Assembly: GCA_964016885.1 (NCBI GenBank)
Contig: OZ024740.1
Span: 69,936,001-70,000,000, forward strand
DNA length: 64,000 nucleotides
Direction of reading: 5' to 3'
Source: Eledone cirrhosa
Taxonomy: Eukaryota
Shown piece after piece: positions 1 through 64,000 of this stretch (position 1 is its first letter; every line of letters starts with the position of its first letter). The position numbers were made by a program, and so were the translations under genes. The notes under the pieces were generated by a model. That model did no database searches. It was given only the letters and a program-made list of their open reading frames with translations, and was not told the DNA's origin.

Positions 1-1859
1 AGGATCACAGTACTCCGGTTTGGTGTGATTATCGGTCATGCAACTATGTTGTCGGTGGTTGGATTCAATTCTATTGCCCAGAACGTAGAACTTTGGTGTT
101 GATTGAACATTAACAAGGCAGAGTGAAATCGCATCTGTGGTACAAAACGGTACGCAAGGAAATTCTTCGTCTTCGTTTCATCCGGGTCTAGCAGTCACGT
201 GCAAGAGCCGCTACGTAGTAATTGTGAGGGTAAGCGGTCAAGATAGTAACTGACCGAAAATTCTCCTGGGAATTAAAACAGACATGACAGGTACATTTAG
301 GTCAGCAGTTTCTTCATGTGTACGTGTGTCCGATACACACAGACACATATTTATATGTATTTCAACTCAAAAAATTCAATTGATTCGCTTATTGATATTA
401 TATCTCTGTTGCTCCGATGTGCATGTTGCGATGTTTTGGTCGTGTTTACCATTCACTGTTTTTTTGCCATTACCTTGGAGTGCGATGTTTTGGTCATCAA
501 TATTCCGGCAACCGCATTCCTCTCTTATATTGTGGAGAATGGTGTTCTGGTCCTCAGTAAACATTTGGGTCAGCAGGAGGGGAGGTGGTTTTCAGTTTCA
601 ACTGCGACAATACATATGTGTTACTTTACATATCGTGCTCCTCTCAAAGAAGAGTATTATAGGAGGAATTCATGCTAAACACCACATATAGAGAAGAGTT
701 CTAAACAAATAAATTCTACAGAAAAAAATTCTCTCTCCTAGAGTTCCCTCCAAATAACCTTTCGGCGACACATAGCGAAGTACACAATACATAATATATA
801 ATATATAACATATAGTGTGTTATTACATGAGTGGTTATTCACCTGTATCATACATGAGAGGCAATAGGGAGTGAGGAGGAAGAGGCCCTGCTTTTATGGT
901 GGAGGTTGGGGTGAACTAGTATAAGAATGCATACCTGCATCCATCCGAGTGTACACATGGACAGCGACACACACACTCAAACACGCATATATGTATACAT
1001 TCATGCACACACACACACACGTACACGCACAGACACGCACAGATGATAGAGGCTGGGGTGTATTGTTATATATGGCCATGTGCACAGACATACACACACT
1101 CATACCCACCCATAGATTACGTATGCATACACACACACACGCACGAGAGGTTGGGGTGTATTAGCACATGGGTACATATTCCCCCATATGCATGCGTGCA
1201 CACACACATGCACACACACACGCACACACACATGTATTCGCTTTCACACACACACATACAAGCCCACACTCATCTACACCCAGGCATATAGATCACCACC
1301 CCACTACATACCTGCATATACACAGACACGTGGGGGTGAGCGAGATTTAAGATATACGGAACCTGAAGAGTTAATATAGCGATAGAGGTTTACCCACAAG
1401 ATATAGGGCATATTATATTGGACCCACAGAATGTGATCATGCCGCGGTACTAGCCAGTGCACACATGTGCGCACACATATGCGCCTCTTCACTCCCCGAC
1501 AGACCAACGCCCACGCACATAGGCCCACACACATGTCCACACCCATATTCGATGACATGTACCCACATAGGCGTATTTATGAGGGTCCATAGAGGAGCAA
1601 ATAGGGCAATGAGTCGCAGGGGAGCCTGTAGTACTACGGGGCGGTCGTGCAGCGCAACTTAAGATGAGGGCTAAGACAAAATGCCATGCAGCAGTGGTCT
1701 AACCTAGATGAGAGTATGACATTCCATTTGCTCCACACCGTCTCGTGTCCCAAAATCTATTCTCCCGAAGCTGTAGCCCGGTAGGGGACTGTTCCACCTA
1801 TAGGCTACCTATCTATCTGGGTTATGGGTTGGGGGGGTTATAGTCAAGTAGAGGTATGT

Positions 1860-4430
1860 CTAGGTGGGGGTTGCGTAATATATGTTACGTCTATGTGCTA
1901 GGTTTAAATAGAAGAAGGAACTCAGGATTTTGTGTTGGCAAGAGGAGAAAATTTCAGATTTCCTGTTAAGCAGGTTCAGTTTAGAGTGTATTATGGCATG
2001 GCATTCTATTAAACACAGGTCACAACTCCCGCTCTGCAGTCGGTATGGCGTGGATCTAGTAAGCTTCCTCCAAAAAAGTTTGTATGGGGTACTATTATTT
2101 TTTAAAAAGGAGATGTATCCCGCCAGTGAGGTGGCATTATTATGTCTATCGTGTCTAAATGTGCTTATGTGCGCGTTATATCTAGTTTTAAATGTATTGG
2201 ACGTTGATCCAATATATGTTTTGGTAGAGTTGTATGTGGTTACGTCACATGCATATACGATGTTTTTTCATGAGGCAAGCCCCCCTTAGGGTACAGTTAC
2301 TACTCCGCCTACAATTGCAACTGCGGGTTCGATCAGTTAGCGTACCTCCCGAACTTTGGTTACTAGCATTATCACTAGGTGCCTTTATACCATTAGATGG
2401 CTCAGTGATGCTATTATGTTGCCTATTTCTCAGTGTAGTCGGTTGCTGGTGGTTAACTGCCATTTTAATTGTTTCGAAACCTTCCCTAGTCTTCCTAATG
2501 TTCGTGCGTGCTAGGTGTGATGCGAGGTTAGGTGTGGTCGAATAGGATAATTTAATCACGTTTTTGTTAATTATGTTGCGATATCTATTGCCTGGTGGCA
2601 AGTCTTTTTCTAATAATGAGAAGAATACTCTGGGGAGGTCAGTGAGGACCTCAGAGTTAAAAGGTGGGTTAAAATATATGTTTTTCCTTCTTCTATTTTT
2701 CTTATCTGTGGGGTGAGTCTCGTTACTGTGCGTACTATTTTGTAGGCTTCCGTTATTAACGTTAGTGGCGTTGTCTGTTTTGCTTATGCCCGGATGGTTT
2801 ATATTCATGGCATGACCATTTGCTGCTTTAGAGTTGTGGTGAGAGACTCTAGTACTGTCTCTATATGGTTTACATTTAGCTGGGTTACCGCCATTAGGGT
2901 TCTAACACTTATTCTTGCCTCTAAGTTGGTTAGGCTTTGTGGCCATACTATGTCTGATTATGTTGGTAGGTTTCACACTCATGGTTTGGGAGTCCTTATG
3001 TATATAGAATAATCTATTCCCGTAACCAGATTCTGCTAGGGCCTTGTCATAATACTCTGCATTGGAGTTGAAGATACTCTCATTACAGGACAGTCTGCTA
3101 ATTCTATTAGAGACCCTTTGGGAATTTCGTTTAGGACTGATTTGGGGTGGTTAGAGCTGGCGTTTACATATGTTAGTCTATCATTAGGTTTATGGTAGGG
3201 TGCAAATGTTTTAGTTTCTAGGTCAAGGGTGGCGTCTAGGAAGTTTACTGTTTTGTCATTTGCATCTATGGTAATACTTAGATTAAAGATTTTAAAGAAC
3301 CTACGTAACTGTTTTCTAGTTCTTTCTATATTGCACTTTTTATACTCGAGAGTGAAGAGGGCGTCATCACGATATAAGCAGCCCTTCAGGTGCGGTAATG
3401 TCTCATGTAACTCCTTTAAGAGGTACAATCCTACCAGGTCCGTGACTTGTGCAGAGTCACTAGATCCCATTGTGATGTCGAAGTTATTGGGCGTATACTT
3501 GCGGGTCCACAATTCGTCCTCAAATGTGATTATCGTTTTCCGGGCCGCAAGAATAACATCAATTTGGGACATAGTGAGGTCACTTTTCTGCATGGCCATG
3601 ATAAGGGCCTTATTAAGGAGTATGGGGGAGATTGATGTGTAGTACGCATCGATGTCGAATTGTATAAATTTAAGGGATTTCTGGTTGCTTAGGCTTAAGA
3701 ACCATTTCAAAACCTCTTCTGTATTCTCCCATAGTTCTAGTTTTATTTTCTTCCTGGTGGTAGGTATAACGCCGTCTAGAATTTTCTTACTGATAATCCC
3801 TATATCCGACTTCAATGGGCTAATTAATCTAACAGAGGGTTTACTAATGAAGTCAGCCTTATGGTCTTTAAGGGTGAACCTGGGTTGCCGAGAGGTATAT
3901 GGTTGGGTATACTTTTCCAGGCCTAGTTTATCCACTATGGCGTATGCTTCCTTATTAATTTCATCTAGGTTTGCGCTTGTTGCCTTTTTATAGTTTCTAT
4001 TTAATTCATTGTATATAAACCTGCGATACGTATCATAATTTAACCTATAAATATTTCTGGTTTTATCCGAGGTGACCAGGATATCTCTTTTATCGTTAAA
4101 GCCCTTAACTAAGGTTTCCAGCTTCATCCGGAATTTGTTGCTATTTCTATGGGGGTTTTTAAACTTAATATTCCTTACTAGTGATAGGAGGTCATTCTCA
4201 AATCCATCTAGCATGGAGTTATGGGGCGGGCTCCTATAGGTTTTAAAACCGAATTTATTATTGGGGGACACCGTGGTTGATTTCTTATTTCTCTTATCGA
4301 AGTGGAAAGTGCGCCATCTAATACGCTTAACGAAGGAGTTGACGCTAGCTATCAGTAATTTCTCATAAGTAGTTATGGATGGGGTTGGGATGTTCTTGAG
4401 TGATATAGGTAGGTAGTCTTTAGTTAGCAT
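1860..4430 (-). pseudogene. Neptune-type RT / GIY-YIG endonuclease ORF, frameshifted
   Basis: MLTKDYLPISLKNIP start; RT motifs QFDIDAYYTSI, FDITMGS, LYRDD, FLDATL; YFNPPF; linker CNCRRSSNCTLRGAC; manual translation NIVYAC...TYIGSTSNTFKTRY...CDLCLIE...LLN. Frameshifts near 3115, 2800-3000 and 2262. Confidence 0.92.
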
Positions 4431-4646
4431 GCTGCCAATCAATTATAATCATACACACAAGGTGGACAGGTTATAAGGAGTTAGCTCAACCGGGGGGAGC
4501 CGTAGAAATACTTAGGTTAATAGGACTTAGGTATTGTATACCCGTGTCCCATTAAGGTATTGGCAGCATAATAATTAGCTCTATGCTTTGGAGCAGAGCC
4601 GTATATATGATAAAGAACACAAGAGCGTCTACAACATCAACAAATT

Positions 4647-4706
4647 TTTTATTGGCTTACAATGTTTCTTCCTTACGTAACCGTAGAATTCTTCAGAGCT
4701 ATAAAA
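4647..4706 (-). ncRNA. Type I hammerhead ribozyme (minimal stem III)
   Basis: TTTTATAGCT-CTGAAGA-ATTCTACGGTTACGTAAGGAA-GAAAC-ATT-GTA-AGCCAATAAAA; intact core, imperfect stem I; about 220 nt upstream of the ORF start. Confidence 0.7.
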
Positions 4707-4765
4707 GGGGTTTGACTGGTGTTATAGACTCTACCAACCAAACATTCAAGAACAAAGAGTAAAGA

Positions 4766-6639
4766 GAGTTGTGACCTGTGTTTACTAGAATGCCATGCCA
4801 TAATACACTCTAAACTGAACCTGCTTAACAGGAAATCTGAAATTTTCTCCTCTTTCCAACACAAAATCCTGAGTTCCTTCTTCTATTTTAAACCTAGCAC
4901 ATAGACGTAACATATATTACGCAACCCCCACCTAGACATACCCCTACTTGACTATAACTCTCCCCCCACCCATAAACCAGATAGATAGGTAGCCTATAGG
5001 TGGAACAGTCCCCTAACGGGCTACAGCTTCGGGGGAATAGATTTTGGGACACGAGACGGTGTGGAGCAAATGGAATGTCATACTCTCATCTAGGTTAGAC
5101 CACTGATGGCATTTTGTCTTAGCCCTCATCTTAAGTTGCGCTGCACGACCGCCCCTGCGGCTCATTCACTTATTTGCTCCTCTATGGACCCTCAAAAATA
5201 CGCCTATGTGGGTACATGTCATCGAATATGGGTGTGGACATGTGTGTGGGCCTATGTGCGTGGGCGTTGGTCTGTCAGGGAGTGATGAGGCGTATGTGTG
5301 TGCGCACATGTGTGCACTGGCTAGTACCGCGGCATGATCACATTCTGTGGATCCAATATAATATGCCCTATATCTTGTGGGTAAACCTCTATCGCTATAT
5401 TAACCCCTCAGGTTACGTATATCTTAAATCTCGCTCACCCCCACGTGTCTGTATATATGCATGTATGTAGTGGGGTGGTGATCTATATGCCTGGGTGTAG
5501 ATGAGTGTGGGCTCGTATGTGTGTGTGTGGGCGTGAATACATATGTGTGTGCATGTGTGTGTGCACGCATGCATATGGGGGAATATCTACCCATGTGCTA
5601 ATACACCCCCAACCTCTCGTGCGTGTGTGTGTATATGCATACGTACATCTATGGGTGGGTATGAGTGTGTGTATGTCTGTGCACATGGCCACATATAACA
5701 ATACACCCCAGCCTCTATCATCTGTGTGTGTGTGTGCGTTTGCGTGTGTGTGTGTGCATGAATGTATACATATATGCGTGTTTGAGTGTGTGTGTCGCTG
5801 TCCATGTGTACACTCGGACGGATGCGGGAATGTCTGCGGGTGTGCATTCTTATACTAGTTCACCCCAACCTCCACCATAAAAGCAGGGCCTCTTCCTCCC
5901 CACTCCCTATTGCCTCTCATGTATGATACAGGTGAATATCCACTCATGTAATAACACACTATATGTTATATATTATATATTATGTATTGTGTACTTCGCT
6001 ATGTGTCGCCGAAAGGTTATTTGGAGGGAACTCTAGGAGAGAGAATTTTTTTCTGTAGAATTTTTTTCTGTAGAACTCTTCTCTATATGTGGTGTTTAGC
6101 ATGAATTCCTCCTATAATACTCTTCTTTGAGAGTAGCACGATATGTAAAGTAACACATATGTATTGTCGCAGTTGAAACTGAAAACCACCTCCCCTCCTG
6201 CTGACCCAAATGTTTACTGAGGACCAGAACACCATTCTCCACAATATAAGAGAGGAATGCGCTTGCCGGAATATTGATGACCAAAACATCGCACTCCAAG
6301 GTAATGGCAAAACACAGTGAATGGTAAACACGACCAAAACATCGCAACATGCACATCGGAGCAAAAGAAATATAATATCAATAAGCGAATCAAATGCATT
6401 TTTTGAGTTGAAATACATATAAATATGTGTCTGTGTGTATCGGACACACGTACACATGAAGAAACTGCTGACCTAAATGTACCTGTCATGCCTGTCTGAA
6501 TTCCCAGGAGAATGTTTTCGGTCAGTTACTATCTTGACCGCTTACCCTCACAATTACTACGTAGCGGCTCTTGCACGTGACTGCTAGACCCGGATGAAAC
6601 GAAGACGAAGAATTTCCTTGCGTACCGTTTTGTAACACA
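4766..6639 (+). repeat. Inverted copy of the element 3' end (mirror of 136-2028)
   Basis: Begins gagttgtgacctgtg (reverse complement ends near 2028) and ends ccgttttgtaacaca (mirror of 136-150); scattered substitutions and indels between the arms. Confidence 0.95.
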
Positions 6640-7083
<444 letters not shown>

Positions 7084-7480
7084 AACAACGTTTAGCTAAT
7101 AATGAAAAAGTTTCAAAATAAATTTTAAAAAATTGCATTTACCTGCTATAGTTACCTTTACCGATCGGTTTCGAATCCCAAAAATAAACGGAGACCATAC
7201 GGCCTTCGTTGCAAAGAAAGATTCTCGTCAGAAGGTTCTTTTCATTCGAAGAATATAAAATTCCTGAATTTAAATTACGATCTAGCGCTATCAAAACTGT
7301 TCCTGGGATGAGAGAGGATGATGTAGAAACAGGTTTATCAAGGGCCGAAGTAAAGATAGAGGCAGAAGGAGGTAGGTCAAACCAGCCGCAGCTATCACTA
7401 GCAGCAGTCGGAGCGACCCAATTTGTCTCAACAGTAGAGGAGCGTTCCTTAGCGCCTTGTACGTGAAGGAACTCATATCC

Positions 7481-7483
<3 letters not shown>
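7084..7483 (-). mobile_element. Short non-coding hammerhead-bearing insert between (TA)n tracts (Penelope pLTR fragment or retrozyme)
   Basis: About 400 bp of unique sequence flanked on both sides by (TA)n; contains a canonical hammerhead. Confidence 0.7.
7154..7236 (-). ncRNA. Type I hammerhead ribozyme
   Basis: ACCTT-CTGACGA-GAATCTT...GGGATTC-GAAA-CCGATCGG-TA-AAGGT: perfect 5-bp stem I, 7-bp stem II, palindromic stem III, GUA triplet. Confidence 0.88.
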
Positions 7484-7575
<92 letters not shown>

Positions 7576-7725
7576 CAGTATTTTCCGTTGTGTTGTAATA
7601 GAAATATTACACACAGTAGATTATCAGCTCACGTAGAGTTTGCTCGACGGTTTCAGTTGTAGTTCCAAAAGTAATCCGGAGAAAAATAGAAAGATTTGAA
7701 TGGATACAGTTTAGTTGAAAGGAAT

Positions 7726-7845
7726 TTATTGACACGTGTTTCTATAACAGTTACATAACCTAAAACAGCTGCTATCTACAAACTTTTAGTTATGCAGACA
7801 TTCAATATTTCAATGTTATTATTTACTGTCATTTCATCAGAATAA
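7726..7845 (-). ncRNA. Mirror copy of the 12466-12585 hammerhead
   Basis: Reverse complement within the left arm. Confidence 0.82.
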
Positions 7846-8401
7846 TATTATTGAGGACCTATTTAGTTTTTATAGAGAATATTAGGAGGGAGGGGTGAAG
7901 TTGTTAGAAGAATAGTTGAAGGAGTGGTTTTTCGATAGCAGTGAGAATTCTTGGTGGCAGTGAGTAATTAGATTCCCATCTGTTGTTTTGACATTTTTTA
8001 TAGAATATATTATTGGTTATTTTTCTAAATCTATAGAAGGATTAGAGATAGTAAAGATATGCGTGGTTGGTTTTGTGTTTGCACTTAATTAACATTCAGA
8101 CTTAAATTTTTTTTTTTTTCAAGTGTAAGTATCCTTTCGCCCACGCATTCACACATATATTTGCACACCTCTACAAAATACATATACTCACAATTCACAT
8201 ATTCATACTTACATATATATACACATGCATACACATATATATACACACATGTATTCATGTACATACATACGCGCTCATGTGTATACATTTTCATACTCAA
8301 CTTATCTTTATATACACACGTATAGACACACACATATATACATACATACTCTAGTCCATGTGTACACACATACACATACATACACATCTATATACACATA
8401 T

Positions 8402-8454
<53 letters not shown>

Positions 8455-8723
8455 AGCACTTTAATACATGAATACACTTACATCTAACTATACACATCAA
8501 ACATATATATATATTTACTTATTTATATACATTTTCACATATATATACATACTTATGGACGTTTTTAGACACATTCATTATCGCATATTTGCACCTATTC
8601 TCATCAGCATATCTTTCCATTATTAGTGTGGTAATTTAAGGTTATTAATATATGTTGAGAAGAGATTGTTTTTATATTTTTCTAACTAGATTAAGGTTTA
8701 TATAGTTGGGGGATGTCCCTCTT

Positions 8724-10113
8724 TTATGTAATATTCGGCTTGTAGTGGGAAAAAAGGGTTTTAGTTCTGTGACGGCAGAATAATGTTCGTTCAATTCTGT
8801 TATTCAGCAGTTTCTTCTTGTGTGTGATTATGTAATAAATCTCGAGATTACACAATTTGCAGAAATTTTGGCTCCTGGAAAAGCTTTGGGTTTTAGCTAA
8901 TTTCTCCCATTTTAGGGTAAACTTTTGATCGCTATCCCTGAGCGTCCAAGCTTTTTCTGCTAAAGTTGTTACATTTCTTTGGCTCTGGTGTTTTATTGAG
9001 TAAGAATGCCTATACAATCGAGATTTAAACGATGTTGCCGTTGATCCCACGTAATACCACTCGTTGCCTCCGGATTTAATGGTACACTTATAAATAATAT
9101 TTTTTTCCAGGCAGTTATTGCCGAGGGGGCAGTTGTCAGGATAGGTGCAGTTACAGTTGTGTACGTTGGGTTTTCTCTGGAGTAGTATTGCGGACGAACT
9201 TAGGTGTGGTTTATTTATGTTCTGTAGTGTATTGTCTACTGTTTTTTTTGTGTTCTTTGTACTTAAGTTCTTAGTGTTTTCGTTTAACCTTCTAGTATTG
9301 ATCTTTTTTATGTGTTGTTCAAGGTTTAACGCTGTAGAGTATGACAGTCTTATAGTGGTAGGGTTTAGGATTTTGTGGTATTTGTGTGATGTGGGAAAAT
9401 GTCTTTTAATTATTTTAAAGAAGAGTACTGGTAAATTTGTACTAATGGAACTATTGTATTCGGGGTTATACCATAAGTACTCTTTGCATCGCTTTCTATT
9501 AGTTTTGTTTGTTGGTTTACTGGTGTGCATACTATGGTAGTAAGTGTGGTTTGGTGTTGTGTTATTATATCTACCTATGTGGGATTTATTTTGGGTGTTT
9601 TGATTGTTCCCATCTATGTACTCTATTTTGTTGAGGTAGCCTGCTTTACTAAGGGCGTTATCGTAGTACTCGGCGTGTTCCTTAAATACTTGTATGTTAG
9701 AAGATAGACCCGAGATTCTAAGGGAAATATTTTTAGGGATAGATTTAATTATAGAGATGGGGTGGTTAGACCCAACATTTACGTATTTGAGATTTTCATT
9801 CAATTTATGAAACGGTTTAATCAAACCCGAGTTTAAATTGAGTGTGACATCCAGGAAGTTAACTACTTTAAGGTTGTATTCATATGTTATAGTTAGTCCT
9901 ATTTCGAGTAGTAGTTTTCTTATATCTTTGCGTAGTTTTTCTAGTTTTTGGTTATTAAGGTTTTTAGCTAGGAGGAGAACATCGTCGCGGTATATTCCGC
10001 CGTGGAGATTGCTGAATTTTTCCTGGAGTCTAAAGGCGATAAATAACCCCACAATATCAGTTATTTCCGCCGAATCGTTAGAGCCCATTGTTATGTCAAA
10101 GTTAGAGGGTCTA
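8724..10113 (-). pseudogene. 5'-truncated Neptune RT-thumb / GIY-YIG, reading frame open
   Basis: ORF 8724-10088: MGSNDSAEI, IYRDD, FLDVTL, WYNPEY, CNCTYPDNCPLGNNC, NIIYKC..YYVGST, CKLCNLE. Confidence 0.93.
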
Positions 10114-10114
10114 C

Positions 10115-11586
10115 CTTACAAACGATGAAATTAAGATTATATTAGAAGCTAGGAAAACTATAGTTAAATTTGAGAACAGTTATTGGGTACGTAAAGATAG
10201 ACCCTCTAACTTTGACATAACAATGGGCTCTAACGATTCGGCGGAAATAACTGATATTGTGGGGTTATTTATCGCCTTTAGACTCCAGGAAAAATTCAGC
10301 AATCTCCACGGCGGAATATACCGCGACGATGTTCTCCTCCTAGCTAAAAACCTTAATAACCAAAAACTAGAAAAACTACGCAAAGATATAAGAAAACTAC
10401 TACTCGAAATAGGACTAACTATAACATATGAATACAACCTTAAAGTAGTTAACTTCCTGGATGTCACACTCAATTTAAACTCGGGTTTGATTAAACCGTT
10501 TCATAAATTGAATGAAAATCTCAAATACGTAAATGTTGGGTCTAACCACCCCATCTCTATAATTAAATCTATCCCTAAAAATATTTCCCTTAGAATCTCG
10601 GGTCTATCTTCTAACATACAAGTATTTAAGGAACACGCCGAGTACTACGATAACGCCCTTAGTAAAGCAGGCTACCTCAACAAAATAGAGTACATAGATG
10701 GGAACAATCAAAACACCCAAAATAAATCCCACATAGGTAGATATAATAACACAACACCAAACCACACTTACTACCATAGTATGCACACCAGTAAACCAAC
10801 AAACAAAACTAATAGAAAGCGATGCAAAGAGTACTTATGGTATAACCCCGAATACAATAGTTCCATTAGTACAAATTTACCAGTACTCTTCTTTAAAATA
10901 ATTAAAAGACATTTTCCCACATCACACAAATACCACAAAATCCTAAACCCTACCACTATAAGACTGTCATACTCTACAGCGTTAAACCTTGAACAACACA
11001 TAAAAAAGATCAATACTAGAAGGTTAAACGAAAACACTAAGAACTTAAGTACAAAGAACACAAAAAAACAGTAGACAATACACTACAGAACATAAATAAA
11101 CCACACCTAAGTTCGTCCGCAATACTACTCCAGAGAAAACCCAACGTACACAACTGTAACTGCACCTATCCTGACAACTGCCCCCTCGGCAATAACTGCC
11201 TGGAAAAAAATATTATTTATAAGTGTACCATTAAATCCGGAGGCAACGAGTGGTATTACGTGGGATCAACGGCAACATCGTTTAAATCTCGATTGTATAG
11301 GCATTCTTACTCAATAAAACACCAGAGCCAAAGAAATGTAACAACTTTAGCAGAAAAAGCTTGGACGCTCAGGGATAGCGATCAAAAGTTTACCCTAAAA
11401 TGGGAGAAATTAGCTAAAACCCAAAGCTTTTCCAGGAGCCAAAATTTCTGCAAATTGTGTAATCTCGAGATTTATTACATAATCACACACAAGAAGAAAC
11501 TGCTGAATAACAGAATTGAACGAACATTATTCTGCCGTCACAGAACTAAAACCCTTTTTTCCCACTACAAGCCGAATATTACATAA
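10115..11586 (+). pseudogene. Mirror copy of the Neptune RT / GIY-YIG with a 1-nt poly-A frameshift near 11065
   Basis: ORFs 10223-11074 and 11260-11586 match the minus copy; the frame extends upstream as LTNDEIKIILEARKTIVKFENSYWVRKDRPSNFDIT. Confidence 0.93.
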
Positions 11587-11855
11587 AAGAGGGACATCCC
11601 CCAACTATATAAACCTTAATCTAGTTAGAAAAATATAAAAACAATCTCTTCTCAACATATATTAATAACCTTAAATTACCACACTAATAATGGAAAGATA
11701 TGCTGATGAGAATAGGTGCAAATATGCGATAATGAATGTGTCTAAAAACGTCCATAAGTATGTATATATATGTGAAAATGTATATAAATAAGTAAATATA
11801 TATATATGTTTGATGTGTATAGTTAGATGTAAGTGTATTCATGTATTAAAGTGCT

Positions 11856-11910
<55 letters not shown>

Positions 11911-12465
11911 ATATGTGTATATAGATGTGTATGTATGTGTATGTGTGTACACATGGACTAGAGTATGTATGTATATATGTGTGTGTCTATACGTGTGTAT
12001 ATAAAGATAAGTTGAGTATGAAAATGTATACACATGAGCGCGTATGTATGTACATGAATACATGTGTGTATATATATGTGTATGCATGTGTATATATATG
12101 TAAGTATGAATATGTGAATTGTGAGTATATGTATTTTGTAGAGGTGTGCAAATATATGTGTGAATGCGTGGGCGAAAGGATACTTACACTTGAAAAAAAA
12201 AAAATTTAAGTCTGAATGTTAATTAAGTGCAAACACAAAACCAACCACGCATATCTTTACTATCTCTAATCCTTCTATAGATTTAGAAAAATAACCAATA
12301 ATATATTCTATAAAAAATGTCAAAACAACAGATGGGAATCTAATTACTCACTGCCACCAAGAATTCTCACTGCTATCGAAAAACCACTCCTTCAACTATT
12401 CTTCTAACAACTTCACCCCTCCCTCCTAATATTCTCTATAAAAACTAAATAGGTCCTCAATAATA

Positions 12466-12585
12466 TTATTCTGATGAAATGACAGTAAATAATAACATTG
12501 AAATATTGAATGTCTGCATAACTAAAAGTTTGTAGATAGCAGCTGTTTTAGGTTATGTAACTGTTATAGAAACACGTGTCAATAA
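12466..12585 (+). ncRNA. Type I hammerhead ribozyme with long stem II insertion
   Basis: TTATT-CTGATGA-A-ATGACAGT...ACTGTTAT-A-GAAA-CACGTG-TC-AATAA. Confidence 0.82.
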
Positions 12586-12617
12586 ATTCCTTTCAACTAA
12601 ACTGTATCCATTCAAAT

Positions 12618-12621
<4 letters not shown>

Positions 12622-12678
<57 letters not shown>

Positions 12679-12912
12679 CATACATATATACATATATATA
12701 TATATACATATATATATATACATTTATATATATATACATATATATATATACATATATATATATATACAAACATATATATATATATATACAAACATATATA
12801 TAACATAGGCATACAAACATATATATAACATAGGCATATATATATATATATAACATAGGCATACATACATATATATAACATAGGCATACATACATATACC
12901 CATAGGTATATT
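12622..12912. repeat. (TA)n grading into an ATATAACATAGGCATAC-like minisatellite
   Basis: About 4-5 units containing cataggcata at 12800-12910. Confidence 0.85.
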
Positions 12913-13117
12913 ACAGAGCTGGATAAAACGTTTTGTAGCATCCTGCATCCTCCGTTCAAATCACAGTGATCAACTTTGCCATTCGTCTTTTTATTGTGGT
13001 AGATAAGTCGAATAGATAGAGTGTCGGATAAGATTCCGACTACTTAATATCGGAATTCAAATTCCTTCGCTCGTTATCGACCAACATTCAGTAAATGTAT
13101 CCTTTTTGTACATGCAG

Positions 13118-13212
13118 ATTCACTCTACATCACAATTGGGAGCTGCCTACAAAAAGTTGATACCTGAAAATTATATCCCATATTTGTATATTACAGGATT
13201 GAAGACGGACAT
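13118..13212 (+). other. Possible isolated exon
   Basis: cctttttgtacatgcag acceptor, gtaagt donor, open frame IHSTSQLGAAYKKLIPENYIPYLYITGLKTD; no homology recognised. Confidence 0.25.
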
Positions 13213-13414
13213 GTAAGTGTATGTTTCTTCTCGAACATTTCATCTGTACTTCTTACTTCTATGTGTCCTACACTGTTTCTTGTTTATTCCTTACCATGTA
13301 TTGTCTCCTCACACCAAGAAATGTGTAATTGTTGAAATTTAGTATTAAGAACTGAAAATATTTTAATTTTACAGAAAAATTCAACAAACAATCTTTCTGA
13401 TGTTAGTCAAATGC

Positions 13415-13541
13415 ATACATACATAAATACATACATACATACATACATACATACATACATACATACATACATACATACATACATACATACATACATACAT
13501 ACATACATACATGCATACATATATACATACATACATACATA
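13415..13541. repeat. (CATA)n microsatellite
   Basis: Directly visible. Confidence 0.97.
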
Positions 13542-14104
13542 CAAACTAGGAGATATGTGTACCTAAAAATAATTAAATTACAGATTTGAGAAAGAAATTC
13601 ACACAAATACGCGCGCACGTGTACTCACAGACATATGTACCTACCACTCTTATACACACGCTCATATAGGCACTCACATACACCTAGTACGGCACAAAAG
13701 TAAACAAAAGGAGGAAAAGAAGACAAAACGAGCTGTTTCGATAAAGATGAATTCTCATTATAAATAAATAAATAAATAAAACGCCATATTTGTCAGTACA
13801 ACATTCTGAACAAAATATGCCTCATGGTTAAATCATTTTTCTCCTTTTTATTTGCTAATTTGCATAAAATTTTCTCGACATACACACCTCGTCTTTCCCC
13901 CGCTGGAGTTATAATATTGTAATTATAATACTGTATTTAATTAATCGAGACCAATTTATAATATAAATATTGTTAATCTGTGGGATTGTTGTTTAACCTC
14001 AAGTCAGTCCTGATTGAACAGGCCATAACCGATCGCTATGTCTATTATATAAGGCATTCTAGCCGTTTCTAATAGTTGTTGTTTTTATTATTATTTTGTT
14101 TTTG

Positions 14105-14472
14105 GGGGTGGATTGGCAGTATCGGTAGAGGGTCGGACGCCAGGCTTTGCAGCATAGAGTTACGGCCCTTTATGACCTGAGTTCAAATCCCGCCGAGGTT
14201 AATTTGCCTTTCATCCTTACGGGGTCGATAAAATAAAGTACCAGTCATGCAGCTGGGGTCGATTTAATCGACTTTCCCTTCCCCAAAAATTGCTGGCCTT
14301 GTGCCTATATAAGAAACCATTATTATTTTGATTTTGAATCGAGCGGTGGGTTGGTAGAATCGATAGTTGCGCAGACGAAATGCATTGCAGTTGTTCATTA
14401 CACTACATTCTGGTTTCAAATCCCGATGAGGTCAACTTTGCCTTTTATACTTCCAAGATCCATAAAATAAAG
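14105..14472 (+). mobile_element. tRNA-derived SINE: one full copy plus one partial copy in tandem
   Basis: A-box-like TGGCAGTATCGG, B-box GAGTTCAAATCCC, central GCCTTTCATCCTTACGGGGTCGATAAAATAAAGTACCAG (resembles the Meta-SINE domain, from memory), (ATT)n tail. Confidence 0.88.
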
Positions 14473-14940
14473 TGGGTGGACTAGGAAACAAATGAATGCC
14501 ACAGAGAGCTCCCGGACAAGAGATGAATAATTTAGTACTGACGATATGGGTACTTTTGTCGATAAAATCACCGAAGATATGTTTATGGACGATTTCGGTG
14601 ATTGCCGAGACATATATAATGCATGATGAGCGAGCAGGAATGGGGTGTGTTCTGATTTGACTTCCCTAGTGTGTCCACACTTATGTATGTATGGGTAACT
14701 TTGAACGTATTTGTGTTTATATCATATCTTGTAATAATTAGTGTGCGTTTTATAATAATTTTCTGTTTATATGATGTTTTTATCAAACAAATCTGTCTAT
14801 TGAATAACGTTCATTCCGGTTCCTTCGTTTTACATATCTTCGTGTATCCAGCCCCACATGTATTGTAGCTCCTATGTTTGCAATGAATAGTGTATTGCTA
14901 TGTACATGCCTTTGTATCAACTAAATACATTATTATTATT

Positions 14941-16745
14941 GTGGGAGAGGCGCAGACATGCGCCATTCCGGACAGATCCATCCACGACAACCTTCACCTC
15001 ATGCGATATATCATATAGAGGGTGGTTAAGGAACGGGTGGGGCCCTGATCAACTTGGATCAATCTAAAGCATTTGATAGGGTCGACCATCGGTACCTGGC
15101 GGCGATACTCGAGGGGGCAGGCTCGGGCCTGTTTTCAGGGGTTGGATCGCTGCGAGGCACAACAACATCAGCTCGGTTGTGAGGGTGAACGGTCACCTAG
15201 CGCAGCCGTTCAGTATTTGCAGCTCTGCACCTGGTGAGGAAAGTCCATGCAGTCCAACAGCGTCGTGGGGCGCTGGACAGAAGGGCCGATTAAATTGCTC
15301 GGTGTATGGTTTGGTCCGGACCTCCAGATGGAGAAAAACTGGAGCGAGGTGACGAGCAAGGTAGCCTCTCTCACCCAGAAATGGGCCGAGAGGAAGCTGT
15401 CCCTGAAAGGTCGGGCGGAGGTGGGGAATGCGTACATCGCATCCGTCATCGGCTACGGCCTGATCGTCGTGCCTTGCTCCAGCCCAACTCTGAGCAAAAT
15501 GAAGCGCCTCCTCTTCCGCTTTTTGTGGAAGGGACGGGCCGCCATGGTCAGACGATCTATGTGCTGTCAGCAGCCGTTGCGTGGAGGATTGGGCATGCCG
15601 AGGCTGATGATGCGCAAACATGCGCTGAGGCTGTGCCATCTCTGGTGCTTCCTTGACATTGAACAGGTGTGGTCGCCGTTTGCCAGACGCGTTTTTTCCC
15701 CAGCTCGTCTCTTTGACGGAGCTGCAATCCTGGGACAGGAAAAGACCGAGGGATGGCCCCAAGCTGGAATGTCTCTAAGCGCTCACCATCCTCTAGCTGG
15801 GCACTAGTATCGGTGGGATATCACCTCGGCATTCTATAGAAGACTAGTGGAGGGGAAGAGCGACAATGTTCTCGTGGAGACCCTGGGCGTAGAAGACGAT
15901 CAGCTGTTCACTCTCTTCGAGATAACTTTCAGCCCGAGGCCTATGGACAACTTCCAGAAATTCTTGGCCTTGCAGTGCTATCGGGGAGCGTTGCTGGTTC
16001 GGGATAAGCTCTACAGGCACGAAAGTGCCGTCAGCCGAGCCTGTTCGAGATGTGCGCAGAGCCACGAAACCGTCATGCACGCACTCATCCAGTGTCTGAG
16101 CGTTGCTGACTTGTGGGGCTATGTCGAACAGTTGCTGTCGTGTATATGACGGATCTGGTTATCGACAGAGTCCATTGTGCAGATAGCCCCGCCATCCTCC
16201 TTTAAGGAGGAGGAAGCGCAGGGAGTTTCCATTTGCCTCGTGGCCATGGTGAAAGAGATTGTGTGGTGGACAAGGTTGAAAGGATTGAAGACGGACACTT
16301 TCCTCTCCGGCGAATTCCTGATTAACTTTTTCAAGTTTCACTTGAAGAGGAAAATCAGGGTGGAAAGTTAAGTGCGGTCTTCTAGTAAGTTTGTTGAAAG
16401 GTGGGTGAAATTGGCGAGGCTGATCCAAGTGAACGGGCCCGCTCTGAGTATGCGCCTGTAGACTGAGGAGTGGGAGAACTGAGAGAGGGCGCTTGCCCTG
16501 GTGGTCAGGGTGGCCGTGCTCTTTTGTGAGGTTTTCGCCACGAGTGACTCTCGCAGTTTTCCCCCTATTGGGAAATTTTTGTTGTTTGAATTTTTGAATT
16601 TGTTTTTACACATTTCTATATTTCTTGTTATAGCCTTTTTTACATAGCCAAGACCCAGTTTGTATTGCATCGTCCTGTACCGTTCTGTGCCGTCTGTAAT
16701 GTTTTTATTCATGTTAGTCCTTGTAGCCAATAAAGAAACCATATT
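14941..16745 (+). mobile_element. 5'-truncated Tx1/L1-clade LINE with internal deletion
   Basis: RT and C-terminal pieces homologous to 30310-32340 (KLLGVWFG, CSRCAQSHETVMH); (ATT)n at both ends. Confidence 0.9.
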
Positions 16746-16770
16746 ATTATTATTATTATTAGTAGTAGTG

Positions 16771-16825
<55 letters not shown>

Positions 16826-16848
16826 CAGCAGCAGCAGCAGTAGTAGTC
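16743..16848. repeat. (ATT)n-(AGT)n-(AGC)n compound microsatellite
   Basis: Directly visible. Confidence 0.95.
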
Positions 16849-16928
16849 ATTTACACAGTGATGATCTTATTAACACTGGGTCATTTGATTCCCTGTCACT
16901 TTATGTAACCTCAAATAGACAATACTTT

Positions 16929-18140
16929 CTACAGGATATTTGCTAAACTAAAAGTAATATTTTGCAATGTCGTAATACTGGAACTGATTCCAATTCTATC
17001 AACGTTTTTCTGGAGGTTTTCTGTCACCAACCAAAATACTATCATTCTTTCTTTCATATTCAACATTCTCTCGACATCTATTTTCAAGTCTGCATACTTT
17101 ACGATTTTCTCGTTCTCTTTGCTTTTAATGTAATGGTCTCCTGAGCAAACTTCATCGAACCTTTTTTCAGTACCATTCTCCACCAAAGTTATGTTACATC
17201 GTGTAATTTTTAAGAACTCTATCCGCCTGGATAGAGTTCTTAAAAAACTATCCCACGATAGTTTCAGTCTGATTTTCTAGGACCTTCGCTGGTTTGTGCT
17301 GATACCATTTCTCAGTGGCTACAAAACCACATTTCTTGCATAAAAACATTATCGTGATGCCTTTATATTTCGCTTGCGCAAGTATACCACAGTTATTCAT
17401 GATGTGTGTCAAACCTTCCAGCTTCTTCCCACATAACCTACACTTATTTGTTTCATCTTGGTTATACATATTCTTTATCGCGTTTGTGTTTAATCCTTGT
17501 TCTTGAGCATTTCTACCCCTCTCTCTCTTAAGATCACCTTTAGTCAATCAATTCCATGAGAGTCCAAATTTTACTTTCTTTGTTTCCCTTTCAAATTGAC
17601 CAAGCAGTTATTCATGATCGCCTTGTCAATAGCAAGATGGTCATCGGTTACCTGGGAATTGTTCTTACACCCCTTTTGCGTCATCTATAGGATCACATTC
17701 TGAAGCAAGTGATCATGGACTTTTGCAGCAAAGATACCAGTCAACAGCTTCCAAAGCAAATTCATGCAGCAAGCAATCGACCTGTAATTTCCAAGTAACG
17801 GACCTTTCCTTTTATCCGTCTTTATAAAAGTTTTCTTGGAACTTCTGCTTCTGCTACACAATCATTTAGGTGCTTCCCTAGCCTTGAATGGACACGACAC
17901 TTTTAAATATTTTCAACCAGATCATTGGATCCCATCCAGTTTGTCATTTTGTCTCACTTGCTTTTGAACATCTTCCTTTGAAGTTCTTTCGCATCTCTGT
18001 TCTGGTTCATTAGATAACTTATGCTCAACTTCATTTATGCAACTCGCATCTTTGTTATGCTCTTTTGCAATTCCCCATAGATTTGATAAAAATTGCGTGG
18101 ATTCTTCAGCATTATGTGCAACCTCTAAACCATTTCCCAT
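16929..18140 (-). mobile_element. Degraded R4/Dong-like (RLE-type) non-LTR retrotransposon
   Basis: GDLKRE..AQEQGLNTN, CRLCGKKLEGLTHIMNNC, KWYQHKPAKVLEN, KENEKIVKYADLK. Confidence 0.8.
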
Positions 18141-18479
18141 GGCAGTGGTTTATATTAGCGTTCATTATAAAATATGTTCTGTCTTCTTTCAAAGGCATGT
18201 AGTGTATCTTGATAGATATTTCACTGCTACATCTAGCAGGTCAAGCGACTATCTATCAGCTCATTCATTCATTTGCGTGACAAAGAGAAAACAAAAATAA
18301 TGTACACAAACACAGCAATAGAACCACCCACTATACCAATTAATACATTAAAGAAATTATCAGCGCCCTGTACAATGGAAGTACTTTGTCACTGTCAGTA
18401 ATGGAAATTATATAACTAAACGTAAGTGGCCACACGAAATAAAACAGCAGTACCAAGTCATAAACATAGGATATACACA

Positions 18480-19020
18480 TAATCAAATGTTGATTTCATC
18501 GACGTCAACTTTGCCTTTCATGTCTCGTACCGCTTTTAGAAATTATTGTTATCATTATAACTGAGCCCAGGGCGGTAGTTTGGCAGTATCAGAAGATCGT
18601 CAAACACAATGCTTTACGGCATAAAGTTAAATCCCTGTACGTTCTGAGTTCAAATCCTACCGAGGTTAGCTTTGCTTTTCATCATTAACAGATAAAATAA
18701 AGCACTAGTAACGAACTGGGGTCGATTTAGTTGACGTTCCACTCCCCTAAAATTGTTGCATTTGTGGCAAGATCAGAAAATATTATTACAACCGTTCCCA
18801 GGGTGGTAGATTGGCAGTATCGGTAGAGCATCGAACACCTTGCTACGCGACATAAGGCTACGTCCTTTTACTTTCTGAGTTCAAATCTCGCTAGGCTTAG
18901 CTTTGCTTATCATCATTAAGGGGTCGATGAAATAAGGTACCAGTAACGCGCTGGGATCGATTTATTCGACTTCCCCTCCCACCAAAATTGTTGGTCTTGT
19001 GCTTAATTCAGGAACCATAA
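18480..19020 (+). mobile_element. Tandem SINE copies (fragment plus two copies)
   Basis: Same family motifs as 14105. Confidence 0.85.
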
Positions 19021-19468
19021 ATAAAACTGTGACTGGACTAATGTATTAAATTAAATAACCTGCAAAACCAAATATGTCGGTACGTGTTTGTGTTGTTTGT
19101 ACGTCATGAAGATAAGTGAATTACTACACAGCACCCTCATAAAATCGAGGTACAGGATATCTGAGAAGGGATACAAAACCTTTTTTTTTTTTATTCAAGC
19201 ATCGGTACCAGTTCGAATCTGTGGTGTTATGCTGGTCTGTTCCATTCATGCCTGTGCTTATAATGATAATAAACTCCCGCGGTTTGGTTCGTGTCCCATC
19301 TCTGCATAATCACGCTGGGATAAATATTCAATATTTAAAAAAAAAAAAAGGTAAATTCAAATATGCTGATGCGTGTTTGAATCATTCAAATACAGACTTT
19401 TCTTTTCACACTAATACATTATGAAACACACATACAATTACACAATATATATACATATATATATATAT

Positions 19469-19811
19469 ATATTCATTAGTTAAGCAAAACAAGACCACAA
19501 ATTTCACAAGGAAGACATTATTAAAAGATTGTCAACATATTTAGTTTCCTTACATCAAACTAAATATGTTGACAATCTTTTAATAATGTCTTCCTTGTGA
19601 AATTTGTGGTCTTGTTTTGCTTAACTAATGAATATTTCCAGTTCTGCGCACCTAACCTCTGCATGAACCCAGCCACCTAGCTGCTTTCTACTGCATATTG
19701 CACATTGAGCACATGCCTTTACGCCTTGGCTTCTAACTAACTCACCAATCTTTCCTCTCATATCTCCTCTACTATCTCAATCTCTCTCTTTAAGATTGGT
19801 TACTCTTGAAC

Positions 19812-19812
<1 letters not shown>
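19469..19812. mobile_element. Short insert in (TA)n with a 79-bp-arm terminal hairpin
   Basis: Arms 19469-19547 / 19557-19635, 9-nt loop. Confidence 0.75.
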
Positions 19813-19844
<32 letters not shown>

Positions 19845-19853
<9 letters not shown>

Positions 19854-19963
19854 TAAAAGGAAAAGAAAATGCTGACAAATTTTTCCCAGTGAAAAATTTG
19901 TCAGCATTTTCTTTTCCTTTTACTAATATATCACAACTCGTGTGTTACACCTCTATTTTTTAA
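19845..19963. mobile_element. Short insert in (TA)n with a ~40-bp-arm hairpin
   Basis: Arms 19845-19885 / 19891-19931; tail motif caactcgtgtgttac recurs inverted at about 51950-51965. Confidence 0.75.
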
Positions 19964-21065
19964 ATATATATATATATATATATACACTGGTGAGTATTAT
20001 ATAGAGAATAGATAGATAAATAGAAAATAGTGTAATAGTGTAACAGACACATAGATGTAGTGATATAGAGAACTTTGTTTGTATTCTTCTTCTAACACTC
20101 AATCATTCTTTGTTTGTGTTATAGTCTTCTAGTTTCCGGGAAATGAAAAAAACTGCACATTGAGAACTTTTATATGGGATTATGGAACAGTAAAGAAGGA
20201 TTTATTGTGATCTCGTGTTTGTTATATTTTTCGTCAACATTTATATTTAAACCGTTTATTTATTATTATCATTTTCCGTTAATATGATTTGTCTTTTTGC
20301 AAACTGACGAGTAGCGTGGTACACTGGGTGGCTAATGTATTTAGACAATATTAGGATAGGCCACAGTATGTTGGTCGGGTCAGGGTAGGACAATTCTGAA
20401 ACATATTTTCGTCATTTGTTGATTTCACAAGCAACCAAAAGAGGCAAGCCAAAGAAAAGAAATAAGAGAAATGTGAAGGAAAAAATTCAATATCTCCTCT
20501 AATTGAAGCAACAAATGTGGGGGAATGCCTGTGGTTTACCCCAACCCTCTCTCACTTCAAACATCTGTGACAGGGGTTGTAATGTTATCCCGCCAACCAC
20601 ACAAGAAACTTTACTAGCAACACCTGCTTCACTTACGTTCAAGATAGTAGTGGGAAAAGATGCTAGAGGAAATATTAGTAGGATATTTTAGCTGTCTTTG
20701 GAAGATGACACCCCATCAGCTAAAGCACTATAAACAATAACAACAATAACAACGTCTATACATCAAAGATTTTAAATAATACCAGAACCAACAACGCAAA
20801 TAGAAATAATAGCAAACATTCCATTTAAAAATATATTCACCAACATCCCGAAATGAACACTCAGCAAGCTTTCGATTACCTAGGGTGAAGGGGGATTGAC
20901 TCGGTACTCTGTATTCGGGCCTTACTTCTTCCAGCTACACTTTCTTACTGAGGGGTCTGTCTTAAATATAAGTAACAATGGCCTGGGAACAATTCTAAGC
21001 GGCAACGATGACAGTCTCTATAGACTCATCAGGAGGTCTTTTAGATAAGGAATTATGCACAATTT

Positions 21066-21301
21066 TCAGAAGTCATTGGTTTGACAGTACTTCAGATCGA
21101 TGTTGCAATTTCTATATAAAGTGCACTGGCACGGCAGTGTAGTAGCCGCGCCCTTGCCAGATCCACACGAAGCATCGAAACATTTCTGCATGATATCACC
21201 AAGTGTCCGAACATTATTGACTTGTGAAGTTACGTCGAACACCTGCAATTGTGTACGGGTGAGCTTCTTATATATACCATGCCATCGCGCGTGTGTGGTT
21301 A
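21066..21301 (-). other. Possible Cys-rich exon (loosely PAN/Apple-like)
   Basis: Acceptor tttcctttctggcatag; open frame TTHARWHGIYKKL...MQKCFDASCGSGKGAATTLPCQCTLYRNCNIDLKYCQTNDF*. Confidence 0.3.
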
Positions 21302-21521
21302 CTATGCCAGAAAGGAAATTTAATGGATGAGAATGTGAAAACTGGAGGTCGATATGTTTCATTTTGGTCAAGTCAATGCTTTTGCTAAGAGTTTTAAGTG
21401 TCAATGAAATCGCAAGAAGAGGCAAACACTAACTTCACCCCCCCCCCTTTGTACCAGCGAAACATCTGGGTTGAAATAAATAGAATGATAGAAGGCTATA
21501 CCAAGGTATACACGCACACAG

Positions 21522-21572
<51 letters not shown>

Positions 21573-21586
21573 CATATATCTACATA

Positions 21587-21623
<37 letters not shown>

Positions 21624-21628
<5 letters not shown>

Positions 21629-22435
21629 ATTAGTACATCTACCAACATATGTATACAGATGTACACCCATGCTAGCAAATATATATGTTATGTCTTAGTA
21701 CCTTTGTGGTTCTATGCTGGGGGATGCAGAACAATTATATGAAAGACGTAAAATAAGAAAATTTAAAAAAATTAAAAATCAACTTACTTACTAAAATGTT
21801 CACTCCAACTAATTAGTTTCTGTAAGGGGATAAATATAGTTACGTAATATAACTATTGAGAATTCCTTTTTTAAAATTTTTTTTTAATTTTCTTATTTTA
21901 CGTCTTTCATATAATTGTTCTGCATCCCCCTGCATAGAACCACAAAGGTACTAAGACATAATATCTATATTTGCTAGCATGGGTGTACATCTGTACACAT
22001 ATGTTGGTAGATGTACTAATTCTCTATATTTATCTCCAAATTATTTGTTGAGCAAAACTTGCCAAAATTTACTGCTGATTCATGGTAGTAGTAGGCTCTT
22101 GTCATAATACCACCCCGCTCCTAACTGATTAACCTCAGTGTCACGTGATTGATTCTTTAGAATCTGCCACTGACCAGAGGCAGTGAATTTGTTCAATGCT
22201 ATGGAATTTAGTTCCCGCTACCTTTATTCCATACACTGAATTATTATTTTTATCTGGGTTCCTAGTGTCCGCGCATCGCCTGGGAACTTAGCTGAGAATA
22301 CACTCTCAAATGACGTAAGGAATTCTCTATAGTTATATTACGTAACTATATTTATCCCCTTACAGAAACTAATTAGTTGGAGTCAAAATTTTAGTAAGTA
22401 AGTTGATTTTTAATTTTTTTTAATTTTCTTATTTT
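21624..22435 (+). mobile_element. ORF-less ~536-bp unit with inverted 5' segment and a hammerhead-like fold (candidate retrozyme family B)
   Basis: 21624-21870 is the inverse of 22317-22435 joined to 21886-22025; aattttcttatttt recurs at 21886 and 22422; related fragment at 50911-51028. Confidence 0.72.
22302..22383 (+). ncRNA. Hammerhead-like motif with variant core (CAAAUGA)
   Basis: ACTCT-CAAATGA-C-GTAAGG...CCTTAC-A-GAAA-CTAATTAG-TT-GGAGT. Confidence 0.55.
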
Positions 22436-22580
22436 GGAAAAATTTACATCTATGGTGCAAATTTGGTGCCGTTTGGTCCAGCCGCTTGGCGGAAAGTTTG
22501 TTACTTAAATACGGCCGTCAGCTTTATAGTATATATATATATATATAATATATATATGCATATATATATATATATGTAAA

Positions 22581-22642
<62 letters not shown>

Positions 22643-22675
22643 TACATATATATATATATACATATATATATATAC

Positions 22676-22706
<31 letters not shown>

Positions 22707-22707
22707 C

Positions 22708-22753
<46 letters not shown>

Positions 22754-22804
22754 GTATATATATATATATGTATATATATATATGTATATATATATATGTA
22801 TATA

Positions 22805-22870
<66 letters not shown>

Positions 22871-23017
22871 TCTACATATATATATATATATGCATATATA
22901 TATTATATATATATATATATACTATAAAGCTGACGGCCGTATTTAAGTAACAAACTTTCCGCCAAGCGGCTGGACCAAAAGGCACCAAATTTGCACCATA
23001 GATGTAAATTTTTCCAA
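22434..23017. repeat. ~584-bp palindrome centred in a (TA)n tract
   Basis: Unique arms 22434-22530 / 22921-23017; interruptions inside the TA tract are also mirrored. Confidence 0.93.
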
Positions 23018-23294
23018 GTAAGAAAGTGAGGGTATTTTTGTCTACTGAATTTTGTTAAAAGATTAAAGACATTATTTAAATATTCACTTCTTTAAAATGT
23101 TCAAATGTCAACACTTCCGGTTATACGACATTCCTAGCGTCTTCACGAACCAAAGTATCGTCTTCCTGTTTTCTTTCAGTTAGAACGTTTTTCAAAATAT
23201 TTACGTCTGCGTTCACAGATTGATTTTTTTTTAGTTGCAGAAGATCCCGTTAAGGGTGAAAGCAGCGATTCTTTGCTTAAACTTTAATCTGTTA

Positions 23295-23330
<36 letters not shown>

Positions 23331-23477
23331 TATATTCGTGTACAGATATTTTTGCATACACAAAAACAAAATATAAACAAACGTATTTATTTCACGAAAG
23401 CACAGACGGCTTATCGTCATTGTTACTGCCGATATGTCACCCAAAAAGTCCTAGCCTGGCCGCTAGAATGTTACTAG
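22921..23477 (+). mobile_element. Possible non-autonomous Helitron/Helentron-like element
   Basis: actataaagctg...gcggctggacc..ggcaccaaatttgcac resembles such 5' ends (from memory); hairpin CTAGC/GCTAG at 23451-23466 followed by CTAG at 23474-23477. Confidence 0.35.
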
Positions 23478-24348
23478 AGAAACAGAGAGACTAAGCTTCG
23501 CGATTACCATCAACAAAGCTCAGAGTCAAACCCTAAAAGGGGCTGGCCTTCATCTGAGAAAATCATGGTCAATTGTATGTAGGATGCTCTACAGTGAGCT
23601 CGCCAAACAATCTCTTCATCATTGCTCCGGAGGGCCGAACAAAAAATATTGTATACTCTGAGGCTCTAACAATGTAATTTATGTATTTTCTGTTACTTGG
23701 AATTTCCTTTATGGTTCTACAAATTATTGTAATGTGTGTTAAAAAATGTGTTCTCTTTTCAACATTTATTGTTGTAACTATCAATTTTCTTTAATGTACG
23801 GGCTGAGAAAAGAAACCTACAATGAAAGAACATCTTAAAGGTTACCCAAGCCAAGTGTTGTATTTATTAACATTTCTATCTACAGGTTCTTAGCAAGCTT
23901 ACTTGCGCTTTAGTATGGTATTCAATTCTCATATCGTTTTTGATTGACATGGTTAATATATCGCAGCTATTCATATGTTTTAAACATTAGATAACGATTG
24001 CTGATGTATATTGTACGACAGAATTAGCTGAAAAATAATTTGAATGAACAAATAAAAGAGATATAAAAGAGAGATGTTTGTTGTTTGGTTCCTTCGCGTA
24101 TCACACGAAAAAAACGAAAAGTGACAATCGGAAATTATGTACAGGTTTGGAATAAGAGTATATCCAGGAAAGTTTATTGATACTAATTTTATAACACCAA
24201 AGAGGAAGAAAGACATACCATGTATACTAACCAACCTGACTGCTATTTCTAGCAGGTTGGGAATCAACCATAAGGGATTCTTTCTGCGATTTCGTTGTCA
24301 GTGATGATCGTGTTTCGCGGCCTATGTCTCCGATTCCAACGATGGTTT

Positions 24349-24566
24349 ACACACACACACACGCACACACACACGAACACTCACACAGGCACACACACAT
24401 ATATACACACATATACATATATATATACACACACACACATATATATATATACACACACACACGAACACTCACACACACACATATATATATATACAAACAC
24501 ACAAACATACACACACACACATATATACATATATATACACACACATATATATATATATATACATAT

Positions 24567-24599
<33 letters not shown>

Positions 24600-24840
24600 C
24601 AAACACACACAAACATACACACACACAGACACAATACACACATACTTTAAACAAGACAATGCATTCAATTCAGACGTGTTCTCTTCTGCCGGTCTTCTCT
24701 TATCATTTGTTAACCTTGGCGAAGCTAGGTACCTCAGCTAGTCATATATATATCATATATATCATATATATGTATATATATATCATATATATGTATATAT
24801 ATATCATATATATATATATATCATATATATGTATATATAT

Positions 24841-24903
<63 letters not shown>

Positions 24904-24940
24904 CATATATATATATATATATATATATCATATATATCAT
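24349..24940. repeat. (CA)/(TA) and (TCATATA)-type simple repeats
   Basis: Directly visible. Confidence 0.95.
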
Positions 24941-25292
24941 AGCGTCTGACGCATAGAGTTACGGCCCTTGCCATTCTGAGTTCAAATACCGTCGAGGTTA
25001 ACTTTGCCTTTCATCCTTACGGGGTAAATAAAAGAAAGTACCAGTAACACACTGGGATAATTGCTGGCCTTGTGCCAAAAATTGAACCAATTATTGTTAT
25101 TATCATGTCGGTAGAGCGTCAGACACCATGCTTTTCAGCATAGGAGTTATGGCCCTTTATGTTCTCAGTTCAAATCCCGCCAGGTTAACTTTGCCTTTCA
25201 TCCTTATGGGGTCGATAAAATAAAGCACCAATAATTCTCTGGGGTTATTGCTAGCCTTGTGCCAAAATTAGAAACATTATTATTATTATTAT
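24941..25292 (+). mobile_element. Two tandem SINE copies
   Basis: B-box, central domain, (ATT)n tails. Confidence 0.85.
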
Positions 25293-26490
25293 CTTTATTG
25301 TTTTTCCTTTTCTTTCAGTATTGTTTCTGATATATGCCGTATTTCTTCCTGACACCTAGGGCAAATAAAATCACTATGTACATTGGTAAGACAGTTAACA
25401 CACGACATTGAATATAATTTACAGAGGGATATCATTCTTGCAGAGGGATATCCTTCTTACAGATATAATACTCTTCTCACACACACACATCCACACAAGA
25501 GGGGGTATCATTCTCACAGAGATTGCTCTTCTCAATACGTGTGCAGTACCAGTCAAAACAATTTTTTGCGCCTTTTGCAGAGTGGGTAAACCAGTAATCA
25601 ATCGCAAATACTGTTTTGTTCCTTTCTTGATCATTCCCAATGGTATTGTAACGGCCTTGAGGTGCCACATTTTTTCTATTTCAATAAGCTGATCTTTATA
25701 TATTTTTAGGTTGTCGAATTCTTTTGCCGCGATATTGTAATCATATGGGATGCTCATAAACAGACCTTGCTATGTTGGTCTTTTATAATGATATCTGGTC
25801 TATTAGCTGTTATGGTCCTGTCAGTATGTACAGGAAAGTCTCAAAGAATTGTTACTTTTTCTTCTTCAGTTACAGCCTCAGGGTGATGATTGTATCACTT
25901 GTCAGCAGCTTTATAATGCCCACATATTACCCGGTGTAGATATTGGTCAATTCTGTCATTTTTATATTTGCACTCTACTGGGGCCAAAACGTTACATCCA
26001 GAGACTAGGTGGTGCACTGTTTCAACCTCAACATTGCAGAATCGGCACTTTGGATTTACTCCATTTCCCATCACATTGACCTGGTAACTCCATGTCAGTA
26101 AGCTTTGATCTTGAGCAGTTAAGATGAAGCCTTCACTCTCTGCTTTTAGCCGTGAGCTACGTAGCCACTGATGGGTGTACTTTTGGTCAATATCAGCTTG
26201 TTTTGGTCAACATAAGCTTGCTACAGGCCACATATTTACCATGCAGAGGTTTCTGCTCCCACTTTGATGCTAATTGCTCTTGCCCTTTTGATTTGCCATT
26301 AATTTTATGTGTTTAGAAGCATCAATTGCCACAGTTTCCTCAGTCTGTCCAAACTGGGGATCAAGCATGAGATCAGTAGCATATTTTTGGCTCTCCTTGT
26401 AGACAGAGTGAAGCTTCTTACTTCTCTCATGTTTTTCAACAAGTTTCAGCATACAGTCGTTTGTTGTTTCAAGGTATTTGGCCAGTCGAG
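25293..26490 (-). mobile_element. R4/Dong-like element, 3' portion
   Basis: LKAESEGFILTAQDQSL, TANRPDIIIKD (RLE PD motif), IEIEKMWHLK, QKIVLTGTAHVLRRA; ends in (TAA)n, the known Dong-type target. Confidence 0.85.
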
Positions 26491-26766
26491 GTATTTGGCC
26501 CTTGTGGCCAATAAATGAAAACATTATTATTATTATTATTATTATTATTAGCGACCTACGTAGTAAATCGTATCATCGTGAGCTCCGCAAAGGTTTGTTA
26601 TTTTCAGTTATTTAAAATTGCCATTTATGGAAAATTTTTATTGTTAACTATATATAAGTGCACATACATTGATTTCTGAAAAGGTCACTCAAAAATATTG
26701 GGGCCTTGAGCCCAAAATTTAAACTTTTTATAATTATCAAACAAAATATTTTTTCTTTGAAAAGTA

Positions 26767-28660
26767 ATGGATGACTCAGATTCACTCCTTCCTCACAATC
26801 CAACACCTCACACCGACACCACCATTGTAAACATTGCTACGTTTGCCAACACTGGAATTGTAAGCAGTAGCAATATTTTAAATTTGTCTCAGGCAGACGT
26901 TTATTTCCCGCCATTACCAATGACTGCAGGTGTTAAAGCCGCCACCACCACCACCACCACCGCAACAGCCACCACCCCACCATCACCAGAAACAAAAGAA
27001 AAAAATTAATTAACTCATGATATCGAAATGAATTCAACCAACATGAACTCTTCCACACCGAACACCACTGACGCCACCACCACCACAACTGAAACTAAAA
27101 TTAACAATAGCAAAAATAACGATAATAACAACAGCAACAATGAAATTAAGAAAACTACCCTGAGTTTTGCCAGAGTAGCAAAAACGTGCGAAGCGATCCA
27201 GGTAACTCAGGAAGAATTAGACGAAGCCAAAGGAATGGTAAAGAAAGATGGGTACAGGGTCAGCCTCACCCCCACCCTCTACCCCCACCTAATAAAATGG
27301 AGCAACGTCGCCTATGCACCGTGTCTTATCGGACAATAAACATAAAATCGCGCCGAGTGGAACGGGCATCTGAGTCCCAAATCCAAAAAGCTTTGGACAT
27401 GTGTGGGCAAAAAAACCTACATCAGACGTGGGCAGAAGTATGGAACCGTGGACGTGTTCTTTGAAACACCACAGGAGGCCAGAGAACACTCCATGGCCCC
27501 ATTAAGAAGTGACGATTTCACACTCATCCCAAGCTATTGTGGCCAGAGACTTGTGAAGATCAGGGTGACCCACGTTCCACCGGCCATCGAAATTCCCTGA
27601 CTAATGGCTGCCGTCCTCGCCGGCATCGAGGCCAACACCAAAATAATAGAAATAGCAAAAGAAAAGCAGGAGAACTGGTCCGGATCTGGGATGGAACTCC
27701 TGATCCAAGCGGACCATAAAAGCATTGAGGAGATCCCAGAGGTAATAGACCTCACTGACGGCAGCCACCTCACCGGAATCGTCGAGAGCAGAAGACCTAG
27801 GTGTGTCGTTTGTGGTGAAGGAACCCACCTAAGGGCTTTCTGCTCTCAGGCTAAAAGGTTGAGGCCACCTCTCTTACCCACCTCAGTGACTCAACCATCA
27901 ACACCACCAGCAGCAGAAATGGCAGCAACAACTGTAGCAGCAACAACAGAAGCAACTGTAACATCAACAACCCCAGCAACAGTAGCAAAACCAACACCAC
28001 CACCACCCAACGCCCCAGGACTAGCACCAGCGCCTACACCATCCACCACGCCACAATCAAAACACCCGCCTGTGGAGGATTTTCTACTCCCCGGCTTATT
28101 GCAACTGGAGACAGATTGCGACGACGAGGAGTGGGAAACGGTATCAGGAAAAAAGAAGAAAAAAAGAAACCAAAAAATAAAAAATTCTCTTCCTTCCCCC
28201 TCAAAAAAACAAAATATAGAGGGAAACAAATAAATTATCGAACAAGAAAGTTAGGACAGATATGCCACCATCCACACCAGCATCACCAATCCCATCACCA
28301 CAAACACCAACACCAAAAAGCGTAACAGAAACAAACCCACAACAAACGCAAAGAAAACAAAACAACCAAAACGATACACACTACACAGCATTAAATTTGA
28401 ACAACAACCAATTATTACACTACATGCAACACAACACCAGCATCACAGAAAAAGACTACACAACAACCCAAAAGTTCACACGACCTCCACACATACAAAT
28501 CACTCGCATCACACAGAATACGTACACGGCAAAAATTCCCCAAAGACATCGGAGACTTCCGACAAACACTCTCCAGGAGGATTTATAAGGACATCGTTCC
28601 GGAGGAGGCCACAAGCAGTGAAAAGAATGGACAAACATCCTTCCTCTACGAGAAGTAAGG
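26767..28660 (+). pseudogene. LINE ORF1 (gag-like), broken
   Basis: LSFARVA, RRGQKYGTVDVFF, CVVCGEGTHLRAFC, EEWETVSGKKKKK; several stops and frameshifts. Confidence 0.8.
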
Positions 28661-28697
28661 TAAGTGGTCTTTCCCATCTTTTCCACTCCATTTCAAC

Positions 28698-31600
28698 ATG
28701 ACCTCACTCAGAATAGGCAGCATAAATGCGCGTGGCTTGGGGTCGTCATGGAAGCAGGGCCACCTGCTCAACGACCTCAGTTCACTAAACATAAATGTAG
28801 TGGCCATCAGCGAGACCACAATCTCCAAAGCACGGGCCTTCACACCGATCTTCGGCGGCTACGATGTGTACGCATCTCCCAGCCGTCCGGGATCGGGGAG
28901 GAGTTGCTGTGCTTTTTCGGAGAGGTTTGGATCTCGCCATACGGGCCATCTTCCTGGACCCAGAAGGTAAGTTGGTGGTGCTAGAGGTGACCAGCGGAGA
29001 CGGGCAAGCTTTCTGGCTAGTGGCCGTCTATGCCCCGACAGGAGCAGGGCGGCCTGATTTCTTCCGGCGTCTGGAGACCTTTCTTGGAACCTCCCGCTCT
29101 TTAGTGTTAGTGGGCGGCTGGAACGGTATCTTAGATGCACGCTGGGACTGTGTGGGATTAGCGGATAGGGGAGGAGGGTGCAAGAGCCTCACCAACCTGC
29201 TCAGGCATTTTGAACTGTCTGACAGGTACCGATTGGATTTCCCGAATGTGCCAATGTGGACTTGGACAAATCGCATAGGGTCATCCAGATCATATCTAGA
29301 TAGAGTATTTTGTAGAGAAATAGATAGGTCTAGCATAGGCTGTCCACAATTCAAGATAGTCAGCTACACGGACCACAAATTCGTGATCTGTGTACTTGAC
29401 TTAGATAGGCTACATAGACGAGGACCCGGCTACTGGAAGCTAAACGCGTCCTTACCAACGCGCAAGGCCTACAGAGACCGGATTAGCGAACTAGTTAAGC
29501 GGGCGTTGACGGGGGCCATCGTCAACAACAAGTGGTGGTTTGCTCTGAAAAGAGCAATTAGAATAGAGTCCATTAGATTTAGTAAGGCTTTAGCAATAGA
29601 GAAAAATAGAGCAGAAGGAGAATTAGTTAGAAAATTAGATGAGGCGCTTAGCAAAGGCATCGCGACCGACGTACTTGCGGCGAAATTGGCCATTGACCAA
29701 TTCTTCAATGCAAAGCACGAAGGCTGCGTTGTCAGAGCTAAGGTGCGTGCTCTCAGACACGAGGGGACGAAAGCCGTTCAATGGACCCGAGTGGCGGAGG
29801 CGCATCGTGGCAACAACGCCACGCTCCGGTCTTTGGTGGACCACGACGGGCGCACGCTACTCGACCCCGGGCAAATGCGTGAAGCTTTTCAGCGACACTT
29901 CGCTCAGTTGTTCGGGGGCAGCGGCGGGGCGGATCGAGGGATAGACTTTAGTGTCTACCTCGTCGGACTGCCGCGGCTCTCGGCCACTGAGGCGGAGTGT
30001 TGCGAAAAGCCGATAACAGCCGCTGAAGTACGGGAGGCAATGACTAGCTGCACAAGGGGTAATCGACTGGTTTGCGTACAGATGCCAGACTTATTCGGAG
30101 GCCTCTTGGCGGACGTCTACTGCAACTGGCAACAGAACGGGAGAATTCCCAGCTCTGTGAGCCGAGGAGCTCTGGCGCTGCTGAGAAAGGATCCGAACAG
30201 GGGGGATAACATAGATAATTTTAGGCCCATAACTCTGCTAAACACAGAGTTCAAGATTTTGGCCAAGGTGCTAGCAAAGAGGTTGGCGCTTGTCGTTGAT
30301 GGTCTTGGTGGGAGAGGCGCAGACATGCACCATTCCCGACAGATCCATCCACGACAACCTCCACTTCATGCGATACATCGTAGAGAGGGTAGCTAGGGAA
30401 CCTGGAAACGAGTGGGTCCTTCATCAATTTAGATAAGTCGAAAGCTTTCGATAGGGTCGACCATCGTTACCTAGCGGCAGTCCTGAGGGCGGCTGGCTTT
30501 GGGTCGTCTTCAGAGGCTGGATCGCTGCCATGCACAGAGACATCTGCTCTGTGGTGAGAGTGAATGGTCACCTTTCGGAACCGTTCAACATCATGCGCTT
30601 GGTCCGCCAAGGATGTCCCCTCTCGTCCCTCGTGTACGTATTTACTCTCGAGCCTTTACTGCACAAACTGGAGACGTTGAGGGGGATCCCGCGCGAACTA
30701 GGATGCGGAAGATCCGTGTCAGCATATGCGGACGATGTCATCGTAGTGGTGTCGAACGCCAAACACATCGAGGCGATCGGCACTACACTAAGAGAATACG
30801 AAGCTGTGACAGGAGCAATGATCAACCAGGAAAAGTCAGTGAGCCTGCAGCTCGGCACCTGGAGAGGCAGGTCCATGCCGTCCAACAGCGTTGTCGGGCG
30901 CTGGACGGACGGACCAGTGAAATTGCTCGGGGTCTGGATCGGTCCAGATCTCCAGACGGACAAAAACTGGGACGAGGTGAAGAGCAGGGTGGCTTCTCTC
31001 ACCCAGAAATGGGCTGAGAGGAAGGTATCCCTGAAAGGTCGAGCGGAGGTGGCTAACGCGTATATCGCGTCCGTGATCTACTACCGCCTGACCGTCGTAC
31101 GTTGTCCTAAGCCCCGCCTGACTGCGCTGGAGCGTTTGCTCTTTCGCTTTTTGTGGAAGGGACGCGCTCCGATGGTCAGGCGGTCCATCTGCTGTCAACA
31201 CCCGCTACGTGGAGGGCTGGGAATGCTGTAGCTCATGATGCGCAAACACGCGCTCAGACTACGACATCTCCACCTCCTCCTCGAAGTTGATCAGGTGTGG
31301 TCTCCGTTTGCTAGACACGTATTTCCCCAGCTCGTCTCCTTGACGGAGCTGCAGTCCTGGGTCAAGCGAAGACCAAGGGGGGGCGCTTGGAGACTGGAAT
31401 GTCTTCAGGCGCTCACAGCCCTCGACCAATCGGGCAATGTGATCGGTGGAAACTCCACCTTGGCGTTCTATAGAGGATTAGTTGAGGGAAAGAGCGACGA
31501 CGTACTTGGGGAAACTCTAGGCGTCGACGAAAATCAACTAACCAATATCTTCGGAAGAACTTTCGGGCCGGGGCCTATGGACAACTTCCAGAAATCCCTG

Positions 31601-32092
31601 GCCTGGCAGTGCTACCGAGGAGCTTTGCCAGTTCGGGATAAACTCTACAGGCATGGAGGTGCTGTCAGCCGAGCATGTCCGAGATGCGCGCAGGGCGACG
31701 AAACCGTCCTGCACGCACTCGTCCAGTGTCCGAGCATTGCTGACTTGTGGGTTTATGTCGAACACCTGCTGTCGCATGTGGGACGGATCCAGCTACCAGC
31801 TGAGTCCATCGTGAGGATTGCTCCGCCCTCTTCCTTTAGCCGGGAAGGGCAGGCAGTTTTTATCTGTCTGATGGCCATGGCGAAAGAGATAGTATGGTGG
31901 ACACGTTTGAAATGGCTGAAGACGAGCACTTACCTCTTCGGTGATGCCCTGATTAACTTTTTCAAATTTCATTTGAAAAGGAAAATCAGGGTAGAGAGGG
32001 AAGTGCTCTCTTCCCAGCATTTTGTTGAAAGATGGGTGAGAGAAGCAAGTATTGCCCGAGTGAATGGGCCTACTCTGAGTATGTGTCTGTAA
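28698..32092 (+). pseudogene. LINE ORF2: APE endonuclease, reverse transcriptase, zinc finger
   Basis: SINARG, AVYAP, SYLDRV, TDH, GPGYWKLN, NFRPITLLN, VRQGCPLS, AYADD, CPRC..ETVLHALVQC; frameshifts and an in-frame TAG at 31229. Confidence 0.93.
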
Positions 32093-35000
32093 ATTAAAGA
32101 TGGAAAACTGGGAGAGGGCACTTGCCCTGGTGGTCAGGGTCACTGTGGCCTTTTAATGGGCTTTCTCTACAAATGTCCCTCGGAAGTCTCCCCCCTATTG
32201 GGGAATTTTCCATTGTTATTTTTTGTTAAATCCTGTTTTGTTTTTTTTTACACGCAGAAATGCCCATTTGTACCGTCCTGTATTGTCCTGTACTGTCCTT
32301 AATGTCTACTTTATGTAAACCCTAGTGGTTAATAAAGAAAGCATTATTATAATTATTATTATTATTTTTACTATTATTGTTGTTGTTGTTCTTTTTTGTT
32401 GTTCTTTTCTTACCGCAGGCGCCTGAGGATTACCTTCAGTAGCGCTACGCTAAACTGGCGTGTGGGAGACCCACGAGTTCATCCATGCTGGAGCCGGGTT
32501 GGTGGTGATACCATCCACCATCAAGGCCGGACACCTCATCCAAAGATGTTCGGAGGATTCTTCTTCCTCTCCGCACAGACGGCATGTGTTGATTTCCGCT
32601 TTGCCGATCATATGGAGCCATCTCCTTAATGACGTGTGATGTCCACTGCGGAAGCGGACGAGATGGTTCATATCTGCTTTGGAGAGAGTTTGCTACTCTC
32701 GTCATTTGGGTGGCGGCTAAAGACTGCTTGTAGACGTTGATGCTGGATCGGTGGTGGGCGAAATTCCAACCGAATAACGGCGCGTCGCGTGGCGGCATCG
32801 ATTGAACTTTCCAGTTGAGTAGATGCTGAGGCTTGTTTCGCCTGAAAAGCACTGGTGAAAAGCATTGGTGAAAGGACGGAACCTTGCGGAAGCCCTTCTT
32901 TACACACGCGACTATGACCAGTGTTCCCATCAATTCGGACTCTTGTTATACGGTTTGTAAACCACGCGGATAACCACTCGACGAAACGCAGGGGAATGCC
33001 AAGCCTGGTCATATCTTGCAGCAGTCTTGTTGAGTTTCGAACACCCTGGATGTTGAGTCGTAGCTCCCGTACATCTTTCCTAGTCTTTTTATCTGGCTTT
33101 CTTCCGCTAACTGCGGCATACTCTTGAATGAAAGCTGCAGCTTTCGATCGGTCGCTAGCATAGGTCGCCCCTTTGTATAGTATGGACTTGCTGTTGTTTG
33201 CGCAGCCTTTTCCTGACAACGATCGAACTACTGACCAGGCCATTTTACTAGCTTTTGTCTCAGATATCGTCTGTAGGTGTTTCCTCCAGGCCTCACTCTT
33301 GCACTTATCTGTTTTTATAACCACCTCGCGTGAGGTCTCCAACCACCCTTTGCGATTGTTCTTAAGATCTCGCCTGAGATGATTGCGTTTTTTTATCAGA
33401 CTTTTTAGCTCCGCTGTCATCCATGAACATTCATTCTTACTGATGGCCTTCATGGGAACTGCCACGGCTTCTGCCTTTTTAAGGAGTGTGAGAAGTGCTG
33501 CCCATTTATTTGAGGATGAAGCTTCATCGGAGACTTTGTTAATTCCCTCTTTAACGAATTCCCACAATTTTGGCCAGTCTGCTTTTTGATAGTTTCTCCG
33601 TGGTTTCTGTCGTGGTCGTTCTACCTGAAGATTAACACCCCAGTGGAAGATGATCTGAGCCGAGATCATTCATAGTATACCATGAGAATTGGTTGACTGG
33701 GTCTAGATTTACTATTGTAAGATCCGGTGCACTTATTCCTGCTCCCTGTTGGTATCTCGCGGCTCGCGTCGGGGTTCCATAATTTAGAATGGATTTGGAG
33801 TTGTCTTCAAGCCAAGTGATGATATCTGAACCGCAGGTATCAGCTTTTGCAAACTGGTCCCACGTCGAATGGTGAGCATTGAAATCTCCGCAGATAATTC
33901 CTCGTTGATTTGATAGGTTGTGTATCCAGACGGTGTTATTCGACGGCTGCTGGGCATAGCCAGATTTTTGCGGGGGAAGGTAGGCGTTTGTGACGGAAAA
34001 CTGACGTCTACTGGTTAGCTGGATGACAATCCGTTGTTGTTGCAGGGGGCTTGTGTTAACACGCGGTGGTACCGAGAACTGTATGCCCTGCCGGATGTAG
34101 ATCATCAGTCCACCTCCACGGTGGTGTAATGTACCGCTGCCTTGTCGGTCCTGGCGAATTGCGTCATAGCCGTCAATTGTATGGGGTTGGATCTTTATGC
34201 CCTAATTTGGTTTCTTGGATAGTTGCAACGTCTATATTGTGTTTCAATACGAACTCTTTTAATTCTATTATCTTCGATGGAATGAAATCTGCATTCCATT
34301 GTAAAAATTGGAGCTTACGTACAGTCGTCCTTGGCATTTGTGTACGTACTGTCGTATGTGTTGTCTGATCTAGGGTGGTTGGGGGATGGCATTGAGCGCA
34401 AGTGCCGCATGTCGATTCGTTGTGTTGTCGTAGCCGTTCTAATGCATATTTTGTTTCAGGTGCGCACTTGAGATGAAATGTGCGGTGACAAGTTTTGCAT
34501 ATAAGCGGTTTTTTGGAGTGAGCTAGACGACATTTATAAGTAGGACAGTCGGTGTTAATGGATGCAGCGACTTGTGGGACTTGAGAGGAGTTGGATGAGT
34601 TTACAACAGATGTATTATGTACATGGGGGATGGTAATGCTCGATGTGTTGTGGGCTAAAATTACATTATCGTTAGTGGGGGGGGGCATTGTTGGTGTTAA
34701 GAAGATATTATGTGGTGAGTGGGCTGGTATCACAGACTGTTCTTGGTTGTGGTGGGTTGTAAAAGTATGTTGGTGGGTTGTTGGAGGCATGCTAGGCGCT
34801 ATTGAGTCCTACGGATGTTGAGATGGGTGTACAATATGTGGTTGGGGAGATGAAGGTGTTGTGACTGTACAGGTTGAGCATTGCCATATGGGGAAAGTGT
34901 TATATCGAGAAATGCCAGTGCATTGTCTATGCGCATTGTTGGAGCATGATTGACATTTGATCGATTTGATGTTTGTGCGGATCTTTCCCTGGCATAGGTG

Positions 35001-35187
35001 GCATCAGAGATTTTGATCACTTGCTGGCGATAAGCGTTGGCACTACGGCTGTCCCCGACAGAAACTGCAGACGAAGCTTTGATGACTCTTCTGTTGACCT
35101 CGAGTCAAGCCGCTACATTTCCTGGCAGGTCTTGCAGATGAACGGTGCCAAGTCACGGCGAATCGTCTTGGCATACCCTGGGCAGAG

Positions 35188-35238
35188 GGGTCCTGAGTTG
35201 ATCTCGATGTCGCCCGCCAGGAGGAGGATTAACCGGAG
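35188..35238 (-). other. 2A-like (StopGo) peptide, P-to-S variant
   Basis: LRLILLLAGDIEINSGP versus consensus D(V/I)ExNPGP. Confidence 0.75.
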
Positions 35239-35307
35239 ATACAGGGTGGGAGTTACACCCCAGGTTATAGAAAAATGGTGCGTCTCCCACGGCGCAGTCT
35301 GGGTAAG

Positions 35308-35390
35308 ATATGGTCCGAGTTCGTAAGTCGCCTGAAGACGACCCAACACAGCACACCACTGGAAGGTCTCGGTCCATATAAACGTGCTGA
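35308..35390 (-). ncRNA. HDV/CPEB3-like self-cleaving ribozyme
   Basis: P1 (T)CAGCAC/GTGCTG(T); P2 ATATGG-A-CCGAG/CTCGG-A-CCATAT; P3 ACC/GGT; L3 TTCCAGT; J1/4 GT; P4 TGGGTCG/CGACTTA; J4/2 CGAA. Confidence 0.88.
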
Positions 35391-35935
35391 TGCTGCTGCC
35401 GCTGCCACTGTCACCCCAGTTGTTATTGTCAATACCGCCGCCGCTGTTTCTACCTCTATTGTTGTTAAATGTATCAGCATCATTCACTTCTCGACCACTG
35501 CTTGATGACGAAGAGAACGAAATAGTTTTCGCCTGACATTTACTGTGGCGATGACTAAACGAAAAAGGAAAAGTACGAAAAGGATAGCGAGACTCGTCGC
35601 TGACAGCTGGATTATTATTGCGGAAGTATACACGTCGCAGGAATTTGTGTTCCGGTAAGTTTGCGATTTTTGTATAGTTTAATTGCGAACGTATCTTTAA
35701 AATATGGTATTGTTTTATTTCTATACACACCCCGCTTCTCTTGAAGAGGTCGAAATAAATTGTTGTTTAGCCTTCCTGGGCGAAATTCCAATTTGAACTT
35801 TGCATTTAGCAAATACGCCCCCCCCCCCCCCCCCAAGAAAAATGGCGTCATTAAAAAAAAACATATCTCTCTGCCATGTATACACACAAAAAATTACTCC
35901 TTCAGCAGAGTATCCATCTCAATCTTGTCTTTCTG
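35391..35935. mobile_element. 5' fragment of a Tx1-like LINE with its first ~315 bp inverted
   Basis: 35622-35935(+) matches 48896-48580(-); 35391-35610(-) matches the continuation at about 48575-48400(-). Confidence 0.8.
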
Positions 35936-36071
35936 TTGTTCTGGTGCTGCTGTTACCGGTGGTGCTGCTGCTGCTGCTGCTACTCCGTTCATTGCTGGTG
36001 TTGCTGTTGACGATGATGGTGACAGTGGTGGTTGAGATCACTGTTGTTGTTATCATCATTAATATTATAAA

Positions 36072-36472
36072 GGTGGTGGGTTGGCAGAATCGGTAGATCG
36101 TCATTCACCATGCTTCCTGGCATAGAGTTACGGCCCTTTATATTCTGAGTTCATATACCATCAAGGTTAGCTTTGCCTTTCGTCCTTACGGGGTCGAAAA
36201 AACAAAGTACCGGTAATGCACTGGAATCCATTAAATCGACATTCCCATCCCCCAAAATTGCTGGCCTTGCGCCTAAAGTATAAATAATTGTTTCCATTTT
36301 AGGCAGAAGGCCAGCAATTACCCAATACATTACTGGTACTTTATTTTATCGACCCCGTAAGGATGGAAGGCAAAGTTAACCTCGGCCGGATTTGAACTCA
36401 GATTGTAAAGGGACGTAACTATGCTGGAAAGCATGTCCGACCCTCTACCGACACTGCCAATTCACCGCCCTT
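36072..36472. mobile_element. Two SINE copies, tail to tail
   Basis: Plus copy about 36072-36290; minus copy about 36290-36472. Confidence 0.85.
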
Positions 36473-36839
36473 CAATAATAATTATTATTATCGCCATCAT
36501 CATCACTCGAGGAAAAAACTTCCACTCTTCTTACAATAAGTCTTTATGGGGATTATAGTAATTCTTACTACTAATACAGCTGCTCCTGCTGTTACTACAC
36601 CTACTTAAGAGTTCCGAATGTACTTTTCAGAAGTATTTCACCCTACATTTGTTTCTCTTGTTGATAAGAATCAGACGAGCCAGTGAACCAAATGTAGGAC
36701 ATATGAGGGACAACACCCTCGGCGGGCATGGAGTAAAAAACTTACGCACTGCTATTCAGTGTTTTGTTTCTCTTCTTTTCGCTAACTTACTATCAGTTCA
36801 TACAGACAAACATGACGTGCGTTTTTCATTATCTTCATT

Positions 36840-36952
36840 ATATACATGTATGTGTGTATATATATATATATGTGTGTGTGTGTGCGTATATACATACATA
36901 TGTATATATATATTTATATATGTATATATGTATATGTATATATAATATAATA

Positions 36953-36984
<32 letters not shown>

Positions 36985-37050
36985 ATACATATATATATAT
37001 ATATAATACATATATATATATATAATACATATATATATAATATATATGTA

Positions 37051-37098
<48 letters not shown>

Positions 37099-37608
37099 CA
37101 CATATATACATATATACATACATATATGTATATACATATATATATATACATATATACATACATATATGTATATACATATATATATACATATATACATATA
37201 TATATGTATATATATGTATATAATATATATATGTATATAATATATATACATATATATTATATACATATATATATATATATATATATACGTATATAATATA
37301 TATATGTATATAATATATATACATATATACATATATATATGTATATATATGTATATAATATATATATGTATATAATATATATATGTATATAATATATATA
37401 CATATATATTATATACATATATATATATATACATATACGTATATAATATATATATGTATATAATATATATACATATATACATATACGTATATAATATATA
37501 TATATATGTATATAATATATATACATATATATTATATACATATATATATACATATATACATATACATATACATATATACATATACATATATGTATATATA
37601 CATATATG

Positions 37609-37662
<54 letters not shown>

Positions 37663-37664
37663 TG

Positions 37665-37720
<56 letters not shown>

Positions 37721-37722
37721 TG

Positions 37723-37794
<72 letters not shown>
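36840..37794. repeat. Complex (TA)n-derived tract
   Basis: Directly visible. Confidence 0.98.
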
Positions 37795-37796
<2 letters not shown>

Positions 37797-38230
37797 CTGA
37801 TGTATTCAAGTGTTGGCATATATTAAACAGCTTTGAAATGTTTTGGGAAATACGGATTCAATGTCTTTAATTTTAAAGAAAGAATCTGAGCACTTTAATA
37901 TTGAAGCCGTTGAAATTTTAGTGAGAAGCACGCAGGCATTTAGCTATTTATACATGTGTATACGTGTGTATGTATATATATATATTGTACTAGTGCACCT
38001 ATGAAGCCTTATACATATAAATGTACGTATTATCTCGCATATTATTCAATATACACTACTTATACGTACACACACATATACATATATATATATGTATATA
38101 TGATGATGTTGATTTTATAAGAATGAAAATGTTCTATTCCTGTAGAAGCGATTTCTATATTATAAAGTAATTCTTACACCCTACTAATATATTGAGTACA
38201 GTTTTTAACTGTGATTATCAACCTATTTTG

Positions 38231-38299
<69 letters not shown>

Positions 38300-38301
<2 letters not shown>

Positions 38302-39180
38302 CACGGATAAGCGATATAATAGGGTTTAATTTTAAGCATTAACATATGTTTCATTGCCTAATAAGCAATTACTTATGTCTTGAAATCGCTATCATCAATG
38401 ATTGATTGGCTATTGTGAAATTTGATTTTAAATACACAAAACAATGAAGTCACTAAGTGAATTATCAAAATACTGCTCATGGATTTAGCCTCACAGCGAG
38501 ATAGACAAAATAGTTTCGATATTACTATGGGATCTAGTGACTCAGCGCAAGTCACAGATATAGTAGGAATTTACATGGCCCATAATGTCCAAGGAGAAAT
38601 ATATAGAGACGATGCGTTTTTACTAGCTAAGAACATAAATAACTAGAACCTGGAAAGATTACAAAAGAACATTAGGGTATTTTTCAGTAGACTAGGCCTC
38701 GAAATTACATTCGAGCATAATTTTAGAAAAGTTAATTCCTTAGATGTAATACTCAACTTAAACACAGGAATATTAGAAACTTTCCATAAAAATAATGAAA
38801 ACTGAGCATACATGAACTATCAATCAAACCACCCACGTTCCATAATGAATTCGGTAACACGTAGTATATCCCTTAAAATATCCAGTCTATCAACTGCACT
38901 AGAAATATTTAATGACCATGCAGAGTATTACAACAGTGCATTGCGTAAAGCAAGTCATAAAGGGCTCGAATATATCTACGATAAAGATCATAGCAATCAT
39001 GTACCTAACAAGTATAGTGCTCACCATAATACGAATATTAAACATAGAATTAGGTGTAGGAATAAACAGCCTAGACAGGGAATAATACAGCTTGCTAAAC
39101 AAACTAAGAACTTAAGAATTTCAAAATAATCTAGAAATAGAGAATATGTCCACTTCATGGCAAATATACCAAATTTACTT
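38300..39180 (+). mobile_element. Degraded Neptune-type RT fragment
   Basis: FDITMGSSDSAQVTDIVGIY, IYRDDAFLL, NYQSNHPRSI..AEYYNSAL. Confidence 0.88.
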
Positions 39181-39289
39181 ATATCTCAAGCAAATAAATA
39201 AAATCAATTTCAGGCCATTCGCTTTCCAAAGTCACCTGACTACTCCTCCCACACACCCCACACACTCGACACCTCCAATAAAATTTGGA

Positions 39290-39815
39290 TATCTTTCTTA
39301 AGTAGGTTAAGCTTCTATTGTCTTAATGCAAATAAATTAAATTTCAAGGTCCTCTGCTTCTTATCTGTAAACTAGAAATAACCCCAAATGTTCCTAAAAT
39401 CTCACTATTAGCGCCAAGACACCTACTAAACTCCGTATCAGAAATTTCTCTTTGTATCCCTATCCTACCATGTTATAAAAGTTTATTCACTACCTCCGTA
39501 AAAACATTAATCTGGCTACTTATCCTACCATAGCGTATAACTTGGGTAGATAACACATTGTTTCCTAAAGTTATTGGCGCAAAGTTAGATGCAAAGGGCA
39601 TCCAAGCCACCTTAAAGCTAAATTTCTTAGTTTTTTTTAGACATTTGTAACTACCGTCTCGCCGACAATCTCGATAGTGACGTCTAAATAATTCACCTTC
39701 CTAATGTCACATCAATTCCTATTCACTTCTAAAATCTTCAGCAAACCCCCGAAATGCGTATAATTAGGAACAAATTTATCATCAATACACATACCACATC
39801 CATCCCATTACCTAA
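39290..39815 (-). mobile_element. Degraded Penelope-like RT-thumb of a different clade (Naiad/Chlamys-like)
   Basis: Manual translation CIDD..VNYLDVTIEIVGETVVTNV*KKTKKFSFKVAWMPFASNFAP..LSTQVIRYGRISS. Confidence 0.6.
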
Positions 39816-40957
39816 TTATAAATATATTAGAGAATAAAAATTAAATCGATAGAAACATTTATACGGACTGCCAATAATAGAGCTACTGTTATCTGGTTAG
39901 CAGATCGTTTATATTCAACGTTGCACTGGGTCACGAGCTGTAATGTAGACGTAATTCATCGCCAGTTTTAATACAACACCTGTCTTTTAGATGTCTTTAG
40001 TGAAGTCCACCCTGTTGCAAGATTGCGACCCAGGTTTCCTCTCAAAGGATACCTTTCTCACTCCCTCCCACCAATCTTGAAAGTCCAAAATATAGTCTTG
40101 GGCACAGCTCTTTTGTCAAGCAACAAATAAAAGAAATTAAGTGAGTCACTTTAATTTAGTAAAATGGAATTTTATAATATCCAAGAGATGCCTTCTACAC
40201 GAAGAACGTATAGTTAAATCCAAGCCAACATTTATAATTTAGTGAGCCAAACAAATAGTTGTAATCAACTGAAATGACACTCGTAATGAGAAGATAAGTC
40301 ATTAGTGTTAATGAGATTTCTTCTCAGAATTTAAATCAGTTTAAGAATATATAGAATGAAGTTCTCTAGTGGAGAGTGTGTCTAATCTTCGGTAAATACT
40401 TTGACAACTCAGGGCATGTTTTAGTCTTATTGAGCTTCTCAAATCAGTGAAGTATATTCTAACCCTATTCTACTTGCTCACACTTAACTACAAGTTCATA
40501 TAGTTCATTGCCGTAAGCTGTAACAGATGTTTGTAAATTACACAAATCGGTTCTGTGAGGTTAAGTGCTGATTTCCACTCCACACGTGGGAATGTTACTT
40601 ACAATAGGTTGGATATTGTTTCACATCTACCTAATGCACTGTCAAATTTTGGAAAAACCTCAAATGTGTGAAGCGATAATATTTAACTAAGAAAATACCA
40701 TTCAGACATTTTTGCTTTCAAATAAACTCTCTCTTATTTGCTAATTATACTTTAAAAAACATCCATAGACCTTCAAAACTATGCATAATAGCATGTCTAT
40801 TGTATATGCTAGGCACCATACGAGTAAGATATATCTAAATTGCTTAAATAGTCGGAAATTAAAGTCAACACTCGTAATTTTATCTAATAATACTATAAGA
40901 CTCTGGTGCTAGTAAATTTACAACAAAGAGCCGTTGTTGTTCAATTTCAAACCCTAC

Positions 40958-42712
<1,755 letters not shown>

Positions 42713-42759
42713 CTAGGGATAAGGATTAACCTCTCTGATATCACCAGAGCAATTAAAAC

Positions 42760-43905
42760 ACATATATGTGACACGTCCTATGAAGATGAAATTCGGTCCA
42801 AGTTGTTAAAAGTCTTAAATGAAGAAAGAATGCTCTAGGTCTCTGGGAAGGAACCAAAGCAATAGCAATCGGGAATGATAATCCCAATTTTCGTAATGGG
42901 GAGATAAGAGAAATTGCTCTAATTATAGTGGAATCTCCTTGTTATGCCTCCCCGGTAGTATCTACGCTAAATGTCTGACAAAAATAACCAACGAACAACT
43001 GGTTTTTCGCCTCGGACCGAGTACTGCCAACCAAATAATCACTCTGAGGCAAGCTTTCGAGAAGTTGTTGGACTATTTCCTTGAGGTGCATGCTTGTTTT
43101 GTGTTGTTAATCTCAGATAGACATAAGACCACAGGACATTATGGGACAGGATCTTCAGGAGTATGGGATAGATGAGCAGCTTCTTGTTGCCACAAAGTCA
43201 CTATATGAAAGCTCTAGTATTTGTGTTCGGACAAAGGTTGCTAAATCGAAACCATTCAGAATGGGTGTCGGACTCTGCCAAGGGTGCCTCTCCTGTTCAT
43301 TATTTTCAGGATTGACATATGCAGCCAAGTTAGAAGTGGTACCAATTCCCACGAGTGTGGGACCAGTCGAGTGGCATTCGCAAAAAAAAAAACATGGTAC
43401 AACTTAAATTGTCGGAAAGGGATCTCCGCCATATACTGGTTAGATTTGCTTCCTAGTGCTACAAGGCAGTAATGAAAATCAGTATTGTGAAAAATTATAC
43501 ATTCGTCCACTCAAAAATGGTTGTGCAATGCACTCTGCATGTGAGTGGAATTTCACGAAACCAAGCGAAAAAGTTAAATTATCTCGAAGCTGTTTTAACG
43601 AATGGTGAATCATGTACAAGAATTTCTAGAGCTGGTGCAGTAATGCTTCAGCATTGTCACCAGAAGAGATGTAAAAGCCGATCTCACTATCTTTCATTCG
43701 GCATCCGTCCGTACACTTACCTATGATCATGAATCTTAAACAATGAGCGAAAGTATACGATCGTTAACAGATGCGTCCGAAAAGAGTTCATCTCAAAGGT
43801 CTTCGGGTTAATGTGAGTCGATAAGGTGCGTAGCTTGGAAATAAGAAAGTCGCGAAAGGTAGAGTCGCTAGTTCTCCGAATTGAGAGATTAGAACTCCGA
43901 TATCA
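42760..43905 (+). mobile_element. Degraded RTE-like LINE RT
   Basis: IIPIFRNGDKRNCSNYSGISLLCLPGSIYAK, FRLGPSTANQIITLRQ, SKPFRMGVGLCQGC, NYLEAVL. Confidence 0.75.
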
Positions 43906-44159
43906 TTAGTATATTATTATAATTTCTCAGGAACGCATCGCTGGAAAGATTTTAGCAGGAGACCCAGGAGTTGACCACGAGCAAGATGGTGGATAACATC
44001 CATCATCTCGTTTGGTCTCGTTTGAGTATCCAGCCAGATATTTTGGAGGCGGTTGCCCTGAAAGACGTGTCTGAAAACTCTGCTCCCACGAATCTTGAGG
44101 AATATGTGGGCGAAGAAAACATTTAATCAGAACTATATCCGTTTGTTTCACCCTTAAAT

Positions 44160-44237
44160 AATTGTTTCTACTTTTGGCACAAGGCCAGCAATTACCCAAT
44201 GCATTACTGGTACTTTATTTTATCAACCCCGTAAGGA
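44160..44237 (-). mobile_element. SINE 3' fragment
   Basis: Reverse complement of ccttacggggttgataaaataaagtaccag...gctggccttgtgcc. Confidence 0.8.
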
Positions 44238-47200
44238 TATCAATGCCCAGCTGGTAGAGGGCGGTGAACGCTTGGAGATATTCCAGCATCCAAGTACTAT
44301 CCATCGGTCTTTTTCTGATCCAGGACTGCAGCTCCGTCAAGGAGACGAGCTGGGGGAAAGCGTGTCTGGGAAACGGCGACCACACCTGTTCACCGTCAAG
44401 GAAGCACCAGGGATGTCGCAGCCTCGGCGCATGTTTGAGCATCATCAGTCACGGCATGCCCAGTCCTCCACGCAACGGGTGTTGATAGCAGATGGATCGT
44501 CTGACCATGGGAGCACGTCCCTTCCACAAAATGCGGAAGAGAAGGCGCTCCATTTTGGTGAGAGTTGGACGGGGGCAAGGTACGACGGTCAGGCAGGAGC
44601 AGATAACGGACGCGATGTACGCATTCGTCGCCTCCGCCCGCCCTTTTCTGGTTTATCTTTGCTCCTGTCACCGCTTCGAATTCCTTGAGAGCGGTGGCGA
44701 GCATCTGGACATGTTTGGTGCTCGACACCACCACGGTGACGTCGTCGGCGTAAGCTGACATGGATCTCCCGCATCCCAGTTCACGAGGGACCCCGCTCAT
44801 GGTCTCCAATTTGAGCAGTAATGGTTCGAGAGCCTGTACATACAAGAGGGATGAGAGGGCACAACCCTGGCGGACCGAGTGCATGATGCTGAACGGCTGA
44901 GACAGGTGACCATTCACCTTCACAATCGAGCAGGTGTCGCTGTGCATCGCAGCGATCCAGCCGCTAAAAGCGGGCCCAAAGCCGGCCACCTCGACGACCG
45001 AAGCCAGCTACCGATGGTCGACACTATAAAATGCTTTAGATTGATCCAGCTTTAGATTTAACCACCCTCTATATGATGTATCGCATGAGATGGAGTTGTC
45101 CTGGATGGATCTGTCGGGAATGGCGCATGTCTGCGCCTCTTCCACCAGATCACCGACGACAAGCGCCAATTTCTTTGCTAACACCTTGGCCAAAATCTTG
45201 AACTCTGTGTTTAGCAGAGTTATGGGCCTGAAGTTGTCTATAACTTCCCCCTTGTTCGGGTCTTTTCTCAGCAGCGCCACTGCTCCCGTTCTGCTGCCAG
45301 TTGCAGTAGACATCTGCCAAGAGGTCACCGAACAAGTCTGGCATGTATTCATGTATGCATACCATCCAAACCTGGCGATTTACCCCTCGTGCAGTTAGAC
45401 ATTGCTTCCCGTATTTCACCTGCTGTTATCGCCCTTTCGCAGCACTGCGCTGAGGTTGTCGAGAGCCACGGCATCCCGTCGAGGTATACACCGAAGTTCA
45501 TACTGCGATCCTGCCCACCACCGCCCCCGAACAATTGAGCAAAGTGCTGTTGAAAAGCCGCACACATCTGCTCGGGTTCGAGCAATATGCGCCCGTTTTG
45601 ATCAGGCAAAAACCGTATCGTGGATTTGTTGCCACGTCGCGCCTCCATCACCCGGGCCCATTGAACGGCTTTCGTCCCCTCGTGTCTCAGAACAAGCACT
45701 CTAGCTCTGACAACGCATCCCTGGTGGTTTCCGTTGAAGATTTGGTCGAGTGCCAATCTCGCCGCAAGCACGTCGGTTGCGATGCCTGTCCTAAACGCCT
45801 CTTCTAGTTTTCTAACTGACTCTCCCTATACTCTATTTTCCTCTATCGCTACTCCTTTGCTAAACCTTATCGATTCTACTCTAATAGCCCTTTTCAGGGT
45901 AAACCACCACCTGTTGTTGACGATCGCACCCGTCAACGCACGCTTAACTAATTCGCTAATTCGGTCTCTATGGAGTCTATCTAAGTCAACTTCACGGGTC
46001 ACGAATGTGTGGTCTGTGTAGTCGACTACTTTAAATTGTGGACAACCTACACTAGCCTTATCTGTTTCCCTACAGAATACCCTATCTAAATACGATCTGG
46101 ATGACTCGATTCGGTTTGCCCATGTCCACATTGGCGCATTCGGATAATCCAGTCTATACCTGTCAGACAGTTCAAAACGTCTGAGAAGGTTGTTGAGGCT
46201 TTTACACCCTCCTGCTCTGTATACTAGCCCCACATAATCCCAGCGTGCATCTAAGATACCGTTCCAGTCGCCCACTAACACTAAAGAGCGGGACGTTCCA
46301 AGAAAGGTGTCTAGACGTCTGAATAAATCTGGCCATTCTGCCCCTAGTGGGGCGTAGACGACTACTAGCCTGTAAGCATTGCCTTCGCTGCCGGTCACGT
46401 CCAGCACCAACGACTTACCTTCTGGGTCCAGGAAGATAGTACGTATGGCGAGATCCAAGCCTCTCCGAAAAATCACAGCAACTCTTCCCCCCGATCCTGA
46501 ACGGCTGGGAGATGCGTATACATCGTAGCCGCTAAAGATCGGTGCGAAGGCTCGTGCTTTGGAGATTCTGGTCTCGCTGATGGCCACCACATCTATGTTT
46601 AGTGACCTGAGGTCGTTGAGCAGGTGGCCCTGCTTCCAAGATGACCCTAGGCCACGTACATTTATAGTGCCCATTCTAAGTACGGACATGTTGGATGAGG
46701 AAGGGGTCAAGTGAGAAAGGATCATTTACCTTGATCGTGTGGGGAAGGGACAGTAGAACCGTCCCCTCGACTGGACATGGGTGTCTCCAAGATGATATCT
46801 TTGTAGATTATCTTGGAGCGTGACCCTCTGAAATCCCCCACGCAGTTGCGGAATTTTTTTTTTTTTATTGTTTGTAGTTTTCGAGTTCAATTTCTACAAT
46901 GTTAATGTTTTTTGGTAATGTTCTTGGTATTGGTGGTGTGTGGTAATTTACGTCTGAAATATCGGTGTGCTTTTTTATGTGTTCCATTAGTCCTTGGTGT
47001 GCAATGTGTACTTTTTGGGAGGAGGGTGGTTTTGTTGGTGTTCTCTTATTGTTGCTGTTGGGAATGTGTGCCTTGTTGTGTTTGTGAGGTTGGTGTTTTT
47101 GGTGATGCTGGTGGTGGTGGTGTGGTTGTTGTTGGTGGTGATGCCTGTGGTGGTGATGGTGATGGTGATGGTGTTGCTGCAAGTCTCCTTGCAGTCTTTA

Positions 47201-48896
47201 TTCTTCTTTCTTCACCTTCGCTTTTGGAGAGAGAAGCTGTTATGTTTTTGCGTTTGTTCTTTTTGTTAACAACTGTTTTCCACTCCTCAGCCGCCTCATA
47301 CTCCATTTCCGACTGTGAGAGGTCGGGGAGGGGTATGAGTTCTACCCTCTCATTTGTCTTTGTTGTTGTTATTGGTGGTGGTGGTGGTGGAACCTGGTCT
47401 GCCGTTCTTGGCATTGTTGCAGCTAGTGCAACTGTTTCTATTGCTACAGCTGCCGTCGCTGTTTTTGTTGGCTGTGGTGTGGGTGCCACGGACATTGTCT
47501 TCCTATTCTCTGTAGAAGCTCCCGACTTTTTCGCTGATCGCTCTGTTTCTGATGGCAGCGGTTCCGGCGTTGGAAAGAGGGGGATTCAGAAAGCCCTGAG
47601 GTGAGACTTTGATCCACAGTTGAAGTACTTTGGGCGCCTTCCTTCAACAGATATGGGAAGTTGGGAGCCATGCCCGAGGTCTATTACGTCGGGAATAGCG
47701 CTGATGCAGTCTTGGTCGGTTTGGATGAGCAGCTCCATTCCAATACTGGACCAGTCCACTCTCCCCAACTTCTGTGCCTGCAGAATGGTTGTTTTATCTA
47801 CGATGCCCTTAAGAACAGACACGACTAGCCAAGGCACGGGTACGTAGGGCGGAACCTGGTTTGCCTTGACCTTTGCAATTTTTTTCCCGCAGTAAAACGG
47901 GACTAATGTTATGTCATCACTCCGTAGGGTCCTCAGTGACTGCGATTTTGCTTCCTGGGTGGTAGCAAAAAGGACGTCCACAGTAGCATATTTCTTGCCA
48001 CGCGTGATGTGGGTCTTTCGTGCCCAGACATTTCCCAAGGCCTTCTGAGTTTGGGCCTCCGAGGTTTTCTCCACACGACGCGATTTCGTGGCAATCGTGC
48101 GGTACGACACTGTGCGTCGCTCTTGTTCCTCCAGGAAGTCGGTTGGTGGTTTCAAGGACACTGAAAATTCAGTTCTGGTTAGCATGTCTGGCGACTGCCA
48201 TCTCCTCCTCTGTGATCATGACTGTTTCTACGTTGGGAGTTACCATTGCAAAAGAGATGGTCATTTTTTCAGTGGTGTCATAGTTGCCACCGCTACTGCT
48301 GCTACTGGTCTTGTTGTTTGTGGTGGTGATGTTGTTGCCACTGCTACAGACGGTGTTGTTGGTGTTGCTGCTGCTGCTGTTGCTGCTGCTACCACAGGTG
48401 TTATTGTTAATATTGCCGCTGCTGCTGCTATCTCCTTTGTTGTCAAATGCATCAGCAGCAGCCGCTTCACGACCGCCGCTTGATGAAGAGGAAGGAGTGG
48501 CATTCGCCTGACTTTTTACTATGTGACGATGAAGAAGACGGAAAGGAAAGCGAGACTCCACGCTGAAATCTGGGCGAAGAAAGAGAAGGTTGAGAAGGAT
48601 ACCTTGCTGAATGGGTAATTTTTGATTAGATACATGGCATGGAAATAGATTTTTTGAATGACGCCATTTTTTCTTCTTTTTTTTTTGGGGGGGGGGGGGG
48701 GGGGGCGTATTTGCTAAATGCAAAGTTCAAATCGGTATTTAGCCCCGAAGGGCTAAATACCGATTAATTTCGACCACTTCAAAAGAAGCGGGGTGTGTTT
48801 AAACACAAAATATGATTTTTACATTAAGTTCGCAATAAAAACTGTTCAAAAATCACAAACTAACGGGAACAAAATTTCCTGCGACGTGTATACTTC
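44238..48896 (-). mobile_element. Tx1/L1-clade LINE, 5'-intact, 3'-truncated, with internal deletions
   Basis: ORF1 pieces (RGKKYATVDV, YFNCGSKSHLRAF), APE ORF 45826-46725, RT pieces (NFRPITLLN, VRQGC, AYADD); 5' end abuts (AAC)n. Confidence 0.92.
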
Positions 48897-48951
48897 TACA
48901 ACAACAAACAACAACAACAACAACAATGAAAGTTGGGTAACGTATCTTTAC

Positions 48952-49064
48952 CTGGTTATCTTCAATATTGCATAAATATGAAGTTTTCGCTGGACTTCAC
49001 GTATCAATCACTATCCTTATGTTATTGAAGATATTGCACTCGAGTGTTTCAATGAAATACACAT
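48952..49064 (-). other. Candidate exon with internal TGA
   Basis: acag acceptor, CAG|gtaaag donor; (D)VYFIETLECNIFNNIRIVIDT*SPAKTSYLCNIEDNQ; ends in phase 0. Confidence 0.22.
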
Positions 49065-49724
49065 CTGTGTCACAAGGTAATATATACTTATGTTTCCATT
49101 CGTATCACTTGATCAGAGAGTTGACACTGTGTGTGTGTGTTTGTGTGGCTGCGTGCATATGTGAAACATATTGTAGTCTGGGTCGGACAAAAATATCCAG
49201 TGGAATTCGTGAGGTCAAATAACATCATATAGAATGGGAGAAAGGAAATCTTATATATATCGACTGAATGAGAAACAATTTATTTTTAACTGATTTTAGA
49301 ATGAAAATATATGCTAACAGCTAGGGTGGACTATTATATTTTAGATACATTTTACATAAGAACCTGACAATATTTACGTTCCATTCATAAATATATTTAC
49401 AATGCCCCTAACGAATGCCTCTCATACCTGATAAACAAACCAATAATTAATGAATTGAGTAAAGTTCTAGTAGTTAATATTATACTTTTCTAATGGACCA
49501 GACTTGTAAAACACTTTATATAATCAGTGCTACCTGAAATCCGTCAACAGAAAAGAATATTACATACTTTCCCTCTGAAAACGTCACAAAACCCATTTTC
49601 TGTAATCGGTAGAACGTTATGCGATTTGAATCTTAAGTCTTATACGTAAACATGTATAGAAAATAGTTTGAGGAAGAAATGTTAGATATATTGGTGGCTG
49701 ATAAATATTTTACTAATTCCAATA

Positions 49725-49783
49725 ATTAAAACACGGCCGTATTAAAACGCCGCATAACGGGGTATAAACATAGATGCAAACGT

Positions 49784-49861
<78 letters not shown>

Positions 49862-50285
49862 ACACACATGAATGTATTCCTGTCTGTTTGTTTGTTCACG
49901 AACTACTCCTATGGTTTTGGAGATAGACCACCATAACCATATATATTCTGAAACTACATTGCCCAGAGTACTTGGATAAATATATTTCATTTTAATCAAA
50001 GGGTTAAACCCCTTATTAGGGTTCCCCGGAGGCACAAACACCCGCTGAAAGTTTTTTCCCTTCGATTTATATGAATTTTAAACCATATGTAAAGGATAAG
50101 ATATGATGCCTAGTCACAAAAAATTAGCAAATTTCAATAATATTAAGATACCCTAATGGGGGTTAAACCCCCTATTAGCGTTCCCCGGATGCACAAAGCC
50201 CCGCTGAAAATGTTGTTGCATTTTTTTCTTAAATACACATGATGGTGGTACGATGTGTGTATTTTTAAAAAAATGCAACACTAGT
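49725..50285 (+). mobile_element. Possible Helentron/HINE-like non-autonomous element
   Basis: (CA)n and gtctgtttgtttg motif, ~50-bp direct repeat (50002 / 50161), hairpin 50214-50280 followed by CTAGT. Confidence 0.3.
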
Positions 50286-50688
50286 CATTCGCAGATTTGC
50301 ATTTGCTGTGTAAACACAGATAGTTAAATCTTCTCCCTTGTTAAAAATCCAGGATTTGACTACTGTGAGTTTACGGATTAATGGTGAAATATATTTCTTT
50401 AATGAAATATATACAAGGAGGTTTAATCATTTTAAAAGTTATCTATATTTAAAGTTCTAGTTAAACTTTAATTAGTTACCTACCTAGCTGTGTGTGCTTA
50501 CACACTTTACAAATTATTTCCTGTGATTGTTTCATATGTTTATTTTATATATATATATATATATATATATCAATTTCTAGTTAATATAAAATGCTCGGAT
50601 CTATTTATTGGAATCTTTGAGCATATTCTACAGTGGATATGGCGTTTGTCTCTCGGACATGACACCCTTAATTTAATTTTGGATGTAC

Positions 50689-50757
<69 letters not shown>

Positions 50758-50862
50758 CATATATATATATATACCACCCCACCTCCACCCGCACTCTCAA
50801 GAGCGTGAAACTAATAAACCTTTGTTTGTACTGCCTCTCTGTTTTTGTTCCCGTTCCAGTTT

Positions 50863-50910
<48 letters not shown>

Positions 50911-50911
<1 letters not shown>

Positions 50912-51028
50912 AAGTATATGGTTACGCTCTGTAACCATATTTATTCCCTTACAGAAACTAATTAGTTGGAGTAAAATTTTAGTAAGTAAGTCAATTTTCA
51001 TAACTTTCTTGTTTACGTCTTTCATATA
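50911..51028 (+). mobile_element. Fragment of the ~536-bp family B
   Basis: cccttacagaaactaattagttggagt...ttacgtctttcatata, shared with 22357-22435 and 21898-21913. Confidence 0.85.
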
Positions 51029-51029
51029 T

Positions 51030-51815
51030 ATGTAAGTATGTATGTATACGTACATACATATATGTATACAGACGTACAGTAGTATGTATATATATACATA
51101 CATGCACACATATATATATGCACGTATCGGTTTACCGAACATTTATTATAATGCTCGGTTTGTTTGTTTGTAAAGGTGACGTGGTTGCCTAAACACTGTA
51201 CGGCGTAATTCGGGCTGTTTGTTTGTTTACAAACAAACAAACAAACCGAGCATTATAATAAATGTTCGGTAAACCGATACGTGCATATATATATGTGTGC
51301 ATGTATGTATATATATATATATATACATACTACTGTACGTCTGTATACATATATGTATGTACGTATACATACATACATACTTACATTTAAGTAAGTGCCG
51401 TACTAAGCGTGAGAAATGAAATTTCGTTTCATTCTATTCCATTTATCGTTTTCGGTGTGCCTGAACTCACTCGATATGCAAATTAGGCTGCTCAGCCGTC
51501 AATATGCATAAGGAAAGTATATACTTTCAGACGTTCAACCATCTGGCAGGAAGATATACGATGCTGACGATAGCTAATAAGCTTGAAACTAGTACATCGT
51601 TCCTGTGTCAGTGTTGAACAAAAAGGTGACGTGGTTGCCTAAACACTGTACGGCGTAATTCGGGCTGTTTGTTTGTTTACATGTGTGCATGTATGTATAT
51701 ATATATATACATACTAATGTACGTCTGTATACATATATGTATGTACTTATGCATACATACATACTTACATTTAAGTAAGTGCCGTACTAAGAGTGAGAAA
51801 TGAAATTTCTATTCC

Positions 51816-51820
<5 letters not shown>
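51030..51820 (+). mobile_element. ORF-less 450-bp tandem unit with hammerhead and inverted 5' segment (candidate retrozyme family A)
   Basis: aaaggtgacgtgg at 51172 and 51622; 51030-51174 is the inverse of about 51226-51386; (TA)n at the right flank. Confidence 0.85.
51558..51600 (+). ncRNA. Minimal type I hammerhead ribozyme
   Basis: ACGATG-CTGACGA-T-AGCT-AATA-AGCT-T-GAAA-CTAG-TA-CATCGT. Confidence 0.9.
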
Positions 51821-51855
<35 letters not shown>

Positions 51856-51862
51856 CCCTTAT

Positions 51863-51895
<33 letters not shown>

Positions 51896-51899
51896 CCCT

Positions 51900-51940
<41 letters not shown>

Positions 51941-52160
51941 ATGTAGAAAAGTAACACACGAGTTGACATATATCAAAACAAATAGTAGAAAGGAAAAATA
52001 TTCTTTCAGTAGAAAATGTTCACGAGTATGTATATATATATATATATGCCCATAGTATGGGGGGGGGGGGGTGATCTCTCAATTCGAAGAAATATCGGCT
52101 CTACCTCGAGTGACTCTCTGATCTCCGAACTACTCTATATATATATATATATGTGTGTGT

Positions 52161-52256
<96 letters not shown>

Positions 52257-52613
52257 TTGTATGTATGTACGTATGTATGTATGCATGTATATAGATGTAT
52301 ATATGCATGTGTGCGTGTGTCTGAAACACATAAAACACATACACATGCACACACATACACACACTAATACACATGCATATGTCTTTCCTTATGCAATTAT
52401 TCATGGCGCTCGAACTAGTTTCGCAGGCGTATTCAGCATACCAGAGAAAATATGCAATAATGATGTTATTTACTGGTGTGACTGTCAAATTGACTTTTAA
52501 GTGAGGTTTCTGAAATTGCTTTGACAATAAATATCACTTCAGCACTGGGTGATCATCAAATTGTCCAATTGGACACCATAGGAATATGTCATATGTTGTT
52601 TCCACGCGTGTAT

Positions 52614-52676
<63 letters not shown>

Positions 52677-53059
52677 ATATTTGGGGAGTGTCATATTGTT
52701 ATAATATTGCCAGAAATAATAATAAAATTGGATTGGTTTTCACTTCTGTATATTTTATATACCTATAGTTAATTCAGCTGACAATCAATGTTTATTATTG
52801 ATTGACCAACGGTTAAAAATATCGATATAATTATATATATATACACAGTCTATCAAAGTTCTTACATCACACACCTGTGACATCTTCAGTGGTACTCTTG
52901 TGTTTCCTCCCGTTGTATTGTATTGTCAACGCCATTTTTATATATGTGTGTGTATATATTTATATATACATTTCGTCGTTCTAGTTAAACCTATGTGCTA
53001 AGTGAATATGCTTCGCTGAGAATCTAATAAGATTAGAACATATATGTTGATTACAAAAG

Positions 53060-53210
53060 GATGCGTTTCTGATACCTTATTTCACCGATCAAGTAAGAAA
53101 AGGAAAAGTTAATATTGGCTGGATTTAAACTCAGAACGTAAAGTGCCGTAACTCTATGCCGCAAAGGATGTTGTGATACGCTCTACCGATACTGCCAATC
53201 CTCCTCCCAT
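53060..53210 (-). mobile_element. Degraded SINE
   Basis: ctctaccgatactgccaatcc head on the reverse strand; B-box remnant. Confidence 0.75.
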
Positions 53211-54479
53211 AATCTAACCTTTTTACTATTACGTAAGTCCTTCTAATCCATCATTTCTAAGAAATCTGTAATATAGAAATGACTTCCTAGACATAAGGCT
53301 GAGAACTTTCCTCAACTATGAGATGTCATCTCACCTATTAATGTTCCACCCATGTCCATTTGCACATTCTGAGCACCCTGGTAGAAAATAATTATTTGTT
53401 TTTTGTTTTGTTTTTTTAAAGAAACTTGTGAGTAAAAGTAAATGATTAAATACCTTGATAACGGAACTGTTGGTTATTTAATTTAGTAAAACAAGAAAAT
53501 GTAAAGGTAAGAGACGAAATAGTAAGGAAGCACAAATTCAAAATCTCTACATCCATACATTCCCCACTCAGATCTACATTAATGCAACGTCTCATTCAGT
53601 ATGACTGTTATGTAATATGAAATCATAATATTTTCATTCCCCGAACACCCCCGATTTATATACAGGACGGCAGTGATTTTATCTTGACAAATCTTTCGCA
53701 GGATCAATTTTCGAGTGTAGAAACTACAACTGTTGTCATTTACATGAGGTCAATCTTTGTTTTACAATACCCCAGCTGCTGTTTTATCTCGCATCTTTTT
53801 TCTTTATTCGACCGTTCCTGGACTTCTACTGTCTACTTTTCATTGTATCTGTTGACAGTTTTGTAATTAATCATCTGTGAAGCCACGCTGCCCTTTCTCC
53901 TATCGTTGAGTTGTTTATTACTACCCTGGTGTTACTGCAACATACCACTTTCTCTGACATGTGACCCTATTGTCTACTCTTTTTGACGTGGTTAGCCACT
54001 GGCTTACTAAAATATTTTGCTATAATGCATTTAATCTCTCCGGGTCACCCACTCTGTGTCATACTTTTTCTCTCTATTAGTCTAACGTTATTCCACACAC
54101 ATTGCACTAAGTAAATATCAAACATTTATATATTTTATAAACATAATTTAATTTACATGAATTTCATTTCGTTGTTTTATTTTAAAGTTTACATTATCGT
54201 TCCTGTCTACGTCCTGTGCTGTATTTTAGTCTTGTTTTTCTTCCTTTAAAATACTCCAGAGTAGTGTTTAAGTATCCGTATGAATCAGTAGTACTATCGG
54301 TAGGTGTAGCAACTATGTAAATACATTTCGATAGCCGATGACCAGGGAGGTTTCGTTCTGTTTCTGTTGCCATTTTCGTACCGTCTATATATCATCTCAT
54401 TCTTTATGTATCCGTTTCTGTAGCAGTTTGATTTTCGTTGAAGTTGTTTGTTTGTCAATTTCGCAATTATATATAGGGG

Positions 54480-54680
54480 TTTCAAATTCAAGCACAATAC
54501 CAGTATATTGAGAGGAAGGGAAAGGTGATTAATTCGACACCTGTACTTGACAGGTACTTTATATATATAGATTATGGAAGGATGAAAAGTAATATTGAAC
54601 TCGGCGGGATTTGAACGTAAATGGCATTCACCATACGCCGCAAAGCATTTTAATCGTATTTCTACTGATACTACCAGTCA
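54480..54680 (-). mobile_element. Degraded SINE
   Basis: ctcggcgggatttgaac and ggtactttat motifs. Confidence 0.7.
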
Positions 54681-54721
54681 ATTGCATACACACACAAACA
54701 CCACACACGCACATACACATT

Positions 54722-55889
<1,168 letters not shown>

Positions 55890-56081
55890 TGATGAGGGAC
55901 TTATTTTATTACATGTTATCCATGTGCAACCTGCAGTATTCTTCTCCCCATTTTTTCATATATATATATATAGCAGCAAGTTCATGAAATGTATACACAA
56001 ATTCACGTGTATCACAACTAAAGTTACAAAACAGATGCCAATAGATACTCAAATGTACATACACATCCATGCACGCACGCG

Positions 56082-56143
<62 letters not shown>

Positions 56144-56340
56144 TGCACGCACATACATGCAGATGTAGAGAAACACAAATCCTAAAACGCACTCAATCAT
56201 TCATAAATATATGAATGTTGACAAGCGAGGTCATGAAGGCTGAAGCGAATGTTTCCTCTGCTGATTTCTAGAATACAAAATGAACTGTCAGAAACTAGAG
56301 TGGAACATATGGCGACAATAGATATAGAACATTTCTTTCG

Positions 56341-56915
56341 TCATCATCATCGCTATTACAACCAATACTACCATCTCCACGACAACCATCGTCATCATCA
56401 TTATTCGCCTCCACCATCACAATCACCATCATCATCATAATCATCATTCATCATCATCACCACCATTACCATCATCATCATTATCATTATCATTATCATT
56501 ATCATCATCAACATCATGATCATGATGATCATCATCATCATGATTATCATTATCATTATCATCATCAACATCATCAACATGATCATCATCATCACCATCA
56601 CCATCATTCATCATCACCATCATTCGCCATCATGATCATCACCATCGTCATTATCACCACCATTATCATCATCATCACCATCATATCATTGTCACCATCA
56701 TCATCATCATCATCATCATCATTATCATGATTATCATTATCATTATCATCATCAACATCATCATCATCATGATTATCATTATCATCATCAACATCATCAT
56801 CATGATCAGGATCATCACCATCATTCATCATCACCATCATTCGCCATCATGATCATCGCCATCATCATTATTACCACCATTATCATCATCATCACCATCA
56901 TATCATTGTCACCAA

Positions 56916-56950
<35 letters not shown>

Positions 56951-56970
56951 CCATTATCATCATCATCATC

Positions 56971-57019
<49 letters not shown>

Positions 57020-57200
57020 CCATCATCATGATCATCAATATTATCATCAACATCATCATCCTGATCATCATCATCATCACCATCATCATCATCACCACCA
57101 TCATCATCATCATTGATATTATCGTTATAAGCATGTTTCATCATCAATAACATCCTCATTATTGTCGTCATCGTCATCGATATCATTTTCATCGTCATCA
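56341..57200. repeat. (ATC)n/(CAT)n degenerate trinucleotide tract with an internal ~217-bp duplication
   Basis: cattcatcatcaccatcattcgccatcatgatcatc occurs at about 56605 and 56822. Confidence 0.95.
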
Positions 57201-58509
57201 TTTATGATAACCCCATCCTTTGTCGTACCTATCATTGTTTTGTCACCTGAATCACTCTTCTGAAAATAAGAATCTGAGAAAACGACTGCTGCTCACATCA
57301 TTATTATTATTATTGTTATCAGTATTATCATGGTTGTGGTGGTGGCGGTGGTGGTGGTGTCATTTTTGTTATTACTATTATCATTCTTCACGACGAGCTC
57401 GCTCTTTCTTTGCTATTAATAATATATTGTGATTTGTGAAAGGTTAAATCGCTTCATTTTGTTTTCACAAACCTGTGTTAAAAAAGAATGAGATGTTATT
57501 TATCTTCTTTTGGCATAGAAAATACTTACTAAATATTATAGGCAAATAAAAGTAAAGGTTCTTTCTGGCACCATCACTTGTCATGTAGTCTATAAGAAAA
57601 TATTGTCAAAATATTTGCATATCCTTAAGGAGCAAATGACATGAGAAATGGCAGTGTTGGAATACAATGCCATATAAATAGTCAGAAACCTCTACCCATT
57701 CAATTCAAGTAACGCTGAATTTTCGGATGCGTAAAATAAGTATCAGTTATGCATTAAGATTTAATTAACCTCCGTGTGCGACTCCGCCTTACTTTACGGC
57801 TTCCTCTCAGTGTTGCAAAAGATAGTCATTAATTTATAGAATTTTGAGAGTTGAGCAGCTACACTCGATAAAGTGGAATTTACTTGCAAGCCTTTATATT
57901 TTGAATCAAGAGTACGGTCGGTTGGGAGTTTTGAGAATGGCGGATTGGTGTTTCTGATTGTAGTGGACTTCAAGTTCTGCATTCCGTGGATTTGTACTTC
58001 TGATTGTAATGGAACGATAGTTCTTAGGAAGTTGTTTGCTGTGTTGGTGATTTGGTACATGAGAGTAGTGGTCTTGGTTTGCTGCTTCACCAAGGGCCAG
58101 TCTTTATCAGGGAAACGTATGACCACAGGCGTTACAACGATGACAATCTCGACTTTTTATCCCTGATTACATTGTCTAACGGGCCCCATTCTAATACATA
58201 AGACGACAGAGGATGACTTTGAAGGAAATGTTATTAGTATTTCTTGTAGATTGCAGAACCGATCATGTAGAGTCTCCCTTATGGTCTTATTCTTCAGATG
58301 TTGATAAAATAAGTATCAGTGATTACTTAAGTCAGTTTAATCTACTGTGTTCTACGTGAAAATTATGGCCTTGTGAAAAACCGGGTAAATCATCATCATT
58401 GTTGTATTTGTTGGCACCGAGGCTCCTGCTGTTTTGTTTATTAGAATATGATGGATTTGTGTAGTGTTCCGAGAGTACACGATTAACATTAAATTAAAAT
58501 ATGTCTGTT

Positions 58510-58569
<60 letters not shown>

Positions 58570-59116
58570 TACGCACACACATTCGTACACACCACTTGTA
58601 TATATTGACATAGTCAGTTATCATAACCCAAACTAAATTATTATTGTAGAGCTGAATAATACGTCGATTAGACCAACTCAGATTTTATGCCTGTCTTCAT
58701 ACCTCTTATGCGAAGTCGCGTAGTTTCATGCTGAGGGTTTTGACTGCCGGTAATAAGGTCATAAATGTAATACCTAAATACGTTCTCTTTTTTAGCAAAC
58801 TATCTATGAGATACAATTTCGTAAAAGGCCAACTACGCTTCCATATGCGCGAACTGTAAATTTCATTTCATTTTTTTTCTTGCCGCATAAAATAACTCAT
58901 TGTTAGTCTAACGTTGCTGAGTATCTTTCCTGGTAGACAGGACCTTTTCGCTTGTACATAAACATGCTTCCTTCGTTCTGTTTATACATTCAACACCACT
59001 TGGCCGACTGCTACTGATACTGCTCCTTCTATACCAGGTGAAGGAATGAATAGTATTCTAGACGTTTACCCTAAGGTACCATATTTTCTACACAAGACTA
59101 TATTTGAGATTCATTA

Positions 59117-59278
59117 GGGTCGGACGCCATGCTTTGACGCATAGTTACGGCCCTTGCCATTCTGAGTTCAAATCCCGCTGAGGTTAACTTTGCCTTTCAT
59201 CCTTACGGGGTCAATAAAATAAAGTACCAGTAATGTACTGGGTAATTGCTGGCCTTGTGCCAATAGTAGAAACAAATA
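59117..59278 (+). mobile_element. SINE, 5'-truncated
   Basis: B-box, central domain, tail. Confidence 0.85.
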
Positions 59279-59756
59279 TTTTCGTTTATTGCACATAGAA
59301 ATTGGTGATAATCTTAATTCCTGAATAGTTGAACCTGTCATTTAATTTGTGAAGTTTGTGTGTGTAAACCACACACAAAGTGCAAAGAAGCAGGTTTGGT
59401 TGTTTATATATATGTATGTGTATGTGTCTGTATATATGTATGTATGTACGTATGTATGTATGTGTATGTGTGTATATCTGTGTATGTAAGTATCTATGTA
59501 TGTAGTTAAGTATTAATATCTGTATATGTCTGTAGATGTGTTTATGTATCTTCATGATATTTACTGTATAATGATTTGTATGTGTATTTGTTTGTATTAA
59601 TGTATGAACTATAAAATTAATACTAGCATAATCCGCTTCTGAGACAGTATATTTTTTCAATTTCCTCATTACTTATAAAAAAAAATATCTTTTTATTATA
59701 ATATATTTTTATCTGTATTTCACACACACACACACACACATCTCTCTCACTCTCTC

Positions 59757-59801
<45 letters not shown>

Positions 59802-59946
59802 GGGAGAGAGAGAGAGAGGGAGAGAGAGTGATAAAGAGAGAGATAGACAGATAGATTGATATATATATAAATATATGTAATCATATGTATGTAGGTATAT
59901 ATATATATATATATAGATAGATATATATGTGTGCGTATATACTTAC

Positions 59947-60005
<59 letters not shown>

Positions 60006-60006
<1 letters not shown>

Positions 60007-60199
60007 CGAAGGAAATGTGGTAAGGAACCAGGTGGACCATAGCGCACCAAAGTACTCAATACTTAGGGTAGTAGAGTGGGTAATAGGAACGAGTAGGACC
60101 CCGACGGCTGAGCTCAAGCCGTTTCGACGGCTAATTCTGGACGTCCAGAATTAGCCGTCGAAACGGCTTGAGCTCAGCCGTCGGGGTCCTACTCGTTCC

Positions 60200-60204
<5 letters not shown>
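60006..60204 (-). mobile_element. Short insert in (TA)n ending in a perfect 124-bp palindrome that contains the 3' half of a hammerhead
   Basis: 60081-60204 is self-complementary about ac|gt; GACG..CGTC-GAAA-CGGCT..AGCCG-TC. Confidence 0.8.
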
Positions 60205-60252
<48 letters not shown>

Positions 60253-60682
60253 CGGGACAAAAGGTTATCATTATATATATATCTTGCGTTACAACCTAAA
60301 AACATACCTAAATAAAACATTTTTTTTAAATAAGCACAAAACTAGGAATCTTAATTAGAACGTTGTAATTTTATTTATCTAGTTGTTTCAGTTATGGTAG
60401 GTGAAAAATAGAAGTAACAAAAAGGAAAGCGATAATAATAAGGAATAACATAAAGTAACTTCAGATTGAATAAGAAAGATGTCTCCATGCTATATTTCGT
60501 ATGTAGCGTCAAGAAGGCTAGATATTTACAGCTGTTGAATGTCTGACTGTTTGCACGTCTAATTTGCAATTGGGGTGATCTCTTACTATATCTTATTGAT
60601 TGCCGTTGTGTGTGTGCACAGGCGCGCTTTAGATTAGTAGTTATATGACTTGATAACTGTATATGTATTGTTTATATATATG

Positions 60683-60711
<29 letters not shown>

Positions 60712-60713
<2 letters not shown>

Positions 60714-61100
60714 AGTATGTACACGTACATACATATATGTATACAGACGTACAGTAGTATGTACATATATATACATACATGCACATATATATATATATGT
60801 ACGTATGGATTCACCGAACATTTATTATAATGCTCGGTGTGTTTGTAAACAAACATCCCGTATTAAGCCGTAGTGTCCAGCAACCATCGTTGCTCGTTTG
60901 TTCAACACTGACAAAGGAACGCTGTACTAGTTTCAAGCTTATTAGCTATCGTCAGCAACGTATACCTTCCTGCCAGATTGTTGAACGTATATACTTTCCC
61001 TATGCATATTAACGGCTGTGTAGCCCAATTTGCATATCGAGTGGGTTAATCGGCCGGGTGCACCGAAAACGATAAACGGAAAAAATGAAACAAAATTTCA
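60712..61100 (-). mobile_element. Second, diverged copy of family A, circularly permuted
   Basis: Colinear with 51417-51621 followed by 51172-51383. Confidence 0.88.
60919..60961 (-). ncRNA. Minimal type I hammerhead ribozyme
   Basis: ACGTTG-CTGACGA-TAGCTAATAAGCTT-GAAACTAGTA-CAGCGT; core identical to the 51558 copy. Confidence 0.9.
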
Positions 61101-61257
61101 GCGAAGAAAAACACGTCTAATCCTGGAGGGAGCAGCGAAGAGGGGGAGAGACGACAGAAAACGGAATTAGTAAGGGAGCAGAGAGAAATAGAGGATAAAT
61201 AAGTGGGAGAGGGAGAGAGAGACTACATGTGAGGGAGAGTGAGAAAGAGAGATAGAT

Positions 61258-61334
<77 letters not shown>

Positions 61335-61382
61335 GAGAAAAAAAGGAAAAGAAAGAAAGGGAGAGGGTGGAAGGAAAAGAGT

Positions 61383-63353
61383 TAATAATGGTTTCTTATA
61401 TAGGCACAAGGCCAGCAATTTTTTTTTGGGGGGAGTCGATGAAATCGACACCAGTGCGTGACTGGTACTTTATTTTATAGACCCCGTAAGGATGAAAGGC
61501 AAAGTTAACCTTGGCGGGATTTGAACTCAGATCATAAAGGGCCGTAACTCTATGCTGCAAAGCATGGCGTCCGACCCTCTACCGATACTGCCAATCCACC
61601 GCCCGTAAAACCATTATAATAATAAATAGTTATCATTATTGTGGATTGGGAGTATCGGTAGAGGGTCAAACACCATGCCTTGCAGCATAGAGTTACGGCC
61701 CTTTATGATCTGAGTTCAAATCCCGCTGAGGTTAACTTTGCCTTTCATCCTGACGTGGTCGATAAAATAAAGCACCAGTAACACATTGTAGTCGATTTAA
61801 TCGACTTTCCCCTCCCCCAAAATATTGCTGGTCTTGTTACTATTGATGTTGTTGCTGTTGTTGGTACTCGGTGGATTGGCAGTATCGGTAGAGCATCGGA
61901 AAACATATTATGCTGTATATATTTATGTTCGTTTACGTTCCAAATTTAAATTCCACCAAGGTTATCTTTGCTTTTCACCCTTATAGGTTCGATTTAATCG
62001 ACTTTCCCCGTCCCCAAATTGCTGGTCATGTAAATCATAAACTATTATGCGGTGGTTTGGCAGTATCGGTAGAGGGTCGGACAACATGCCTTCCTGCACA
62101 GAGTTACACCCTTTCTGATCTGAGTTCAAATCCTGCCGAAGTTAACTTTGCTTTTCATCCTTACGGGGTCGATAAAATAAAGTACCAGTAATGCACTGAA
62201 TTACTTGCTGGCCTTGTGCCAAAAGTAGAAACAATTATTATAATATTTGTTATTGAGTGTCTCAAGACGAATTACACAGCGCTTTGTAAGTTTGTTCCTT
62301 TTTCAGGCTGTTATTGGTCTATCTCATTCAAATGTTGTTATTAGTTTGTAATTAAACCAGTCAGTAACTTTGTCAGCTGGCTAGTCTATTTCTACCTGTA
62401 ACCCTGCTCAAATTAGGATGGCGGACAAAACATCTGCGACGGCTAAACAGCTTAACTTGCTGTACAATGAGTAGAACAGCAGGGATTCACAAGACAATAA
62501 GAACAGCTGCAGCAGCAACAGCAGCAGCAACAACAACAACAACAATAATTATTTCTACTTTAGGCACAAGGCTAGCAATTTTAGAGGGACGGCAAAGTCG
62601 ATTAAGTCGACCCCAATGCATTACTGGTGCTTTATTTTATCGACCCCGTAAGGATGAAAGGCAAAGCTAACCTCGGCGGGATTTGAACTCAGAACTTAAA
62701 GGGCTGTAACACTATGTTGCGAAGCATGTTGTCCGACGCCCTACCATTTCTGTCAACCCACTGCCCTTAACAACAACAATAATAATACCTTTAGCAACAG
62801 TATCAGTAACAACACCACAACAACCAAAACCGAATTTCACGTGCAGCAGCCGCGAATGAATTTGATTTTCCACCAATGCTAATCTGAATATTGCTCTCCC
62901 AGCGTAACAACAGTTGACACAGCCAAAACTAACACCCATAACACTACCATCATCACTACCTCTGCAACAACTGAAACAAAAACCAAAAGTAATACAAACA
63001 CAGACGATAGCAACAGCACAAATAACAACAACATGAACAACAATGACAACAATAAGAATAACAACAACTTAGGACGATAAAAATATGTAATAGAATTCCC
63101 GAATTTTATAATGTGTGTGCCACCACAAAATCTACTAATTAATGATTTCTAGTATAGACACAGGTCATTAATTTAGGGCGAGGGGAAAGTCGATTAAATC
63201 GATCCCAGTGTATTACTGGTACTTTATTTTATCCACCCCGTAAAGATGAAAGGCAAAGTTAACCTCGGCGGGATTTGAACTCAGATTGTAAAGGGCCGTA
63301 ACTCTCTGCTACATGGTGTCTGACTCTCTAACGATATTGCCAATCCACCGCCC
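61383..63353. mobile_element. Cluster of six SINE copies (about 61383-61604 -, 61640-61840 +, 61870-62030 +, 62050-62240 +, 62548-62767 -, 63145-63353 -)
   Basis: Family motifs; separated by ATT/AAC-type simple repeats. Confidence 0.88.
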
Positions 63354-64000
63354 TACAAAAACTACTAATTAATAAAATGTACACAACTAACACAAATACT
63401 ACCGCCAGCAACTCAACAACAACAACAAATGTAACAGATACAAACAACAAAATTAACAGCAACACAGACAAGTATGACAACAACAGCATGAATATGTTTA
63501 GCAGTAACAACAATAACAATACTTTTGCAGCAAAAGCAACATAACTGTTCGCAATTAACCCCACACAGAAAGACACTTATTTGGCCCAAAGAGCCAAGCT
63601 AATCAAAATCCGAAAGATATGGGCCGATGTAGCTATCACCGCAAAGGTGTTGTTAGCAACGGAAAAGGAAAACCTCATATATAAATGTATCAGCACAGAC
63701 ACGAGGTGGACTCAAGTGGAAAGGGCACTTTAAGGCATAATGCCCGACATAGACCACATTTTAATAGCCAAATTGTATGTTAGCATTTCAATGCTCTTTG
63801 AGGGTGAAACTATAGCCGTAAAATACTCAGTGGTTCCCTGTATAAACGACAGTTATGTGCTTTTCCGTTCATATTTAGCGAAGAGAACAGTATGGCTAAT
63901 GATTTCTGAGATCACACCAGAGATGAATATCTGGTAAATGTCATCCCTGAATGTATAACGAACACGCAGAGAACACTGGTCTGGAATCAGCTTGGAATTT

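What the first reader, a model, noticed from the sequence alone, without database searches (positions are those of the whole stretch)
35188..35390. HDV/CPEB3-like ribozyme followed by a 2A-like peptide at the 5' end of an Ingi/I-like LINE
Seen: a complete HDV-type fold (P1 CAGCAC/GUGCUG, extended P2, P3 ACC/GGU, L3 UUCCAGU, J1/4 GU, 7-bp P4, J4/2 CGAA with the catalytic C). It begins exactly where the element meets unrelated Tx1 sequence. Position +1 is U rather than the usual G. LLLAGDIEINSGP follows downstream with no in-frame AUG between the element's 5' end and the peptide. Known: trypanosome L1Tc combines a 5' HDV-like ribozyme with a 2A peptide, and each feature occurs in some animal LINEs. 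Inference: self-processing out of host transcripts and non-canonical translation initiation.
Basis: partly seen in the sequence, partly recalled or inferred. Interest (0 to 1): 0.75.

Follow-up and report, generated by a model that had tools for sequence, protein, structure and literature searches.

The report
Ribozyme-2A LINE behind captured Tx1 leader
A decayed animal jumping gene carries a fold typical of a self-cutting RNA followed by a ribosome-skip motif, but almost all copies of its family sit behind a leader borrowed from another jumping gene, so the cutter likely marks the ancestral start and was likely bypassed most of the time; cutting and skipping are untested.

Summary
The HDV-type fold (minus strand, 35389/35390-35308) and the 2A-like motif (35226-35188) are real, in a dead copy of an Ingi-type LINE. 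A sister family (B) has a different-sequence fold with compensatory changes, which supports the structure. All 13 A-family copies that span the ribozyme start, and 20 of 22 B copies, keep this leader (40 nt to over 1 kb, graded 5' ends, target-site duplications outside the leader). Only 2 B copies, one full-length with a 16-nt duplication, begin at the ribozyme. So the ribozyme probably marks the ancestral 5' end and cut only a minority of templates. The unpaired U before P1 is family-wide; NSGP is private to this copy (family NPGP). Leader AUGs run in frame through the B ribozyme, so non-canonical initiation is not required. B also has a 22-nt insert in L3. Ribozyme plus 2A is the known L1Tc layout; this scan noted it once before in another genome. 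No activity was measured.

The parts
35612..35934 (-). Leader, block 1: inverted copy of the 5'-terminal ~330 nt of a Tx1-type LINE
   Evidence: 78% identity, opposite orientation, to window 48578-48907; shared by A and B copies
35391..35610 (-). Leader, block 2: Tx1 5' region in sense orientation, ending in a (CAG)-like run; AUGs at 35483 and 35480
   Evidence: 72% identity to window 48573-48362; frames; this copy has a private 1-nt loss at the junction
35390..35396 (-). Alternative P1 5' strand GCAGCAU supplied by the CAG run; would give a 7-bp P1 opening with G.U
   Evidence: Descriptor found this second register; favoured in constrained folding of this copy; prediction only
35308..35390 (-). 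HDV-like ribozyme fold (P1, P2, P3/L3, P4, J4/2 with putative catalytic C at 35323)
   Evidence: Sequence; null test; pair counts in 12 A and 22 B copies
35273..35298 (-). Short hairpin followed by a U run, present in both families; role unknown
   Evidence: Read by eye from the alignment
35188..35226 (-). 2A-like motif LLLAGDIEINSGP (family form ends NPGP)
32410..35187 (-). Decayed single ORF: Cys/His fingers, APE, part of RT, C-terminal zinc knuckle; stops, frameshifts and about 1.7 kb deleted relative to the longest A copy
   Evidence: Pfam APE and RT hits; translation; gaps against L041; RNase H and weak PHD hit in B copies
32365..32409 (-). 3' tail of A/AAC/AAT repeats, abutting the 3' end of an oppositely oriented Tx1-type copy
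48362..48907 (-). 5' end of a separate Tx1-type element in the window; shows the native order of the leader blocks
   Evidence: its body is 77-83% identical to the Tx1-type copy at 28657-31439, whose RT fragment has a homologue named transposon TX1 149 kDa protein

Best explanation
This is a decayed copy of an Ingi-type LINE whose body opens with an HDV-like fold and a 2A-like motif, and whose family carries a Tx1-derived leader in front of that fold; the ribozyme likely marked the ancestral 5' end and was likely bypassed in most of the RNAs that were copied. Shown: fold, motif, domain order, leader ancestry, distribution of 5' ends, duplications outside the leader. Inferred: (1) the ancestral element was promoter-less, inserted into CAG/CAA-type repeats, and was cut out of read-through transcripts by the ribozyme; (2) a master came to lie in, or switched template onto, a 5'-inverted Tx1 5' end, and the same leader then headed both families; (3) cleavage was slow or partial, so uncut leader-bearing RNA was reverse transcribed, and promoter-bearing progeny outnumbered leaderless ones; (4) occasional cleavage gave the two B copies that start at P1; (5) translation probably began at an ordinary upstream AUG, with 2A removing the N-terminal peptide.
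For: Fold conserved between families with different letters: first P1 pair C-G in A and G-C in B; P2 G-C versus A-U; P4 U-A versus C-G and G-C versus A-U; putative catalytic C in 11 of 12 A and 22 of 22 B copies. Leader in 13 of 13 A and 20 of 22 B copies that span the start. Further pattern searches added no A copy (11 of 11 new hits were chance); the B search added only two 3-mismatch hits against 4 control hits, and these were not inspected. Leader is part of the copied RNA: graded 5' ends and two different further-upstream extensions; duplications ending at or near the leader break in L097, L103, L111 (by eye); an inversion inside the leader in L091; 3' flanks differ, so the leader is not a fixed target. 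Two B copies start at P1: L106 is full length (4864 nt) with a 16-nt duplication ending at the first G; L102 shares its internal-deletion junction with 8 leader-bearing copies, so it probably lost the leader afterwards. Chance of 2 such ends: 0.0007 if uniform, 0.02-0.06 if only microhomology sites are usable (rough inputs). Kojima 2018 (PMC5786205, section 23) expects an active ribozyme to strip any 5' head.
Against: No activity data. The two leaderless copies could be truncations at a 1-3 nt microhomology; other truncations also cluster (several at -40 to -65, two near +133). No A copy starts at the ribozyme, so A may never have cut after capture. The tree of 21 B copies is mostly a star; the supported branch holding L106 may rest on a homopolymer tract. 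The in-frame AUG link is weak: in B it crosses a T run of variable length (frame kept in 9 of 19); in A only 1 of 5 measurable copies is in frame through the ribozyme, and the case rests on a thin plurality of segment lengths. A promoter in the leader was not shown. TSDs were printed for only 7 of 12 intended copies; L100 shows none and L104 only a weak one.
Confidence: 0.68

Rival explanations
1. One reading: the ribozyme is the working 5' end of this element, cuts it from host transcripts, and translation starts without an AUG.
For: Fold intact; 2 of 22 B copies start at P1; the 2A frame is open and AUG-free through the ribozyme in this copy.
Against: 0 of 13 A copies start there and 20 of 22 B copies keep the leader; upstream AUGs are available in B.
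Confidence: 0.1
2. The ribozyme was already dead when the leader was captured (unpaired first position, U.U in A and A.G in B); the fold is a fossil and the two leaderless copies are ordinary truncations.
For: In the 7-bp register the first pair is a mismatch in 11 of 12 A and 20 of 20 B copies. A U-U mismatch in P1 has been invoked for an inactive HDV-like ribozyme (PMC3774820, passage). Truncation hot spots exist.
Against: In the 6-bp register both families have a Watson-Crick first pair. R2 P1 stems are typically 6 or 7 bp (PMC3774820), trypanosomatid ribozymes cut before C1 (PMC4035085, passage), and U at -1 is the best base for genomic HDV (PMC1874588, abstract). Two copies from different structural types end at the same place.
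Confidence: 0.17
3. The element is site-specific for the Tx1 5' region, as R2 is for 28S, and the 'leader' is only its target.
For: A and B join the same upstream sequence about 18 nt apart; two copies sit in Tx1-like coding sequence (L041, L039).
Against: 3' flanks do not continue the Tx1 5' region; duplications lie outside the leader; the leader has one fixed inversion relative to native Tx1.
Confidence: 0.05

Closest known systems
L1Tc/NARTc and ingi/RIME of trypanosomes (L1TcRz in Pr77, plus 2A)
   Same: 5' HDV-like fold, 2A near the N terminus, single ORF with APE, RT and RNase H, internally deleted short derivatives (PMC3185411, PMC4035085, PMC5786205; passages read).
   Different: There the ribozyme is the first 77 nt and doubles as promoter. 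Here it lies 40 to over 1000 nt inside most copies, behind a Tx1-derived leader; Cys/His fingers follow 2A; family B has a 29-nt L3.
Metazoan Ingi elements with 2A (Ingi-1_AC, Odon et al. 2013, PMC3708506)
   Same: Animal (mollusc) Ingi with a 2A-like sequence in the same N-terminal position. 7 of 38 database homologues of my two Ingi-type queries also carry the motif.
   Different: The passages read report no ribozyme ('ribozyme' occurs 0 times in that paper's main text). I could not read Ruminski 2011 or Kojima 2011, which may cover animal Ingi ribozymes.
R2 and Dong/R4 ribozymes (PMC3774820)
   Same: 6-7 bp P1; the P1 5' strand can come from target sequence, as the CAG run might here in family A.
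   Different: R2 is site-specific in 28S, and its 5' junctions reflect the cleavage site. Here the target is dispersed microsatellite and most copies ignore the site.
5' transduction and 5' UTR replacement in SVA and L1 (recalled, no call)
   Same: Upstream flank copied along with the element, giving sub-lineages with new 5' ends.
   Different: Those elements have no ribozyme that should remove the flank.

Membership tests
HDV-like ribozyme | Nested double pseudoknot with P1, P2, P3, P4 in canonical order | tested here: met
   compensatory changes between families A and B
HDV-like ribozyme | Catalytic C in J4/2; U and G of the L3 reverse wobble | tested here: met
   C in 11/12 A and 22/22 B; L3 U 12/12 and 22/22, G 10/12 and 21/22
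HDV-like ribozyme | Paired first nucleotide with P1.1 stacked on it | tested here: inconclusive
   Paired in a 6-bp P1 register; mismatched in the 7-bp register that gives the better P1.1
HDV-like ribozyme | Match to an Rfam HDV/CPEB3-type model | tested here: not met
   None among 23 matches at E up to 10 in 34000-37000
HDV-like ribozyme | Self-cleavage 5' of P1 | not testable with these tools
   Only indirect: 2 of 22 B copies start at P1, 0 of 13 A copies
2A-like peptide | GD(V/I)ExNPGP motif | tested here: met
   Met for the family (NPGP in 5 of 8 other A copies, 7 of 20 B copies); not met for the window copy (NSGP)
2A-like peptide | Ribosome skipping | not testable with these tools
   The motif alone does not guarantee activity (PMC3708506, passage)
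Ingi clade LINE | Single ORF, no ORF1; APE, RT and RNase H (Vingi lacks RNase H, PMC13708176) | tested here: met
   Full-length B copy; Pfam. RNase H is deleted from the window copy; RNase H-like motifs were read by eye in an A-like fragment
Ingi clade LINE | Bipartite non-autonomous derivatives | tested here: met
   5' 0.5-1 kb joined to 3' 130-200 nt in both families
Ingi clade LINE | RT phylogeny with named Ingi/L1Tc references | not tested
   No named Ingi or L1Tc protein came back from the searches
L1Tc Pr77-type 5' end | Ribozyme forms the 5' terminus of full-length copies | tested here: not met
   33 of 35 copies spanning the site extend further 5'

The most novel reading that the evidence does not exclude
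The leader-ribozyme-2A head is a two-output module. Uncut, capped RNA from any upstream promoter is translated from an upstream AUG through the ribozyme, and 2A strips whatever peptide came first. A deliberately weak ribozyme sets the share of trimmed template, which lets the element capture and swap promoters repeatedly. Included are an HDV-like variant with a 22-nt insert in L3 (family B) and, in family A, a P1 5' strand that CAG target repeats can supply.
Probability: 0.22. Interest if true: 0.75.

Novelty: new variant of a known kind. Interest (0 to 1): 0.5.

Why it matters
If right, the L1Tc ribozyme-plus-2A design also occurs in an animal LINE. The copies then act as a genomic record of how often a LINE ribozyme actually trims its template: about 2 in 35 here. 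A 5' ribozyme has been argued to be incompatible with a captured 5' head (PMC5786205); these families show both together, which makes weak cleavage, frame read-through and promoter capture directly testable. The B-family L3 insert and the unusual first pair would widen the known tolerance of the HDV fold if they cleave. The families are small (14 and 26 copies found) and old, and every sampled copy inspected is broken, so there is no sign of a present-day function.

Tried and rejected
Rfam: no HDV-type hit. Idea that the leader specifically blocks P1.1 by extending P1: seen in folds but not beyond random 15-mers from the window (native values reached by 18-173 of 200 controls across 12 copies), so not used; the model lacks the pseudoknot. 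The long open frame 35113-35766 is not a gene: it results from this copy's private 1-nt loss and has no Pfam hit. Site-specific Tx1 targeting rejected. Third family in the genome: APE and RT searches gave only A-like and B-like copies, then other clades at about 27-35% (only the best 150 candidates scored); L164, inspected, is another clade without 2A. Metagenome scan: 80 loci, 2 with a 2A motif, none with my descriptor; they are mostly other clades, so this is uninformative. No RNA holder listed. Contigs of one run cover the stretch and show family letters at 35194/35196 and 35358 but cannot show ends. The automatic DNA alignment misregistered A against B, so no covariance model was built. 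Paper searches with no hit; one search listed two mollusc papers that I did not read. Rows dropped: L088 (near duplicate of L087) and L093 (truncated); L116-L120 in the tree.

Full report
Observation. The feature lies on the minus strand. The 2A-like motif is at 35226-35188. Rfam gives no HDV-type match and the nested fold is not unusually stable (z -1.3). A descriptor for the topology, written after seeing the site, hits only this site in the window and once in 300 shuffles of the element.

The element. Downstream lie Cys/His fingers, APE and part of RT and a C-terminal zinc knuckle, with stops and frameshifts and about 1.7 kb missing relative to the longest family copy. The window copy is dead. 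A full-length copy of a sister family (B; L106/L151, 4864 nt) shows one ORF with 2A, fingers, APE, RT, RNase H and knuckle. This is the Ingi layout as described in passages of PMC3185411, PMC3708506 and PMC13708176; an RT tree with named references was not made. Both families have short derivatives that join the 5' part to the 3' end, as NARTc and RIME do (PMC5786205). 7 of 38 database homologues carry a 2A motif near the N terminus. The best named homologue of the neighbouring Tx1-type RT is from Argonauta hians (67%), which suggests an octopod host; this is inference.

Census. A pattern search found 14 A-type ribozymes; a second pattern added 11 hits, all chance. Thirteen span the ribozyme start (two are near duplicates). 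A DNA search found 26 B copies, 22 of which span the start; a pattern search added two 3-mismatch hits against 4 control hits, which were not inspected. Between the families the helices keep pairing while letters change: first P1 pair C-G versus G-C, P2 G-C versus A-U, P4 U-A versus C-G and G-C versus A-U. This is the main support for the fold. B has a 29-nt L3, the usual seven bases plus a 22-nt insert predicted to form a weak hairpin. U before CAGCAC is in 10 of 12 A copies; the last L3 U and the S of NSGP are private to the window.

The 5' boundary. All 13 A copies and 20 of 22 B copies keep upstream sequence shared with the window. This leader matches the 5' end of a Tx1-type element at window 48907-48362, with its first ~330 nt inverted, the pattern expected of a twin-primed insertion. 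It was copied as RNA with the element: 5' ends are graded, B copies carry two different further extensions reaching about -770 and -1100, duplications end at or near the leader break in L097, L103 and L111 (7 of 12 intended copies printed, L100 without a clear duplication, L104 weak), and L091 has a second inversion inside the leader. The 3' flanks differ and are mostly CAG/CAA-type repeats, so the leader is not a fixed target.

Evidence that the ribozyme once set the end. L106 begins at the G of P1 with a 16-nt duplication ending there. L102 begins at the same place (one extra A) and shares its deletion junction with 8 leader-bearing copies. Two ends at a preset site have probability 0.0007 under uniform truncation and 0.02-0.06 if only microhomology sites are usable (rough inputs). 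Other ends also cluster, and the tree is mostly unresolved. I put the chance that these two reflect cleavage at about 0.7.

Cleavage register. With a 6-bp P1 the first pair is C-G (A) or G-C (B) and U is -1. R2 P1 stems are typically 6 or 7 bp (PMC3774820, passages), trypanosomatid ribozymes cut before C1 (PMC4035085, passages), and U-1 is best for genomic HDV (PMC1874588, abstract). In the window the CAG run offers a third register opening with G.U at 35396. The data do not choose among them. A special inhibitory effect of the leader was not shown.

Translation. In this copy no in-frame AUG lies between ribozyme and 2A. In B, leader AUGs are in frame through the ribozyme in 16 of 16 measurable copies (one ancestral junction, so one event), mostly without stops, but a T run then keeps the 2A frame in only 9 of 19. 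In 5 of 19 an AUG just after the ribozyme is in frame instead, where A has CUG. In A the plurality segment lengths (95, 100, 75 nt) sum to an in-frame link, but only 1 of 5 measurable copies is in frame through the ribozyme. So ordinary AUG initiation with 2A trimming is plausible and AUG-free initiation is not needed, but neither is shown.

Mechanism, most likely (0.68): an L1Tc-type head that originally freed the RNA from read-through transcripts; capture of a Tx1 5' end; weak cleavage, so leader-bearing RNA was copied and came to dominate; rare cleavage giving leaderless copies.

Known and new. Ribozyme plus 2A is known in L1Tc; 2A is known in animal Ingi (PMC3708506); Ingi is listed among ribozyme-bearing clades (PMC5786205, section 23). 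This scan noted the same pair in a LINE of another genome (e1-10334241; unchecked). Searches returned no paper on a ribozyme retained behind a captured leader, but those searches were narrow, two key papers were not held and no supplements were read. Papers seen: passages of PMC3894237, PMC3708506, PMC4035085, PMC3185411, PMC3774820, PMC13708176, PMC13405545; passages and one section of PMC5786205; abstract of PMC1874588; listings only for the rest. Verdict: new variant of a known kind, interest 0.5.

Noticed in passing
   Followed up: partly
window 35298-35273 and B copies: Both families have a hairpin followed by a U run between ribozyme and 2A; several B truncations end near it.
   Followed up: partly
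L096, L099, L101 upstream of -291: A sub-lineage with a shortened Tx1 leader and a different shared upstream extension, i.e. a second 5' capture.
   Followed up: partly
window 35934; L083, L092: Three A copies appear to share the same leader 5' end with different flanks, which hints at a discrete transcription start, possibly from antisense activity of the inverted Tx1 block.
   Followed up: no
L014/L015 (G000:C3:61474574-61474873): A-family copy with an internal inversion just 3' of the ribozyme, typical of twin priming.
   Followed up: no
window 36050-36490: Two inverted copies of a short, very common repeat that also recurs near many fetched loci; probably a SINE.
   Followed up: no
L041 and L039 flanks: An A and a B copy inserted independently into CAA/CAG-rich Tx1-like coding sequence, showing how the original capture could arise.
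   Followed up: partly
L172:1587, L194:494: Two metagenome LINE loci with a 2A-like motif but no HDV-like fold by my descriptor.
   Followed up: partly
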